Source: Pyrodictiaceae archaeon
GTDB lineage: Archaea > Thermoproteota > Thermoprotei_A > Sulfolobales > Pyrodictiaceae
Direction of reading: 5' to 3'
Length of the DNA stretch: 64,000 bases
Assembly: GCA_027036135.1 (NCBI GenBank)
Contig: JALVSY010000030.1
Coordinates: forward strand, 224,001 to 288,000
Numbering within the stretch: position 1 is the first letter of the stretch; the number at the start of each line of letters is the position of its first letter. Below the pieces are notes generated by a model, which ran no database searches, was not told where the DNA came from, and saw only the letters and a program-made list of their open reading frames with translations. Shown one piece after another: positions 1-64,000 of this stretch. A program made the position numbers and the translations under genes.

Positions 1-2
1 TC

Positions 3-362
3 GGCCTAGCTATTTGCTTCGAGATAAGGTACCCAGAGATATTCCGGAGCCTAGCGCTCCGCGGCGCCGACGTAGTAGTGGTTCCTGCCGGGTGGTACCG
101 GGGCCCCGTGAAAGAGGAGCAGATAGCCTTCCTAGCGAGGACTAGGAGCCACGAGAACACAATGTATATCGTTGTCCCTGTTCTCTACGGCGACAACTTT
201 ACAGGCAGGAGCCTCGTCGCCGACCCCTACGGCGTGGTACTAGTCGACGCTGGTATAGGAGAGCGAATAGCCATTGCAGAGCTCTCGAGGGATGTGCTCG
301 AGGAGGCTAGGAGAACATTCCCGTTGCTAAGGCTTAGGCGCCCTGAGCTATACAGGCTCTAA
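3..362 (+). CDS. carbon-nitrogen hydrolase (nitrilase family), 5'-truncated by window
   Basis: Frame from nt 3 reads GLAICFEIRYPE...ADVVVVPAGW...RSHEN...GRSLVADPYG, the nitrilase catalytic Cys motif and C-terminal signature. Confidence 0.9.
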   Translation, partial: GLAICFEIRYPEIFRSLALRGADVVVVPAGWYRGPVKEEQIAFLARTRSHENTMYIVVPVLYGDNFTGRSLVADPYGVVLVDAGIGERIAIAELSRDVLEEARRTFPLLRLRRPELYRL

Positions 363-378
363 AGACTCCTCGAGGCTA

Positions 379-1341
379 CTAGGAGTAAAGCCTCCTAGCA
401 GCGCTCAGCACGGCTTCATCCGTGAAGACTCTGGCTGCCTCCTGGTAGCCTAGGAGGCGTAGGGCCTCGTATAGTGCACCAAGAACTGGGTAGACGGTGC
501 CCACTACTAGTTTGGCGCCAATCCTTTTCCTTAGCTCCTCTGCGAAGCCCCGCCGGTAGAACCTTGATTTGAAGAGCGAGCCAACACCATGCACCGTTTC
601 TACATCTATTATTACGGCTACGCGGCTAGCTATAGCGGCGAGTAGCCGGGCACCCCTCACTAGCAATTCCTGGGCGGCTTCGCATCCCTTGTTAGCCGCC
701 TCGGAGACGTGAATTGCTACACGGGCTATCCTGTCTATGCCCTTGTTTAGGTAGAACCAGTACATCAGCTCATCACTAGTCCCTGCGCCCAGGGCCACGG
801 ATAGGCTACGGGTTAGGCAGTCATGCGGCACTAGCCCGTCCAGGGCCCTCCTAAGCCTCCGTAGAGCCAGTCTCGCGACCCAGAAACCGCTCCCCTCATC
901 GCCGAGGAGCCAGCCACGGTCACCAAGTATTACCCTACGTTCACCGTCATACCCCATCGCTATGCTACCAGTACCAGCAATCACGAGTACTCCCGGCTCT
1001 CCACGGGTAGCGGATAGCAACGAGATATACGCGTCATGGTCTAGTACTAGTTTGTCTCCGAGCCCGCTACTCTGCCTTACAAGGGGCTCCAGCCTTGCCT
1101 TCACCAAGGAGGAGTCAAATCCAGCGAGGCCGGCAAAGACTAAGTCAAGCTCACTAATGCCTCGTCCAAGACTCTCCAGGACCTTCTCCACGGATTCTCT
1201 AATGTTTCGTCCACTAAGCTCCGGCCCATTGTTGACAGGGTTAGAGGGGCCACTAGTAGCTATAGCTACCCGCCAAGTATCTGTGTCAAGGGCGAGTGCC
1301 TTGGTACTAGTAGCCCCTCCATCAATCCCTACAACGATCAT
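379..1341 (-). CDS. BadF/BadG/BcrA/BcrD ATPase family N-acetylglucosamine kinase-like
   Basis: GIDGGATST, IAGTGS and GWLLGDEGSG motifs. Confidence 0.85.
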   Translation of the reverse strand: MIVVGIDGGATSTKALALDTDTWRVAIATSGPSNPVNNGPELSGRNIRESVEKVLESLGRGISELDLVFAGLAGFDSSLVKARLEPLVRQSSGLGDKLVLDHDAYISLLSATRGEPGVLVIAGTGSIAMGYDGERRVILGDRGWLLGDEGSGFWVARLALRRLRRALDGLVPHDCLTRSLSVALGAGTSDELMYWFYLNKGIDRIARVAIHVSEAANKGCEAAQELLVRGARLLAAIASRVAVIIDVETVHGVGSLFKSRFYRRGFAEELRKRIGAKLVVGTVYPVLGALYEALRLLGYQEAARVFTDEAVLSAARRLYS

Positions 1342-1458
1342 CCCACAAGGGCACCTAGTCCATTGATACCCTTGTTCTATTGTGCACCAGTTATAAGAGG
1401 CTTGTCACACCACGTATCGCTGTGCTGCCGGGCTTGAAAGGGTATTGATTGGTGTCAT

Positions 1459-2391
1459 TTGAGGAGGGATTGGCTCGTGCTCGGCAAGCCCGCTGCGAGG
1501 ATCCTAGCTGCCTCCGTGTTGTTCCTGCTAGGATTCCTCCTTGGCTCCAGAAGGGCTGGCGCTAGCGTAGCATCCGTGTTGTCTAAGCTACTACTCTACC
1601 TAGTGATCCCGGCAATAATAATCTATAAGACAATGTATAGCTCCGTAAATATAGTCGCGTCGTACGCCGTCCTCGTCACCGCTATATTCTTCGCAACCGT
1701 TGGGACAGCTTACACATTGATACCGAAAATACTGGGAGAGTACCCCGGCCAAGTCATCGGGGCAGCAGTGTTGGCAGCGGGGATACACAACGCTGGGTTT
1801 CTCCCCATACCACTAATGCTCATACTCTACGGCGACGCGGGGCCAGCAGCCCTCTATGCTACGCTATCAAGCAGCTACGCAGCCATAGTGGTACCCATAA
1901 TAATCAGTAGGTTCGCCCAGGAGAAGAGAGGCACAATTCACATAGCCCGCTCAGTGCTCACCTATCCACCCTTCATCGCCCTGCTACTAGGAGTCTCACT
2001 AAGACTAGCAGGCGGCCCAGACCTACTCAGCGCAAGCACGATGAGCGACATCTATGTATTGTCCGCCGACGCGACGCTCCTAAGCTTCTACCTCGTTGGC
2101 GCAAGCCTCCGACAAAGCGGAATAGGGCTAGACAAGCCAGTAACAGTTATCGCTCTCTGGAGATTAGTAGTAGAGCCAACAATAGCACTCACTACATTAG
2201 CACTACTAGGCAGCGGCATCAAGGGGCTCTGGAGACAAGGCATAGTACTCGAGTCCTTCATGCCATCAGCAACAATGAACATAGTGGTATCAATGATATA
2301 TGGCCTAGACTACAAGACAGTCGCGAAATCCATAGGACTAGTAACACCGATATCAATAACCATAGCAACAATACTAGCACTAGACCACTAA
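1459..2391 (+). CDS. AEC (auxin efflux carrier) family transporter
   Basis: Multi-TM protein with NAGFLPIP and MPSA motifs. Confidence 0.85.
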   Translation: MRRDWLVLGKPAARILAASVLFLLGFLLGSRRAGASVASVLSKLLLYLVIPAIIIYKTMYSSVNIVASYAVLVTAIFFATVGTAYTLIPKILGEYPGQVIGAAVLAAGIHNAGFLPIPLMLILYGDAGPAALYATLSSSYAAIVVPIIISRFAQEKRGTIHIARSVLTYPPFIALLLGVSLRLAGGPDLLSASTMSDIYVLSADATLLSFYLVGASLRQSGIGLDKPVTVIALWRLVVEPTIALTTLALLGSGIKGLWRQGIVLESFMPSATMNIVVSMIYGLDYKTVAKSIGLVTPISITIATILALDH

Positions 2392-2424
2392 ATCCACGCA
2401 CTATGGAAGCTTCTCACACGATCA

Positions 2425-3198
2425 CTAAGTTACTAGGACTGCCTCCCGGCTACAATAAAGCCTCGGAGGATACATCTCGCCAAGACCCCTCGAAACATAC
2501 ATGACATTACCCCTTAGGCGGTAAAGACCCCACCTATACCCATAAACACTGTTAGTCGCGATACTAATGCTTCCCGGTAAACAGACTTGGCCACCATGGG
2601 TATGGCCAGCAAGCAGCGAAGCACCGTGCTTCCCCAGGTAGGGAAAAGCGTCAGGAGAATGAGAGACGAATACATCGGCGCCGCCAAGCCCTTGGAGTGC
2701 CTCCTCGTAGTCCCGGGGATTATCGCGCCAATCAAGCCCAGCAACACGGAGCCCAGCACCGTCAACAACCTCGTCGCGTAGAACCATGACACCAAGATTC
2801 TCTAGCCCGGCTATAGCCTCCCTCAACGGGAACTTGCTAGTATTCCAATACTCATGGTTACCCAGTATAGCGATAACAACCCTTGCGTTCCTTCGAAGAC
2901 CTTCTACAAGCATCCGTACAACGCTCATGTCATGTGTGCGTTCATCCCATAGGTCGCCGCCAATAATTACAATATCGGGCCCGAGCTTCTCGGCAACCCT
3001 CACCACGTAGTCTCGCTCACCACTTCTATGGACATGTATATCGGGTAAGAACAAGACCCTCCTGCCAAGACCGAAATCAAGACGAGTCATAGTAAGAGAA
3101 ACACCGTTCACTGCACCAACTGCGGTGAACCCCAACGCGCTAGCCGCTATTGCTAAGAGGAATCGTCGCCTACTAACCCGCATAGCTCTCATGCACAA
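2425..3198 (-). CDS. Tat-exported metallophosphoesterase
   Basis: SRRRFLL twin-arginine signal; DIH, GGD, GNHE and GHTHGGQ motifs. Confidence 0.9.
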   Translation of the reverse strand: MCMRAMRVSRRRFLLAIAASALGFTAVGAVNGVSLTMTRLDFGLGRRVLFLPDIHVHRSGERDYVVRVAEKLGPDIVIIGGDLWDERTHDMSVVRMLVEGLRRNARVVIAILGNHEYWNTSKFPLREAIAGLENLGVMVLRDEVVDGAGLRVAGLDWRDNPRDYEEALQGLGGADVFVSHSPDAFPYLGKHGASLLAGHTHGGQVCLPGSISIATNSVYGYRWGLYRLRGNVMYVSRGLGEMYPPRLYCSREAVLVT

Positions 3199-3352
3199 GG
3201 AACACTAAGCTCTCAGCATAAGTGTTCCGGTCTTTTAACGCTTATTTGATAATTAATGATATTGTATATTTAGTATGGGTCTTTGTTGTAAAATGAAAAC
3301 CAGAAAAACTTAATTGATAGCTATGCGATATTAGTATCATGAAAAATGGCTA

Positions 3353-4039
3353 GTGTTTCTCATATATATTTACCTAGGTGATGAAGGTGTGTCTATCTCC
3401 GTTCGTCTTGGGTTCTTGGTTAGTTGGCTGGGAGTAGCGAAGAAGATATACCGTGATTCCGCTTCCTTTGCGTTCGCTGTTGTTTTACCCTTATCTATAG
3501 TGGCTTGGCTACTGGTTAGAGCCTATATCGGGGGCGGCTGGGAGGCTATCTGGTCCCTCCTCTCCGGGAGAGACGGGCTCGCGGCTGCTGCGGTTATAGT
3601 TCTTCTTTTGGTGATACCACTTATCCCGCTGGCTGTCGCTTGGCTCGCATCACTCGCTGGCAGGGGTAGCTATGGCTACCTCGTGGAGGATAGGCGCATC
3701 CGCCTCTTCATAATGAAGGCCTACACCGTGCCCCTCGAGGAGGCAGAGATAAGGCTCGTCCCGCTAAAAGAAGTCAAGCCGTTACCCATTAAGCACGGAG
3801 TGCATCTAAGCGGCTTCGATGCCCAGGGCCTCCACATAGGCTACACCATTCTCGCCGACGGGAACTCGGGCCACGTCTTCATCTACGAGCCAGGCGACAA
3901 GGCAATACTCATACAGTACCGCGGAAAGAGATTCGTCATAGCACACCCCGGCGTTGAGAAAGTATACGAGAAGCTACTCCAGCTCCAAGGACCCAGGCCA
4001 CGTCAATGCGGCATTTCGAGTACGGCAACACAAAGTTAA
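3353..4039 (+). CDS. 2-TM membrane protein with bacterial PH-like domain; paralogue of 61846-62385
   Basis: Two hydrophobic helices then a beta-rich domain; C-terminus FIYEPGDKAILIQY..FVIAHPGVEKVYEKLL matches IIYKPQEKALLITY..FVISHPGIEKAYRELL. Confidence 0.7.
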   Translation: MFLIYIYLGDEGVSISVRLGFLVSWLGVAKKIYRDSASFAFAVVLPLSIVAWLLVRAYIGGGWEAIWSLLSGRDGLAAAAVIVLLLVIPLIPLAVAWLASLAGRGSYGYLVEDRRIRLFIMKAYTVPLEEAEIRLVPLKEVKPLPIKHGVHLSGFDAQGLHIGYTILADGNSGHVFIYEPGDKAILIQYRGKRFVIAHPGVEKVYEKLLQLQGPRPRQCGISSTATQS

Positions 4040-4364
4040 AACAATGTAGCAATCCTGACTAAGAGAAAGCCTCGTGTCTTAAAGAGGCTAGACTCCAGCG
4101 CATTCATAGACTTGCTTTCTTACTTTTCAACGAGATGGATGCTAAACCGGTAGGAAAGCAAAGCATCTAAACAGGTACTAGGACTTGTGTCTATATATCA
4201 TCTTTCAATACTAAGAGCTTTGCTTGCCAATCTTTGTTGAAGGTCATATGCTATCCTCCGACCTCTATGCGTTTGTGTGATATAAGCACTTCCTTGATCC
4301 TCGCAAGATTAATTAACTAGAAGCAATGATTATGGAGGTATGTATACGAGAATAAGAATGAGAG

Positions 4365-4410
4365 TGGCGCCGCGGCCGGGATTTGAACCCGGGTCACGGG
4401 CTTGACAGGC
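4365..4410 (-). repeat. att site: 46-bp exact copy of the tRNA-Asp 3' half
   Basis: tggcgccgcggccgggatttgaacccgggtcacgggcttgacaggc is identical to 12591-12636. Confidence 0.97.
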
Positions 4411-4749
4411 TTGAGAGTATATAAACTAACGTTGCATGTATGCAACTTCAATCATGCAACATAACTCGCTAGATTAATGAGCAATTCTGGTTCTAGTTCT
4501 TGATTCGACTGCAAAAAGGTAATGCAGCTCAATGATATTAAGTTCTGTATTAACTTTAGTCCCGGTAAACCGCATTATGCAGGTATATTTTTGTCTATAC
4601 CCTTGCCTAGACTGTGCTAAAGTTTCTACGACAATAAAATGATCGGGGGAACACGGGAAACTATACTATATCTCGTTCTTTACTACCTGTGTATATACAT
4701 CAGTTCAAAAAGCCAAATCAATTGTATACGGGAAGTATAGACTTTAGCA

Positions 4750-5298
4750 CTAATAATAGTATGTTATTGAGACTACTTGTGTAGCACCGCTGATAAAGTT
4801 GCTATTACCTACTCTAACCTCAATAGTTCCCGGGAGAACTGGGAATACTGCGCTACCCTCAGAGCCCACATAGACTTTTTGGTCAAAGGAGGTGCCATAA
4901 GAGTGATATACAACTTCTACATAAGTCTTATCTGTTGTTGATGAGTGCACTGTAACCACTATGTAGCCGGCGTAGTTGATGTGGAATCTCCAGTACATAT
5001 AGGAGGAGGCTGGCTCATTAATAGTCTCGTGGCTCACTAGTGTCTTTGAGAGCCTTAGATTAACTATATCCTCTAGCCGAGATAATTGGTTTTGGCAAGC
5101 GTTAAGCTCTCTTTGCAAGGCACTGATCTGGGACTCAAGATCGCTAGTTGATCTTGCACCAACCGTTTGACTTATTTCGTTTAGCTTAGACTTGTAGTGG
5201 TAGTAGGTGTATCCCCATCCTATAGCCATTAAGACTATGATAGTGACTAGAGCCATTACTGCTGCGGACTTATTAGCGGAGGGAATGCTCTCCGCCAA
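4750..5298 (-). CDS. membrane-anchored protein (TM, coiled coil, beta-rich domain)
   Basis: N-terminal TM helix, heptad-like segment LESQISALQRELNACQNQLSRLE, beta-rich C-terminus. Confidence 0.7.
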   Translation of the reverse strand: MAESIPSANKSAAVMALVTIIVLMAIGWGYTYYHYKSKLNEISQTVGARSTSDLESQISALQRELNACQNQLSRLEDIVNLRLSKTLVSHETINEPASSYMYWRFHINYAGYIVVTVHSSTTDKTYVEVVYHSYGTSFDQKVYVGSEGSAVFPVLPGTIEVRVGNSNFISGATQVVSITYYY

Positions 5299-5425
5299 GT
5301 CCGCAGCACCATAGTCAATATTCCTAATATTTCATTATATAAGACTTATGTAATGTACTACCAAGTCTCGGTGTTAAGGAATAGAGTCAAAGTTATACCT
5401 GGTACTTAACTGAAGGAAGGAAATT

Positions 5426-5859
5426 CTACCTAGCACGTGTGGGCATTTTTAGTAACGCTTCTCTTAGCTGTACCATTAAGTCATAGACGTTACTACTACC
5501 TCTTAACTCTATCTTGCCGCCAGGGTAATATATAATCATTTTGTATCTGTTCAGCCAGCCATAGATAGCTATTGCTAGTCCTATTACGAAGAATACTATG
5601 AACACTATTGGGCCTAGTTCCGCGCTCAAGTTTATCCCTGCAATGTTGAGAAGCAGGGGAGCAAGGGCTATGAGGAGCCCTGCAAGCACCAGGTCCAGTG
5701 ATTCCGCTAGTTCAACTGAGTATATTGCTTCGAGGAGTATGTCGCGGATCCATTCACCTTTATGATTATTAGGCGTAGATTTGTTATGGTGTATAGGGTG
5801 CCTTTAATTCCTCCTTGCCAGATCTTTTTCTCGCCCTCGGCGAGAACCAAGACTAGCAC
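5426..5859 (-). pseudogene. frameshifted PH-like membrane protein
   Basis: Upstream frame MLVLVLAEGEKKIWQGGIKGTLYTITNLRLII switches near 5760 to GEWIRDILLEAIYSVEL..., which is in frame with ORF 5426-5689. Confidence 0.6.
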
Positions 5860-5938
5860 CCATTATTAGTGTGTCAAGAAGGACAGACTTCTATCTAGCT
5901 CCCAGACTGGTCATAGAGTTCGGCTAGGGGATGGAGCC

Positions 5939-7183
5939 TCATCTCGTTACCGCCTCTTTCTTGCCCCGCTTAATCTCTTCGAAGAACCGTTCCCTGATCT
6001 CCTCGGGTACGTGGGCTCTCGCATAGGTGTAGGTTACTGGGTTCCTATCCCAGCCACATCCGAGGCACAAGTCGTGCTGCTTCATCCGCCTACAGCTAGG
6101 CATTAACCAGTTCCGCCTAGCGCCACGCAACCCATAGGCATACTCGACCTGGTACCTCGTAACCCTCTCATTGTAATCTCTAGCATGTTTGGCGAAGAAC
6201 CCTATCACTTGCTCCTTGTCGAAACCGACCCACTTCAGGTACCAGACAAGGGCCAAGCGAGCATAGTGGTCAACATCACCACTCCTAACCATGGTCTCGA
6301 TAATGTTCCTGATACAGGGCGGCACGGCCTCGCTCCCAGCCAGCTCCTCGATGCTCCTGGGTAGGGGCTTCTTTGGCCCCCTGGTTGCCCTGGGCCTTGG
6401 TCGTAGCAGCTTGGGTCTAGGCATATCTACCTCAATCCTATAGACTGTGACTTCCCCAGGGTCTAGTGGGTTGAACATGCTCCAGTCGAAGTCCTCGGCC
6501 CCAAACCTCGGCTCTATGGGCTTTGCAAAGCCCTTATGACCCTTATTGTTCCTATTAGCGGAACAGTCATCCTTGACATTGTAAGTAAAAGGTGGCCTCG
6601 ATGGGTGCTTTGCATCATTGAACATGCTTGGATCCACTAGGGGTTTCCCGCTGCACTTTATCTGGGTGTAGCGGTAGGGCTGTATCAGGCTCCTAGCTAG
6701 TAGGACGTAGCCCTCGTAGTCCGTGGGCTTCTTGAGCGGGATAACGAGTCTTGCACCCTTACACCCGGTCACATACACTAATGGGTCTACCTGGTACCGC
6801 TCCCTAAGGCTCCTCGCAAACTCTAGTGCACGGCTCACAGCCAGCTCTGGGTCGTCTTTGCAGTCGAAATCGTATTGCACAGTATCATAGACCAGGTGCT
6901 CAGCCCCTAGATCAATCTCCCCAGTTACCGCTGCGAGGCTATACTCGGGGCGCACAGCACCAATACCTATGAAGAGATTAACGCTCCGAAACCTAGGCAT
7001 AATCACTTGATCCAAGAGGAGCTCAAAGCCCTGGACAAAGAATACCCGTCTAACCTTAACCCTTGCCCTACGAGGATCACCAATACTATAGAAGACTTCG
7101 CGAGCCTCACCAATCCCAAGAGGCCCCCTAAACCACTTCACCAAAAACTCCCTTACCTTGTTTAGGCTAACCACAATAATCAC
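5939..7183 (-). CDS. AEP primase catalytic domain fused to PriL C-terminal Fe-S domain
   Basis: YDFD motif, TGCKGAR motif II-like segment, SRPPFTYN; C-terminal PPCI...HYARL...YNERVTRYQV...PSC....C..C...NP of PriL. Confidence 0.85.
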   Translation of the reverse strand: MIIVVSLNKVREFLVKWFRGPLGIGEAREVFYSIGDPRRARVKVRRVFFVQGFELLLDQVIMPRFRSVNLFIGIGAVRPEYSLAAVTGEIDLGAEHLVYDTVQYDFDCKDDPELAVSRALEFARSLRERYQVDPLVYVTGCKGARLVIPLKKPTDYEGYVLLARSLIQPYRYTQIKCSGKPLVDPSMFNDAKHPSRPPFTYNVKDDCSANRNNKGHKGFAKPIEPRFGAEDFDWSMFNPLDPGEVTVYRIEVDMPRPKLLRPRPRATRGPKKPLPRSIEELAGSEAVPPCIRNIIETMVRSGDVDHYARLALVWYLKWVGFDKEQVIGFFAKHARDYNERVTRYQVEYAYGLRGARRNWLMPSCRRMKQHDLCLGCGWDRNPVTYTYARAHVPEEIRERFFEEIKRGKKEAVTR

Positions 7184-8994
7184 CCTTGAAGTTCTTCTCG
7201 TGATCTGACTAGATACTTGTCAATAACCTTGGCATATTTCTCGCTGACATAGGGCCTCTCGGTATCCTCAAGCACTCCTACGTGGTAGAGAACCTTCACA
7301 AGCCTGTTGATCGTTGATGGGCTCAGTTTGAGTTTCCTTGCCAACTCTCTTTGGGTTATATCAGGTTCCTCTACAAGCTTGACCACTATATCGCCTAGAG
7401 TCTTAGACGAGGAGCCCAGAGCAAGCTTTGCAGCAAGCCTCATAGCGTGATCATCTATCGTTGGAAGCCCGATTATTCGTGGAACCTGACGTATCAACGT
7501 GTTAGCTTTGACAAAGAGTGAAAGCTGCATACGCGACCTTATCGGGGTATCAGTCTGTGTAACCTCTATATCTTCCGCCCACCGGCCCCGCCCATCATCG
7601 CTTTCCTCATAGTAACGTTTTCTATGAAAAGCTACCCGTAACTTAGCGAGAAGGGTTGCTAGCACATCGAGTTCATCGCTCTTTTCAGGTAGCATTGTGG
7701 CCTTATACAAGTCATCCCTCGTTATTGATTCAAGAGCAGTTGTGAGCATAGTTGAAAGCATGCTCCTTAGCCAGATCATAAGTTTCTGAGCAGCAGGTCT
7801 CTCCAACAATAAAGCTATACGAATGGCATCTTCATCCCTAAGCTGGTAACGATAAATAAGCCATCTAGACCCATAAGCTATCATGGGACCTAAGAACTTA
7901 TTTTCATAAGTCTCAACAGTCATGTTACCGACTATGACGGTATCCACGGGAGAGGATCGTGCACCCTGTGCAGTATCCCTTCTGAAATAGCCATCATAAA
8001 CGCTCTCAAGCAGCGAAAGTATCCTTCTTGCCTCTTTTTCATCCTTTTCCGCTATTGAGCTAAGAGTCGGGAATAGTGTGACTCTGCCATGCATTTGCTC
8101 CACAAGGGCAGGCTTATCGGGCTCTGCAGGCGAAAAACTCGCATAAGTAACATCCCCCAAGCTGAGAACATACACAGAGTCTTTGATCAGTCCCGTAAAG
8201 GTTGTCTTGAGGGCACTTGGTGGCGCAACTACTAGCACCCATAGTGGGCGAGGTTGAACTAGGCCCCTTCTCCTCTCAACCACACGTAGTGTTAAGGCGC
8301 TAGTAATAGTTGTCTCTACTAAGTCTCCTATTTCGGGAGAGAAAACAAGCCTAATGAGCCTTATTATGTCCTCTATGCTTGGCTGGCCTACTAGTCGCTC
8401 TATCATTTCTGTTAGTTCTTCTCTTAATATTTGGCGTGTTTCCACTAACAGGTTAGAGGAATCCACTAAGGAGTTGATGACCTTTCTAATATCCAATTCT
8501 TCATAAGGTACCTTGTGATGTGTTTCCACGCCATATGTTTCCACACCATATAGGCGTTCTGCGCTGGGGGAAACACTTTCAAATCTTCCCAGCTTCTTCA
8601 CAAGCAATTCCTTTATGAGTTTCTTCCTTAGAAGCGTGGACCATGAGTAAATGTATTCAAAGACCTTCTCACTTATCTCATCCACATAGCCCTTTAAGAG
8701 TTCGTCACCAATATACTCGCTGTGCGCGCGTAGTGTGTCCGCTAACTCGTTCACGTTATGCGCTTCTACCTCGAATAGTGCTTCAACATCGTTGTCATTG
8801 TAGCGCCAGAAGGTTACCCTGTAGCGGGCATCTTCCTTACTCCTCTTCATACGCCGTATCTCTATCGCGTAGTGGCCTAGGATTAGAATCATTTTCTTCT
8901 TATTTATTGCTTGTAGCTCAATCGGCAAATCTACTATTTTTGGCTTGACGATTTCAACCCTATGTTCGACACTATTGTGTGGCTGCATACTCAT
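7180..8994 (-). CDS. AAA+/MCM-like ATPase (putative replicative helicase) with C-terminal wHTH
   Basis: Walker A variant VAPPSALKTT, LLESVYDG.F.R, C-terminal ITQRELARKLKLSPSTINRLV. Start moved to ATG 8994, which follows a GGTGA SD (ORF track starts at 9129). Confidence 0.7.
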   Translation of the reverse strand: MSMQPHNSVEHRVEIVKPKIVDLPIELQAINKKKMILILGHYAIEIRRMKRSKEDARYRVTFWRYNDNDVEALFEVEAHNVNELADTLRAHSEYIGDELLKGYVDEISEKVFEYIYSWSTLLRKKLIKELLVKKLGRFESVSPSAERLYGVETYGVETHHKVPYEELDIRKVINSLVDSSNLLVETRQILREELTEMIERLVGQPSIEDIIRLIRLVFSPEIGDLVETTITSALTLRVVERRRGLVQPRPLWVLVVAPPSALKTTFTGLIKDSVYVLSLGDVTYASFSPAEPDKPALVEQMHGRVTLFPTLSSIAEKDEKEARRILSLLESVYDGYFRRDTAQGARSSPVDTVIVGNMTVETYENKFLGPMIAYGSRWLIYRYQLRDEDAIRIALLLERPAAQKLMIWLRSMLSTMLTTALESITRDDLYKATMLPEKSDELDVLATLLAKLRVAFHRKRYYEESDDGRGRWAEDIEVTQTDTPIRSRMQLSLFVKANTLIRQVPRIIGLPTIDDHAMRLAAKLALGSSSKTLGDIVVKLVEEPDITQRELARKLKLSPSTINRLVKVLYHVGVLEDTERPYVSEKYAKVIDKYLVRSREELQG

Positions 8995-8999
8995 TGTTT

Positions 9000-9611
9000 T
9001 CACCTCTTGGCTAGGCATTGCCATTTGTATGGGCAGTGTGTGCACCATGGGCCTGGCTCTCTGGGTGGCTTTGTCCTCGTTGTTATTGCTTTGTGTAGCT
9101 TGATTGCTCTCTTTACTAGCTGGCTCCACATCCCCTTGTCTAGGCTGTGCCTGTAGACCTTGACCTCGCCGCTCCTAGCTATGTAGACTAGGTAGCCTCT
9201 CTTGGCTCTCAGCATGTAGGTGTAGGCGTTTAGTTGTAGTAGGTGGCTCCTATAGGGCTCCACTGGCAGCTTATTGGTTGTCTTGAGCTCTACGACTACT
9301 CCTTCATCGGGGTGGTAGAGGTCTGCGTGCCCCACTAGCCAGAACTCTCCCACCCTGTACCTTGCCTCGACCTCTACTAGCCATCCCTTCCCTGTTAGGA
9401 GCTCCTGTAGCTTCTCGTGAACCCCATTACCAATCAACATCACAACGTTGCTTGGGTCGAGGGCTGGGCGCGGCCAAGTACGCTCATAGTAGGCGCGTCT
9501 CAGACAGCCAGCAGCCTCACTAACATGGATCCTGTCAAGACTATAGACTCTCCTACGCTTCTCGACAAGCTCGCGGAACCAGCCATAAACAGTCTCAGCA
9601 GTAAGCAACAC
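9000..9611 (-). CDS. cas4: solo Cas4-like PD-(D/E)XK exonuclease
   Basis: GCLRR, GHAD...ELKT, QLNAY and C-terminal CxxCxxxxxC Fe-S motif. Confidence 0.9.
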   Translation of the reverse strand: MLLTAETVYGWFRELVEKRRRVYSLDRIHVSEAAGCLRRAYYERTWPRPALDPSNVVMLIGNGVHEKLQELLTGKGWLVEVEARYRVGEFWLVGHADLYHPDEGVVVELKTTNKLPVEPYRSHLLQLNAYTYMLRAKRGYLVYIARSGEVKVYRHSLDKGMWSQLVKRAIKLHKAITTRTKPPREPGPWCTHCPYKWQCLAKR

Positions 9612-9613
9612 AG

Positions 9614-10015
9614 CTACCGCCTCTTGAAGCCTTCTTTGAGAACCCAGTAGGGGCAGATCCCGGCAAGGCCGCAGACTGTGCCTTCGCTTTCGCAGCGGAA
9701 GCGCTGCCTACGACTACTACAGCGTTTGATGAACTCTCTCCACAATGTCTTGGGCTTCAAGGTGTACCTTACAGGGCGGCTACCATTATGCCTCTCAGCC
9801 AGCCCAAGCCTCTCCAAGAGGGCTAGGAGCTTGCCTAGCTGAGTAACCCAGTAATGATTATAGCCATAGATTGCCGCCAGATCCCTGGCCTTGACATAAA
9901 GGCTCCGCTTAGTAGAGACCACATCAATTAACAGGGACAGAGCCTTAACCATCTGCTTCTCGTTAGCAGCAGCGTTTTTTGGAGAAGAAAACGCGCCAAA
10001 AACTTGGGCTGCCAT
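9614..10015 (-). CDS. wHTH-like protein with C-terminal Cys cluster
   Basis: KARDLAA...LGKLLALLERLGLAER wHTH pattern; C-x8-C-x6-C-x5-C tail. Confidence 0.55.
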   Translation of the reverse strand: MAAQVFGAFSSPKNAAANEKQMVKALSLLIDVVSTKRSLYVKARDLAAIYGYNHYWVTQLGKLLALLERLGLAERHNGSRPVRYTLKPKTLWREFIKRCSSRRQRFRCESEGTVCGLAGICPYWVLKEGFKRR

Positions 10016-10074
10016 CTTAGTCGTTACCTCCTCTTCTTGTTTTTGAAACCTTTGCCTAGCTTAGTTACCTAGTT

Positions 10075-10257
10075 CTAATCATCGCTGTCTATCACTAAGT
10101 AGACCTTGACCTTCTTGCCCTTGGCGTGTAGCTCGCTCCAAAGGTCATTATACATTGTGGGCAAGTAGATCTTGTAGCGCTTGGTCTCCTTTACTATACC
10201 TCTCCTGCCAAGATATAATGATGTAGCTCTAACAATTAGGCTTGAATCGGTACTCAT
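10075..10257 (-). CDS. small AbrB-like DNA-binding protein
   Basis: RYKIYLP...GKKVKVYL swapped-hairpin pattern; first gene of the leftward operon. Confidence 0.5.
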   Translation of the reverse strand: MSTDSSLIVRATSLYLGRRGIVKETKRYKIYLPTMYNDLWSELHAKGKKVKVYLVIDSDD

Positions 10258-10325
10258 GTGCTACACACCGTGTATATGATTATGTGAGCACGAAAATAGG
10301 GATTTCTAGAACCTTTTTTATTCTG

Positions 10326-10339
10326 TGTATCCGGATACA
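10326..10339. promoter_or_regulatory. 14-bp perfect palindrome in divergent promoter region (putative operator)
   Basis: TGTATCCGGATACA lies between the divergent genes 10257(-) and 10364(+). Confidence 0.45.
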
Positions 10340-10363
10340 GGCACATAGAGGAGGTCTGCGAAA

Positions 10364-11221
10364 ATGGGGGATTCTGAACCCAGGTCTATAGAACTGTTGA
10401 GAGAATTTAGCGAACTAATACCTCAATTCAGAGAATTCGTTGAAAATATTGTTACTAATGTATTGAGTATGTCTTACCAGGAGGGTGTGGTCTATATGAG
10501 TATTGCTGGTCTCAGCGATATCACGCAGAGCAATGTTATTAGTGTGCTTAAAGCGAAGCTTGGAATCGATGAAGGAAGAGCTAGATATATTCTCCGAAGG
10601 CTTGCAGAGTATGGTCTTATTGATAGAAAGGAGATAAAAGGTAAACAAGGCCGTACTTATCTCTTATCTGCGCCTAGTTGGCGTCTAAGACTTGTTCTAG
10701 CGCTAGTGTGCTCCCCGAGCTTAATATCGATCACCTTGCTTCCCCTATGCGAAGAACTAGTAATGCTTGGCACGGATGAGCAATGGGAGAACGGCTTACC
10801 AAAAATACGCCACCTCTACTTACAATACATCAAGCTTGTCCTCAATAACCTATCTGCGCAGAGACAAGGTGACGTAGATAATAGGGCCAGGAAAAAACGT
10901 TCCACGTCATTCTCTTCTATAAGAATGCCAGGCCTCCTCGCTGTAGCTCAATATATAGACTTTGTCACGGCCTTACTAGCGGCCAAGATTCTTATTCCGG
11001 GTAACCAGTTCAGCAGCCTAGTAAATGAGCTAAGAAGATATAACGAGAACGACGTTGCAGACCTATTTAACTATGCTCGTGAGTCTAAATCCCTAGCCAA
11101 GTTCATTGAAGGACACGAGGATCCGTGCAAGCTCTTACTAGCCATAAAATCATCAATCACCTTGTCGCCAAGTCACATGCTCCTAGTACGAAAACTCCTC
11201 AAGAAGCAAACAGTAAATTAA
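10364..11221 (+). CDS. wHTH transcriptional regulator-like protein
   Basis: KLGIDEGRARYILRRLAEYGLIDRK..GRTY wHTH pattern. Confidence 0.6.
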   Translation: MGDSEPRSIELLREFSELIPQFREFVENIVTNVLSMSYQEGVVYMSIAGLSDITQSNVISVLKAKLGIDEGRARYILRRLAEYGLIDRKEIKGKQGRTYLLSAPSWRLRLVLALVCSPSLISITLLPLCEELVMLGTDEQWENGLPKIRHLYLQYIKLVLNNLSAQRQGDVDNRARKKRSTSFSSIRMPGLLAVAQYIDFVTALLAAKILIPGNQFSSLVNELRRYNENDVADLFNYARESKSLAKFIEGHEDPCKLLLAIKSSITLSPSHMLLVRKLLKKQTVN

Positions 11222-12476
11222 AGATATGCAAAATATATTTTTGATATTTTTCGTCTGTTTCTCCTAATAGGTCGCTGTATCTTCTCTCGCTTACCCTGAG
11301 TTCTCCGAAGCGGCTCTGGGCGAAGGCTGCTGCTTCGTAGCCCATTGTCTTCCTCATAAGCTGCCACGCTATCTTCCTGAGGTACTTCGGCCTTATTAGG
11401 CCGTGTCTTTTAGCGTACCTCGTGACTAGCTCGCGTCTGAGCTGCTTGCTTAGGAGCTCCGTCTCTCTTAGTAGCTCTAGTGTCTCCTTTGCGAGGTATA
11501 GCCATTCGCAGGGCTTGTTCCCCTCTCTCAGGCCTAGGTAGTAGCGGCAGAACCCCTGCTCGGGGCAGACTAGCCTAGGGGTGAACCCGTAGCCAGGGAT
11601 CTCTACCTGCTCCTCTGGCCGCCACACAGCTAGCATCCTGAGAGCATGCTCCAGCCTTGCACCACTCTCTAGCATTAGGCGGTAGAGCGCGTAGTAGCCC
11701 CGGTGGTTCTGTCTTAGATGTTCAAGGGTCTTCCTCAGCTCTTCTAGGTTGATGGGGTAGACTCTTATGTCTAGCTTGTAGCTCCTAGAGGGCACTACTT
11801 CTAGTATCCATGCCATTGTTTCTCCGCTTATCCTTCTCTTGTGGTATAGGTAGCGAATGTAGTGCCTAAACACATTGCGTAGCCAGCCGTTTTTGTGTCT
11901 AGCGATTTGCTCTACTAGTTCCTCGCTGAGCTCCTTGCCTTCTAGCTCGCGTTTGAAGAGGTTGCGGTACTTCCTTAGCTGCTCCTCTGTCAATACCTTT
12001 CTGCGCTTCTTCCTCTCCCGCAGGTAGTGCTCGAAGTCCTCGCTCCACTCTAGCTTGACGCCCGCTAGGGATAGGCCGAGCATCTTCTTGAGGTCCTCTC
12101 TGAACTCCTGGGCAACGAAGCGGAGAATAGCGTTCTTCAAGTACTCATCGTTCTTAGCGAGCGCCAAGACCTCTAAGGCCAACCCGTAGTCTATGCCGCC
12201 GTCCTCGCCTAGTATGCCCAGAGCCCTAAGCCTATCAGAGGCAGCAACCAGGCTCTCGAACTCACTCCTAGAGACAAGCCCAGAGGAGAAGAGTCTGAGG
12301 AAGCGCTCGTCTGGTACCTCTAGCCTCTTGTTCAGGTAGCGGTTGAGAGTATACCTACTAACACCCAGGGCCTCGAGGACACGCCTCTGCCCATACTTCT
12401 CTACAGCATAGCGCAGAACCCTGAGCTTGGTCCCAGGGTCTAGCCTAGAGGGGTCTAGCTGAGAGTACCAACCCAC
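11199..12476 (-). CDS. int: tyrosine recombinase/integrase with N-terminal HTH
   Basis: SGARLEH (R), PKYLRK and SERRY (Y) motifs; HTH LGVSRYTLNRYL. Probable GTG start at 12476; the frame stays open to 12623 inside the tRNA. Confidence 0.9.
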   Translation of the reverse strand: MGWYSQLDPSRLDPGTKLRVLRYAVEKYGQRRVLEALGVSRYTLNRYLNKRLEVPDERFLRLFSSGLVSRSEFESLVAASDRLRALGILGEDGGIDYGLALEVLALAKNDEYLKNAILRFVAQEFREDLKKMLGLSLAGVKLEWSEDFEHYLRERKKRRKVLTEEQLRKYRNLFKRELEGKELSEELVEQIARHKNGWLRNVFRHYIRYLYHKRRISGETMAWILEVVPSRSYKLDIRVYPINLEELRKTLEHLRQNHRGYYALYRLMLESGARLEHALRMLAVWRPEEQVEIPGYGFTPRLVCPEQGFCRYYLGLREGNKPCEWLYLAKETLELLRETELLSKQLRRELVTRYAKRHGLIRPKYLRKIAWQLMRKTMGYEAAAFAQSRFGELRVSERRYSDLLGETDEKYQKYILHIFNLLFAS

Positions 12477-12590
12477 GCCCAGGAACCCGTGATAAGCGGG
12501 ATGGATTCTCATACTTATGTTGCACGGCTGAGACATGAACCATGCAACGTAGAGTTGCACGAGGAGTTGATAGGAGAGGCGTTGAGGATT

Positions 12591-12668
12591 TGGCGCCGCG
12601 GCCGGGATTTGAACCCGGGTCACGGGCTTGACAGGCCCGCATACTAGGCCAGGCTATACTACCGCGGC
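12591..12668 (-). tRNA. tRNA-Asp(GTC)
   Basis: Cloverleaf GCCGCGG...CCTGTCAAG...GGTTCAAATCC...CCGCGGC-G-CCA. Confidence 0.97.
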
Positions 12669-12825
12669 ACCATGTAGAAGCGTCTCTCCTCCCAAACCGG
12701 GTTAAATAGTTAACGTGGATGAAGTTCTCCGATAGGGCTTCTTCCCGGTCTTCTTATTGTTCTATTCCTGGTGACCCTAAGCTATAAATGCGGCTATAAA
12801 GTGTTGAGTTTGCGCGGGGATTAGG

Positions 12826-13236
12826 ATGAGCGTCAACTATGCAACTCTCGGAGAGCTACGTGTTGGTAGCTACATAGTTATTGATGGGGAGCCCTGCAGA
12901 ATAGTTGAGATGAGCAAGGCGAAGACAGGCAAGCATGGTAGCGCTAAGGCCCACGTGGTGGCTGTGTGCCTGTTCTCCGGCAACAAGAAGACAATGGTTG
13001 CGCCCGTCGATACTAGGGTAGAGGTACCCATTATCGATAAGAGGGTTGGCCAGGTAATCGCTGATCTCGGCGACATGGTCCAGATAATGGACATGGAGAC
13101 TTTCGAGACATTCGAGGTAGAGAAGCCCAAGGACGAGGACCTACGAGCTAAGCTTCAGCCCGGTGCTGAGGTTGAGTACTGGGTAGTGATGGGGAGGTAC
13201 TGGATAGCGAAGGTTAGGAGCGCGCCCAAGAGCTAA
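12826..13236 (+). CDS. eif5a: translation factor aIF5A
   Basis: KTGKHGSAK hypusine motif. Confidence 0.98.
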
Positions 13237-13378
13237 TCTCTCCCAGGAACCGTCCTATTATCGTCTTTCCTTGTTTCTGCTTTTGCTAGCGATGCTTGGT
13301 TTTCTTGTATTTACTCCTTGGTGCTTTCCTATATTAGGGTATGTGTACCTCCTCCTATCTAGGGGCTGATTTAGTGCC

Positions 13379-14728
13379 TTGCCGGGGCTTGAGGATATTC
13401 GTAAGGCTGTTAGTAAGCTTCTTCGCCGGAGTGGTCCATACGAGTCCATTGTGAAGGAGTATATACGTGATTTGCAGAAGGCATTGATAGCTGCTGATGT
13501 AAATGTTAGGCTGGTGTTTGACCTAACTAAGCGTATTAGGGAGCAGGCTCTAAAGAGTGAGCCCCCGCCTGGTGTTAGTCGTCGTGAGTGGCTTGTCAAG
13601 ATAACCTATGAGGAGTTGGCGAAGCTTTTTGGCGGCGACTATGAGCCCGAGGTTAAGCCTCCCTATACTCCCTATGTTATAATGATGGTTGGCGTCCAGG
13701 GGAGCGGTAAGACCACTACTGTCGGTAAGCTCGCGAAGTTCTACCGCGATATGGGGTACCGTGTTGGTGTTGTTGCTGCCGATACTTATCGCCCCGGTGC
13801 GTATGACCAGTTGCGACAGTTAGCGGAGAAGGCCCGGGCAATGTTCTACGGGGAGCCTGGGTCGCGCGACCCTATTGGTATTGCTAAGCGTGGTGTTGAG
13901 GAGCTTAAGCGCCGTGGAGCAGAGATAATCATTATCGATACTGCTGGTAGGCATGGCTACGGGGAGGAGGAGGCGCTGCTAGAGGAGATGAAGAACATTG
14001 CTGACGCTGTTAAGCCGGACGAAGTTGTCCTTGTGATAGACGCTGCTATGGGGCAGAAGAGCTATGATCTCGCAAAAAGATTCCATGAGGCGACCCCGAT
14101 AGGTAGCATAATTGTGACTAAGATGGATGGCACAGCCAAGGGTGGTGGAGCATTATCGGCTGTCGCGGCTACTGGTGCGAGGATAAAGTTCATCGGGACA
14201 GGCGAGGACATCGAGGAGATAGAGGTTTTTAAGCCTAGGAGGTTCGTTGCCCGGCTCCTCGGCATGGGTGATCTAGAGTCGCTCCTCGAGCGCATAGAGA
14301 GGCTTGAGAGTGCAAAGGAGTTCGAGAAGACAGTCACCGAGATGCTCTCTGGGAAGATAACGTTTAGGACTATTTATAGACAGATACAGCAGGTGAAAAA
14401 GCTTGGCCCCTTCCGCAAAGTACTCCAAATGATACCAGGTCTCTCAACGATGATAGAGTCTGTTGAGGATGCTGCTAAGCTAAGTGAGGAGAAGACGAGG
14501 AAATGGATAAACATAATGAACTCTATGACCTACGAGGAACTCGATAACCCCGAGCTCCTAGAGCAACGGTCAAGGGTGAAAAGGATAGCCATAGGAGCTG
14601 GTGTCGAGCCAAGCGATGTCAAGGAACTCTACAACTACTACAAGACTGTTAAGAGAATGATGAGGACATTGAAGAAGAGGAAGGATATCCTTGACAAGCT
14701 CGTCAAGTCTGGGAAGCTACCAACTTAG
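13379..14728 (+). CDS. srp54: signal recognition particle protein SRP54
   Basis: [14 protein letters not shown] and TKMDG motifs; M domain. Confidence 0.98.
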
Positions 14729-15188
14729 CATATACTATATAACAACCTGTTCCACGGAGTCTCTTCTCCATGCAGCGCACACTATATCCTCGGCGCTGTT
14801 CCTCTCCAATGCTATACGCTACTGGGTTACGCTCCGTCTCATACTAAGACTGAGACACAGTGATGTCTGCACCTCGTACCTCTTGGAGATAGAGGGGAGC
14901 CGGGTAAAGTGGCTCCGACCAGGAGAGAACAACCTCCTCGGATTCCTGCGCACAGTGCTAGACGGGAGGAAGTGGCCAGGTACACGCCTTAGAGCATTAT
15001 CCTGTCAGCAAAGACCCGGGTACCCAGAGGACTGTATTAATGTCATGGAGTATGCAGTTAACCCTAGCGCTTGTCCTAGCTGCATAATAGTAGATGAGGA
15101 CGAGGTACGCGTTGGTTTAAAGCCCTGGTGGCTACTCGCATTAATAATGGTCGTGAATGATGCCAGGTGCAGACAACAATGTACTTAG
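14691..15188 (+). CDS. truncated TrmY-like (SPOUT N-terminal half) protein
   Basis: SALFLSNAIR...IEGSRVKWLRPGE resembles the TrmY N-terminus; lies directly upstream of pus10. Confidence 0.5.
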   Translation: MTSSSSLGSYQLSIYYITTCSTESLLHAAHTISSALFLSNAIRYWVTLRLILRLRHSDVCTSYLLEIEGSRVKWLRPGENNLLGFLRTVLDGRKWPGTRLRALSCQQRPGYPEDCINVMEYAVNPSACPSCIIVDEDEVRVGLKPWWLLALIMVVNDARCRQQCT

Positions 15189-16488
15189 CTCAGCTAGGGA
15201 GATAGTAGAGAAGAGTCTGAGACTGCTGAGAGAGTATCCTCTCTGCGATAGATGCCTTGGCAGAATGTTCGCACTGCTAGGGCGCGGGTGGAGCAACCAG
15301 GAGAGAGGTGATGCAATTAAGAGAGTAATCCTGATGAGCCTGCATGAGAGAATCCGCGAGGGCGATAAAGACGCCGTAGAGCTTCTCAGACAGCTTGCCC
15401 CGAACATCGGTGAACAAGCTAGGCAGCTATATAGCGAGACAATAGGTGAGGAGCTTCAACCACTAAGATGCTACATATGTGGCTCGGAACTAGAGAAGTG
15501 GATACAAGCAGCGGGGGAGAAGGCGTCAGAACTGCTGCGCAGTGTTGATGCACGCAACTTCCTCGTTGCGGCAAAGCTGGGAGACGATATACGAGTAAGG
15601 GAGGACGAGATTAAGCGCAGGTTCTCACTAATATACTCTGAGTCGATAGGCTCTGAGACCAAGCGAGAGGTAAGCAAGATAATACAAGCTAGGACTGGTC
15701 TTAAGCCAAACTTCACTAACCCTGACGTAGTCGTCGTCGTTCATATCCCAGGCGGTAGTGTTGAGCTCCAAATAATGCCTATGCTACTTAGGGGAACGTA
15801 TTGGAAGACGAGTAGGAGGATCTCGCAGTCCTACTGGGTCACTAGGCGCGGGGTAAAGAGGTACCCCATTAGCGTCGAGGAGGCCCTATTCCCTCTACTC
15901 GGGCTCTACCACGCAGAAGATATAGTGCTACATGCCTCTGGCCGAGAAGACGCAGATGCCCGCATGCTTGGCTCTGGCCGCTCATTCATAGTCGAGCTAA
16001 AGAAGCCTAAGAAAAGAAGAATAGGCCTAGCCGAGGCAGAGCGAGTAATAAACGAGCATAGCAAGGGATTGGTTCGCGCCAGGTTCCTAGAAGAGGCTTC
16101 TCGCCGCGACGTTGTTGAGCTAAAATCGGAGCACCAGAAAAGATCCAAGGTGTACAAGGCATTAGTTGTTGTTGAGCGAGAAGTAAGCGACAACGAGCTA
16201 AGAGCGCTCGAGGAATTCTTTACTAATAGGGAGATAAGGCAGAGAACACCGCGCCGTGTTCGACACAGAAGACCCGATATTGTTCGCGAGCGAATAGTAT
16301 TCGGAGTAAAGACTCGAAAGATAGCCGATAACGTTTTCGAGGCACTTATCCGGGCCGAGGGAGGCTTATACATAAAGGAACTCGTGAGCGGCGACGAAGG
16401 CGATACTTCGCCGAGCTTCTCAGAGATTCTTGGGGCGAGAGCTATCTGTGCCGAGCTAGACGTAGTAGAGGTAAGCACTAGTAGGTGA
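15157..16488 (+). CDS. pus10: tRNA pseudouridine 54/55 synthase Pus10
   Basis: LCDRCLGR, HASGREDADARMLGSGR, QRTP and GGLYIKEL motifs. Confidence 0.97.
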   Translation: MMPGADNNVLSSAREIVEKSLRLLREYPLCDRCLGRMFALLGRGWSNQERGDAIKRVILMSLHERIREGDKDAVELLRQLAPNIGEQARQLYSETIGEELQPLRCYICGSELEKWIQAAGEKASELLRSVDARNFLVAAKLGDDIRVREDEIKRRFSLIYSESIGSETKREVSKIIQARTGLKPNFTNPDVVVVVHIPGGSVELQIMPMLLRGTYWKTSRRISQSYWVTRRGVKRYPISVEEALFPLLGLYHAEDIVLHASGREDADARMLGSGRSFIVELKKPKKRRIGLAEAERVINEHSKGLVRARFLEEASRRDVVELKSEHQKRSKVYKALVVVEREVSDNELRALEEFFTNREIRQRTPRRVRHRRPDIVRERIVFGVKTRKIADNVFEALIRAEGGLYIKELVSGDEGDTSPSFSEILGARAICAELDVVEVSTSR

Positions 16489-16538
16489 AAGGAGTATAGT
16501 AGTAATCAAGAATATAACGTACCGCTACTAGGTAGTGC

Positions 16539-16877
16539 GTGCGGGGACTCGAAGTGAAGCCATCAAAGGGGTTCAGGCATAGGACTAGAAAGGTATTCAA
16601 GAAACACATACGCGAGAGGGGAGCGGTTCCGCCACTAAGCCTACTAATGCACGAGTACAAACCCGGTGACAAGGTCTACATAATAGTTAACCCAGCAATA
16701 ATGAAGGGAATGCCGCATAGAAGATATCATGGAAAAGTAGGAGTAGTAGTGAGTAAGCGTGGCAAGGCATACATAGTCCAGGTAAAGGTCGGGAGCAAGA
16801 TAAAGACCTTGTTCATTAGGCCAGAGCATCTACGCCCGGTACCGCCGGAGGCATTAACGCCTCCTAAGACCGAGTAA
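16539..16877 (+). CDS. rpl21e: 50S ribosomal protein L21e
   Basis: GMPHRRYHGKVG, RPEHL. Confidence 0.97.
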   Translation: MRGLEVKPSKGFRHRTRKVFKKHIRERGAVPPLSLLMHEYKPGDKVYIIVNPAIMKGMPHRRYHGKVGVVVSKRGKAYIVQVKVGSKIKTLFIRPEHLRPVPPEALTPPKTE

Positions 16878-16964
16878 TAGGCGGGCAAAAGATACATATA
16901 ACAGGTATTTTATGCAATAAATTGTTATAATGACTATGACTTATTTACGACTGGTGACAAGGAA

Positions 16965-17309
16965 ATGGTTGAGATACTATCATCTAGTTACGTGCCCAAC
17001 CCTGTTGCAAAGAAGATACTAGAGTCTGCTAAGAAGCTAATAGAGCAAAACCCCATAGTCGCTAGAACATATGAGTACGTATCCAAGTTCTCTAAATGCA
17101 GTCCCGAGAACGCGGAGAAGGCAGTAGAAGAGCTTAAGGCAGTTGGTTTTAGCGACTTTGCTGCAACAATGCTTGTAAACCTAGCACCAAGTGAGCTAGA
17201 GGAAACCAAGGCTCTGCTCGGCGATATAGATGGAGGCTACGAGGACGATGTAGTAGAAAAAGGACTAGAAATTCTTAAAAAGTATTGTACAAGTAGCCGG
17301 GAAGAGTAA
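16965..17309 (+). CDS. rpoF: RNA polymerase subunit Rpo4 (RpoF)
   Basis: YVSKFSK..P...LVNLAP pattern; conserved position after L21e. Confidence 0.85.
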   Translation: MVEILSSSYVPNPVAKKILESAKKLIEQNPIVARTYEYVSKFSKCSPENAEKAVEELKAVGFSDFAATMLVNLAPSELEETKALLGDIDGGYEDDVVEKGLEILKKYCTSSREE

Positions 17310-17410
17310 TTCTCCGCGTTTCTAGTTACCCAGGATTAGTCTTTAGCTAGGCCTATTCTTCGTAGTACGGGTTAGCTTAAATCCCTTTATATTGTGACTA
17401 AGAGGATTGG

Positions 17411-18139
17411 GTGCTGTTAACTTTGTCATCTCAGCGGCATTTCGCGCAGCGGCGCCATAGGCCGCGGAAGCCTCACGAGGAGTACGCTTACGTATTAGAC
17501 TATCTGCCTATGGGTAACCCGGCTGATAAGCATCCAAAACATCGTACTAAGCCTGTTGTACAGCTGATTGGTGAGGACTATTTCCTCTTATTGGAGGCTT
17601 CTCCGCGTCATGGGGCGTCTCTCGAGATAGGGGAACGTGTATATGTTGGCCCCATAGCGGAGAAAAGATTAAAGATATTTAGAGTGGAAGCAGAAATAGA
17701 ATATGATGACTTGACCTCATTCGCTAAGAGCATGCTACCGAGCATTGTTGAAGAGATAGTGCGTCGGAAGGAAAGAGTGTTTGTCGAGTTCTTTAACATA
17801 GCGGGTCCAATAACTCTAAGGTTTCATAGCCTCGAGCTGCTCCCAGGTGTTGGTAAGAAGACAGTCGCGAAGATAATTGAGGCGAGGGAGCGTGAACCGT
17901 TTAGAAGCTTCGAGGATATACAGGAACGTGTACACATAGACCCAGTCAAGGTTATTGCCGAGAGAATAGTGGAGGAGATAAAAGGCGGACAAAAGTACTA
18001 TCTCTTTGTGAGGCCTCCTAGGCGTGAACGCGAAAACGTTGTTCCGCCGTTGTTCCTTAACTATCTTGGCCAGGTATATGAGAGGCTAGGAAAGCAGAGA
18101 GGAGAGGAAAAAGAGGTCTATGGAGAGAATAAGGCCTAG
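17411..18139 (+). CDS. DUF655 RNA-binding protein
   Basis: EEYAYVLDYLP, FFN.AGPIT.R.HSLELLPGVGKK. Confidence 0.92.
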   Translation: MLLTLSSQRHFAQRRHRPRKPHEEYAYVLDYLPMGNPADKHPKHRTKPVVQLIGEDYFLLLEASPRHGASLEIGERVYVGPIAEKRLKIFRVEAEIEYDDLTSFAKSMLPSIVEEIVRRKERVFVEFFNIAGPITLRFHSLELLPGVGKKTVAKIIEAREREPFRSFEDIQERVHIDPVKVIAERIVEEIKGGQKYYLFVRPPRRERENVVPPLFLNYLGQVYERLGKQRGEEKEVYGENKA

Positions 18140-18890
18140 TAAGAGGCTTGGCCAACACTTCCTTGTATCGCGTAAAGTAGCGCGAGTATTTTCCTCATGG
18201 GCTTGTAGGTATAGGAGATTATTCGAGATAGGGCCTGGCACGGGCTTCATAACATCCCAGGTTCTCCGTGATTGCAAGGAGTTAGAGCTTCTAGCAGCTA
18301 TAGAGCTGGACAAGCGACTATCAAGTCACCTTGCAGCGTTGTCGTTAATGGATTGGAGACTACAACCCATACTTAGTGATGCCTTATTGCCGCCTTTGGT
18401 GCTGAGGAGATTCGATGCAGGATACGGCAGTATTCCATACAACATAACTGGGCCATTACTATCACTACTTGTTAAGTTTTTCCAAAAACCAGTCCTGCTC
18501 CTAGTACAGAAAGAGGTTGCTGATAGACTGCTAGCTAAACCCGGTACAAAGAACTATGGAAGAGTAACAATCCTCGTCAATCTCGTCTACGAGGTTAAGA
18601 AGATAATGACTGTTCCTCCCACAGCCTTTAGACCTAGGCCAAAGGTTTATTCACAAATAATCGAATTAGTACCAAGGAGACACATTAATCAAGACATTAT
18701 AGAGCTTGTTGAGGAACTTACTAGGTGCTTTTTCTCCCAGAGAAGGAAGCTGGCAAGGAAGGCTGGGCGTGAGTGCCTAGGAGGCTGTGCCGAGAAATAC
18801 ATCGAGGACACGATAAGAGTCTATGAACTTGGGCCAGGCTTCTTCTTAGAGGTAGCTCGGAGATGTGCCAGGAAGCCGAGAAACCAATAA
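18120..18890 (+). CDS. ksgA: 16S rRNA dimethyladenosine transferase
   Basis: LGQHFL, EIGPGTG, SIPYNI and QKEVA motifs. Confidence 0.95.
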   Translation: MERIRPSKRLGQHFLVSRKVARVFSSWACRYRRLFEIGPGTGFITSQVLRDCKELELLAAIELDKRLSSHLAALSLMDWRLQPILSDALLPPLVLRRFDAGYGSIPYNITGPLLSLLVKFFQKPVLLLVQKEVADRLLAKPGTKNYGRVTILVNLVYEVKKIMTVPPTAFRPRPKVYSQIIELVPRRHINQDIIELVEELTRCFFSQRRKLARKAGRECLGGCAEKYIEDTIRVYELGPGFFLEVARRCARKPRNQ

Positions 18891-19531
18891 AACTAATGTA
18901 TGTTTGTCGCCCAGTGCCTATACGTACATATACTGTGGGCGGCTTATCCCTACAAGTATGTGAAAACGTCTATGAACCCTCAGATGACAGTTTCTTAGCA
19001 CTAGAGGCAGTATCTGGTATAGGCTCTCGAAGACCGAGTGCTAAGATATGCATAGATATAGGGACGGGAACCGGTATCCTAGGCTTGTACTGTACAGAGA
19101 GAATGGATACTCTATACGCGTTACTTATAGATATTAATCCATGTGCCCTCTACTGTGCTAAGAATAACGCGTTGCTGAATAAATTGATAGTACGAACCGA
19201 TTTAGTGCAATGTGATAACCTTAGCTGTTTACGAAGACCAATACGCAGAAGCATAATCGTTTACAATACTCCGTACCTCCCTGTTGAGGAACGAGATCTG
19301 CTAGGGTTAGCCTGGAGCGGGGGTCTCAGAGAGGCTCAACGCCTAGTAAGCCAAGTAGTTGATGCAGATCCGAATGATCTATGTGTTGTACTAGTCTATT
19401 CGTCCTTGAGTGGAGATGACTCAGCAGTATTATCGAGGCTTAAGTCAAGCGGTTTCAATATATCCGTGAAGAAGGTTCACTTTTTCTTCGAGGACATAAA
19501 GGCGGTGATTGCATGCAAGGAACAAGGATAA
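18863..19531 (+). CDS. HemK2/MTQ2-like protein methyltransferase
   Basis: VYEPSDDS, DIGTGTG and NTPYLP motifs. Confidence 0.9.
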   Translation: MCQEAEKPIKLMYVCRPVPIRTYTVGGLSLQVCENVYEPSDDSFLALEAVSGIGSRRPSAKICIDIGTGTGILGLYCTERMDTLYALLIDINPCALYCAKNNALLNKLIVRTDLVQCDNLSCLRRPIRRSIIVYNTPYLPVEERDLLGLAWSGGLREAQRLVSQVVDADPNDLCVVLVYSSLSGDDSAVLSRLKSSGFNISVKKVHFFFEDIKAVIACKEQG

Positions 19532-20229
19532 GGCTCATTATAGTCGGTATTGAGGGCGAGATTAATCTCGGGTTTATAGCAAGGCTGGCAGCGAATTTCC
19601 GTGTAGACGAATTCTACCTAGTATCGCCTAGGGCCTTGCCGAGTAGCCCAGAAGCGAGACGATTCGCGGCTAATGGTGCATACATGTTAGATAAGGCGAT
19701 AATAGTTAATGAGCTTGATGAAGCCATAAAAGGTATTGGTTTATCCGCGTGTACAAGTGCTAAGATAGGTCAAAAAGGCGATGTTGTCCGTCATGCTGTC
19801 TCAGCGCGTGAATTTGCTGAGCAAATAGCTCCGCGTTATAGTAGCATAGGTCTAGTCTTTGGACGAGAGAGCGTGGGTCTTACACGCGAGGAGTTGGCTA
19901 AGTGTGACCTATTAGTACATATTCCCGCGAACCCTGACTACCCCGTACTTAACCTTAGTCATGCTGTTGGAATAATACTCTATGAGCTTTGGCAGAGTCT
20001 TAATAAGCCGCAGCTATATGAAAAAGCGCCAGAGAAGCAGCTTCGCTACATATATGAAAAGCTTGAGCCAGTGATAGACTCTCTAGTAGATAAAGAAAGA
20101 GTATCTCAGGTTAAGGCCGCACTAAAGCATCTATTATGGAAATCCGGGATAACACCAGGCGAGGCATCTTTGCTCTATTACCTAGCTAAAAAGCTTAAAC
20201 GAGTTATAGAGGAGTGTGAAAAACAATGA
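19513..20229 (+). CDS. trmJ: tRNA C32 2'-O-methyltransferase (TrmJ/LasT SPOUT)
   Basis: NLGFIAR, FGRESVGL and YPVLNLSHAV motifs. Confidence 0.92.
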   Translation: MQGTRIRLIIVGIEGEINLGFIARLAANFRVDEFYLVSPRALPSSPEARRFAANGAYMLDKAIIVNELDEAIKGIGLSACTSAKIGQKGDVVRHAVSAREFAEQIAPRYSSIGLVFGRESVGLTREELAKCDLLVHIPANPDYPVLNLSHAVGIILYELWQSLNKPQLYEKAPEKQLRYIYEKLEPVIDSLVDKERVSQVKAALKHLLWKSGITPGEASLLYYLAKKLKRVIEECEKQ

Positions 20230-21269
20230 GCAATGTCAAGGTAGTTTTCACGACTAATCCAGGCATCGAGGACATAGTAACTGAAGAAGTTAGCGCAAAG
20301 CTAGAAGCAGCTATTCTTGAACAAAGGAGTGGAAAAGGACGAGTCCTGGCATCAGTTCCTCTAGCTAACATTGATTTAGTTGATTCGTTGCGCTCAATTC
20401 ACCGTGCAAGAATACTTCTTCATCGAGGCACCATCTGTAAGAAAAAAGAATGCCTAGAAACGATTAAGGATGCTATTCGTGGAACCGATATTCCAAGGTA
20501 CGTGACGCCTTCCACAACGTTCGCTGTCAGAGCCGAACGCGTCGGTGAACACGATTATAGCTCCCTTGATATTGCCAGAGTAGCAGGCGATGCAGTCATA
20601 GAGGTCGTAGAGAAGACTCATGGGGAAAGACCGCGCGTTGATCTGGATTATCCATCGGTTATAGTGGTCGTTGACGTGATAAACGATGAACTCTATGTAT
20701 CAATAGAGCTTGGCGGCGACTTATCCTGGCATAGGAGAGGGTACAGAATTTATGATCACCCAGCTGCTCTTAAGCCTACACTTGCATATGCTATGCTTCG
20801 CATCTCAGGTGCAAGGGATGGAGACACTATACTGGATCCTATGTGTGGAGGCGGAACGGTAGCTATCGAGGCAGCGCTTCTCTTTGAATCATCGCGCATA
20901 ATTTGTCTCGATAAGAATCCACGACATATAATGGGTGCGAGACTTAATGCTAGAGCAGCTCTCGTGGAACCCCGCATAGAATTCATCGTTGGTGATGCAA
21001 CTCGGTTATCAAGATACATTAATCGAGCAGACATAATTGTGTCAAATCCCCCCTATGGTATTAGAATGGGTAGCCCCCGTGAAGTAAGAACACTCTATAA
21101 ACGCTTCCTGGAAGAAGCAGTTAAGGTCATAGATAAGTCAATAACTATTATAACGACCGAGCATGTCATAGCTAAGCAGGTTCTTAGTAAGCATAACTGG
21201 GAGATAGTTGAAGATAGAATTGTTGCTCACGGGAATCTACATCCACACATAATAGTGGCTAAGCGATAA
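20226..21269 (+). CDS. trm14: THUMP-domain tRNA m2G6 methyltransferase
   Basis: HRRGYR..HPAAL, DPMCGGGT and NPPYG motifs. Confidence 0.9.
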   Translation: MSNVKVVFTTNPGIEDIVTEEVSAKLEAAILEQRSGKGRVLASVPLANIDLVDSLRSIHRARILLHRGTICKKKECLETIKDAIRGTDIPRYVTPSTTFAVRAERVGEHDYSSLDIARVAGDAVIEVVEKTHGERPRVDLDYPSVIVVVDVINDELYVSIELGGDLSWHRRGYRIYDHPAALKPTLAYAMLRISGARDGDTILDPMCGGGTVAIEAALLFESSRIICLDKNPRHIMGARLNARAALVEPRIEFIVGDATRLSRYINRADIIVSNPPYGIRMGSPREVRTLYKRFLEEAVKVIDKSITIITTEHVIAKQVLSKHNWEIVEDRIVAHGNLHPHIIVAKR

Positions 21270-21360
21270 CCCCCATGCATGCCTTGGAAGACTAGTATTT
21301 AATACCCTAGTCTCTTTTCTCTGCACAGCAAGGGGCCACGAGGAGAGGGGTGTGCAATAA

Positions 21361-21909
21361 ATGCCACAGAAGCCTGCCAGATGCTTCACAAAGAGGCGCT
21401 CAAAGGCATTCTCCGGCCCAGCCTATACCAGGCACGAATACATTCATGGTGTACCTCCGCCCAAGATACAGAAATTCACAATGGGTAACCCACACGGTGA
21501 TTACGACTACCTACTGGAGCTATATGTCCTCGAGCGTGGCCAGATAAGGCATAACGCACTCGAAGCAGCACGCGTCATGGTTCATAAGTACTTATCAACA
21601 ACTATAGGTGACACCAATTATCTATTCCGCGTAAGGGTATACCCGCATCATGTACTCAGAGAACACAAAATGATGGCATTTGCAGGCGCAGACCGTCTAC
21701 AAGAAGGCATGAGGCTAGCCTTCGGCAAGCCCGTCGGTACGGCAGCGCGTGTATTTCCGGGCCAGGCCGTTTTAGAGGTACGAGTAAGACAAGAGCATCT
21801 AGAGCATGCAAAAGAAGCACTACGCAGAGGTGCATCAAAGCTGCCGCTGCCTAGCAGAATAAGAATTATCCCGCTTAAACCAGAGCTAAGCAAGACAGCA
21901 AGTAGCTAA
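21361..21909 (+). CDS. rpl10e: 50S ribosomal protein L16/L10e
   Basis: [22 protein letters not shown]. Confidence 0.98.
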
Positions 21910-21986
21910 CATTATACTGCTGGCCTTATTATTTCTAGATACAAAACCCCGCTTTTAACCGCTGGTGATAGTAGGGCAGATTTTTT

Positions 21987-23054
21987 ATGAAGAAAGACTG
22001 CGTATACACAGATGGTTCTTATCGCTTCGACTTCTCCACGCTTCTCGAACTCCTTGTCAAGAGGGGAAGGTCTAAAAGAGTTGAACTATACATTGAAGCC
22101 CCTCAGGGTTTCGTACGCTTACTTAGGCACATTAGTGACTTTCTTTCCGAGTGCCTAGCTAGTAAGGGCTACGAGGCAACGGTACACATTAAGCTAGAGC
22201 CTGTGTTCGGGGCATGTGCTCTTAGCATTGATGAACTTAAGTATATCGGTAAGAATGTGTTCCTCATCCATCTAGGGCATGATCCGTATATCTACCCGAT
22301 CTGTACCGGAGGCACATGCTATCATAGTTCTCTTCCTAACGTTGTGTTTGTTCCAGGCGAGTATGTGGGAGGTAGTGTTGAGGAAATTGTAGAAAATCTG
22401 AGAGAGCTGCTTGGTGCTTCAAAAAGATTAGCTATAGGTTACTCTGTCCAACATCGCATGCTCTCTCATAGTGTTGCAGAAGCTCTAAGTAGGAATGGTT
22501 ACGATATTAGATTAGTAGCACCTGTCCTTGGGTGCTATTATTACAACCTTGTCAAGTATAGAGACGTTGTTGATGCGTTTATAGTAATCGCTGGGGGCTA
22601 CTTCCACTCTCTAGGCCTCGGACTAGCTCTTGGAGGCGAAAAAACAGTCCTAAGAGCTGATCCCTACTCCAACAAAGTAGAGAATATCGGTGACAAAGTA
22701 CTACATGTCCTCTCCAAGAGATACTGGGCCTTATCACTCTTATCAAGTGCTAAATCGCTTGGCATAATAATCGGGTTACTGCCTGGTCAGTACAGGCCTT
22801 GGATAGCTAGTTTCATAGAAGCACTGGCTAGGCGTCGAGGAATAAAAACTTACAAACTTTATGCGAGGTATCTTAGCAGAGAAGTTCTCGATAATTTGAG
22901 TCCAAGCGATTACGATGCCTTTGTCGTTACGTCTTGTCCTAGACTGGCTATAGATGATTTAGGTGATTATTGGAAACCCGTACTTACGCCAGCTGAGGCC
23001 AGGCTATGGCTTACCGATGCTCTTGGTAAATACGGCTATACTTTTCCATGGTGA
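21987..23054 (+). CDS. dph2: diphthamide biosynthesis protein Dph2
   Basis: FGAC, VLGC and SCPRLAIDD Cys motifs. Confidence 0.92.
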   Translation: MKKDCVYTDGSYRFDFSTLLELLVKRGRSKRVELYIEAPQGFVRLLRHISDFLSECLASKGYEATVHIKLEPVFGACALSIDELKYIGKNVFLIHLGHDPYIYPICTGGTCYHSSLPNVVFVPGEYVGGSVEEIVENLRELLGASKRLAIGYSVQHRMLSHSVAEALSRNGYDIRLVAPVLGCYYYNLVKYRDVVDAFIVIAGGYFHSLGLGLALGGEKTVLRADPYSNKVENIGDKVLHVLSKRYWALSLLSSAKSLGIIIGLLPGQYRPWIASFIEALARRRGIKTYKLYARYLSREVLDNLSPSDYDAFVVTSCPRLAIDDLGDYWKPVLTPAEARLWLTDALGKYGYTFPW

Positions 23055-23062
23055 TTAACTAG

Positions 23063-23695
23063 TTGTTGAAACCTTCACAAATAGTACTTATTTTGGAAAA
23101 GAATGTTAAGCGCTTTAGTAAACCAAAACGTCTTCTCGAACAATACCGCACGCCACCAGAGATAGCTGTTGAGATTGCTCTTTGGTTAAGGAGTATTGGC
23201 TGTGAAGTAGTAGTTGACCTAGGCACAGGTACAGGCATGATAGCCTATGCTTCGTCTCTACTCGGCTTCTATGTCGTCGGAATAGACATTGATAGCGATG
23301 CCCTAAAGGATGCTATAGAGTCAAAGCTCTATAGTAAATTGGCCATAGATTTTGTACAAGCTGATGCCAGATATCTCCCCCTCCGACAAGGTGGCGACAA
23401 GTACTGCGTTGCGCAGAATCCTCCCTTTGGTATACAACGAAAAGGACAAGACACGGTATTTCTTGGAGCAGCTGCTGGGCTCGAGGCTAGTTACATAGCA
23501 TCAATACATCATGGAGGCTCGAATAGTGCTCTCAATTACTTAGAAGATTTTATGAAAAAATATGGATACAGGCTTAAGCACATTGAAGCATTTAAGTTCC
23601 CAATACCCGCTATGTATCGGAGCCATACTAGGCGCATCTATTACGCCCCCGCGCTACTACTGCTATTTGAGAGAAAAAGGGTGCACGAGCATTGA
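23063..23695 (+). CDS. METTL5-like RNA methyltransferase
   Basis: LEQYRTP, DLGTGTG and NPPFG motifs. Confidence 0.9.
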   Translation: MLKPSQIVLILEKNVKRFSKPKRLLEQYRTPPEIAVEIALWLRSIGCEVVVDLGTGTGMIAYASSLLGFYVVGIDIDSDALKDAIESKLYSKLAIDFVQADARYLPLRQGGDKYCVAQNPPFGIQRKGQDTVFLGAAAGLEASYIASIHHGGSNSALNYLEDFMKKYGYRLKHIEAFKFPIPAMYRSHTRRIYYAPALLLLFERKRVHEH

Positions 23696-24291
23696 GCAAC
23701 GTGCTAGCAAGTATCGTTGGTAAAAAGGTGTACCCTGGCGACGTGCTTTGTACTATAGAGGAGTTTCTGCCAGGTGATGGAGTATACGTTGAGGATGGAT
23801 ATATACGAGCAGCTCGCTTTGGTATAGTTGAGGTAGATTTTGCTAATAGGTGTATACACGTTAAGCCTCTTGGTAAAAGACCGCGTTTACCAAGAAAAGG
23901 TTCAGTAGTATATGGAGTCGTTACTGGTGTGCCTAGAGAGGAGCTAGCCTTTGTAAAGATATTTGCAGATGAGAGAATGATGCCTTTTAACGGGTTCTTT
24001 AGCGGCGTGCTCCACGTATCACAGGCTAGTGATACACCGGGCCAGCACAGCATCTACGATTTTGTGAAGCCAGGCGACTTCATAAGGGCAACAATAGTAT
24101 CTTCTTCAGCGCCATACTTGTTGTCCATCAAGAGGCCGCAGGATGGTGTGATTCTCGCTTATTGCTCGGTTTGTGGTGCTCCTCTGTATAAGGTTCCGGG
24201 TAGCCCATACTTGGTGTGTAAGCGTTGCGGAAATAAGGAGAAACGCAAGATAGCAATACACTACATGTTGGAGGAGAGAAGAAAGAGGTAG
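23692..24291 (+). CDS. csl4: exosome RNA-binding protein Csl4
   Basis: PGD..EEF..G.G N-terminus, S1 domain, C-terminal Zn ribbon ending E.RK. Confidence 0.95.
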   Translation: MSNVLASIVGKKVYPGDVLCTIEEFLPGDGVYVEDGYIRAARFGIVEVDFANRCIHVKPLGKRPRLPRKGSVVYGVVTGVPREELAFVKIFADERMMPFNGFFSGVLHVSQASDTPGQHSIYDFVKPGDFIRATIVSSSAPYLLSIKRPQDGVILAYCSVCGAPLYKVPGSPYLVCKRCGNKEKRKIAIHYMLEERRKR

Positions 24292-24296
24292 AACTA

Positions 24297-24941
24297 GTGA
24301 TGCCTATCAAAGTTATTAAGAAGAAGCTCTATGTAACAAGCATCCCACCGGGTTTTCCACTAGAAAAGATATACGAGAAAATATCCAGTAATGTCAGGAC
24401 ACCTTTCGCCGAAATAAGTATACGTGGTAATAGGGCATTCATAGAGCTAGTAGGCACCGAGGCCGAAATAAAAGATACATGGTACAGGATTAGGAACGCT
24501 CTACAAGATCTCTGGGAGCTATACAGATTAGAGAGACAGAAGGAAGCAACAATAAACGCCATAGTTAAGGAAGCTGGACGCACCTTTCCTCCAGAGTCGC
24601 TTGTATACGCACTTAAGCTAAAAGGGTATGATGCGAGGCTGAGCGAAGATAAGCAATACATCTATACTAATGCGCCACCCGATATAGTTGTTGAAAGTGC
24701 CCGCCGCATAGCAGAGGTAATCGATGAGATAAGATTCCAAGTAAAGGGATCGGCGGCAAAACGCATGATAGCAGCTATAGCCGTTGGTTTATCGGTTGAT
24801 CCCGAGAAGGTAATAGAGTATGGGCTTAAGACGCGCGTTCTAGAAGAAACCGATGATGGACTTAGGCTACGAGAGGAATGGAGAAAAGGTCTAAGAAAGA
24901 TAGCAGTCATGCTTAAGGGGGCTGAGCTAGGCTTCGAGTAG
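24297..24941 (+). CDS. conserved archaeal protein (DUF2067-like)
   Basis: Conserved position between csl4 and rpoL; P..L..ALKL.GY motif. Confidence 0.65.
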   Translation: MMPIKVIKKKLYVTSIPPGFPLEKIYEKISSNVRTPFAEISIRGNRAFIELVGTEAEIKDTWYRIRNALQDLWELYRLERQKEATINAIVKEAGRTFPPESLVYALKLKGYDARLSEDKQYIYTNAPPDIVVESARRIAEVIDEIRFQVKGSAAKRMIAAIAVGLSVDPEKVIEYGLKTRVLEETDDGLRLREEWRKGLRKIAVMLKGAELGFE

Positions 24942-24958
24942 GTGGGGCTGAGCAGAAG

Positions 24959-25294
24959 ATGAGTAGCCAAGAGCAATTGCTTGCAGGGTCAAAACTTAGG
25001 CTGCTTAAACGCGAGAAAGACTCTATTGAAATAGAGCTTGAAGGCGAGGATCACACAATAGCGAATCTGATCGCGAAGTATGCTATACGCAAAAAGGGCG
25101 TCGTGTATTCATCATACATAATATCTCATCCATTAGTTGGGAAACCCGTGGTCGTGTTATCAACTGATGGTAGTCGTGATCCTTTAGAAGTACTTGAAGA
25201 AGTGCTGAACGATATAATCAGGGATGCAAAGGAGTTCCGCAACAAGCTACAAGAGGTTATAAAAAATAATGCATTCTGCCAAGAAAGAGGCTAG
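24959..25294 (+). CDS. rpoL: RNA polymerase subunit Rpo11 (RpoL)
   Basis: GEDHTIANL...Y.I.HPL. Confidence 0.96.
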   Translation: MSSQEQLLAGSKLRLLKREKDSIEIELEGEDHTIANLIAKYAIRKKGVVYSSYIISHPLVGKPVVVLSTDGSRDPLEVLEEVLNDIIRDAKEFRNKLQEVIKNNAFCQERG

Positions 25295-25631
25295 ACTTTT
25301 ACTCATTTATAGATGCAACGAAGGCCTTTATGCAGTAATAGTGTTTAGAGGCCCTTTCCGTCTAGAGTATGCCAGTACTGGTACTAGAGACGTAATTGAG
25401 GAAGTTGCGCATTCGAGCATATTTGATGAAATACGCTATGTTTGGCCGCCAAGCTTCTCTCGTAAACTTGGGCTAAGTCCTCTACCTAACTTGGAGAGCT
25501 ATTTTGGCTCTTGTTTACTCTGCGTGGATAATCTTGCTAAAAATATATGTAGTATAGCAGATAACTTAATAGTTTCCGAAAATTCTTTACTTTTTAAAGA
25601 CCAGAGAGAAAGCAATAAGAGGAGCCAGTAG
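25269..25631 (+). CDS. hypothetical protein
   Basis: ORF inside the operon between rpoL and tfs. Confidence 0.5.
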   Translation: MHSAKKEARLLLIYRCNEGLYAVIVFRGPFRLEYASTGTRDVIEEVAHSSIFDEIRYVWPPSFSRKLGLSPLPNLESYFGSCLLCVDNLAKNICSIADNLIVSENSLLFKDQRESNKRSQ

Positions 25632-25692
25632 CTAAGAGGAGCTAAACTGGCTAAACCGAATTACTATGGTACAAGTCAAGAGGTGAGCGAAG

Positions 25693-26037
25693 ATGAAGTT
25701 CTGTCCACGCTGTGGTTCATTAATGGTTGTCAAGACCATTAATGGTAAAAAAGTATGGGTCTGTCCCAGCTGTGGTTACACCGAGGAAATCAAAGACGAT
25801 GGAAGTGTCTCAGCACTTGTTCTAAAGCAGCGGATAAAACACAGCGAGAAAGAGCGGCTAGTGGTAATACCTAAAGATATCAATTGGGAAGCGATGCCAA
25901 AGACTAGAGTAACATGTCCACGCTGTGGATACCATGAAGCCTATTACTGGGTTGTACAGACTCGTCGTGCCGACGAGCCTCCAACAAGATTCTTCAAGTG
26001 TGTGCGCTGCGGATACGTATGGAGAGAATATGACTGA
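25693..26037 (+). CDS. tfs: transcription factor S
   Basis: Two Zn ribbons; QTRRADEP. Confidence 0.97.
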   Translation: MKFCPRCGSLMVVKTINGKKVWVCPSCGYTEEIKDDGSVSALVLKQRIKHSEKERLVVIPKDINWEAMPKTRVTCPRCGYHEAYYWVVQTRRADEPPTRFFKCVRCGYVWREYD

Positions 26038-26260
26038 CACGGGTAGAGGCGCGGATATTTGTTACGAGGCCGAGTACTTTACTAGACTTTTTAGGAAACT
26101 GTTAGAAGATGCAGAGGAGGCCTATTATCGCACCCCAGTGCACGTCTCGTCAAGGCCATATATGGAGCGTGTGCTTAGGCTAGTACAAGCCGGGCTTAGC
26201 GAGTCAATAAGATTACTAAGTGAATGTAAGAAAGACATGGGGAGTGAGTGGAGTGCTTAG
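26030..26260 (+). CDS. small hypothetical protein
   Basis: ATG overlaps the tfs 3' end; helical ORF inside the operon. Confidence 0.5.
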   Translation: MTDTGRGADICYEAEYFTRLFRKLLEDAEEAYYRTPVHVSSRPYMERVLRLVQAGLSESIRLLSECKKDMGSEWSA

Positions 26261-26325
26261 ACTTGATTTATGCATAGACCTTTTCTAGCTAAGTCTCCTA
26301 AATACTAGCTTCTCGGGGAGAGCGG

Positions 26326-27066
26326 TTGAAAATAACATTCTTTGATGCAAGAGTATGGCGGTACCTGATATCAGCAATCTCTAAAGTAATAGAGGAAGGC
26401 GTGTTCATAGTTGATCCAGAGAAAGGATTTAGATTTAGAGCCATGGATCCCTCACATGTAATTCTACTCGATATGAACTTTCCCCGCGAGTCCTTCGAGG
26501 AGTTCGATGTTGATAAGGAGTATCAGCTCGGCGTAAACCTAGAAGATCTTGCAAAGGTCCTAAGAAGGGCTAGGAAAGAGGATAAACTAGAGATACGAGC
26601 AGACGAGAACACGATATCAATTAGCTTCATAGGTAAAGGATATCGTGAGTTCACACTACCATTACTCGATGTAACAGCTGAGGAGATACCAGAGCCCGAG
26701 CTAGAGTTCAAGGCAAACGTAAAAGTGATGAGCGATGTCTATAGAGATACTATTAAGGATGTAGAACTAGTCGGTGACGTGATAAAATTCACGGCCTCCG
26801 AGAACGAGTTTCGCGTAGAGTCTTCAAGCGAGTTAGCAGAAGCGGAGATAGTCTATACCCTTGAGAGTGGTAGCATAATAGAACTGAATGTTGAGGATAC
26901 TCAGTCAGCGATGTATACGCTCGAGTACTTTAGCGATCTCTCCGGAGCAGCACGTGTGGCAGATACAATAACTATACGCTTTAGTAGCGAAATGCCTGCT
27001 CTTATAGAGCATGAGATACCTCAGGGAGCTAAGTTTAGTTTCCTAATAGCTCCGCGGGTCGAGTAA
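26326..27066 (+). CDS. pcn: DNA sliding clamp PCNA
   Basis: AMDPSHV; C-terminal LIAPR. Confidence 0.97.
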   Translation: MKITFFDARVWRYLISAISKVIEEGVFIVDPEKGFRFRAMDPSHVILLDMNFPRESFEEFDVDKEYQLGVNLEDLAKVLRRARKEDKLEIRADENTISISFIGKGYREFTLPLLDVTAEEIPEPELEFKANVKVMSDVYRDTIKDVELVGDVIKFTASENEFRVESSSELAEAEIVYTLESGSIIELNVEDTQSAMYTLEYFSDLSGAARVADTITIRFSSEMPALIEHEIPQGAKFSFLIAPRVE

Positions 27067-27127
27067 GGGCCACGAAAAATGCATCAAATTTTATCAATAG
27101 TGCCATAATTTATCCTTTAGTAGCGGG

Positions 27128-28324
27128 TTGTCTTTAGGCTCGGAACATAGATATAAGGGTCACGTAGTAATGGCCGACCTCTTTCGGCGAACAAAGCGCT
27201 TCCTAGAGCGGATAACAAGGAACTACTATGAGAGAAAAACACCTCATGTCCCGAATGACTTCATGTTAAGAGAGTTTGCTGCCCAGACCTGGCATAGTAG
27301 GAGCTACATAAGGCACATGGCTTTCCAGAGCATAGAGGAGATAAAAAAATTCCTCGTGACAAAGGCGCCACGTCACTTCTACTATTCCTCAGCTAGGTAT
27401 AATCAGCCCGAAGCAAACGATATGGAGCTTAAAGGATGGCGCTCTGCAGACCTGGTATTCGATATTGATGCAGACCATTTACCTGAGTGCACAGATAAGG
27501 TTATTGAGATAAAAATTGAGGCAAGCGGTGAGAAAACAAGCCTAGTCGATGACGAGTGTATAGAACGTGCCTCACTCCGTGCTCTCAACCTTAGAGATAT
27601 ACTAGTCTATGAGTTGGGCATAGACGAGAAACGCATAGCAATAGAGTTTTCAGGTAATAGAGGTTTTCATGTCACGGCATACCTTGACGACAATAATGAG
27701 CTAGCTAAGAGCGGTTCAGACGTAAGAAGAGAACTAGTAAACTACATAAAAGCCATAGACCTCCTAGACGAGTCTCTTGAACCGTGGCGCCAGCTCAGCC
27801 TTAGACGTGGTAGGCCCAGCCCTATTCCGCCTAGCCCTCTGAGCGGCGGTGTGCGCGGCCGCCTTGCCAGAATAATGGTGCGCTTAGCTCAGCAACGAGG
27901 ATTAACAAGTATAGTGGCCAAGCTATATAAGTTTCAGTCACAGAAGACCACAATGCTGTATGAAAATGCATTAAAAGATCTTGAGCAAGAAGCGCGTGAA
28001 CTTATTGGAGTGGAAATAGATGAGCAAGTAACAATAGATACTTCTCGATTAATCCGTGCACCTTGGAGCCTAAACGGGAAAACAATGCTACCAGTCATGC
28101 CTCTAGACGAGCATATGTTAATTAGATTCAAGCTCTCTGCACATATCTCCCCGTTTGCAAACATGGAGCCCGTGCGTGTGCGTATGCTTACAAATATCCC
28201 GACTAGTATAAAGATTCTAGGTACAAGAATGAGCTTGAAGAAAGATGATAGACCTAAACTTGATGCTCCCTTGGCGCTCTACTTGCTTAGTAAAGGGCTT
28301 GCTATAATAGAGCAGGAGGGGTGA
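27128..28324 (+). CDS. priS: DNA primase small subunit
   Basis: DLVFDIDAD, FSGNRGFH and D.SRLIR.P.SL motifs. Confidence 0.96.
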   Translation: MSLGSEHRYKGHVVMADLFRRTKRFLERITRNYYERKTPHVPNDFMLREFAAQTWHSRSYIRHMAFQSIEEIKKFLVTKAPRHFYYSSARYNQPEANDMELKGWRSADLVFDIDADHLPECTDKVIEIKIEASGEKTSLVDDECIERASLRALNLRDILVYELGIDEKRIAIEFSGNRGFHVTAYLDDNNELAKSGSDVRRELVNYIKAIDLLDESLEPWRQLSLRRGRPSPIPPSPLSGGVRGRLARIMVRLAQQRGLTSIVAKLYKFQSQKTTMLYENALKDLEQEARELIGVEIDEQVTIDTSRLIRAPWSLNGKTMLPVMPLDEHMLIRFKLSAHISPFANMEPVRVRMLTNIPTSIKILGTRMSLKKDDRPKLDAPLALYLLSKGLAIIEQEG

Positions 28325-28800
28325 TTCCCCCAATGGTTGATGGCTATGACGAGGCTGGATTACAAGCCCTTATTCGCTCGGCCAAGAGGCTTCTAGAAGA
28401 AGGTAAGCTAGAAAGCATACTCGATGATGCGAAGCGCTATAGGGAAGGCTTAGCAAGTACTCTGCTCTCATTAGAAAATTATAAACATAGCGATATATTG
28501 GAAACTTATCTTAATATGGCTAATAAGGCTATTAAACTCTTATTGAAGTCATATAGCACGGCTAACAAGGTTAACAGAGAGGAAGCTGAAGCAACGCTCG
28601 CCGGGATAATAGGCTTAGCTGTTTCAGCAGATAAGTGTACGCTCATAGAGCTAGCAACCGATATCAAGCTCCGGGGTAAGAATAGAAGCCTTGGTTCCAT
28701 AACTTGTGTTAGCTCCGAGAAAGCAGTACACATGGTTTTAGCAGATATCGCCTCATTATTGCCCAGCGGCCTCAGTGAAGCCCTCAGAGGCTCAGAGTAG
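28321..28800 (+). CDS. probable divergent GINS15/51 subunit
   Basis: Synteny pcn-priS-X-rpl44e; helical N-part and B-domain-like C-terminus (GSITCVSSEKAVHMVLADIA). Confidence 0.5.
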   Translation: MIPPMVDGYDEAGLQALIRSAKRLLEEGKLESILDDAKRYREGLASTLLSLENYKHSDILETYLNMANKAIKLLLKSYSTANKVNREEAEATLAGIIGLAVSADKCTLIELATDIKLRGKNRSLGSITCVSSEKAVHMVLADIASLLPSGLSEALRGSE

Positions 28801-28867
28801 TATTTAAGCCAGAACCCTGTCTCTCGTGATGAGGGTACTAAGTAAGGGGCTGGGGAGTGATAGCGCC

Positions 28868-29152
28868 GTGAAAGTACCAAAGGTGATAGTAACGTACTGT
28901 CCCCGTTGCCGTACACATACACCACACACAGTAATGATATATAAGCATGGTAAGAGACGTAGCCTTGCAGAAGGTGAGCGCAGATATAGGCGCAAGCAAG
29001 AAGGTTATGGTAGCAAGAGGAAGCCTGAGCAAAAACGCTTCGCAAAGGTAACAAAGAAGGTCGTACTCAAGCTCAAGTGCCAAAAGTGCGGCTACATACT
29101 GCACCGTAGAGGCATTAGGCTTAAGAAAGTTGAATTAGTCGAGGTGAGGTGA
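28868..29152 (+). CDS. rpl44e: 50S ribosomal protein L44e
   Basis: KVPK...YCPRC..HT.H; K.TKKV.L..KC..C. Confidence 0.96.
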
Positions 29153-29158
29153 GACCTT

Positions 29159-29359
29159 ATGGTCAAGAAGCTCAAGATACTAGTTCCTCAGCCGCGTAGC
29201 AGGTTCCTATTGGTACGCTGCCCGGTATGCGGAAACGAGCAAGTAGTATTCAGCCATGCTACTTTCCCGGTACGTTGCCTAGTATGCGGTGCACAGCTAG
29301 TCGAGCCTACTGGAGGAAAAGCAAAGATACATGGCCAGGTAGTTAGAGTCCTCGGCTAA
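29159..29359 (+). CDS. rps27e: 30S ribosomal protein S27e
   Basis: P.SRFL.V.CP.C...C..CG..L..PTGGKA. Confidence 0.97.
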
Positions 29360-29446
29360 TAATAGCTATATGGCTTATGTAAAGCTTAGGTATTCGCCTT
29401 TTTCTAGGAATAACCTGCTTCAAGAGACGTACATAGTTCGTTTTTA

Positions 29447-30292
29447 TTGAGTCTCTCTAATAGGGTATCAAGAGGTGATATAGTAACCTTGGCAATTAGG
29501 AAGAAAGAGCTACCCGATGTAGGCGAACTCGTTGTAGCAACAGTGAGAGAAGTATATGACTATGGAGCCTACCTTAACCTCGACGAGTATGGCGGCCTAG
29601 AAGCATACTTGCCGTGGAGCGAGGTTGCTTCTCGATGGGTCCGTAGCATTCATGATGTAGTTAAGCCTGGCCAGAAAGTCGTTGTAAAGGTTATACGTGT
29701 TCATAGAAAGAGAAAAACAGTTGATGTATCATTAAAGAGAGTTACTGATAGTGAAAGAAAGCGTAAAATGGCGCAGTGGAAGCGTGAGCAGAAAGCACTC
29801 AAGATCCTCGAGATAATTGGGCAGAAGAAGGGCAAGACCCTCGAGGAGATATACGAAGTAGTTGGGCGCAAGCTTGAGGAAACATTTGGCGACTTAATGA
29901 CCGCCTTCGAGGAAGCCGTTATACGAGGAGCCGAAGCCCTTAGGGAGGCTGGTATACCTGAGGAATGGATAGAGCCCATCCTAGAGGAAGTTAAGAGGCA
30001 TGTGCACGTCAAGAGAGTGAAAATAGAGGGTACAATAATAGCTACTTCTAGGGCAGGCGATGGAGTTGAGAGAGTAAAGAAGGTCCTCCTTGCAATGAAG
30101 CAACAGCTACTAAGATTCTCTAAGGACATAAGTGCACGCCTATATACCATAGGTGCGCCGCGCTACAAGATAGAGCTAGAAGCATACGATTATAGAACCA
30201 TTGAGAAAGCGCTTGAGGAGGCCCTTAGCGAGGCGGAAAAGAACGCTAAGAAGCTAGGGGTAGAGTTTAGCTTCACACGTGAAAGGAAGTAA
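29447..30292 (+). CDS. eif2a: translation initiation factor aIF2 alpha
   Basis: LP.VGELVVATV S1 domain, VDVSLKRV, GAPRY. Confidence 0.97.
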   Translation: MSLSNRVSRGDIVTLAIRKKELPDVGELVVATVREVYDYGAYLNLDEYGGLEAYLPWSEVASRWVRSIHDVVKPGQKVVVKVIRVHRKRKTVDVSLKRVTDSERKRKMAQWKREQKALKILEIIGQKKGKTLEEIYEVVGRKLEETFGDLMTAFEEAVIRGAEALREAGIPEEWIEPILEEVKRHVHVKRVKIEGTIIATSRAGDGVERVKKVLLAMKQQLLRFSKDISARLYTIGAPRYKIELEAYDYRTIEKALEEALSEAEKNAKKLGVEFSFTRERK

Positions 30293-30310
30293 ACAAGGAG
30301 GACCCAGGGC

Positions 30311-30493
30311 ATGCAATGGCTTTTAAGACGTTGCACTAAATGTGGACGATACACTCTTAGGAGAGATAAATGCCCTGTCTGTGGTGCCCCGGTACAGGTA
30401 CCTCATCCGCCAAGATTCTCTCCAGAGGACAAATATGTCGCATATCGTTACCGTATGAAGCTAGCGGCTCTCCGCGAACAAGTGAGTAAATAG
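30311..30493 (+). CDS. nop10: H/ACA RNP protein Nop10
   Basis: C..CG.YTL...CP.CG...PHPPRFSPEDKY. Confidence 0.97.
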   Translation: MQWLLRRCTKCGRYTLRRDKCPVCGAPVQVPHPPRFSPEDKYVAYRYRMKLAALREQVSK

Positions 30494-30531
30494 ATTGGGC
30501 CCTTCTAGCGCCTCTTATACTTCCCCTTATT

Positions 30532-31038
30532 TTACCAAGGTACGGGTTTTAGTCTAAGCTTATGCGCAGCGGTATTAGTAGCCCTGTGCAACGCCATAAC
30601 TACTGGCGCGAAGCCTAGTATAACCCATGGATTAAGCACCAAGTGAGCAGAGTACAGCATATAGAGAGCACCGGAGTAGAAGTCTAGCTGGTCTAGAACC
30701 GGAGCTGGCGCCCCTCTCTCAAGCCCTATTCTTCTCTTGATAAAGGCTCCAAGCATGTCACCCAAGAGAGCGCCAAGCGCAGCTAATACCCCTCCATAGA
30801 ATATTATAGGAGAGCATGTAAGTGCAGCTAGGAATAGGGCTACAGTAGAGCCGTATAGGAATCCTATGATTAGCCCCTCCCAGGTCTTTCCCGGGCCCAG
30901 TAAGGGACGCCCATCCCGCAGCACTAGGCCCCTGTCTATCGGTGTGCCCTTGTACCGTAACAGTACTGGTGCGCCATTGGCAGCGAGCGCAGGCAATAAT
31001 ACCAGTATAGTGTTTAGAGGGTTCAGCAGGTAAGCCAT
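30532..31038 (-). CDS. carS: CDP-archaeol synthase
   Basis: ANGAP, PID.G...DG...LG.GKTWEG, GD..GAFIKRR, DQLDF. Confidence 0.95.
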   Translation of the reverse strand: MAYLLNPLNTILVLLPALAANGAPVLLRYKGTPIDRGLVLRDGRPLLGPGKTWEGLIIGFLYGSTVALFLAALTCSPIIFYGGVLAALGALLGDMLGAFIKRRIGLERGAPAPVLDQLDFYSGALYMLYSAHLVLNPWVILGFAPVVMALHRATNTAAHKLRLKPVPW

Positions 31039-31619
31039 TCTATCCCCCTTGCTGTAATCCGAAACAAAGCTTCATAGCTTAGAGGGTGCTCTACTACCAG
31101 TCTCCTAGCTCCCTGTTCCTTTGCCTGCTCTATCCTAGCGATGCTGTGTGCCCAGAAATATATAGCGTTCTCCATAAGCGGGCGGGGCCTCTTAGTCTCA
31201 GGGTCGATATGTGTATCACTTATCAGGATAACAGGGATACCAAGAGAATCGCTAAGAGATCTTAGGGCAGCAATTGCGAAGAGTGTAGCATTAAAGGCTA
31301 TCCCTCCTTCGCGGGCAAAGGCTGTAATGGGGTCAACGACTATTAGATCTAGTTCATAATAATTGGTTTTCAACAATACATCAACGAGATCAAGGTAATC
31401 AATTATTTCTCGAAGCTTAACGCCTGCTAGCCTAATCCCTATGTTTTTCATTCTCTCAATGATAGGTGTAAGTGTTGTCCCTACATATAAGCAGGAGGAC
31501 AAACAATAATGTCTTACAAACTCAAGAGCAATATTCGTCTTACCAGTACCCGGCTCGCCATAAATAGCTAGAATCGTTGGCCACTTTATTGCATCCAGGA
31601 ATTCCTTGCAGAGAGCCAC
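31023..31619 (-). CDS. RadB/RecA-superfamily ATPase
   Basis: IYGEPGTGKT Walker A, LIVVD Walker B, F.IT..GI C-terminus. Confidence 0.8.
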   Translation of the reverse strand: MALCKEFLDAIKWPTILAIYGEPGTGKTNIALEFVRHYCLSSCLYVGTTLTPIIERMKNIGIRLAGVKLREIIDYLDLVDVLLKTNYYELDLIVVDPITAFAREGGIAFNATLFAIAALRSLSDSLGIPVILISDTHIDPETKRPRPLMENAIYFWAHSIARIEQAKEQGARRLVVEHPLSYEALFRITARGIEWLTC

Positions 31620-31670
31620 TTATCCTCCCCTGCTATTTACTAGCTCTATTAATGGGGAACGAGACAGCCA

Positions 31671-32297
31671 ATGCCGCTAAGGGTTATCGCCTGGATTAAT
31701 GATACAGAGCTTGCTCATAAATTTCTAGAGCTAGCCAGAATACTAGGTATTAGAGCAGAGATACCCCGCCTACCTATATCTACCTGCCAAAACTCTAGCT
31801 CCCTGGTTGTCACAGACGATGCAGAGATAGCTGCAAAAATAGATGGGAAGTGCAAGGTGCTTCTCCTAAGAGCTAAGGATACACTATCAAACTTAATCAC
31901 AGTGGTCTCAGAACTTGCCGGGACTCCGTCGGAGATCGTCGTCGGGGTAGACTTGGGGAAAGAGAAACTCGCCTACGTAGTAATAGTTGCTGGAATCGTA
32001 ATAGACTATGGCATCTGTGTTAACTGTATAGAAGAATTCGCAAAGAGAATTTGCCAGCTCAAACACCACAAGGTCTTTGTCGGAATAGGGTACACTGCGA
32101 GCGTCTCAGATAACGCGCTAGGACTCTACGAGCTATTAAGAGAATGTGGTATCAACGTATCAATAGTTGATGAGAGAAGATCTAACAAATCAATACTAAT
32201 GGGGCTTCGAGGAAGCGAGGCGCTACGCAAGACCGATTTAAGAGCCGCAGCAATAGTTGCACTTCGCTCAAGATCCTGGAAAACACGTACCAGCTAG
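31671..32297 (+). CDS. RNase H-fold (YqgF-like) domain protein
   Basis: VGVDLG and VDERRS motifs; C-terminal D..AA..VA. Confidence 0.65.
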   Translation: MPLRVIAWINDTELAHKFLELARILGIRAEIPRLPISTCQNSSSLVVTDDAEIAAKIDGKCKVLLLRAKDTLSNLITVVSELAGTPSEIVVGVDLGKEKLAYVVIVAGIVIDYGICVNCIEEFAKRICQLKHHKVFVGIGYTASVSDNALGLYELLRECGINVSIVDERRSNKSILMGLRGSEALRKTDLRAAAIVALRSRSWKTRTS

Positions 32298-32325
32298 CCC
32301 CCGTTTCTCGATGAAGCAATGATAG

Positions 32326-33618
32326 GTGTCGGTGTCCTTGATATCGAGGGTTCAGCTTGAGCCCGGGCAAGTAATTAGAGTTATAGGCCCGGCGCATGTA
32401 AGGGTAATTAGTGGCCAAGTACTTGTTCTCGGGGCGGTCTTTGACGCAGGTAAGGAGTTCTTCGTGCACAGGTACAGGAGCTATGCTATTAAAGGGCTCG
32501 TTGAGTCACTTGTCGAGATAAGGCTTGAGAGTGGAGGCTCTCTAGAAAATCCTCTACCAGGAGAAGAGATGATCGATAAGTGGGTTAGCGCCATAGATTC
32601 CTTGATACAAAGGGAGTGCCGGAGAATAGTTGTGATTGGGCCAAGCGACTCCGGTAAGACGAGTATAGCAGCCCTAATAGCCAATAGAAGCTTGCTAAGA
32701 GGGTACAGGGTGGGAGTAATAGATGCTGATGTAGGGCAAGCTGATATAGGGCCGCCGAGCACTGTCTCGGCAGCAATGGTTCCACGCCAGATTCTTTGGC
32801 TGCGAGAGCTTCGCGCGCAGTACATTAGGTTTATAGGGTCTATTACACCTCAGAGAAATGAGCGAAAAATAGTAGCTGCAGTAGTTGAGCTCGCAAACAG
32901 CCTTATGCAAGCTGGCGCAGACGTCATCGTTGTTGACACTGATGGCTGGGTTCAGGGAATAAACTCGATAGAGTATAAAGCCGAGATAACCCGGTTCATA
33001 AAAGCACATAGTGTAGTCGTGGTTGGTGATCAGCAGCTCTACCAGAGCATAAAGAACATGTTCCAAGGGCTTCCATGCGGGGCGGTGTTTCTCGAGTCTC
33101 CTAAGGTGAGGCGCGAGCGAAGCAGAGAGGATAGGAGGGTGCTGCGGAAAGAAGCGTATAAGAGGTATCTAACACCACTATTTGAGCGCGTAATTAGTCT
33201 GGACAAGGTATCATTGTATGGTTCGTGCTTTTTCTCGGCTAGGCGAGTAAGAGGATATGAGTCAGAGCTCCAGAAGCTTTTACGCGTCAATGTACTAGCT
33301 GTTAGCGAGACCATTGACACGTATTACGTAGTAACTAGTGGGCAGCCCTTACCGCAGCATGTAGCCACGGCAACGGAGAAACTAGGTAAGCAAGTATACA
33401 TACTCGATGTGAATCTCGCAAAGAACGCTGTCCTATCAATAATAGGGAGTGATTACGAGGAGAAAGCCATAGGGTTGCTCAAGGAGATAGATTTTGACAA
33501 GAACACAGTAACCATAGCTACGCCATACACCGGTGAGGTGAGGGGAATAATTTTTGGAAGCATACGCTTAAGCGATGAATTCGAGGAAGTAGGTAAGCCA
33601 CTAAGGTGCGTCATATGA
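32326..33618 (+). CDS. Clp1/Grc3 family polynucleotide 5'-OH kinase
   Basis: GPSDSGKT, DADVGQADIGPP and DTDGW motifs. Confidence 0.93.
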   Translation: MSVSLISRVQLEPGQVIRVIGPAHVRVISGQVLVLGAVFDAGKEFFVHRYRSYAIKGLVESLVEIRLESGGSLENPLPGEEMIDKWVSAIDSLIQRECRRIVVIGPSDSGKTSIAALIANRSLLRGYRVGVIDADVGQADIGPPSTVSAAMVPRQILWLRELRAQYIRFIGSITPQRNERKIVAAVVELANSLMQAGADVIVVDTDGWVQGINSIEYKAEITRFIKAHSVVVVGDQQLYQSIKNMFQGLPCGAVFLESPKVRRERSREDRRVLRKEAYKRYLTPLFERVISLDKVSLYGSCFFSARRVRGYESELQKLLRVNVLAVSETIDTYYVVTSGQPLPQHVATATEKLGKQVYILDVNLAKNAVLSIIGSDYEEKAIGLLKEIDFDKNTVTIATPYTGEVRGIIFGSIRLSDEFEEVGKPLRCVI

Positions 33619-34883
33619 GTAACTGTCTTGCCGGCTCTATTCAAGAGTTCCTAGAAAGTCTCGGAGTCACTAACCTAAGCGAACAAGTAATAAGTCGAGA
33701 CGAGGTAGTGGAACTGATAAAGAACAGTAAGGAGCCAGTCGCTTTCCGTGTAGCGGGGAAGCCTTATCGCTTCATAGCAAACTTGTTCGGCTCAAGGAGG
33801 CACCTATACCATGCCCTTGGGGCAGGGAGCGACCGTGAAGCATATGAGAGCCTTATGAACTCAATTAATGAGCCAGGAAACCTTGTCTACGACGAGTTCA
33901 ATAAATACTTCGCCTTCCTCTCTTCATCTGTTATGGATCTACCGGGGCTGAGATTCTATAGACGCGATGGAGGCGAGTACATATCGTCTTCTATTTTCAT
34001 CGCTTGTCTAGACGGGGTTTGTAACGCATCAATACACCGAATAATGATAAATAGAGAAGAGGGTTACGCAGCTGCCCGAATAGTTCCTAGGCACTTGTAC
34101 ACAATGCTAAAAGAGAAGAAGGCGCTGCCAGCGGCCATAGTCATAGGCACCCATCCACTAATCCTCTTAGCCTCTGCTATGAGTCCTCCCTTTGGCTTCT
34201 TCGAGCTAAGAGCAGCAGCCTCGCTTCTTGGTGGCTGTCTAAGAGTATGCAAGACGCCTAATCTGGGTCTACCGGTTCCATGTGGAGCCTCAATGATTGT
34301 TGAGGCTATTCTTGGCCCGGAACGTAGAAGAGAGGGGCCCTTTGTAGACCTACTTCAGCTATATGACAAGGTGCGCGAAGAGCCTGTCCTACATGTAAAA
34401 TCTATATATGTGAACAAGGTCTACGACCCGCTTATCCACGCTATACTGCCTGGCGGAGTTGAGCACATGCTGCTCATGGGGTTTCCGCGTGAAGCAGCTA
34501 TATACGACTCAGTAAGGCGCTCAGTTCCACGTGTACATAAGGTTAGGTTGACGCCGGGCGGAGGTATGTGGCTTCACGCTATAGTAGCTATCGAGAAAAT
34601 GCATGACGGTGATGGGAAAACAGCTGCTTTTGCAGCACTAGCTGCACACCCAAGCCTAAAGCATGTCGTGGTAGTCGACGAGGACGTTGACCCCGATAAC
34701 CCGTATGATGTTGAGTGGGCTATAGCCACCCGTGTCCAGGCAGACAAGGACGTCATTATAGTGAGTAATGCTAGAGGCTCTACCCTTGATCCAAGCGCAG
34801 AGGAGGGCTTAACGGCGAAGATGATTATAGATGCAACAGCGCCTCTGAACAGAAAAGAGGAGTTCCGAAGACCAGTAAGCTAG
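33606..34883 (+). CDS. UbiD-family decarboxylase (probable anhydromevalonate phosphate decarboxylase)
   Basis: EGPF, VVVDEDVD..NP.DVEWAIATR; adjacent to AcnX subunits. Confidence 0.88.
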   Translation: MRHMSNCLAGSIQEFLESLGVTNLSEQVISRDEVVELIKNSKEPVAFRVAGKPYRFIANLFGSRRHLYHALGAGSDREAYESLMNSINEPGNLVYDEFNKYFAFLSSSVMDLPGLRFYRRDGGEYISSSIFIACLDGVCNASIHRIMINREEGYAAARIVPRHLYTMLKEKKALPAAIVIGTHPLILLASAMSPPFGFFELRAAASLLGGCLRVCKTPNLGLPVPCGASMIVEAILGPERRREGPFVDLLQLYDKVREEPVLHVKSIYVNKVYDPLIHAILPGGVEHMLLMGFPREAAIYDSVRRSVPRVHKVRLTPGGGMWLHAIVAIEKMHDGDGKTAAFAALAAHPSLKHVVVVDEDVDPDNPYDVEWAIATRVQADKDVIIVSNARGSTLDPSAEEGLTAKMIIDATAPLNRKEEFRRPVS

Positions 34884-34895
34884 AAGGGACAGGCA

Positions 34896-36089
34896 ATGTA
34901 CCTAAGCAAGGAGGAGGAGAGAATACTAAACGGCGAGGAGGGCGAGGCACGACGACTTGCAATGAAGCTTGTCGTGAGAGTGGGCGAGGCCCTTGGAGCT
35001 GAGCGCTTAGTCAAGATAAGCCATGCACATGCAAGCGGGATCTCATACGATAACATAGGCGATGCTGGCTTAGAATTCCTTGAAACAATGGCTAGGAATG
35101 GGGGCAAGGCCAAGGTATTTGCAACGTTCAACCCCGTAGGAATGTGTATGGAGCTTGAGCCTCCCCTGAAGCTACGAGAAGAACCGGACTTTGTTAGAAA
35201 ACAGCTAAGGATTGTCAAGCTGCTCGAATTAATGGGGTTTATCCGTAGCATAACCTGTATACCGTATCGGATACGTAGTCCCCGGCTAGGCGAGCACTTA
35301 GCATGGGGCGAGTCAAGTGCAGTAGCAGTCGCCAATACCTTGTACGGGGCCCGCACTAATCGCGAGGGCGGTCCCTTAGCGCTAGCAGCCGCTCTTGTCG
35401 GGCGAACATATTACTGGGGCTTACACTTGGACGAGAATAGGCATCCAACAATAAAACTGGTTGTTCGCAACGCCAAGGTATCGGATGAGCTCCGAGCAGG
35501 CCTCATAGGCTATTACATGGGGCTCGAACTAAGCGATCACATACCACTAGTAGAGGCGAAGCTCGCTAAGGAGCGTCACGTTATATCGATGTGTGCTGCG
35601 GCAGCTGCGAGCGGCAACATAGCTATGTGCCTAGTAAAGGACTTCTCACCAGAATACAGAGAGCCGGTCAATGGCCTCGAGAGAGTAGAGATAGATGAGA
35701 AAGAGCTAGTAACTCTCCGAGAAAGTATTGAGACAGCTAGCCTTGACGAAGCCGAGCTATTCTTCACCGGGTGCCCACACCACGATGCCAGCTTCGTGAC
35801 CAAGGTGGCTGATTACATTGTGAGCAAGAACATAGGGAGGCTTAAGAAAGAGATGTGGATAGCTATACCCGGGTACCAAGCAAGCAAGGTAAGAGACATC
35901 GCAAGGAAGCTCCGCGAGAAAAACATATACATACTCCCAGGCACATGTATAGTAGTATCAAGGCTACGTGGAAGAGCAAAAGCCATTGCAACAGACTCTC
36001 TGAAAACAGCGTTCTATATGCCTCGCAGGCACGGAATAAGGGTCGCTCTAAGCACTGCGTGGCAATACATAGACAAGTTCTCCGAGTAA
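34896..36089 (+). CDS. aconitase X large subunit (phosphomevalonate dehydratase)
   Basis: TCIPY, AWGESSA, GARTNREG, GCPH and TC motifs. Confidence 0.92.
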   Translation: MYLSKEEERILNGEEGEARRLAMKLVVRVGEALGAERLVKISHAHASGISYDNIGDAGLEFLETMARNGGKAKVFATFNPVGMCMELEPPLKLREEPDFVRKQLRIVKLLELMGFIRSITCIPYRIRSPRLGEHLAWGESSAVAVANTLYGARTNREGGPLALAAALVGRTYYWGLHLDENRHPTIKLVVRNAKVSDELRAGLIGYYMGLELSDHIPLVEAKLAKERHVISMCAAAAASGNIAMCLVKDFSPEYREPVNGLERVEIDEKELVTLRESIETASLDEAELFFTGCPHHDASFVTKVADYIVSKNIGRLKKEMWIAIPGYQASKVRDIARKLREKNIYILPGTCIVVSRLRGRAKAIATDSLKTAFYMPRRHGIRVALSTAWQYIDKFSE

Positions 36090-36113
36090 GAAAAACCCGG
36101 GGTACTCGGTGTA

Positions 36114-36503
36114 TTGAGGCTCGTACTTAGTCTGCGCGGGTACGTGGAGGGCGAGGCTGAAGGAGAGCTTGTGGTAGTGAATCAGCGCATATCATTTTAC
36201 GGCGAGGTGCGCGATGGCAAACTGGTTGATGGAAGAAGTATTGTTGGCAAGATACTAGTAGCGCTAGGCACACGGGGAAGCACAGTAGCTCCCTACATAC
36301 TATATGGGCTCAGTAAGCGAGGCCTAGCACCAAGAGCCATAATAGTGAGCAGCATAGAGCCAATGCTCGTAGCAGGATGCGTACTATCATCTATCCCACT
36401 TGCCGGAGGATTACCGCCCGAGACAATAAGGCAGATACACGATGGGTGCCAAGGAAAACTAATCGTCAAACCCCCTAGGGCAGAAGCCATAATTGAGTGC
36501 TAG
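36114..36503 (+). CDS. aconitase X small (swivel) subunit
   Basis: ISFYG.V, RGSTV, AP.AI. Confidence 0.9.
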   Translation: MRLVLSLRGYVEGEAEGELVVVNQRISFYGEVRDGKLVDGRSIVGKILVALGTRGSTVAPYILYGLSKRGLAPRAIIVSSIEPMLVAGCVLSSIPLAGGLPPETIRQIHDGCQGKLIVKPPRAEAIIEC

Positions 36504-36889
36504 TCCTTCTTCTCCTCCTCCCTCGTCTTCCCGGAGTCCTGCATTATCGACAAGATGCGCTCAGTCCTCTCCAGCACATCAAGCCACCGAACTAGCTCAT
36601 CAAGCCCTTGGCCACGCCTCTCCAGCGCCTTCGCTATCTCCTCGGCAGCCACCTTCTCTATGTTCTCCAGTACACCTTGAACAGTTATCCTAGTAGCCTC
36701 GCTCTCCGTCTTAACAATATAGACTCTCCCATGAACAGGGCAAACAACCTCTCCACTCTTCAGCCTAAACAATGGAAGCCCACAAATAGGGCACCTCTCG
36801 GAAAGCATCGCAGCCCCTGCACGCAGCAAATCAGCCATCTTCTTAACAACATCCTGGCCCTCAGGCCTCCTACGCTCACTCAGCGACAT
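36500..36889 (-). CDS. Sjogren/scleroderma autoantigen 1 family Zn-ribbon protein (UPF0148)
   Basis: MADLLRAGAAML.E.CP.CG.PLF......CP.H. Confidence 0.9.
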   Translation of the reverse strand: MSLSERRRPEGQDVVKKMADLLRAGAAMLSERCPICGLPLFRLKSGEVVCPVHGRVYIVKTESEATRITVQGVLENIEKVAAEEIAKALERRGQGLDELVRWLDVLERTERILSIMQDSGKTREEEKKD

Positions 36890-37016
36890 AGAGCCACCAG
36901 CACCCCCAACACATTACCAGCAATAGAAGCGGTACGTATAAACTAGCTCCCCTATAAGAAGAGGATGCACGGCGGGAAAAAGGGCCCCCTGCCGCACTAG
37001 CCCCAAAGCACCCGGG

Positions 37017-37298
37017 GTGAGCACAATGGCTGCCCCTATCTACGATAACCAGGCTAAGATAAGGCAAGCCATAGTAATGCTTATGAGGATAATAAACGAT
37101 ACAGCCGTTCCAAGGAACATAAGAAGAGCAGCAACAGAGGCAATAAAACAACTACGCGATGAAAGCGTAAGCCCAGCCGTGAGAGCAGCTAATGCAATAA
37201 GCATCCTCGATGAGATTAGCCAAGACCCCAATATGCCTATCTACGCCAGAACAATAATATGGAACGTAATCACGCTACTTGAAACAGTAAAAGACTAG
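37017..37298 (+). CDS. UPF0147 family protein
   Basis: [11 protein letters not shown]...[16 protein letters not shown]. Confidence 0.93.
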
Positions 37299-37372
37299 GC
37301 CTCATAGACCCGCTTCTCCAGCACTAAAATGGTTTTATTTTGCACAGACCAGTAAGAAAACATAGCCCATTC

Positions 37373-37576
37373 TTACACGACTATCTCTATTACTTGTGCC
37401 CGCGGATCATATCTTGGCTCACTACGTATCTCGGGGAGCTTTATCCCCTCTTTCTGTAAAAGCGTCTCTATAGCTGCTCTAATAACCTCGCTCCTCGACA
37501 ATCCCTTCATCTTCGCATATCTATCGAGAACCCTTAATAATTCCTCGTCAAGCTTAAAGGTAACTATGCGCTGCAT
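37373..37576 (-). CDS. CopG/RHH DNA-binding protein
   Basis: [12 protein letters not shown]......[10 protein letters not shown]. Confidence 0.9.
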
Positions 37577-37706
37577 ACGCGTCCTCCCTATCTTATAGTG
37601 TTACTACTATCTTTCAGTGTATAGAAGGAAGTATGGATCCGAGTTACATAGGGAGGGGGAGCTAAGCGTAACTAATGCCGTGGAGAAGATTGATAATCTG
37701 GTTTAT

Positions 37707-37794
37707 TGGTGCGGGGGGTGGGATTTGAACCCACGCAGGCCTACGCCAGCGGGTCCTGAGCCCGCCCCCTTCGACCTGGCTCGGGCACCCCCGC
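37707..37794 (-). tRNA. tRNA-Leu(CAG)
   Basis: GCGGGGG...GGGCTCAGGACCCG, long variable arm, GGTTCAAATCC...ACCA. Confidence 0.96.
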
Positions 37795-37915
37795 GCCCAG
37801 GTGATAGGCTGTCTTCGCCTCGTTCAATGGGTTTCCGGGGCATCCGTGTGTGGAGCAGTACTTGGTCTAGGGTTTTTCTAGCTGACTCCCAGGGACGGAG
37901 CCTGTGAAGAGGGTG

Positions 37916-39331
37916 CTACTTGGCTGCCTTCTGTGCCTCTTCTAGGGCTTTCTCGTATAGAGCGGCGGTGATTATCCCTTCTTTGAACACCTTGTCTAGC
38001 TCTTCCTTGTCGATTATTCTCGTCTCGCCGCTCGTTGTCTTTACAACGTCTATTTCGAGATCGTGGTATATTACTCCGTCCTCGAAGAGCTCGGGGGGCG
38101 TGTTTATGTTTATGTATATGCCTTTAAGCTCGCCGCTGGCAGAGTAATATGTGTGCTTTATGCTCCATTCGCGCGTGTTTATCTCGGTGACTATTCTGTC
38201 TCCGGGCTCCTTCTCGGCGCCAAGGCCATCATATACTCCTCTGTGCTTCACTGTTCTCTCAAGTATTAGTATGACTGCGTCGCGGTCTCTGTAGATGTTT
38301 TTGAGCCTTGCCGTGCCTAGCTCTATTACCTCGCCGCTGGGCTTTACGTGGAGAATCCTTACATGGTGCTTCTGCTTATAGGTCTCTAGCACTAGGTCTA
38401 GGAAGGCCTCTACTAGCTGGGCCTCATCTATTCTTCTCTGCTTTAGTTTCTCAGCATAATCGACTACGCTTGAGAATGATTGCAGCATGCTCTTAGTAGA
38501 GTGGTGAAACTTTATCGTTGGAACTACTTCGTCTCTCACCTTGTCAAGGTACTCTTTATCAACGCTGCTAAGCCTTACAACAGCTACTATCTCGCCAGTA
38601 CTGTACTTTTTACCGGGCTTCCCCTCCTCTGCCCGCTTCCTAACCTCGGCAAGGGCCTTGACCAAATCCTCCAAATGAGTTCTAAGAGTATCTTGGTCCG
38701 CGTGCTGGCTACTACTCCTCCAGTGAACACTAAGCCCCTTAGAAGTAGCTAGCGAGGCTAATGCGGCTAGCTTGGCTCTCTTAGCAGTACTCCTTACGTG
38801 CTCACTAATAGTTACACGCGGCTTACCGTCCTGCTCGTAGACTATGGCGTAGTCGCCTATCACCCTCGCGCCGGGCACTAGCCTCGGCTCCTCAAACGGC
38901 TTTACACCAGGCCATACCACGGAGGCAACTACGTGTCTCCCCTCTGTGCACTCGTCGCTCAGCAGCTCGGCCTCAATGCCCCCGACCTCTGCTATGCATT
39001 TATCGCCTCTCCTCCCCTTGACGACTGCCTTTACTGTGCTGTGAAGCGGGAGCCTAGATATCCAGTAAAAGGAGTACCTTAGGTGCCTCTGGAGAGCAGA
39101 GAGAACACGGTCAGCCTTCCCCCCATAGCCAACGACAACTAGTTCGCTGGGCTCCCGGTCACTCGTCTTAACAGTCACGTCGGCTGGTAAGCGTAGCTCG
39201 GGTAAATGGAACCGGTCAGCGATTATCCTAGAGGGCTGAACTACCTGGAACCCCTCGTCAAGAATTATCTTCGTGAGCGCGGTGGCGTAGATCCCCCTAA
39301 TCCGTACCCTTATTATCGCCGAGGCGGGCAC
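37916..39331 (-). CDS. fau-1: RNA-binding/ribonuclease FAU-1 (DUF402)
   Basis: VRIRGIYATALTK; YININTPPE...DLEIDVV. Confidence 0.93.
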   Translation of the reverse strand: MPASAIIRVRIRGIYATALTKIILDEGFQVVQPSRIIADRFHLPELRLPADVTVKTSDREPSELVVVGYGGKADRVLSALQRHLRYSFYWISRLPLHSTVKAVVKGRRGDKCIAEVGGIEAELLSDECTEGRHVVASVVWPGVKPFEEPRLVPGARVIGDYAIVYEQDGKPRVTISEHVRSTAKRAKLAALASLATSKGLSVHWRSSSQHADQDTLRTHLEDLVKALAEVRKRAEEGKPGKKYSTGEIVAVVRLSSVDKEYLDKVRDEVVPTIKFHHSTKSMLQSFSSVVDYAEKLKQRRIDEAQLVEAFLDLVLETYKQKHHVRILHVKPSGEVIELGTARLKNIYRDRDAVILILERTVKHRGVYDGLGAEKEPGDRIVTEINTREWSIKHTYYSASGELKGIYININTPPELFEDGVIYHDLEIDVVKTTSGETRIIDKEELDKVFKEGIITAALYEKALEEAQKAAK

Positions 39332-39509
39332 GGGCTAGCGCCTCCCTGTCCCGGCAAGGATATGGCCCTGGTCTGAATTATTAGGGTTCGTTGATTAGCT
39401 AAGTGCATGGATAAAGGAATAGCACTCCGCCTCTAGGATGCATTATTAATAGACAACGGGAGGGCTGTGAAAAAGAGGACTATGGAGTAGCGGGCTTAGC
39501 TCTCCGGGG

Positions 39510-40106
39510 TTACTGTTTTGTCCGTGCTAGCTCGGCGCCCCGGTGTAGGGCGGCGATGTTTGGTTTTGCTGCCTTGCCGAGCACGTTCTGGATGGCTTTC
39601 TCGGCTGCCTCTAGGTCTATGTAGTCTTTGAGAGCACCTGCCTCTATAGCTGCTCCTAGTAGGATCATGTTTGCTACACGGACGTCTCCGCGTTCGAGGG
39701 CTTCCTGCGTAGCTGGCACTATTACTAGCTTAGATGCCCTGGTCTTGACCATGGATACCAATTCGCTCGGCTCCGGTATCTTTACGCCGGGTAGCGGCGG
39801 AGGTACCAGGTAGTCGTTCACGACTGCTATGGAGCCCTCTGCTAGGTAGTAGGAGTACCTCGCGGCCTCGATTAGCTCCATCGAGAGCAGTGCGTCAGCG
39901 GCTCCAGGCGGTATTAGGGGAGCGTCGGCGTTGCCTAGCCTAACGTGCACTATTACTGTGCCTCCTCTCTGGCTCAGGCCATGGGTCTCAGCAACTATCG
40001 CGTTAACGCCGTTAAGGAGAGCTGCCTCTGCTATTACGCGTGCAAGGGTTATTTGGCCCTGACCACCAATACCCGTGACTACTATGTTGAGCACGTCCCC
40101 CGCCAT
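39510..40106 (-). CDS. iorB: indolepyruvate:ferredoxin oxidoreductase beta subunit
   Basis: GIGGQG, ETHGLSQRGG. Confidence 0.95.
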   Translation of the reverse strand: MAGDVLNIVVTGIGGQGQITLARVIAEAALLNGVNAIVAETHGLSQRGGTVIVHVRLGNADAPLIPPGAADALLSMELIEAARYSYYLAEGSIAVVNDYLVPPPLPGVKIPEPSELVSMVKTRASKLVIVPATQEALERGDVRVANMILLGAAIEAGALKDYIDLEAAEKAIQNVLGKAAKPNIAALHRGAELARTKQ

Positions 40107-40122
40107 GCTGGGTCACCTCCCC

Positions 40123-42078
40123 TTATTCGGGCTTAGCTGTCCTCATTATCTTGAACCACTCAGGGTTGGGCTCGGCTACTGGCTCGAAGGCGTTGAATGG
40201 GCAGATCTGGGCACATACCCCGCACCCTGTACACAACGCTGGGTCTATCTCGGCCTTCTTGTCGCTCCTGCGATGTATTGCTGGGCAGTTGAACACTGTG
40301 TAGCATATGCCGCACCCGGTGCACTTATCCAGGTTAACCTTGTAAGCGACGGGCTTTACTCCCATGCGGTAAGCTGTTCTCAGCGCGACTAGTATACAGG
40401 CACCCTTAGCTACTAGGACAGCGGGCTTCTTGTTCTCCTTCACGTACCTCAGTGCCTCTAGGAGCTTCGCCTCGGAGTCCTTAACATCAAATGGATCAGC
40501 TACTAGGATCTTCTCTACACCGACTTCCCGGGCAACACTCTCTATGCTCATAGCTCGTCCGGGCTCCCCTGTTGCCCTGATACCAGTCCCGGGGTGTGGC
40601 TGGTGCCCTGTCATCGCGGTGGTGTGGTTATCTAGGACTATTACTAGGAGTGGTGCGTTGTTGTATACAGCGTTTAGTAGCGGTGTTATGCCGCTGTGGA
40701 AGAATGTTGAGTCACCTATTATCGCTATAGCTATGTCGTTGTCCCCGCGGAGTACGTGCGCGAACCCGTTCCCAGCGCCTATGCTACCGCCCATCTCTAT
40801 TATAGTGTCTTGGACGTGGAACGGGGGCAGTACTCCTAGGCTATAGCAGCCTATATCACCGCTATACACGGGTTTTAGCCGTAGCTTGTTCACGGCGCGC
40901 CTCAGCGCGTAGAAGAAGCCACGATACGGGCACCCTGGGCACAGTACCGGGGGTCTTGGGGGAAGTTTTTCATCGAGGCTCTCTGGGGGCTCTAGGGCCC
41001 ATTTCGGCGCCTCCTTCCCAGTTACCTTGGCGAGGGCCTTTACTACCTTGTCTAGTCCTAGCTCGCCGTATCGCGGAAGAAGCGGCTCGCCGCGCTTACC
41101 AAGTATCCTTGTCTTTGCCCCCGCTTCCTGGGCCATGGCCTTTAGCTGTGTTTCTGCGACGGGGTCACCCTCCTCGACTACTAGCACGGTGTCGTGGCTC
41201 AGTATCTTCTCGGCCAGCGGTCTCGGGAACGGTACGCTCGTCGCGACCTTGTAGAGCGTAACCATGTCCTCCGCTCCCAGTACGCGTACAGCCTCCCTAG
41301 CGTAGCGGTGGCCGAGCCCAACCCCTACTACTGCTACGTCGCCGCTACCCTCGATGCTGTTGAGGGGGAAGCTGGCCAGCTCTTCGGCTATCTTGTCCCA
41401 GTAATCGAGTAGCTCTAGTCTCTTCCTCCGAGCATACTGGGGCACAAGCGTCCAACGCGCAGGATCCTTGTGGAACTCTCCCCGGGGCTCCAGCTTATCC
41501 AGCGGTATCTCCCCGGTATCCACTGGGACCCTTGTGTGCGCTATCCTAGTGGTAGTCCTCAGTATGAATGGGCGCTTGTACTTCTCGCTATACGTGAGCG
41601 CAAGCCTAGCAGCCTCCTTAGCGTCCTGGGGCCCCGTGGGCTCTATCACCGCCACGTAGGCGTGGAGACCATACCACCTATTGTCTTGCTCGTTCTGGCT
41701 ACTCCACATCCAGGGATCATCAGCACTCACCACTACCAGTGCCCCGTCGACGCCCAGGTACGCGCTGCTAAAGAACGGGTCAGCGGCGACGTTGAGCCCC
41801 ACGTGCTTCATAGCAGCTATTGCACGGGCCCCGGCTATGGCGGCGCCGAGGGCAGCCTCGAGAGCCACCTTCTCGTTGACACTCCACTCGACGTAGGGCT
41901 TGCCGCCGAGCACCCGGGAGGCAGTTGAGAGCGCCTCAACTATCTCGGTGCTAGGCGTACCAGGGTAAGCGGCAGCGAACTGTAGCCCAGCCTCGAGGAA
42001 GCCACGGGCAATCGCAACGTTGCCCAGCATTATTACTCTCTTACCTGGAGGCGAGAGAACCTCGCGATGATGAGCCAA
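40123..42078 (-). CDS. iorA: indolepyruvate:ferredoxin oxidoreductase alpha subunit
   Basis: YPGTPSTE, SQNEQD, RPP.LCPGCP, GDST motifs; C-terminal 2x[4Fe-4S]. Confidence 0.97.
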   Translation of the reverse strand: MAHHREVLSPPGKRVIMLGNVAIARGFLEAGLQFAAAYPGTPSTEIVEALSTASRVLGGKPYVEWSVNEKVALEAALGAAIAGARAIAAMKHVGLNVAADPFFSSAYLGVDGALVVVSADDPWMWSSQNEQDNRWYGLHAYVAVIEPTGPQDAKEAARLALTYSEKYKRPFILRTTTRIAHTRVPVDTGEIPLDKLEPRGEFHKDPARWTLVPQYARRKRLELLDYWDKIAEELASFPLNSIEGSGDVAVVGVGLGHRYAREAVRVLGAEDMVTLYKVATSVPFPRPLAEKILSHDTVLVVEEGDPVAETQLKAMAQEAGAKTRILGKRGEPLLPRYGELGLDKVVKALAKVTGKEAPKWALEPPESLDEKLPPRPPVLCPGCPYRGFFYALRRAVNKLRLKPVYSGDIGCYSLGVLPPFHVQDTIIEMGGSIGAGNGFAHVLRGDNDIAIAIIGDSTFFHSGITPLLNAVYNNAPLLVIVLDNHTTAMTGHQPHPGTGIRATGEPGRAMSIESVAREVGVEKILVADPFDVKDSEAKLLEALRYVKENKKPAVLVAKGACILVALRTAYRMGVKPVAYKVNLDKCTGCGICYTVFNCPAIHRRSDKKAEIDPALCTGCGVCAQICPFNAFEPVAEPNPEWFKIMRTAKPE

Positions 42079-42217
42079 AATAACCAGTCCCCGCAGAGGA
42101 GTTCCTCACCCTATGTTTTTGCCCCTGGGTAACGGATAAGCATCACGATAGTCGGTGGCCTAACGAGACCCTCCAAGCACTATCCAAGAGAGACACTGTG
42201 GAGGAGAAGAGGGATGC

Positions 42218-43066
42218 CTAGGCGGCTAGCTCTCCTCCTCGCTGCCTGGTCGCTGGGGCCTCGAGGCCGCCCACGACGCCTGCCTTCTCGGCCTCCTCAG
42301 CCTCTTCTTCCTCGACTATCTCCCTTATCTTGTGCCTAGCTACCGCGATGGCGTGCTCTAGGTCGCCGCGCGGGCCACGTATCCTCTCCGGTAGCTTCTC
42401 CAAGACCTCCTCTGGGCCATAGCAGACGAGGCGGTCTCCAGCACGTAGGCGGAAATCGGGCTTAGGAGCCCCAATGTAAACCTCTCCCTGGGGAGTCTGC
42501 CTGTAAACCCCCAGGACCATTACGCCCTCCTCTCTCAGCCTAGCCTCCTTGAGCGTCTTCCCGTCAAGCCAGCAACCAGGCCTTACACGTATTATCGAGA
42601 TACCGTAGCCCCTGCTGAGCCCCAGCACGTGCTCATAGTCTATTATCTTGACCCGTGTCCAGCGAGTACTAGCCCACTCAATAAACTTTCCAAGCAACTT
42701 ATCCAGTAAGTGGGAGCGAGAGAAGAGGTAGAGGGCACCGAGCCCAATAAGCAGGCCTAGGCCATTAGTAGCCATCTCTCCCGGTGTATTGCCGACGAAG
42801 GTGAGCACAAGCGAGGCTATGGCAGAGGTGAGCCCCGCGCTCCCCAGGAGCATAAGCCACTTAATGATTCTCCTTCGAATCGGGTGATTCACAACGTACT
42901 CCGCCTCAGAAGTAGTAAACCCCACGCCGGTAAACGCTGAAAGCGCCTGGAACCCGGCAACATCGTGGCTAAGCCCAGTCTTCTCCAACGCCTTAGTACC
43001 TATACGCACCACTATCATAGAGAACAGCACTACCAGCAGGAACGTTACCAGTGGCGCCGGGAACAT
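42218..43066 (-). CDS. membrane protein with TrkA-C (RCK-C) domain
   Basis: A.FQALSAFTG.GFTTSEAE pore-like motif plus TrkA-C domain. Confidence 0.85.
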   Translation of the reverse strand: MFPAPLVTFLLVVLFSMIVVRIGTKALEKTGLSHDVAGFQALSAFTGVGFTTSEAEYVVNHPIRRRIIKWLMLLGSAGLTSAIASLVLTFVGNTPGEMATNGLGLLIGLGALYLFSRSHLLDKLLGKFIEWASTRWTRVKIIDYEHVLGLSRGYGISIIRVRPGCWLDGKTLKEARLREEGVMVLGVYRQTPQGEVYIGAPKPDFRLRAGDRLVCYGPEEVLEKLPERIRGPRGDLEHAIAVARHKIREIVEEEEAEEAEKAGVVGGLEAPATRQRGGELAA

Positions 43067-43204
43067 AGCCCTGCATCAACCTAGCTACTCGGAATCACCG
43101 AGGCCCCCTTTATATATCCATGGCTTATAGAGCCCTGGTATGTACTAGTAGTACACAAGCCTAGAATACCCAGACAGAGCCAAGGAACAAACTGGTAAAC
43201 AGTT

Positions 43205-43777
43205 TTGAGAACAAGTACAGCAATAATAGCAATAACCATGCTAGCCTCGCTACTAAGCACAGCCGCCCTATGGAACTTGATGCTCCAGGTACAGGGAGTA
43301 GTGAAGACAGGCAGCTACGACCCAGAAATAACATCAACCAAGCTAATAATTAGCGACCACTGCCAATGCAACTGCACCCACGGCCACGGAGAAGGAACCA
43401 TAGAAACAGACCCAGATAACCACCTAAGAATATACATACACATAGACCACGCACACCACAACACCACGATATGGCTAGGCCTCATAATATCCAACCAAGG
43501 TACAATCCCGCTCAAAATAACCCGCGTAGAAACAAACGCCACAAATCAAGAAACCTACGTCTATGGACCCTACCAAGCACCAGGAACAAGCCAAGTATGG
43601 AGCCACGCCACAGCAGCAACACTACCATACCTAGGATACACAGGGCTACCCAGCCCAAGCCTCCAAGCACCACAAAAACTAATACTATGGATAAAACTAC
43701 AACCCATACACCACCACACACATTGCCACAAAGAAACATACGAAGTAACCATAGAAACAAAACCATTCAACGCCTAA
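43205..43777 (+). CDS. secreted TasA/archaeal bundling pilin-like protein
   Basis: Signal peptide, then ALW..L.V.G.VKTG..D donor-strand-like N-terminus and I.N.GTIP.KI motif. Confidence 0.65.
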   Translation: MRTSTAIIAITMLASLLSTAALWNLMLQVQGVVKTGSYDPEITSTKLIISDHCQCNCTHGHGEGTIETDPDNHLRIYIHIDHAHHNTTIWLGLIISNQGTIPLKITRVETNATNQETYVYGPYQAPGTSQVWSHATAATLPYLGYTGLPSPSLQAPQKLILWIKLQPIHHHTHCHKETYEVTIETKPFNA

Positions 43778-43958
43778 ACACAAACACTTGGGCCTAATAA
43801 CCCCATCACAGCACCAAACCACTCCAGCCAATAAAGGCGCTACACATACTCAAATAATCTGTATATCTATGTTGATTGATTTTGCTAGCTTACTGGGCCC
43901 AAAGGGATATGTATTCTAGGGCTGGGCTAGTTCATTACAGTTATGAGCGGGTTGTGCA

Positions 43959-44213
43959 ATGTCTACTGAGCTTAGGGAGATTATCAGGCGTGAGCGTGTG
44001 CCCTACTCCGACAAGGAGAAGCTGTTCATTGTTTTAGGGCTCTTACTTAGTGGTAGGATTTCGCTGGGTAAGGCGGCTGAGCTGCTGGGTCTTAGGGTTG
44101 ATGATTTCTGGCTGCTCATGCACAAGCTTGGTGTTAAGTATAGCATTCTTGACGAGGAGGAGGTTGAGGAAGAGCTAGATGCCTATAGGAGGATCTTTAA
44201 GAGCAGTGTTTAA
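43959..44213 (+). CDS. UPF0175 family antitoxin
   Basis: G.ISLGKAAELLG. Confidence 0.88.
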   Translation: MSTELREIIRRERVPYSDKEKLFIVLGLLLSGRISLGKAAELLGLRVDDFWLLMHKLGVKYSILDEEEVEEELDAYRRIFKSSV

Positions 44214-44655
44214 CACTTCTCCGATAATAGTATTGGCTAAGCTTGGCGTTCTGAGTAGTGCTCTTAAACTGTTTAGCGAGGTTGAGGTCCCCAGCGGTGT
44301 ACTTGAGGAGTTAGAGAGAAAGAGGGATGAAGTGTACCAGGAGCTTATAAGAGCCATTAATGAAGGTAGTGTACGTGTCGAGAATATTAGAAGGAGGCTT
44401 CCGAGGCTCAGCGTCGGCGAATCTTCTGCAATACTTCTAGCCTTAGCGAGGAACAAGATCGTAGTCCTAGACGATAAGAGAGCTCGAAGACTAGCTAGGG
44501 AGCTAGGCCTAGAAGTCATAGGGACACCCTCAATACTCAAGAAACTCCATGAGCAAGGCATCTTAGCTGAACCGCCTAGCACCATATACAGACGCCTAAT
44601 TGAAATAGGATTCTACATAGACAAGAAGCTTTTCAACAAAATCTTCCAGGAATAA
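44179..44655 (+). CDS. PIN-domain toxin (DUF3368)
   Basis: FNTSPII, GES.AI.LA, LDDKRARR.A..LG..VIGT. Confidence 0.9.
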   Translation: MPIGGSLRAVFNTSPIIVLAKLGVLSSALKLFSEVEVPSGVLEELERKRDEVYQELIRAINEGSVRVENIRRRLPRLSVGESSAILLALARNKIVVLDDKRARRLARELGLEVIGTPSILKKLHEQGILAEPPSTIYRRLIEIGFYIDKKLFNKIFQE

Positions 44656-44966
44656 ATAGAACAACTATAGCTCAAGGCTAAGGCCACAAAATTCTACAAT
44701 AACAGGACACAGGCCAACCGACCCCTACCTGCTGCCCACCCAAGACACCTACTCAAGAGCACGCTTTACATACCGCAAGGAGCTTCCCCGCACTATATCT
44801 CTGCAAAATCATGAAGTTTACAAGGGAATACTATTTCAAAATCGCTACCCATTATATATCATCTAGCATTCTAGATAGGATTTCCCCATGAACGTTTAGC
44901 TCAAAGATAATATATTAGACCAGATTGGCAGGGGAGGAAGTGCTAGAAACTAGTTGCCCTGAATAT

Positions 44967-45018
44967 TGGTGAGGCCGCGAGGATTTGAATCCCGGATCTC
45001 CGGCTCCGAAGGCTGGCG
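44967..45018 (-). repeat. degenerate tRNA 3'-half (att scar), Arg(TCG)-type anticodon arm
   Basis: Reverse complement ccagc-cttcgga-gccgg agatc cggga ttcaaat cctcg cggcctc acca; no 5' half. Confidence 0.75.
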
Positions 45019-45165
45019 ATATAAAAGTGATGTTTCCAATAGAAACCATGAAATGGAAACACACTTCAAGAATAGTTATCGGATAGGATACCTATCATGA
45101 TGATCTGGAAACTCTTCCGTAGATAGGAGTATAAAGCATATTGGGCTGGGGGCTCGTAGTAGTTC

Positions 45166-45393
45166 TTGGAGGTGTATGGAGAATTGTCCAAGGTGGTCAA
45201 AGCAGTATATAAGGATGGTGTGCTGAAGCTTCTAGAGCCTGTAGAGCTCAGGGAAGGCGAGGAGGTGTTTGTGAGGCTGGAGAGGTACGAGAACCGGGTC
45301 AGGAGACTCCGTAAGTATCGGGGCATGCTGGGTAAGGCGAGTAGGGAGGAGATAGAAGAACTCCTACTTGAGGCCGAGTTCGAGCGTCTCTAG
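45166..45393 (+). CDS. AF2212/DUF104-like antitoxin
   Basis: VKAVYKDGVLK.LEPVEL.EGEEV. Confidence 0.9.
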   Translation: MEVYGELSKVVKAVYKDGVLKLLEPVELREGEEVFVRLERYENRVRRLRKYRGMLGKASREEIEELLLEAEFERL

Positions 45394-45408
45394 AGGGGAT
45401 TAGCAGGG

Positions 45409-45865
45409 TTGAAAGTAGTAGACACTAACATCTTCGTACATCTTCGTAGAATACCTCTTCGACGGAGACCGTGCCGACGAAGCTGAGAGACTCTTAGCCT
45501 CGTACCCGGACCTGGCAGCGACTGTTGGGATAATCAATGAAGTGGAATTTGTGATTATAAGGCGCCTAGCAAAGAAAAGACTGGGCATTAGGAAGCTCAG
45601 CAGGCCCAGGGAGCATATAAGGAGGAATGAGCTAGGCTTCGCAATCAACATGCTCGAGCGATACACTGAAATGCTCTAAGAATTCGACATAGCAGTCCTA
45701 AGAGACCATGCAGAACCCAAGGAGCTACTGGAAACCATGAGAAAATACAGGCTAACCCCGAGCGACGCCATCATAGCCTTAACCTGTAAGCACTATAGTA
45801 TAAACGCTATCCTTACTTTCGACGAGGACTTCAAGAGAATACCTTGGCTGAAGGTTATACCCTAG
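45409..45865 (+). pseudogene. VapC PIN toxin, frameshifted
   Basis: VVDTNIF start and L.PSDAIIALTC..Y.I..ILTFDEDFKRIPWL end lie in different frames. Confidence 0.85.
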
Positions 45866-45992
45866 AAATCCCAGAATCATATGGTGATTATACTACATGG
45901 TTATCAAGGACTGAGTAGGCATCAGCTAGGGTTCGAGGTTTCCGCGTTTGATAACCCCTTATTGGAAATTAGTGATGGTTTCGTGGAGTTTG

Positions 45993-46047
45993 TGGCGGGC
46001 CCGCCGGGATTTGAACCCTCGACCACTGGCTCCGAAGACCAGCGTCC
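45993..46047 (-). repeat. tRNA-Arg(TCG)-like 3'-half (att scar)
   Basis: Reverse complement ggacg ctggt-cttcgga-gccag tggtc gaggg ttcaaat cccgg cgggccc gcca; 5' half absent. Confidence 0.8.
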
Positions 46048-46267
46048 ACGGAAAACTATTTACTGGGCAAATAGGTACTACAAAGACAGCTTGCATGAGT
46101 TACCCCTGAATCATGCATCGCTTAAATATCTAGAGCGTTTCATAAAGGAAAGAGGCATAGCGTCTATTGAATTGGTATCATAGTTAAGCATATGCCTTGT
46201 CTACTTCAATCAGCTATAATATAGCATGTAATAATGACGTGAATGACCCGAATAAGGATTCCCCGGA

Positions 46268-46339
46268 GCCCCCGAGGAGCAGACCGCTGGCGGACTATTC
46301 TTCCCCCCGGAGACGGAGCACTGCGTACTTCCCCGGGGC
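46268..46339 (-). ncRNA. putative structured RNA, three-way junction (copy 1)
   Basis: P1 CCCCGGGGA/UCCUCGGGG, P2 GCAG/CUGC, two hairpins linked by AAGAAUAG; same architecture as 56704-56790. Confidence 0.55.
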
Positions 46340-46516
46340 TTCACGGACTTTAAGCCCGCAGAAACAAGGAAGCGGAGCAAAACTCCACCCCACCACTTAA
46401 GCCAATACAACACCCCACTACTTAGCGGACATGTAATAAACGCAAGATAGCCTTTGAGAAAAAGCCTTAAACCGGGCCCTCTAATGCAATAAGACCAAAA
46501 TGGAGTCCTCTCCTCT

Positions 46517-46626
46517 GGGGCCGTCGTCTAGCTTGGCAGGATGCGGGGCTTGGGCCCCCGTACGGCCTTCCCGCCCTAGGGAGGCCGGGGCGAAGGTCCG
46601 GGGTTCAAATCCCCGCGGCCCCACCA
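46517..46626 (+). tRNA. tRNA-Pro(TGG) with ~33-nt non-canonical intron in the variable loop
   Basis: GGGGCCG...CGGGG-CTTGGGC-CCCCG, hairpin insert ~46562-46594, GGTC CGGGG TTCAAAT CCCCG CGGCCCC ACCA; 77 nt after removing the insert. Confidence 0.92.
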
Positions 46627-47282
46627 TATAGCACCCCTATAAATTTCTATCAATTCTAAGCACACTCCTTAGTTAACTAGTTGACGAACGTTTTGTTATA
46701 TTAACGTTCTATGGTGTTAGGAGTGTTAGTTGAAGTATTTAGAGTGCATTTTCTAGCCTATGTAGAGCTGTCCAAGATAGTTTTGTGAATATGTTTACGT
46801 AATATCTTCATTGTCAAGGATTTACTAGTATTACATGGAGCTTGTCTAGGTCTGCATGGGCATGCTGAGTGAAGGATATAAACTAATTTACGCTAGTTAC
46901 TAAATCTCTATGATTTTGAGGTTAACGGTAAATAAATAATTGAATGAGTGTGACTGACTATAACTGTGATATTTAAACAAGATGGCAGCGAAGGTGCAAA
47001 CTGTCATGAATATGGGAGAGTTCGGGCGTGGGGGAGTGTGGTTAATGGTGTGTTAATTGGTGATAATTGTATTTATTGTCTATGTTTATATGTACATACC
47101 TAGTTAGAAAAGGATCTTGGGGTTTCTTAGGAAAAATAGAGCCAGGAGGCGGAGAGTACTAGGTTAATGGGATTACGATATGGAAGCGTAAGTAAGTTTA
47201 TATTGAGTAGTTTGTGGGAACTATACAGTGGAGCTAAGCGTTACCTTTAAATAAGTCTTCTAAGGGTGCGACAGGGGCTTGA

Positions 47283-47483
47283 TTGGAAATGGCAAGGGTT
47301 GTGTCGTTTCCTGAAGAGCTGCGTGGCAAGTGGGTGGCCTATAAGCTCAACAGAGATATCCAAGTGATAGACTATGACGAGGACTTCGAGAAGCTCCTAG
47401 CTAGGCTACGTAGCAAGGGCTTGGACGTGAGATTTATCCAGGTAGACTATGTCCCTGACGAGGACGTAGTCTTTCTGGTCTAG
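47283..47483 (+). CDS. DUF5678-like small protein
   Basis: RGKWVA.....VI..DED...L...........YVP pattern. Confidence 0.7.
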   Translation: MEMARVVSFPEELRGKWVAYKLNRDIQVIDYDEDFEKLLARLRSKGLDVRFIQVDYVPDEDVVFLV

Positions 47484-47493
47484 GTGCCCGGTA

Positions 47494-47946
47494 TTGGAAT
47501 GCGTTAATGGGTTTTTCCAACGTCTCTCATCCGCTACTGAATACCCTCTCGTGAAAGCGCGTCTCTACATCGATGGCGAGCTAAAGGGCGAGCTTCTCCT
47601 CCTGGTAGATACTGGCGCGGGTGTAACTAGTATATCCTATAGGGATGCCCTGAGACTGGGACTCACCAACATAGTGAAGCGCGGGCCAAGAAGGAAAGTA
47701 GTGGGGGTATCTGGTACTGCGCAGGAACGCGTACTAGCAGGCACCATAGAGCTAGAACTATTTGATGAAAGCAACGTGCTAAGGCTAAGGCTCAGCTCAG
47801 TAACCGTGGCGGAAAAGCCGAGACAACACGGTAAAGACTTCAATCTGGCCCTCCAGAGACCGAGCATACTAGGCTGGGACGCCCTCAAAAACACAGTAAT
47901 AACGGTAGACTATGGCAAGAAGCTTGTACAAATTTGCTTACCATGA
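47494..47946 (+). CDS. retropepsin-like (clan AA) aspartic protease
   Basis: LVDTGA catalytic motif, V.GV.G flap, SILG.D.L. Confidence 0.88.
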   Translation: MECVNGFFQRLSSATEYPLVKARLYIDGELKGELLLLVDTGAGVTSISYRDALRLGLTNIVKRGPRRKVVGVSGTAQERVLAGTIELELFDESNVLRLRLSSVTVAEKPRQHGKDFNLALQRPSILGWDALKNTVITVDYGKKLVQICLP

Positions 47947-48185
47947 TTCGTTCAATGCTCCTTTAGTAACTAGGAGTGCCAGCACTATCTCGACGAATAT
48001 TTGAATGTATTTTGTATTAATAATGAATCTAGGAATCTAAAGAATAGAAAACATAGTCACAGACTAAGAAAGAGGCTGCAAACGTGATGAGGAAAGGAAG
48101 TGAACCTAAGGGTATAAACTTTTGACTCAATGACCAGCATAGGAGTTTTTCGAAAACATTGCTAAAACCGGGGAATAGTAGAGGG

Positions 48186-48611
48186 TTAGTCCTGGCTACT
48201 TATCTTTATCCAGATCAGCGTTACCTCGCTCGTTTTACTTGTTTTTGTTACGCAGTTGTTTTCTCGTAGCTTCTCCTCCGCCCTCATCACTGGCTCTGGT
48301 GGCTCGGGGATGTCCGGTGCCTCCGAGGCATACATAGCTAGTGCCTCTGCTAAGTCGTCGTCTCTGAAGCCTAGTGCATGAACTAGTTCGTGGAGGAGGG
48401 CATGGGCGGCGTAGCCCGTGTCGAACAGTATGTGCGGGGACACGGTAACGAAGCCACCGCTCCTATTCTCCACATAGATTGCGTCAACAGCCCCGCCTTC
48501 ATCCCCGACCAGAAGAGCGGGGAAAATAGCTAGGCGCCTATCCCTAGCAAGCTCCCTGGGAACCCCGAGCAATACCTCGCAAAACTCCCTCCTATCACTA
48601 GGGCAATCCAC
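48186..48611 (-). CDS. HEXXH zincin-like metalloprotease
   Basis: ALLHELVHALG....E; frame stays open upstream to ~48750. Confidence 0.7.
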   Translation of the reverse strand: MDCPSDRREFCEVLLGVPRELARDRRLAIFPALLVGDEGGAVDAIYVENRSGGFVTVSPHILFDTGYAAHALLHELVHALGFRDDDLAEALAMYASEAPDIPEPPEPVMRAEEKLRENNCVTKTSKTSEVTLIWIKISSQD

Positions 48612-48864
48612 GAGAACCTTAGCGGCCTTCTCAACAGCCTCAACAAGCCTCGATATAAACCACTCAACCCCGACACCAAGAACCGTAACAACACGGGGCT
48701 CAGAAGACAGTGCGTGAGCACCCCCTAAACTATTATCTGTTATCTTGGTCCACTAAGTGGTGTTGTCTAGCTCTAGTTCTGGGCCACATTAGGGGTATGA
48801 GTGGCTTAGCGTCAATGCTCTCGCTCTATCCTTCTCAGCGGCTCTTACGAGTTTTAAGGCTTCA

Positions 48865-50448
48865 TCAATATCTACTGTGAATATTTTTAACTCTTCCATG
48901 GTTCCTCTTATTAGTCCACTCTATTAGCCTTCTGAGCCATGTCCTCGGGAGAATTGCTGCTTGGGGAGGCGGTAATACTATCCAGAGCTCTGAGCCTCCT
49001 TTCTCCACGATAGGTGCTCGCTCCTCTATGAGGTTCCTAAGCCTTAGTAGTGGTAGCCCGCGCCCGTAGAGCGTCTCTACCTCAACTATTATGCTTGTGC
49101 CCCGGCTACTGGCACAGACGTCGGCAAGTACGCCCACCATGTCTCTGCACTCGTGCTCGGCTCCTACATTTTCGTAGCCTAGCACGTGTTTTAGGTATAG
49201 ATAGGCTACAGCCTTGAAGGCGTAGTGAACAATGCTCTCTCCCTCGGGGCTTACCGGGACCTCTAGTTGTACAACACTACTGCCAGCTATGCGTGCCAGC
49301 CTCATATAGTACATAGTGTCTGCGTGCCTAGCGTAGCCGTCGAGGCCTATAAGGGATATAGCGCTTTCATCCCCGTAGGGTGGTAGCGGCTTCTCGGCAT
49401 TAACTATGCGGCCCCAGATCATATTAATAATTGCTATGAGCTGGGAAGGCGGTTTCGCCTCAACGCCTCTAAGCCTTACTCTGAATGCTGGTGCAGGTAA
49501 TGGAGGAGATACATCCTCTAAGGTATTTGCAGCCACAATCTCTCTCAGCGCTATAGCTGCGTTATCTGTATAGATTACGATGAACCCGTAGCCCTGTGAG
49601 AACAGCTCAGCCAATTTCTCACGGACACGTCTCAGACCCTCCTCGTCCCTCCCCTTAAGGGCGACAAGTTCCTCGGAGCCAAGCTTGACGAGAGCTACGC
49701 TGCTAGTCGCATAAAGCTCAATAGTCCTCTCTATAGCCCCAGTTAAGCTAAGAGCTACAAAGGGCCTCGGAACACCATGAGCCATTCGGTGAATCTCCCG
49801 TAGCAATCGCGTCAAAAGCTCCGAGTACTCGAGGAGACCCTTCTCAGCGAGAATCAGCACTGGCCTATCATGGGCCACAAGCCCCACTAATAAACCCCGC
49901 ACACTCGTAGCCTCATCCCATGCAAGATCCTCGACAACTAGGAGTTCATCCGCGCTTCCCGCAACACTAGCTACCCAGTCCTCCTCAACACCCCTCTTCT
50001 CACCAGTCACGCGCTTTTCGGCCCTAGTCTCCGAGATCCTAGAGGAGGCGTTCTGTACAGCGGGCTCAGCATAAGCACTAGTCCAGGAAAGAGACATGTC
50101 AGGAAAACTTACAGCTCGAATCTCCCTCGCAGACCTAAAGAGTGTTGAAACACTGTAAACCCTTAAGGGCTCCTCACCGGGCCACTCTGGAAGAGAGACA
50201 TCAATCTCCCTATCTATAACGACCCCGTCAGCAGGCTGAAACACCACATTCCCGGCCAGAATTGCTCGCAGCCCAGCAGGGCCAACACCTAGCTCAATAC
50301 TAGTCACCGCATCACCAGCTATATCAACTTCACGAGGCTCCAGGAACACTATCTCCTCAAGCTCTCTAGCCCTAGGCTCAACTACGTCAGCCAAATCAAT
50401 ATCGCTGTCAACCATTGAGACACTGATCACAGAGGGCTCGAACACCAA
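48865..50448 (-). CDS. large protein with C-terminal PD-(D/E)XK (CoiA-like) nuclease; probably frameshifted at both ends
   Basis: ES..H...K, ADV....I.VEVETL motifs. Frame open upstream to ~50620; removing one A from the run near 48885 gives C-terminus KIFTVDIDE... Confidence 0.65.
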   Translation of the reverse strand: MVFEPSVISVSMVDSDIDLADVVEPRARELEEIVFLEPREVDIAGDAVTSIELGVGPAGLRAILAGNVVFQPADGVVIDREIDVSLPEWPGEEPLRVYSVSTLFRSAREIRAVSFPDMSLSWTSAYAEPAVQNASSRISETRAEKRVTGEKRGVEEDWVASVAGSADELLVVEDLAWDEATSVRGLLVGLVAHDRPVLILAEKGLLEYSELLTRLLREIHRMAHGVPRPFVALSLTGAIERTIELYATSSVALVKLGSEELVALKGRDEEGLRRVREKLAELFSQGYGFIVIYTDNAAIALREIVAANTLEDVSPPLPAPAFRVRLRGVEAKPPSQLIAIINMIWGRIVNAEKPLPPYGDESAISLIGLDGYARHADTMYYMRLARIAGSSVVQLEVPVSPEGESIVHYAFKAVAYLYLKHVLGYENVGAEHECRDMVGVLADVCASSRGTSIIVEVETLYGRGLPLLRLRNLIEERAPIVEKGGSELWIVLPPPQAAILPRTWLRRLIEWTNKRNHGRVKNIHSRY

Positions 50449-50637
50449 GGCTACATGTATCGGATACCTAATTTTCTCTTCCCTAAGCTTGGTAACCGTT
50501 TCAATACCATGTATAACTCTCTCTGAAGCAGCTTCTTCAACATTTATATTATGAATCGTATTTTCGCCTTGTCGGTACGCGTCCTTAACCGTAATCCCGT
50601 GCTCTTTAATACCTTTTTATTCAAACTGTTGTCTCCC

Positions 50638-51820
50638 TCAATACAAACGCCACAGTGTTTGAATATACAACTCATCTTGTCTATAGAGAGCAACGCCTAG
50701 AAAAGCTAGAGGTGCTATGGCTTCAACAAAAGATGTATATGAAACATTGTCAATGCTTCCGCCGGAAAGTTGAACGCGGTAGTATGCTATATTATACCAT
50801 AAAGGAATATATATCCCATATAATGATTGACAAACGCTTCCAACATAACCAATTTTAACTTCAATTCCTTTCTCCCTCACCGCTTCTAGTAATACTTTTA
50901 TTATCGATTTGTAGACCTCAAGATAACGGTTATACTCGTTTATAATGTTTACGAAGTATTTTGTTGAGAATGTTGTTTGTGGCTATTAGTCCGTGGAGGC
51001 TGTATGCTAGGCATATTAGCTTGTGGAGTAGCCAGCCACTACTCTGGGGTACGTGGCCTATTATTGCTCTCTTTAGCTTCTCTTCTTTGTTTAGTATGTC
51101 CGGGGCTAGTAGTACTTGGAGTCTTATTCCGTAGGTTTTGAAGGTCTCTTTAAGTTCTTCCTCTTTTGGTTCGACTTGGTCGTTTCTTTGCTCGAAGCTT
51201 ATGCCGTATATATGTTGTAGGTAGAAGGTCGGGGTTGACATGAAGCTTTGCAGTATAAAGGTCACTGGATTGTAGAGGGGTAGGAGCTTCTTTGAGGTGT
51301 CAAGTATGTCTTTTAGGGCTCGGAGGGCGGCGAGGGGGTCTTTGGCGTCATAGTTTATGGGCTCTACCTCTGCTTCGGCTCTGCTCTTCTCGTATAGTAT
51401 CTGGTAAAGTGTCTTGTTTATCTCCCTTATAGTATCCACGATCTTGTTGCTGTTTATCCCGATCTTGATGTCTTTGCCTGCGTCGGCTGGTTTATCGCCC
51501 TCCCTGAGCCTCGTAGCGAATTTCCTTAACTCGTCGCTATCTATGTCTATTCCCGGTGCTTTGCGGTAAAAGAGTCCTAGAGCTCTATCACTGTACTTGG
51601 CTTTCTCCGCGTTGAAGCCTCCTAGTATGGTTTTTAGCAGGTACTCTTTCTCCTCGTCTCTTATGATATCTTCCAGCGTTCTCCCTGAAAGCATGGCAGT
51701 AAGTTCTTGGTAGAGCTGTAAGAAGCCCAGGGTCCTCCAGTATAGCTTGGCTAAAAGCCGCCAATACTCGTCCCACTTGTCGTGGTTAAGAAGGATGCTC
51801 CGAAGCTCTGTGTATTTCAA
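50638..51820 (-). pseudogene. hypothetical helical protein, apparently split into 50930-51820 and 50638-50880
   Basis: Two consecutive same-strand ORFs with a short gap, running directly into the nuclease gene. Confidence 0.45.
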
Positions 51821-52192
51821 GTAGCTTCCCGCCCTAGAGTCTGTGCAATAAATATAGTATATGTTTTACCCTTTATAGATTCTGTGATAAGCGCGAACTA
51901 ACTAGGATGAGAAACACCTAATATGGTGGCTTCGCTTTACCCATACTACTCCATATTCATAATTAATTACCTGGCTATAGGCACCTATAACCAAGGCTAA
52001 GATGATTCCTATGTTTCCTTGTAAAAACTTTTTGGAAACACTTTAGTGGTTCTCAATCAATATATCATGGACAATTAGCTAGGTATTGTAATCTAGTGTT
52101 TAGTTAGAGAACGTGACTAGCAAGCAAGTGCTTGGTTAGGGTATAGATGTAGTTTCCTTCGTCTTCTCAAGCGGGTTTTAAATAAAATTCTT

Positions 52193-53107
52193 CTAAGCGT
52201 TATTAATGATTATATTCTTTATAGCATTATTTATCAGTTTTTCTGCTTCCTCAATTAGTTCTTCCATTCGTCTCCAGCTATTCTCGAGGCTTTTCATGAG
52301 TTCTTGTTCTTGTTGCAGCCCTAGCTCCATAATGACTTGAGCAAGTGCTTCTGTTACCAGCGTAGAGATGTTTGTATAGAACTTTCTCAGTGAGCCGCCG
52401 TATACGGCTACGTAGTCGTAGAATCTGCTTCTCTTCGAGGCCTCCACGGCTACGTAGAAACGGGTCGTGTTAAGTAAGTATGTCTCGGTCATGCTTATTG
52501 CTTTCTCTACGTGATAAATCCTTGACACTCCATTGAAGTACTTCTTAGCCCTTGGGGTCATCCTTTCTATGACTTGGTGCACGAACTCGCTCCAGTTAAT
52601 TCTTCTCTCAAACTCTAGTCTCTTGTTTAGCTTCTCCATAGCCTCGTCAGATAAGACATTGGTGATCTCTTTGAAATGCTTGTGGAGATTCTCGAAGAGG
52701 TTTGAGGGAGGCAGCGGAAAACTTATTCTCATAGAACCAAGTATTCTCAAGCGAATATCGTGTAGATCTATGCGGATCCCTCTAAGAACAGTGTCAGGAT
52801 CTAACTCTATACCGAGAAGTCTAGAGGACTTAACTCTCTCAAAGAGATCATCGAGTGCGTGGTGTAGGTAGAAGAGGTGAGGCTTTGAAGCAAGTTTCTG
52901 GAGTACCTGCTTAGCATTTCTAGCAAGCTTATGCCTCCTTGCACCACCCTCGGTCATGTATGGTGGATAAGGCTCCTTAACTACGGAAATACCGATATCA
53001 TGGAGGGGGCCAGCATCAATAAGTCTTTCAACAAGCTCATCCCTTCCATAGCCGAGGATATCAGCAATTAGCCAATGAAGTCTCCAAGAAGGCATACCTC
53101 CACCCAT
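52193..53107 (-). CDS. putative metal-dependent hydrolase (MPSWxxH...D...HD...HHALD), paralogue 1
   Basis: MPSWRLH, LIDAGPLHDIG, LHHALDD. Confidence 0.7.
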   Translation of the reverse strand: MGGGMPSWRLHWLIADILGYGRDELVERLIDAGPLHDIGISVVKEPYPPYMTEGGARRHKLARNAKQVLQKLASKPHLFYLHHALDDLFERVKSSRLLGIELDPDTVLRGIRIDLHDIRLRILGSMRISFPLPPSNLFENLHKHFKEITNVLSDEAMEKLNKRLEFERRINWSEFVHQVIERMTPRAKKYFNGVSRIYHVEKAISMTETYLLNTTRFYVAVEASKRSRFYDYVAVYGGSLRKFYTNISTLVTEALAQVIMELGLQQEQELMKSLENSWRRMEELIEEAEKLINNAIKNIIINNA

Positions 53108-53350
53108 CTACCCAGAGACTCACGGGTGAGCAATTTGTGTCCCGAGAGCGCTGCTTAGTAATCTCTATTCTTTTCCATTAGATGCAGGAAGCAGCGCTCT
53201 TAAATTATAGTACTAATCGTGATCTCGCGCTTAGCGATAGACTATATAAGTGAGGTTGGTAAATATAATACAGAACTAGGGTCTTAGCATCCTATACCTC
53301 TAGCTACGACTTCATAGCATGCATCTATTAGTTTGTTTGGAGGATGAGGT

Positions 53351-54519
53351 TTGCCTAGTCACGATGGCCATAGGTTGCTTTCTATGAAGTATCTTGGTGC
53401 TCCGGGGTATGTAGTTACTGAGGTTGATAGGCTTATTGATCTAGGTCCGGTGCATGATATTGGTAGGAGGAAGCCGGGTAAGCCGCCAGCTTATCTAGAG
53501 ATAGTCGAGCAGGGAGATGTTGAGAAGCTGTACCGGGTAAGGCTTAGAGAGAACGCCGCTAGAGTGCTGGCCAGCATCTGTGAAGATGAGACGAAGGCTA
53601 GGGTATTCTTTTTCACCATGCACTAGATGTTCTGGCACAGAGGCTTTCTTCGGCCATTATTCTAGGGCTGGAGCCTAGGAAGATATGCAGGGATCTTATT
53701 GAAGGTGTTCTCTGTGACTTATCGGAAGTGGAAATAAATTTGAGGAAAATGGGCATTATTTGCCCACAAAATCCCGTGAAGAAGGTGAAAGAGGTTCTGC
53801 TCTCCTCTTGCACTGATGCAGTACTAGTTAATTGGGTAAAGGATAACATGGTCCCGAGGTACAGGAACTACAAATCCCTCGAATATATAAAAGAAAGATA
53901 CATGAACACTATACCTAGTATTTTCAAAAGTGATGCAAAGTATGGGGTTAATCTTATTTTAGGCGTTATAGCACATCTTGTTAAGTCGTCTAAACCAAGC
54001 TCCACTAACCATATACGTGAAGTAGAGCTAGAAGTTGGCAGAACGAGGTTTAAAGCCTCAATTAGCGAAGATCAAGGCGTCTTCATAAAGAGGGAGAACA
54101 TTGTTGAAGAGTATAGAAGGGAGCTGAGCAGAAGGGTTGAGACACTGAAGTTGTCGCCTTATGGTCTTGGGAGGTTAAGGAAAATAATTGTTAACCTAGC
54201 CTCACTGTACTCCGATCTCTATCACTTACCCTTTATAGAGCCCTATTGCATTAGCTTAGCTGTCGAGAGAATATTGTCTACGAGAAAGAAGAGGTACTCG
54301 CTTGCAAGTAATGTGCTAAGATGCTATAGTAGGTACTCTAGTGAAATCCTTGAGGCTAGAAGCTGTGCAGCGCGTGAAATCAATCGGGTCTTGGAGCACT
54401 ATGCCGGTGTTATTACTAGGCAGAGGCTCGAGGAAATAGGGAACAAGTTCATAGAGGCCTTGGAGGAACTCTCGGAATTCTCCGCTAGTATCGGAATAAA
54501 CGTTCTTAGCGATATGTAG
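53351..54519 (+). pseudogene. putative metal-dependent hydrolase paralogue 2, frameshift in T-run ~53609-53613
   Basis: MPSHDGH...LIDLGPVHDIG, then HHALDVL in the frame of ORF 53728-54519. Confidence 0.75.
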
Positions 54520-54568
54520 TAGAGAATTAAAAATTGTATCTCTATAAGACTATGGCGTAGACTAGTTT

Positions 54569-55597
54569 TTATTCTTTGCCTAAATAATGCTTTATGAACT
54601 CGCATAGCTCTGTATAGTTATTGAACTTTAGCCTTATTATGCTGTTGAGACAAGGGTTCTTCTCCGTTATTGAGAAATGTATGTATATGGGTTGCCCCCT
54701 TCTTACTAGGTTATAGACCCTTAGAGCTGCTACTGGTATATCTAGTTGCTTTCCTTGCCGCGGCTCTCTCGTAGAGATGCATACTACTTCGTTAAGCAAG
54801 TTTTTCCTAGCAAAGATTAGGAGAGCGTCTTTGAACGAGTCGCCGTTACAGCCTGGTATGGGCCCTTTTCTCTTGAACTCCAGGTTGAGGATTCCGTCAA
54901 TATAGATGCAGTGTCTCCTAAACGCGTTGACTATTTGTTCTGTAATGTTGATAAGATCTTTCTCGGTTGCTAGTTTGAGGTTGAATCTATTCATGTGGTT
55001 TATGTGGTTCCAGAGCTTATATTTGGTGCACTCAATAACTATGTCACACCGGGTTTGTAGTGGTCCATAATAGCTCATGCAGTCCGTGAAAATGTCCAGG
55101 GCGTAGTGCATGATTGCTAGAGTGAGGATTTCGCCTGGTATATAAATCTCGTGGGTACGGGTGTATTGGGATAATGATTTCTTATTCTTGATCGTTGTTA
55201 GGAGGTCTAGGGCAACTTTATATCTCTCCTCTCGGGAAGCATGCGTGAACACACCGTTAACCACTATGTCGCCGAACTCGGCGAAAAGCATTAGCAGCAT
55301 ACATGCAAGCGAGAAGGGCCTAGGCTTGTGCTCGACACCATGTTCGCCACATACTTTATCTGCATCAGCCATGAGATTATTGAACTCTTCAACTCCTTCA
55401 TCGCTTATTGCTCGTATCTCGGGCTCCTTACTACGGAGAAGAAGATAGACACGAATATGGGCATCCCAAGAGGGCACAAAACAACCCTCCCGAGATAGTT
55501 TTACCCTGTGCGCTATATTCTTAATGATATGCAGAGTATTAGCAGTTTCTAGATCGCAATATCCCGTGTTGCCATGATACGGGGAGAAGTAGCTCAT
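54569..55597 (-). CDS. putative metal-dependent hydrolase, paralogue 3
   Basis: VPSWDAH...MAD.....EHG...MHYALDIF. Confidence 0.6.
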   Translation of the reverse strand: MSYFSPYHGNTGYCDLETANTLHIIKNIAHRVKLSREGCFVPSWDAHIRVYLLLRSKEPEIRAISDEGVEEFNNLMADADKVCGEHGVEHKPRPFSLACMLLMLFAEFGDIVVNGVFTHASREERYKVALDLLTTIKNKKSLSQYTRTHEIYIPGEILTLAIMHYALDIFTDCMSYYGPLQTRCDIVIECTKYKLWNHINHMNRFNLKLATEKDLINITEQIVNAFRRHCIYIDGILNLEFKRKGPIPGCNGDSFKDALLIFARKNLLNEVVCISTREPRQGKQLDIPVAALRVYNLVRRGQPIYIHFSITEKNPCLNSIIRLKFNNYTELCEFIKHYLGKE

Positions 55598-55674
55598 CTA
55601 CATGCGTGAATACTACAAGGGTTAGGAATCGATTTTAGCTTCTGGAATGCATTTTCTCCCGTAGGTGCTGGTTA

Positions 55675-56613
55675 GTGGTTGAACGTAGTATAGAGGATGA
55701 GGTCATTCTTAATTGGGAACAGTTACCCGTATTCTATTGCCCGGTATGTGGCAAGAAGATAGTTGATTGGTGGGGATGGGGTGGAGAACCGCACGTTGAG
55801 CCGTGTCGTCATCTTCTGTTCATTTATTTCTGGAATAGTGGCGAATTTCTATACATAAGGAATGATTTAGCAAAGGAGTTAGAGCAACGAGGGATTAAGC
55901 TAGAGAGAACCAGTACTGGTTTTGAACCTAAAGGTGATTTCGAGGACATCTTGGTCCTTTTGAGAGAAATACTTGCATTGACAAGCTTTGCTGTATTCAC
56001 TCTTCATGCGCAGCAAGGGCCTCCGATGGCAGAGGAGTTTGTGGCTTCAATAGGCATAGAGTTTGTAGAGGAATCCGGGTATACATGGTTTGCACAAAGT
56101 ATCACTAATATCATTAATGAGAAAACTATTGTATCTCTCAGAGAACTTGTATATAGTGGGAATCCCCCTAGAGACCCCGGCAAGGCTACACGAAAGGCCC
56201 TAGAATGGGTTAATAGGCATATTATACTTGATGGTTGTGACAAGGACTCGCTTGTAGATATAGATGAGCCTCTTTATATAGTCAATGAGGGACGTGGCTC
56301 GTGCGGAGACATAGCCCTTCTCTTAGCTATTGCCCTTCTCTCAGCTGGTATTGAGCCTGTGTATATAGTCGACTACGATACTCTCAATGGCAGGTATGTA
56401 ACAGTAGCTGTGGAGATTAATGATAAGGCACTAGTATTAGATGGAGAGCCTATCGAGTGGAGCAAATACTTCAATAATGTTAACCTATTATCCGATGTAC
56501 GTGTCTACAAGATAACACTAGGCAAGGAAAAACTAGGTAAGGTAGATTATTGTAGAATTGATAAGAACAAGGTCTTGCTACGCCGCTGTAGTCCCTTCTG
56601 TGGATGCCATTGA
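55675..56613 (+). CDS. Zn-ribbon plus transglutaminase-like domain protein
   Basis: CPVCG...PC.H N-terminus; G.GSC.D.ALL...LL..GI, LVLD motifs. Confidence 0.7.
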   Translation: MVERSIEDEVILNWEQLPVFYCPVCGKKIVDWWGWGGEPHVEPCRHLLFIYFWNSGEFLYIRNDLAKELEQRGIKLERTSTGFEPKGDFEDILVLLREILALTSFAVFTLHAQQGPPMAEEFVASIGIEFVEESGYTWFAQSITNIINEKTIVSLRELVYSGNPPRDPGKATRKALEWVNRHIILDGCDKDSLVDIDEPLYIVNEGRGSCGDIALLLAIALLSAGIEPVYIVDYDTLNGRYVTVAVEINDKALVLDGEPIEWSKYFNNVNLLSDVRVYKITLGKEKLGKVDYCRIDKNKVLLRRCSPFCGCH

Positions 56614-56703
56614 TTAGCTACGAGCTATGGACCATACTGGATCGAGATAATTAGAAGGTTTTTGTGGAATCTTTTCTTCTGATTTTCTCTGGGTAGGTGT
56701 TGT

Positions 56704-56790
56704 AGGGGCCCCGAGGAGCGGATACCCCGCAGCCGAGGCTCTTCTTGCCCCTATGGGTCAGGGCGGCTCCGGACTCCTCGGGGATCCCCT
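56704..56790 (-). ncRNA. putative structured RNA, three-way junction (copy 2)
   Basis: P1 CCCCGAGGAG/CUCCUCGGGG, P2 CGGA/UCCG, two hairpins linked by AAGAAGAG; AT-rich TATA-like tract ~27 nt upstream on the minus strand. Confidence 0.6.
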
Positions 56791-56903
56791 TATACATTTA
56801 TTGCTCCGGGTATTACTATATTTTTCTTTTAATTGTTAAATATTTGTTTAATTCTGTCGCCGATTCTCTATTTTAATTGATACCCCGCAGCCGAGGTGAT
56901 AGT

Positions 56904-57920
56904 ATGGGTCATGTATTTCCTGGCCTAGGTAAATCATGTTCCGAACTTTTCAATGCCCCTATGGGTCAGGGTGGCGAGGAGGCTGGGGCGCGTTGTAGCA
57001 TAGGGGTGTTGGCGAGTAATGGGGATGTGCAAAGACTGTTGGGGTTTGTTGGGGTTGGGATAGTGCCTGTTATGAGGAGGGACTTTGAGTGGGCTTGTGG
57101 TATGCTGGCGTTCCTGTATGGTGATGGTATTGTGGAGCTTCGGCGTGGGGTGAGGAGTTTCCGTGTTATGGCCAGGGTCTCTACTACTAGGGCGTCGACG
57201 TTGTTTGCTGCGGCTGCGCGTTACTTGGTGTTTGCGTCGGAGGGTAGCGGGGGCAGTGTTTATTGCGGCCATGGGCTGACTAGAAGCGATATGCGGTTCG
57301 TGGTGCCGCTCGATATTGAGGCCTTAAGGTACCTTGGCTTAGGCCATCTCATGGAGGGTAAGAAGGGTGTACGTAAGGATCTCTTTACGTGCTTGGATAA
57401 CGATAAGGCGGTTATGCATGTTGCCGCGGGGCTGATAGATAGCGAGGGAAGTATATCCAAGAAGGCTTGGAGGATATACATAGGGATGAAGGATGCCGGG
57501 CTGCTAACTCGTCTAGGTAGGCGGCTGAGCGAGCTAGGTATCGAGGTGGTGCCGGCGCGGTTTCTAAGAAACGGCGTCATGATATTGGAGTTCAAGGGTA
57601 GTGAGAGGATAAGGGGTATTGTAGAGAGTGTTGTGAACCCTAGTAAGCGCGTACTAATGGCTAGGATGCTTATCGATAAGAGGACTCTGCGAAAGAAGAT
57701 CTACAGAGTGCTTGTTAACGAGGTCCGCATAGTGGCTCGGAGGCTCGATGAGCCCGTGGGGGCTGTTGAGTGCCTTGAGTGCGCGAAGACGGTGCTAAGG
57801 GAGGCCCGCGCCCTAGCCTCCGCTGGAGACATGGAAGGGGGTTGTTCTATACCCCCTTCCACCTTTGTGGCTATATTGGTTTTATTTTTGCTAGTACTGG
57901 TTTGCTTGCCCCTATCTTGA
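56904..57920 (+). CDS. free-standing double-motif LAGLIDADG homing endonuclease-like protein
   Basis: Motifs MLAFLYGDG and VAAGLIDSEGSI; ATG 56904 follows a GAGGTGA SD. Confidence 0.75.
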   Translation: MGHVFPGLGKSCSELFNAPMGQGGEEAGARCSIGVLASNGDVQRLLGFVGVGIVPVMRRDFEWACGMLAFLYGDGIVELRRGVRSFRVMARVSTTRASTLFAAAARYLVFASEGSGGSVYCGHGLTRSDMRFVVPLDIEALRYLGLGHLMEGKKGVRKDLFTCLDNDKAVMHVAAGLIDSEGSISKKAWRIYIGMKDAGLLTRLGRRLSELGIEVVPARFLRNGVMILEFKGSERIRGIVESVVNPSKRVLMARMLIDKRTLRKKIYRVLVNEVRIVARRLDEPVGAVECLECAKTVLREARALASAGDMEGGCSIPPSTFVAILVLFLLVLVCLPLS

Positions 57921-58908
57921 CTATTGCTTCCCCTGTTTCTAGGCTTAGTAGTGTCTTTGTGAGGGCTTGTTTTGCGCGTGGCTCTGGGGCTAGGTGCTCG
58001 GCTAGTCGTTTGGCTGATTCTGTGTCTGGTTGTTGGTGTGCTATGATTGTTTGTTGGTTGTGATGGAGTGGTGTTGGGTGGCTTGTTAGTGTTATGAGGC
58101 GTATGTTTTTCTTCCTTGCTTCGAGGAGGAGTTGTTCGAGTGGGGTTCCTGGCTGGGCTGTGTGGTGTGCTTCCTCTACTGCTAGGTAGAGTAGTGTTGT
58201 TGCTTGCTTGTTGGCTTGGAGGTGTGTGGCTAGTAGCTGGGTGTAGGTCTTTTTCTGGCTTGGTGTGAGGCCTGAGAGGTCTATTGTGTATATTTTGCCT
58301 GGCTGGGGGCTCGCTGGGTCTAGTTTCTTGTCTGGGCCTGGTTCTAGTTGCTCTAGTACTGGTTGTAGTGCCCATAGCCTCCTTAGTAGCGCGTGTGTGC
58401 TTGTCCTGGTGTCTGCTCTTGGTGTGTTCTCTGCTAGTTTCTCTAGCTCCTCTACTAGGCTTCTTACCCGCCTCCTTGTCCTGGCAAGGGTCTTTGCTAG
58501 TAGCTGGGCCATTAGGGGGCTTAGGGAGTAGTGGTCTCCGTGGACGCGTAGCGCTGCCTCGAGGGCTTCTACGACGCGGCGGGGATCGGGGTAGTTGAGC
58601 ACGGGGACCCTTACCTGCCACGGCTCTAGGGCGTGGCTCGCTATGTCGCTGTGCTCTCCCTCCCAGTCGAGGACCAGGACCGCGGCGCCTTGGCGGGCCA
58701 GGGCCCTTGCCAGGGTTTTCAAGGTGTGGGATTTGCCGCTCTCCGTCGCCCCAACTATGCCCACGTGCCCCGTGTCCCTCGGCACTAGTAGCTCGGCAGC
58801 GGCCTCCCTGCCTGGGGCCTCCACGACCCCTATGGGCTCCCCAGCGGCCACGGGGGGGCTGTGCCTAGTAGTGGCCACTCGAGGTGCCTGGGCAGCACCT
58901 TTGACCAC
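57871..58908 (-). CDS. HerA/FtsK/VirB4-like ATPase (DUF87)
   Basis: HVGIVGATESGKS, VLDWEGE, VEEAH and EARK motifs. Confidence 0.88.
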   Translation of the reverse strand: MVKGAAQAPRVATTRHSPPVAAGEPIGVVEAPGREAAAELLVPRDTGHVGIVGATESGKSHTLKTLARALARQGAAVLVLDWEGEHSDIASHALEPWQVRVPVLNYPDPRRVVEALEAALRVHGDHYSLSPLMAQLLAKTLARTRRRVRSLVEELEKLAENTPRADTRTSTHALLRRLWALQPVLEQLEPGPDKKLDPASPQPGKIYTIDLSGLTPSQKKTYTQLLATHLQANKQATTLLYLAVEEAHHTAQPGTPLEQLLLEARKKNIRLITLTSHPTPLHHNQQTIIAHQQPDTESAKRLAEHLAPEPRAKQALTKTLLSLETGEAIVKIGASKPVLAKIKPI

Positions 58909-59411
58909 GCGGGGCCGGGGCTGCGACAGGGCTCGGGGATTGGTACTCTTAGGTCCCTTATCCTGCCCTCTAGGATGTAGCAGAACACCTTGTCCGGGAT
59001 ATTGTAGCCGTCGCTGGGCTTGGCTAGGAAGCGCTTCTCCGCCTCCTCGTGTATCCTAGCCACCCGTTCCTCGACCTCCCCGGGGGACCAGGTCTCGCCG
59101 AGCACATAGCTCCTCAGCTCTAGGCAAGTGGTGCAGGCGAGGAGGCTCGGGTAATCCAGGGCAGCCGACGCGACCATTAGGTGGAGTAGGGCGCCGTGCG
59201 GGGAGCCCTGGGTGCAGCCTCTTAGGCAGAGCTCGAAGCAACCAACACTACGCCAGCCACTACAGGCACCGAGGAGCCCCGTGGCGAACACTGCCCCGAG
59301 ACCGCCCACGCCAAGAAACACGTCGAGGCCGCCGAGCCCGATGCGCAGCACAGAGCCCGGAGACGGCCACGAAGAACACGCTCCAACACATAAACAACCT
59401 CGCCGAGACAA
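58830..59411 (-). CDS. hypothetical protein upstream of (possibly fused to) the HerA-like ATPase
   Basis: Same strand, overlaps the ATPase start; start and frame uncertain. Confidence 0.4.
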   Translation of the reverse strand: MSRRGCLCVGACSSWPSPGSVLRIGLGGLDVFLGVGGLGAVFATGLLGACSGWRSVGCFELCLRGCTQGSPHGALLHLMVASAALDYPSLLACTTCLELRSYVLGETWSPGEVEERVARIHEEAEKRFLAKPSDGYNIPDKVFCYILEGRIRDLRVPIPEPCRSPGPAWSKVLPRHLEWPLLGTAPPWPLGSP

Positions 59412-59811
59412 CCCTCAACAACCAACACATCCCCACAAACAACGCCACAAACCACACCACAGACAAAGAACCCAGACAACCCCCAGCGCCCAAAACACCC
59501 CCGGGCAAAAGCCACAGGGAAGGACAGAGAGCACGCCACAACTACACACAACAGCTCAGACCCGCTGCGGCAAAGCGCACAGACACATCTATCCGATAAG
59601 GCGTCATCATAGAGGATAGTTTTCTGAGAAGGCTTGGCAAACGTGCTTCTCTTAGGACTAGCATTAGCTAGGAAAGCTTCTGAGCAGTCCTTTGGAGGGC
59701 AGTATAGCGCTGCGCATGCATATATGGTGTTATCCAGGCGTAGTAGGGTTCGGGCCTTGTTGCATTACGAATCGATCAATTCTCTTTGGATATTAGAATA
59801 GGATGTAGTGC

Positions 59812-59912
59812 GGGGCCCGAAACCCCGGGCGGCCCAGGGACGGCGTGACCGGGCTAGCTGAGCCTTGATGAGGGCTGTGTGAGCCGACCCGGCCCCCGGG
59901 GCGGGATGCCCC
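59812..59912 (+). ncRNA. putative GC-rich structured RNA
   Basis: Nested stems GGGGC/GCCCC, CCCCGGG/CCCGGGG, CCGGG/CCCGG and GCCTT/AGGGC, with CUGA and UGAUGA motifs, in intergenic DNA. Confidence 0.5.
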
Positions 59913-60182
59913 ATGTTATAATACAGGGGAGGAGCTATGTATGTTTTATCTGAGTACCTTCATTACTCATAGTGCTTTCAGTGACAGACTCTGCTGATAG
60001 AATGTTCCCTATCATGTTTGCTCTATTGCCAGGTAATTGTTTGAACGAGGCTGTTACTCCGTCTCTCTATGACTCCAGGGCACACGTGAGCTGTGGAGCT
60101 CGTTTTGCCTTTGCGTCAAGGGCCTCCCGGGAGTCTTGACGTGGAGGATTAGGTTATAGGTAGAGGCTAGGTTTCTCTGTCC

Positions 60183-60248
60183 TTAAGGACGCTCGAACTC
60201 GGCCTCGAGTAAGAACTCCTCTATCTCTTCTCTGCTCGCCTTACTCAG
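60183..60248 (-). pseudogene. remnant of the AF2212-like antitoxin C-terminus
   Basis: Reads LSKASREEIEEFLLEAEFERP*, near-identical to LGKASREEIEELLLEAEFERL* of 45166-45393. Confidence 0.75.
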
Positions 60249-60381
60249 TTAATGGGTGGGATCTGGCGGCTTATTATATCGAATATTATGTGATGTGGGT
60301 TACCTTATATGATGGCATAACGTTAAAAGATACTAGGCATAGTATATTGCTAGTCTATACTGGAGCTAATGGTGCTTAGAG

Positions 60382-60687
60382 TTGGCGACTGGTCTCTTGT
60401 ATAAGAAGGCGTCTAGGGTGCTTGGTATCCGTGAAGATGTATTGGAGAGGGAGGCTCTGCGCCAGTACATCTTATCCGAGCTTAGGCGTGTTAGGCTAGA
60501 GTCTAGGCTCATTATGGCCCGTTATGGTGTATCAAGCATTGAGGAGCTTGACGAGAAGATTAGGCGCGGAGAACTAGAGGAGTCAGAGGTCTTTGAGGAT
60601 CTTACTCGCCTCGATTATCTACTCGATCGCGAGAAGAGACTGGAGAAGCTCTTAGAGGAATTGGAAAAGGGTGAATATGTGCAATAA
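60382..60687 (+). CDS. small antitoxin-like helical protein
   Basis: RYGVSSIEELDEKI..G...E...FED...LDYL pattern common in archaeal TA neighbourhoods. Confidence 0.6.
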   Translation: MATGLLYKKASRVLGIREDVLEREALRQYILSELRRVRLESRLIMARYGVSSIEELDEKIRRGELEESEVFEDLTRLDYLLDREKRLEKLLEELEKGEYVQ

Positions 60688-60817
60688 TGTGCAATACTTT
60701 GCTTTTGATAATGCACGGAAGCGTAGCTTTTCATTGGATTAAGAGAAGGGATCTTAATAATAGTGATTATTGAAAATATAGTATCTAACATATTAGCCAA
60801 AGATTTAGTAACATAAG

Positions 60818-61843
60818 CTAAGTTTTTAGCTTCGCTATATTTAATACCTTAACTATATCTTCTAGTTTTTCTGAAAATATATTTATAACTTGTTTTTCGT
60901 ATTTGGTTCCTATAAGTCTACATAATTCGCACCGGCTATAGATGCGATACTTCTTGATTAAAGATTCTACGTCAACTTTAAGCAATTCATCTAGCACCGC
61001 ATACGGCCCTTTAATACTTAACCACCAATAGAAAGGATTTCGCCACATTCTCTTGATTATATCTAGTAACGGTTCTCTTGTAAGGTTACCGATAGTTACT
61101 ATGCGAGCAGCCTTATCTCTTATTATATGACCACAGCAAGCCATTACTGTTCCATCGGGATGTATTGCAAGCGTTGTTCCGATTTCATTGCAGGGCATTT
61201 TTAAGCGCAGAATTTGTTTATTATACTGCTTTTTATCTATATCAGGCTCGATGGAAACACCTCTACCAAATCTATATACATAGTCCTCGATTATAGTTAT
61301 ATTTTCGCTTATTATATTATTTTTCTTTAAAAGATTAATTATATACGATCTATTTATTATATCGTTTTCACTATATCTTACAACAGCTATGGCAACTCGT
61401 AGTCCTTCCTCAATTGCGGCTCTAACGGCATTTACTATATTCCTTTCTCCACCATATTTTTCAAGCCATGGCTTGTGGAAATCATCATAACTAACATTAA
61501 GCTCATTTAGGCCAGCATTTTTCAACATAGACACAAGCTTTCTTGATTGTTCGATAGTGCTAGCCCACCACGCATTAGTAACAACCCTTACATTAAAACC
61601 CTTATCATATGCATATCTTACTGCTTGAAGAAGCCTATTCAAAAACAATGTTGGTTCGCCACCACTTATAGCTATAGTATAAATCGATGGTATCTCTTCT
61701 GCATCGTCTACAGCTTTTTTAAATAATGACAGATCGATTACTGTACTATCTGATGGAGACGCTCTCATTGAGCAATGTTTACAAAAGAAATTGCACTTAT
61801 ACGTGAATATAATTGCCAGTGTACGAGGAATCATTTTAATCAC
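60818..61843 (-). CDS. radical SAM enzyme with SPASM/twitch-type C-terminus (putative peptide maturase)
   Basis: CNFFCKHC, SGGEP, VTNAWWA, SYDDFH; auxiliary Cys PC...ACCG...CELC. Confidence 0.92.
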   Translation of the reverse strand: MIKMIPRTLAIIFTYKCNFFCKHCSMRASPSDSTVIDLSLFKKAVDDAEEIPSIYTIAISGGEPTLFLNRLLQAVRYAYDKGFNVRVVTNAWWASTIEQSRKLVSMLKNAGLNELNVSYDDFHKPWLEKYGGERNIVNAVRAAIEEGLRVAIAVVRYSENDIINRSYIINLLKKNNIISENITIIEDYVYRFGRGVSIEPDIDKKQYNKQILRLKMPCNEIGTTLAIHPDGTVMACCGHIIRDKAARIVTIGNLTREPLLDIIKRMWRNPFYWWLSIKGPYAVLDELLKVDVESLIKKYRIYSRCELCRLIGTKYEKQVINIFSEKLEDIVKVLNIAKLKT

Positions 61844-61845
61844 CT

Positions 61846-64000: not shown

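Follow-up and report, generated by a model that had tools for sequence, protein, structure and literature searches.

In bacteria, adjacent small RNAs are well known to keep toxic genes under antisense control, and the TisB/IstR-1 and ShoB/OhsC loci are among those in which the antitoxin sRNA is divergently encoded. Antisense pairing at two sites is known from the trans-encoded OxyS RNA, which contacts the fhlA mRNA through short kissing loops of approximately 7–9 nt. A divergent sRNA gene that does not overlap its neighbor, but has about 20 nt of perfect complementarity to the 5′ region of the neighboring mRNA, is an established arrangement according to Fozo 2010 (PMC2887945), which includes the type I toxin-antitoxin pair z3289/sRNA-1 (ZorO/OrzO). 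In another report (PMC4041452), the RalR/RalA pair of the Escherichia coli rac prophage is described as a nuclease (DNase) toxin and an sRNA that is complementary over 16 nt to the mRNA of the toxin. A 2025 abstract (PMC12390103) places type I systems in bacterial phyla only. Among the publications listed in full-text searches, none pertained to a LAGLIDADG gene with an antisense RNA in archaea or to an archaeal type I toxin-antitoxin system, and we found no earlier account of the element analyzed here.

The window analyzed here is a stretch of 64,000 nucleotides from the 2.2-Mb genome (G000) of a deep-sea vent archaeon, which was assembled from metagenomes of hydrothermal vents. It contains a free-standing gene for a LAGLIDADG-like protein of 338 amino acids (56904..57920, plus strand) and, upstream of it, a GC-clamped hairpin (56704..56789), which we propose as a small antisense RNA gene on the minus strand. 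The closing stem of the hairpin has 10 bp, all Watson-Crick, formed by CCCCGAGGAG (56708-56717) and CTCCTCGGGG (56774-56783), and is extended outward by GGGG/CCCC (56704-07 / 56786-89). Its interior consists of arm A1 (56721..56738, GATACCCCGCAGCCGAGG), a 7-nt loop (CTCTTCT), and arm B1 (56746..56767, TGCCCCTATGGGTCAGGG[C/T]GGC), in this order. The calculated fold energy is -52.7 kcal/mol (z -4.0) for the minus strand and -54.8 kcal/mol (z -3.1) for the plus strand.

Both arms recur at the start of the gene. The original prediction had reported an 18-nt repeat for each arm, one over the ribosome-binding site and one over an in-frame ATG, as well as a third occurrence of a shorter word at the start codon, and all of these were found again. 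Target A2 (56879..56896, plus strand) is identical to A1 at 18/18 positions, and its 3′ end overlaps a GAGGTGA ribosome-binding motif (56893-56899) located 4 nt upstream of ATG 56904. Target B2 (56954..56975, plus strand) lies inside the coding region at codons 18-24, where it covers the in-frame ATG at 56961-56963, and the B match extends to 21/22 identical positions, the single difference being a C in B1 and a T in the gene. A2 and B2 are separated by 57 nt. A third copy of the word TATGGGTCA (56903-56911) spans the start codon, ATG 56904-56906, and this ATG is in frame with the open reading frame 56877..57920.

An AT-rich spacer of 89 nt (56790..56878) separates the hairpin from A2 and contains TATA-like boxes in either orientation. 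The minus-strand box, AAAATATA at 56824-56817, is located 27 nt before the stem base at 56789, and on the plus strand, TTAAATATTT (56836-56845) and TATTTTAA (56870-56877) are present; these boxes may serve as promoters. TATA-like words are expected anyway in an AT-rich spacer. An mRNA that started from the proximal TATA box (56870-77) would be nearly leaderless and would lack A2.

The repeats are confined to this locus. A search of both strands of the 2.2-Mb genome gave no further copy of either arm, and the exact arms are absent from the viral contigs searched. In a genome-wide scan for two-copy exact direct repeats of at least 16 nt with a spacing of 40-400 nt, 35 repeats were found, mostly CRISPR repeats, and the present locus was the sole place with two neighboring repeats of different spacing (158 and 208 nt). 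The best local alignment between the upstream region and the gene start scored 19, with a maximum of 12 in 200 shuffles. A search with Rfam returned only two tRNAs at the gathering thresholds, and in E-value mode it gave chance-level matches (best E 5-8). No DNA homologue of the hairpin was found in 28 genomes of the family, where the matches were at chance level (E above 0.01). The scaffold pattern was present in two of 351 genomes of the class, namely the window's own genome and G056.

Several other candidates were considered and rejected. The G056 scaffold match lies within a coding gene and is unrelated, and a 19-nt repeat on contig C32 has a different architecture and is not another example. 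The hairpin is not a split or duplicated piece of a tRNA, as no tRNA model matches it, nor an rRNA-exon remnant of an intron, as the arms have no match in rRNA. An att site of an integrated element does not fit two arms of differing spacing, and there is no tRNA-Pro repeat at the far end. A bulge-helix-bulge intron would remove the start codon in G000.

The protein belongs to a rare family. The Pfam LAGLIDADG_3 model gave 21.2 bits for the G000 protein, just under the cut-off of 22.5, and its relative in G138 scored 28.4, over the cut-off. A profile of the family matches the endonuclease domains of PI-PfuI (1dq3, 2.7e-6), an I-Tsp061I-like protein (2dch), and I-DmoI. As in these enzymes, there are two LAGLIDADG motifs (FLYGDG and GLIDSEG), in which D and E are present at the catalytic positions, and G.IDSEG is invariant in all seven aligned sequences. 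The gene differs from those of archaeal homing endonucleases in that it is free-standing between convergent genes, outside any rRNA intron or intein, and that it adjoins tRNA genes and HerA-like ATPases; the protein has an extra C-terminal region of approximately 120 amino acids. Only 11 representatives (E <=0.001) were found among 1.84 billion clusters, and one near-identical protein was found in a set of 5.8 billion. Profile matches at E <=1e-5 occurred in 7 of 351 class genomes, with close relatives only in G000, G002, and G008 and distant ones in G138 and G161. When the G138 protein was used as the query, four of the 351 genomes matched (G138, G139, G140, and G161). The copies in G002, G008, G139, and G140 are frameshifted, stop-ridden, or fragmentary. 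A tblastn search of plasmids and phages gave no match, searches for related loci in genome, metagenome, and viral contigs gave no further homologue loci, and the genome of P0005 was not among the 401 phylum genomes sampled.

G138 belongs to another family of the same order, and its protein is 24% identical to that of G000 over 242 residues (E 2e-8). Its locus has the same layout with different letters. A perfect 15-bp stem (L036 2452-2438 / 2386-2372, minus strand coordinates) encloses arm A′ (19 nt), a 3-nt loop, and arm B′ (19 nt), and an AT-rich spacer lies beyond the hairpin, which folds with -51 kcal/mol and a z value of about -4 on either strand. A′ recurs with 19/19 identity over the start codon (ATG 2280), and B′ recurs with 18/19 identity 42 nt past the second copy of A′, at a depth of approximately 50 nt in the gene. 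Counted from the start codon, the copies are located at -155/-8 (A′) and -133/+53 (B′) in G138 and at -184/-26 (A) and -159/+49 (B) in G000, and the copy spacings are 147/186 nt and 158/208 nt, respectively. The alignment of the upstream region with the gene start scored 19 in G138, with a shuffle maximum of 11, and 7-9, the shuffle level, in G161, G008, G002, and G139. Among these six loci, arms are therefore present in two, or in two of the three with an intact gene; the gene of G161 is intact, and the locus has neither hairpin nor arms.

The arm sequences of G000 and G138 are unrelated to each other, and a 5′ stem motif, CCCC.AG.GG.GG, can be aligned among G000, its second copy (described below), G138, and G139. 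Because the architecture and the 5′ stem motif are common and the arms are not, the hairpin is an ancestral part of the module, whose arms tracked the start of their own gene while the surroundings diverged. Covariation of the arms with the 5′ end of the gene in relatives had been proposed as a check in the original prediction, and it was positive in G138, the one other intact locus with the hairpin. The two loci are the only independent intact examples. This covariation argues for a function that needs identity or complementarity, and against a simple recent duplication.

From this arrangement, we consider it somewhat probable that a divergently transcribed antisense RNA blocks translation of the free-standing LAGLIDADG-like gene. 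The hairpin would be the gene of a small antisense RNA of approximately 90-100 nt, transcribed divergently on the minus strand from a start in the AT-rich spacer. The GC-rich clamp stem would stabilize the RNA, and the interior would bear the complements of two stretches of the LAGLIDADG-like mRNA. Anti-A is predicted to pair with the ribosome-binding site and start region. Anti-B would bind approximately 50 nt farther along, where a second start codon stands in frame about 20 codons on. Pairing over 18 + 22 bp (G000) or 19 + 19 bp (G138) would loop out the 57- or 42-nt spacer between the two targets and may prevent translation or target the mRNA for degradation. At the temperatures at which a vent hyperthermophile grows, duplexes this long should remain stable. 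Because the module occupies what is probably integrated mobile DNA, beside genes for tRNAs and for HerA-like ATPases (see below), the RNA is probably a safety catch, or antitoxin, against a nuclease that may be toxic. Selection on same-sense identity is explained most simply if one of the two segments is read from the opposite strand, so that the RNAs pair. The repeats, the hairpin, the covariation of arms with targets, and the protein family are observed in the sequence; from these we infer transcription of the hairpin, its strand, pairing in vivo, and toxicity of the protein.

The strand of the putative RNA was considered in both loci. On the antisense strand of G138, 24 nt separate a canonical TATA box (TTTATATA) from the stem base; like the 27 nt between AAAATATA and the stem in G000, this is a distance suitable for a promoter. 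The arm/target differences in the two loci are both transitions (2/2) that would give G·U pairs if the hairpin RNA is antisense, as with the C in B1 and the T in B2; the chance probability of this is p = 0.25. Co-folding of the antisense RNA with the mRNA gave a gain of -34.9 kcal/mol in G000 and -29.3 kcal/mol in G138, compared with -5.0 and -3.3 kcal/mol for the sense strand, as expected from the complementarity. The minus-strand reading of the original prediction agrees with the TATA positions and with the two wobble-compatible differences, but its argument from G-U wobbles in the hairpin is weak: the 10-bp closing stem is pure Watson-Crick, and only weak predicted inner pairs remain. The clamp stems are perfect Watson-Crick in both loci, and the two strands fold equally well, so that stems and fold energies do not discriminate between the strands. 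Downstream of the hairpin on the antisense strand, neither G000 nor G138 has an oligo-T terminator.

If transcribed from the minus strand, the hairpin RNA would have the complementarity to the start of the mRNA by which type I antitoxins are recognized, over 18 + 22 nt in G000 and 19 + 19 nt in G138. It would work like a known type of regulator, differing in the domain of life, the LAGLIDADG-like target, the two long arms, and the clamp hairpin. The proposed layout of an adjacent, non-overlapping divergent sRNA is that of z3289/sRNA-1 (PMC2887945). Unlike the bacterial divergent type I loci, the host is an archaeon, and two arms, one of them over the ribosome-binding site, are held in a GC clamp hairpin. 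Typical type I toxins are small hydrophobic peptides, whereas the G000 protein is a LAGLIDADG-like protein of soluble type; RalR is an example of a toxin that is a nuclease (PMC4041452). The proposed control by a small RNA of a nuclease on integrated mobile DNA resembles RalR/RalA, which is bacterial, has another protein fold, and uses a single pairing site. As in OxyS-fhlA, one site would be at the ribosome-binding site and the second in the coding region, with one structured RNA bridging the two; in contrast to OxyS, the G000 arms are 18-22 nt long, and the candidate RNA gene is adjacent to its target.

The covariation of arms and targets would also be compatible with A and B being iterated DNA operators of a sequence-specific protein, either the LAGLIDADG-like protein as an autorepressor or a regulator encoded by the element, whose specificity drifted. 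Homing endonucleases that repress their own synthesis are known, I-TevI acting on its own promoter, and the arms (18-22 bp) are as long as a LAGLIDADG target; the position of A2, flanked by a TATA-like box and the start codon, is a usual one for an archaeal repressor. However, A and B are unrelated to each other, so that the protein would need two specificities, and the sharp-edged, near-perfect identity observed here is seldom required of protein sites (18/18, 19/19, 21/22, and 18/19). Operators also leave unexplained why both sites lie inside an inverted-repeat clamp of 10-15 bp. We regard this explanation as unlikely.

That the hairpin works on the sense strand, either by terminating or insulating transcription where the cassette begins at its 5′ border or as a decoy copy of the translation-start region, seems quite unlikely. 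A terminator needs no identity with the downstream gene, and a decoy has no known factor to titrate. On the sense strand, the hairpin is followed by T-rich tracts in both G000 and G138, which would suit a terminator, but a scan for intrinsic terminators such as the upstream gene might have, with a short GC stem directly followed by a T run, gave 0 sites in 56550-57000, although it used a bacterial-type consensus that is weak for archaea. The SD-like 5′ stem is in line with the sense-strand reading: the hairpin starts with SD-like GAGGAG/AGAGG, an ATG within it begins a mini-ORF (28 codons in G000, 30 codons in G138), and in G139 the 5′ stem stands directly before A and the ATG. The tails of these mini-ORFs, however, are encoded by the T-rich promoter spacer and are dissimilar between the lineages.

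We consider it very unlikely that the repeats are a non-functional scar of a local duplication or rearrangement of the 5′ end. The repeats do recombine, as seen in a metagenome contig and in deletion forms comparable to it (described below), and four of the six loci examined have no arms. Against this, the same geometry with unrelated arms is found in lineages whose proteins are only 24% identical, repeats of 18-22 nt under no selection would by now have decayed, as the intervening sequence did, and the spacings of 158/208 and 147/186 nt are unlike those of one tandem duplication. The idea that the hairpin is a guide RNA for the LAGLIDADG/HerA pair, or an H/ACA or C/D box modification guide, draws on the two arms in a scaffold beside a nuclease gene and on an ACA that lies 3′ of the stem on the minus strand, but is highly improbable, as the arms match only the start region of their own gene in the genome, the hairpin belongs to no Rfam family and has no rRNA match of at least 15 nt, the H/ACA pocket geometry is wrong (31 nt from the upper stem to the ACA), and we know of no RNA-guided LAGLIDADG enzyme.

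The antisense RNA is the best fit to these observations, and covariation in G138 agrees with it; the RNA-guided version that the original prediction had joined to it found no support. That prediction also spoke of two RNA copies with variable arms. The second of these, a decayed module at 46262..46420 (plus strand), lies just upstream of an intron-containing tRNA-Pro gene (approximately 46519-46628) and keeps the 5′ stem of the hairpin, an A-like arm, the loop, and a B-like arm. Its B-like arm runs directly into an N-terminal remnant (..PPETEHCVL..) of a LAGLIDADG gene of the P0002/G002 type, after which the sequence continues in a C-terminal remnant, ..KPAETRKRSKTPPHHLSQYNTPL, that resembles the P0002/P0006 C-termini (frame 1). 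The segment 46262-46340 shares only the 5′ stem and loop motifs with the hairpin, and its fold is no better than that of shuffled sequences (z -0.9 and -0.6). Instead of a second RNA copy, it is the 5′ half of a hairpin fused to a decayed gene, the leftover of a B1-B2 deletion plus further decay.

Deletions of this kind were also found elsewhere. Among the metagenome pieces listed, the B1-B2 deletion is present in a contig of run X3, where 56745 is followed by 56954; 208 nt are missing, and the two sides have 18 letters in common. In the G139 pseudogene, the A1-A2 deletion has brought the 5′ stem into direct contact with A and the ATG. Such deletions take out the presumed spacer promoters along with half of the hairpin. 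Keeping the repeats therefore has a cost, and that two distant lineages have retained them is the more telling for it.

Compared with G002, the window has approximately 13.7 kb of extra DNA between the tRNA-Pro gene (ending near 46628) and a conserved open reading frame at 60382-60687; most open reading frames in it belong to no family, and it is probably integrated mobile DNA. The LAGLIDADG-like gene adjoins a tRNA gene in G008, G002, and G161, as does the remnant in the window. A HerA-like ATPase gene (57871..58908, minus strand; Pfam DUF87, 8.5e-14; PADLOC mad8, 3.7e-15) is convergent with the LAGLIDADG-like gene in G000; the corresponding ATPase gene is divergent and truncated in G002, 4.7 kb away in G008, and in the same operon in G138. 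The G000 and G138 ATPases are 32% identical. Among the metagenome pieces listed, contigs of runs X5 and X10 have left breakpoints at 56697 and 56700, just outside the hairpin base, which suggests that the hairpin moves together with the gene rather than with its left neighbor. One X10 contig among these pieces carries the hairpin (56697-56769) with other flanks, and both of its indels are confined to the loop.

If the antisense reading is true, the control of a nuclease gene by an adjacent RNA would extend to hyperthermophilic archaea, another domain of life, and the locus would show a design for pairing at high temperature, in which a GC clamp encloses long perfect arms. It would also open a way to study the little-explored pair of a LAGLIDADG-like protein and a HerA-like ATPase, a marker of integrated elements next to tRNA genes. 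A bolder proposal, possible but rather doubtful, is that the locus represents the first archaeal type I toxin-antitoxin or addiction module, in which the two-arm clamp-hairpin RNA silences a mobile LAGLIDADG nuclease that works with the HerA-like ATPase. Elements at tRNA genes would use the pair for maintenance or homing, and loss of the RNA gene would be tolerated only together with deletion of the nuclease promoter, as in the deletions observed.

A further hairpin, GGAAGGGGG-loop-CCCCCTTCC (57833..57860, plus strand), is located inside the tail of the LAGLIDADG-like gene and corresponds to the GG...PP-coding hairpin with which relatives end at the 3′ side.

The intron-containing tRNA-Pro gene of the window (46519-46628) is separated by approximately 13.7 kb (46628-60382) from a conserved ORF of 101 amino acids (60382-60687). 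The same tRNA-Pro gene and ORF are only about 900 nt apart in the archaeal genome G002, and the 13.7-kb stretch is probably an integrated element. Most ORFs of the stretch have no match among the Pfam and PHROG families, and no integrase was recognised in it. The tRNA-Pro gene was missed by the Rfam gathering search, and ARAGORN called only 46545-46626, with an odd anticodon. The same intron-bearing tRNA-Pro gene is located directly before the LAGLIDADG pseudogene of the genome G008. The genome G161 likewise has a tRNA gene (about 2400-2535 of the G161 locus, minus strand), one that contains a long intron and for which ARAGORN gives no call; its intact LAGLIDADG-like gene begins about 120 nt downstream.

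A gene for a HerA-like ATPase is a recurrent neighbour of the LAGLIDADG-like gene, being found beside it in four genomes (that of the window, G002, G008 and G138). The ATPases of the window (57871-58908, minus strand) and G138 (245-1282 of its locus, minus strand) share 32% identity, and PADLOC mad8 matches the former over almost its full length (3.7e-15). The LAGLIDADG-like protein and the HerA-like ATPase may be a nuclease-ATPase pair that has its own function. The region at 58900-60300 has a G+C content of 58-65% and numerous overlapping ORFs on both strands, without a clear gene. Within it, 59040-59360 shows protein-level similarity to G008 sequence in the vicinity of the HerA-like gene.

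The LAGLIDADG-like ORF contains a 9-bp hairpin (57833-57860) within its 3' end. In relatives, a hairpin at the equivalent place translates as GG...PP, and contig breakpoints of other strains fall just past the hairpin of the window, at 57870 and 57893.

In G138, an acidic ORF of 98 amino acids without a family (2495-2791 of its locus, plus strand) is divergent from the LAGLIDADG-like gene; it is situated just beyond the arm-bearing hairpin, with a separate TATA-like box. In the genome G140, a homologue with 45% identity adjoins the gene fragment, and the genome of the window has no counterpart.

Elsewhere in the latter genome, non-coding DNA of contig C32 (10081-10250) holds a 19-nt exact direct repeat, ACCCCCTATGCACTAGTCC, in two copies 151 nt apart. 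It was rejected as a second case of the hairpin with arms because that design is absent there. Among the short direct repeats of this genome, CRISPR arrays predominate; several are present on contigs C2, C7, C9, C36, C37 and C40, and their repeats, 24-38 nt in length, belong to three or more types.
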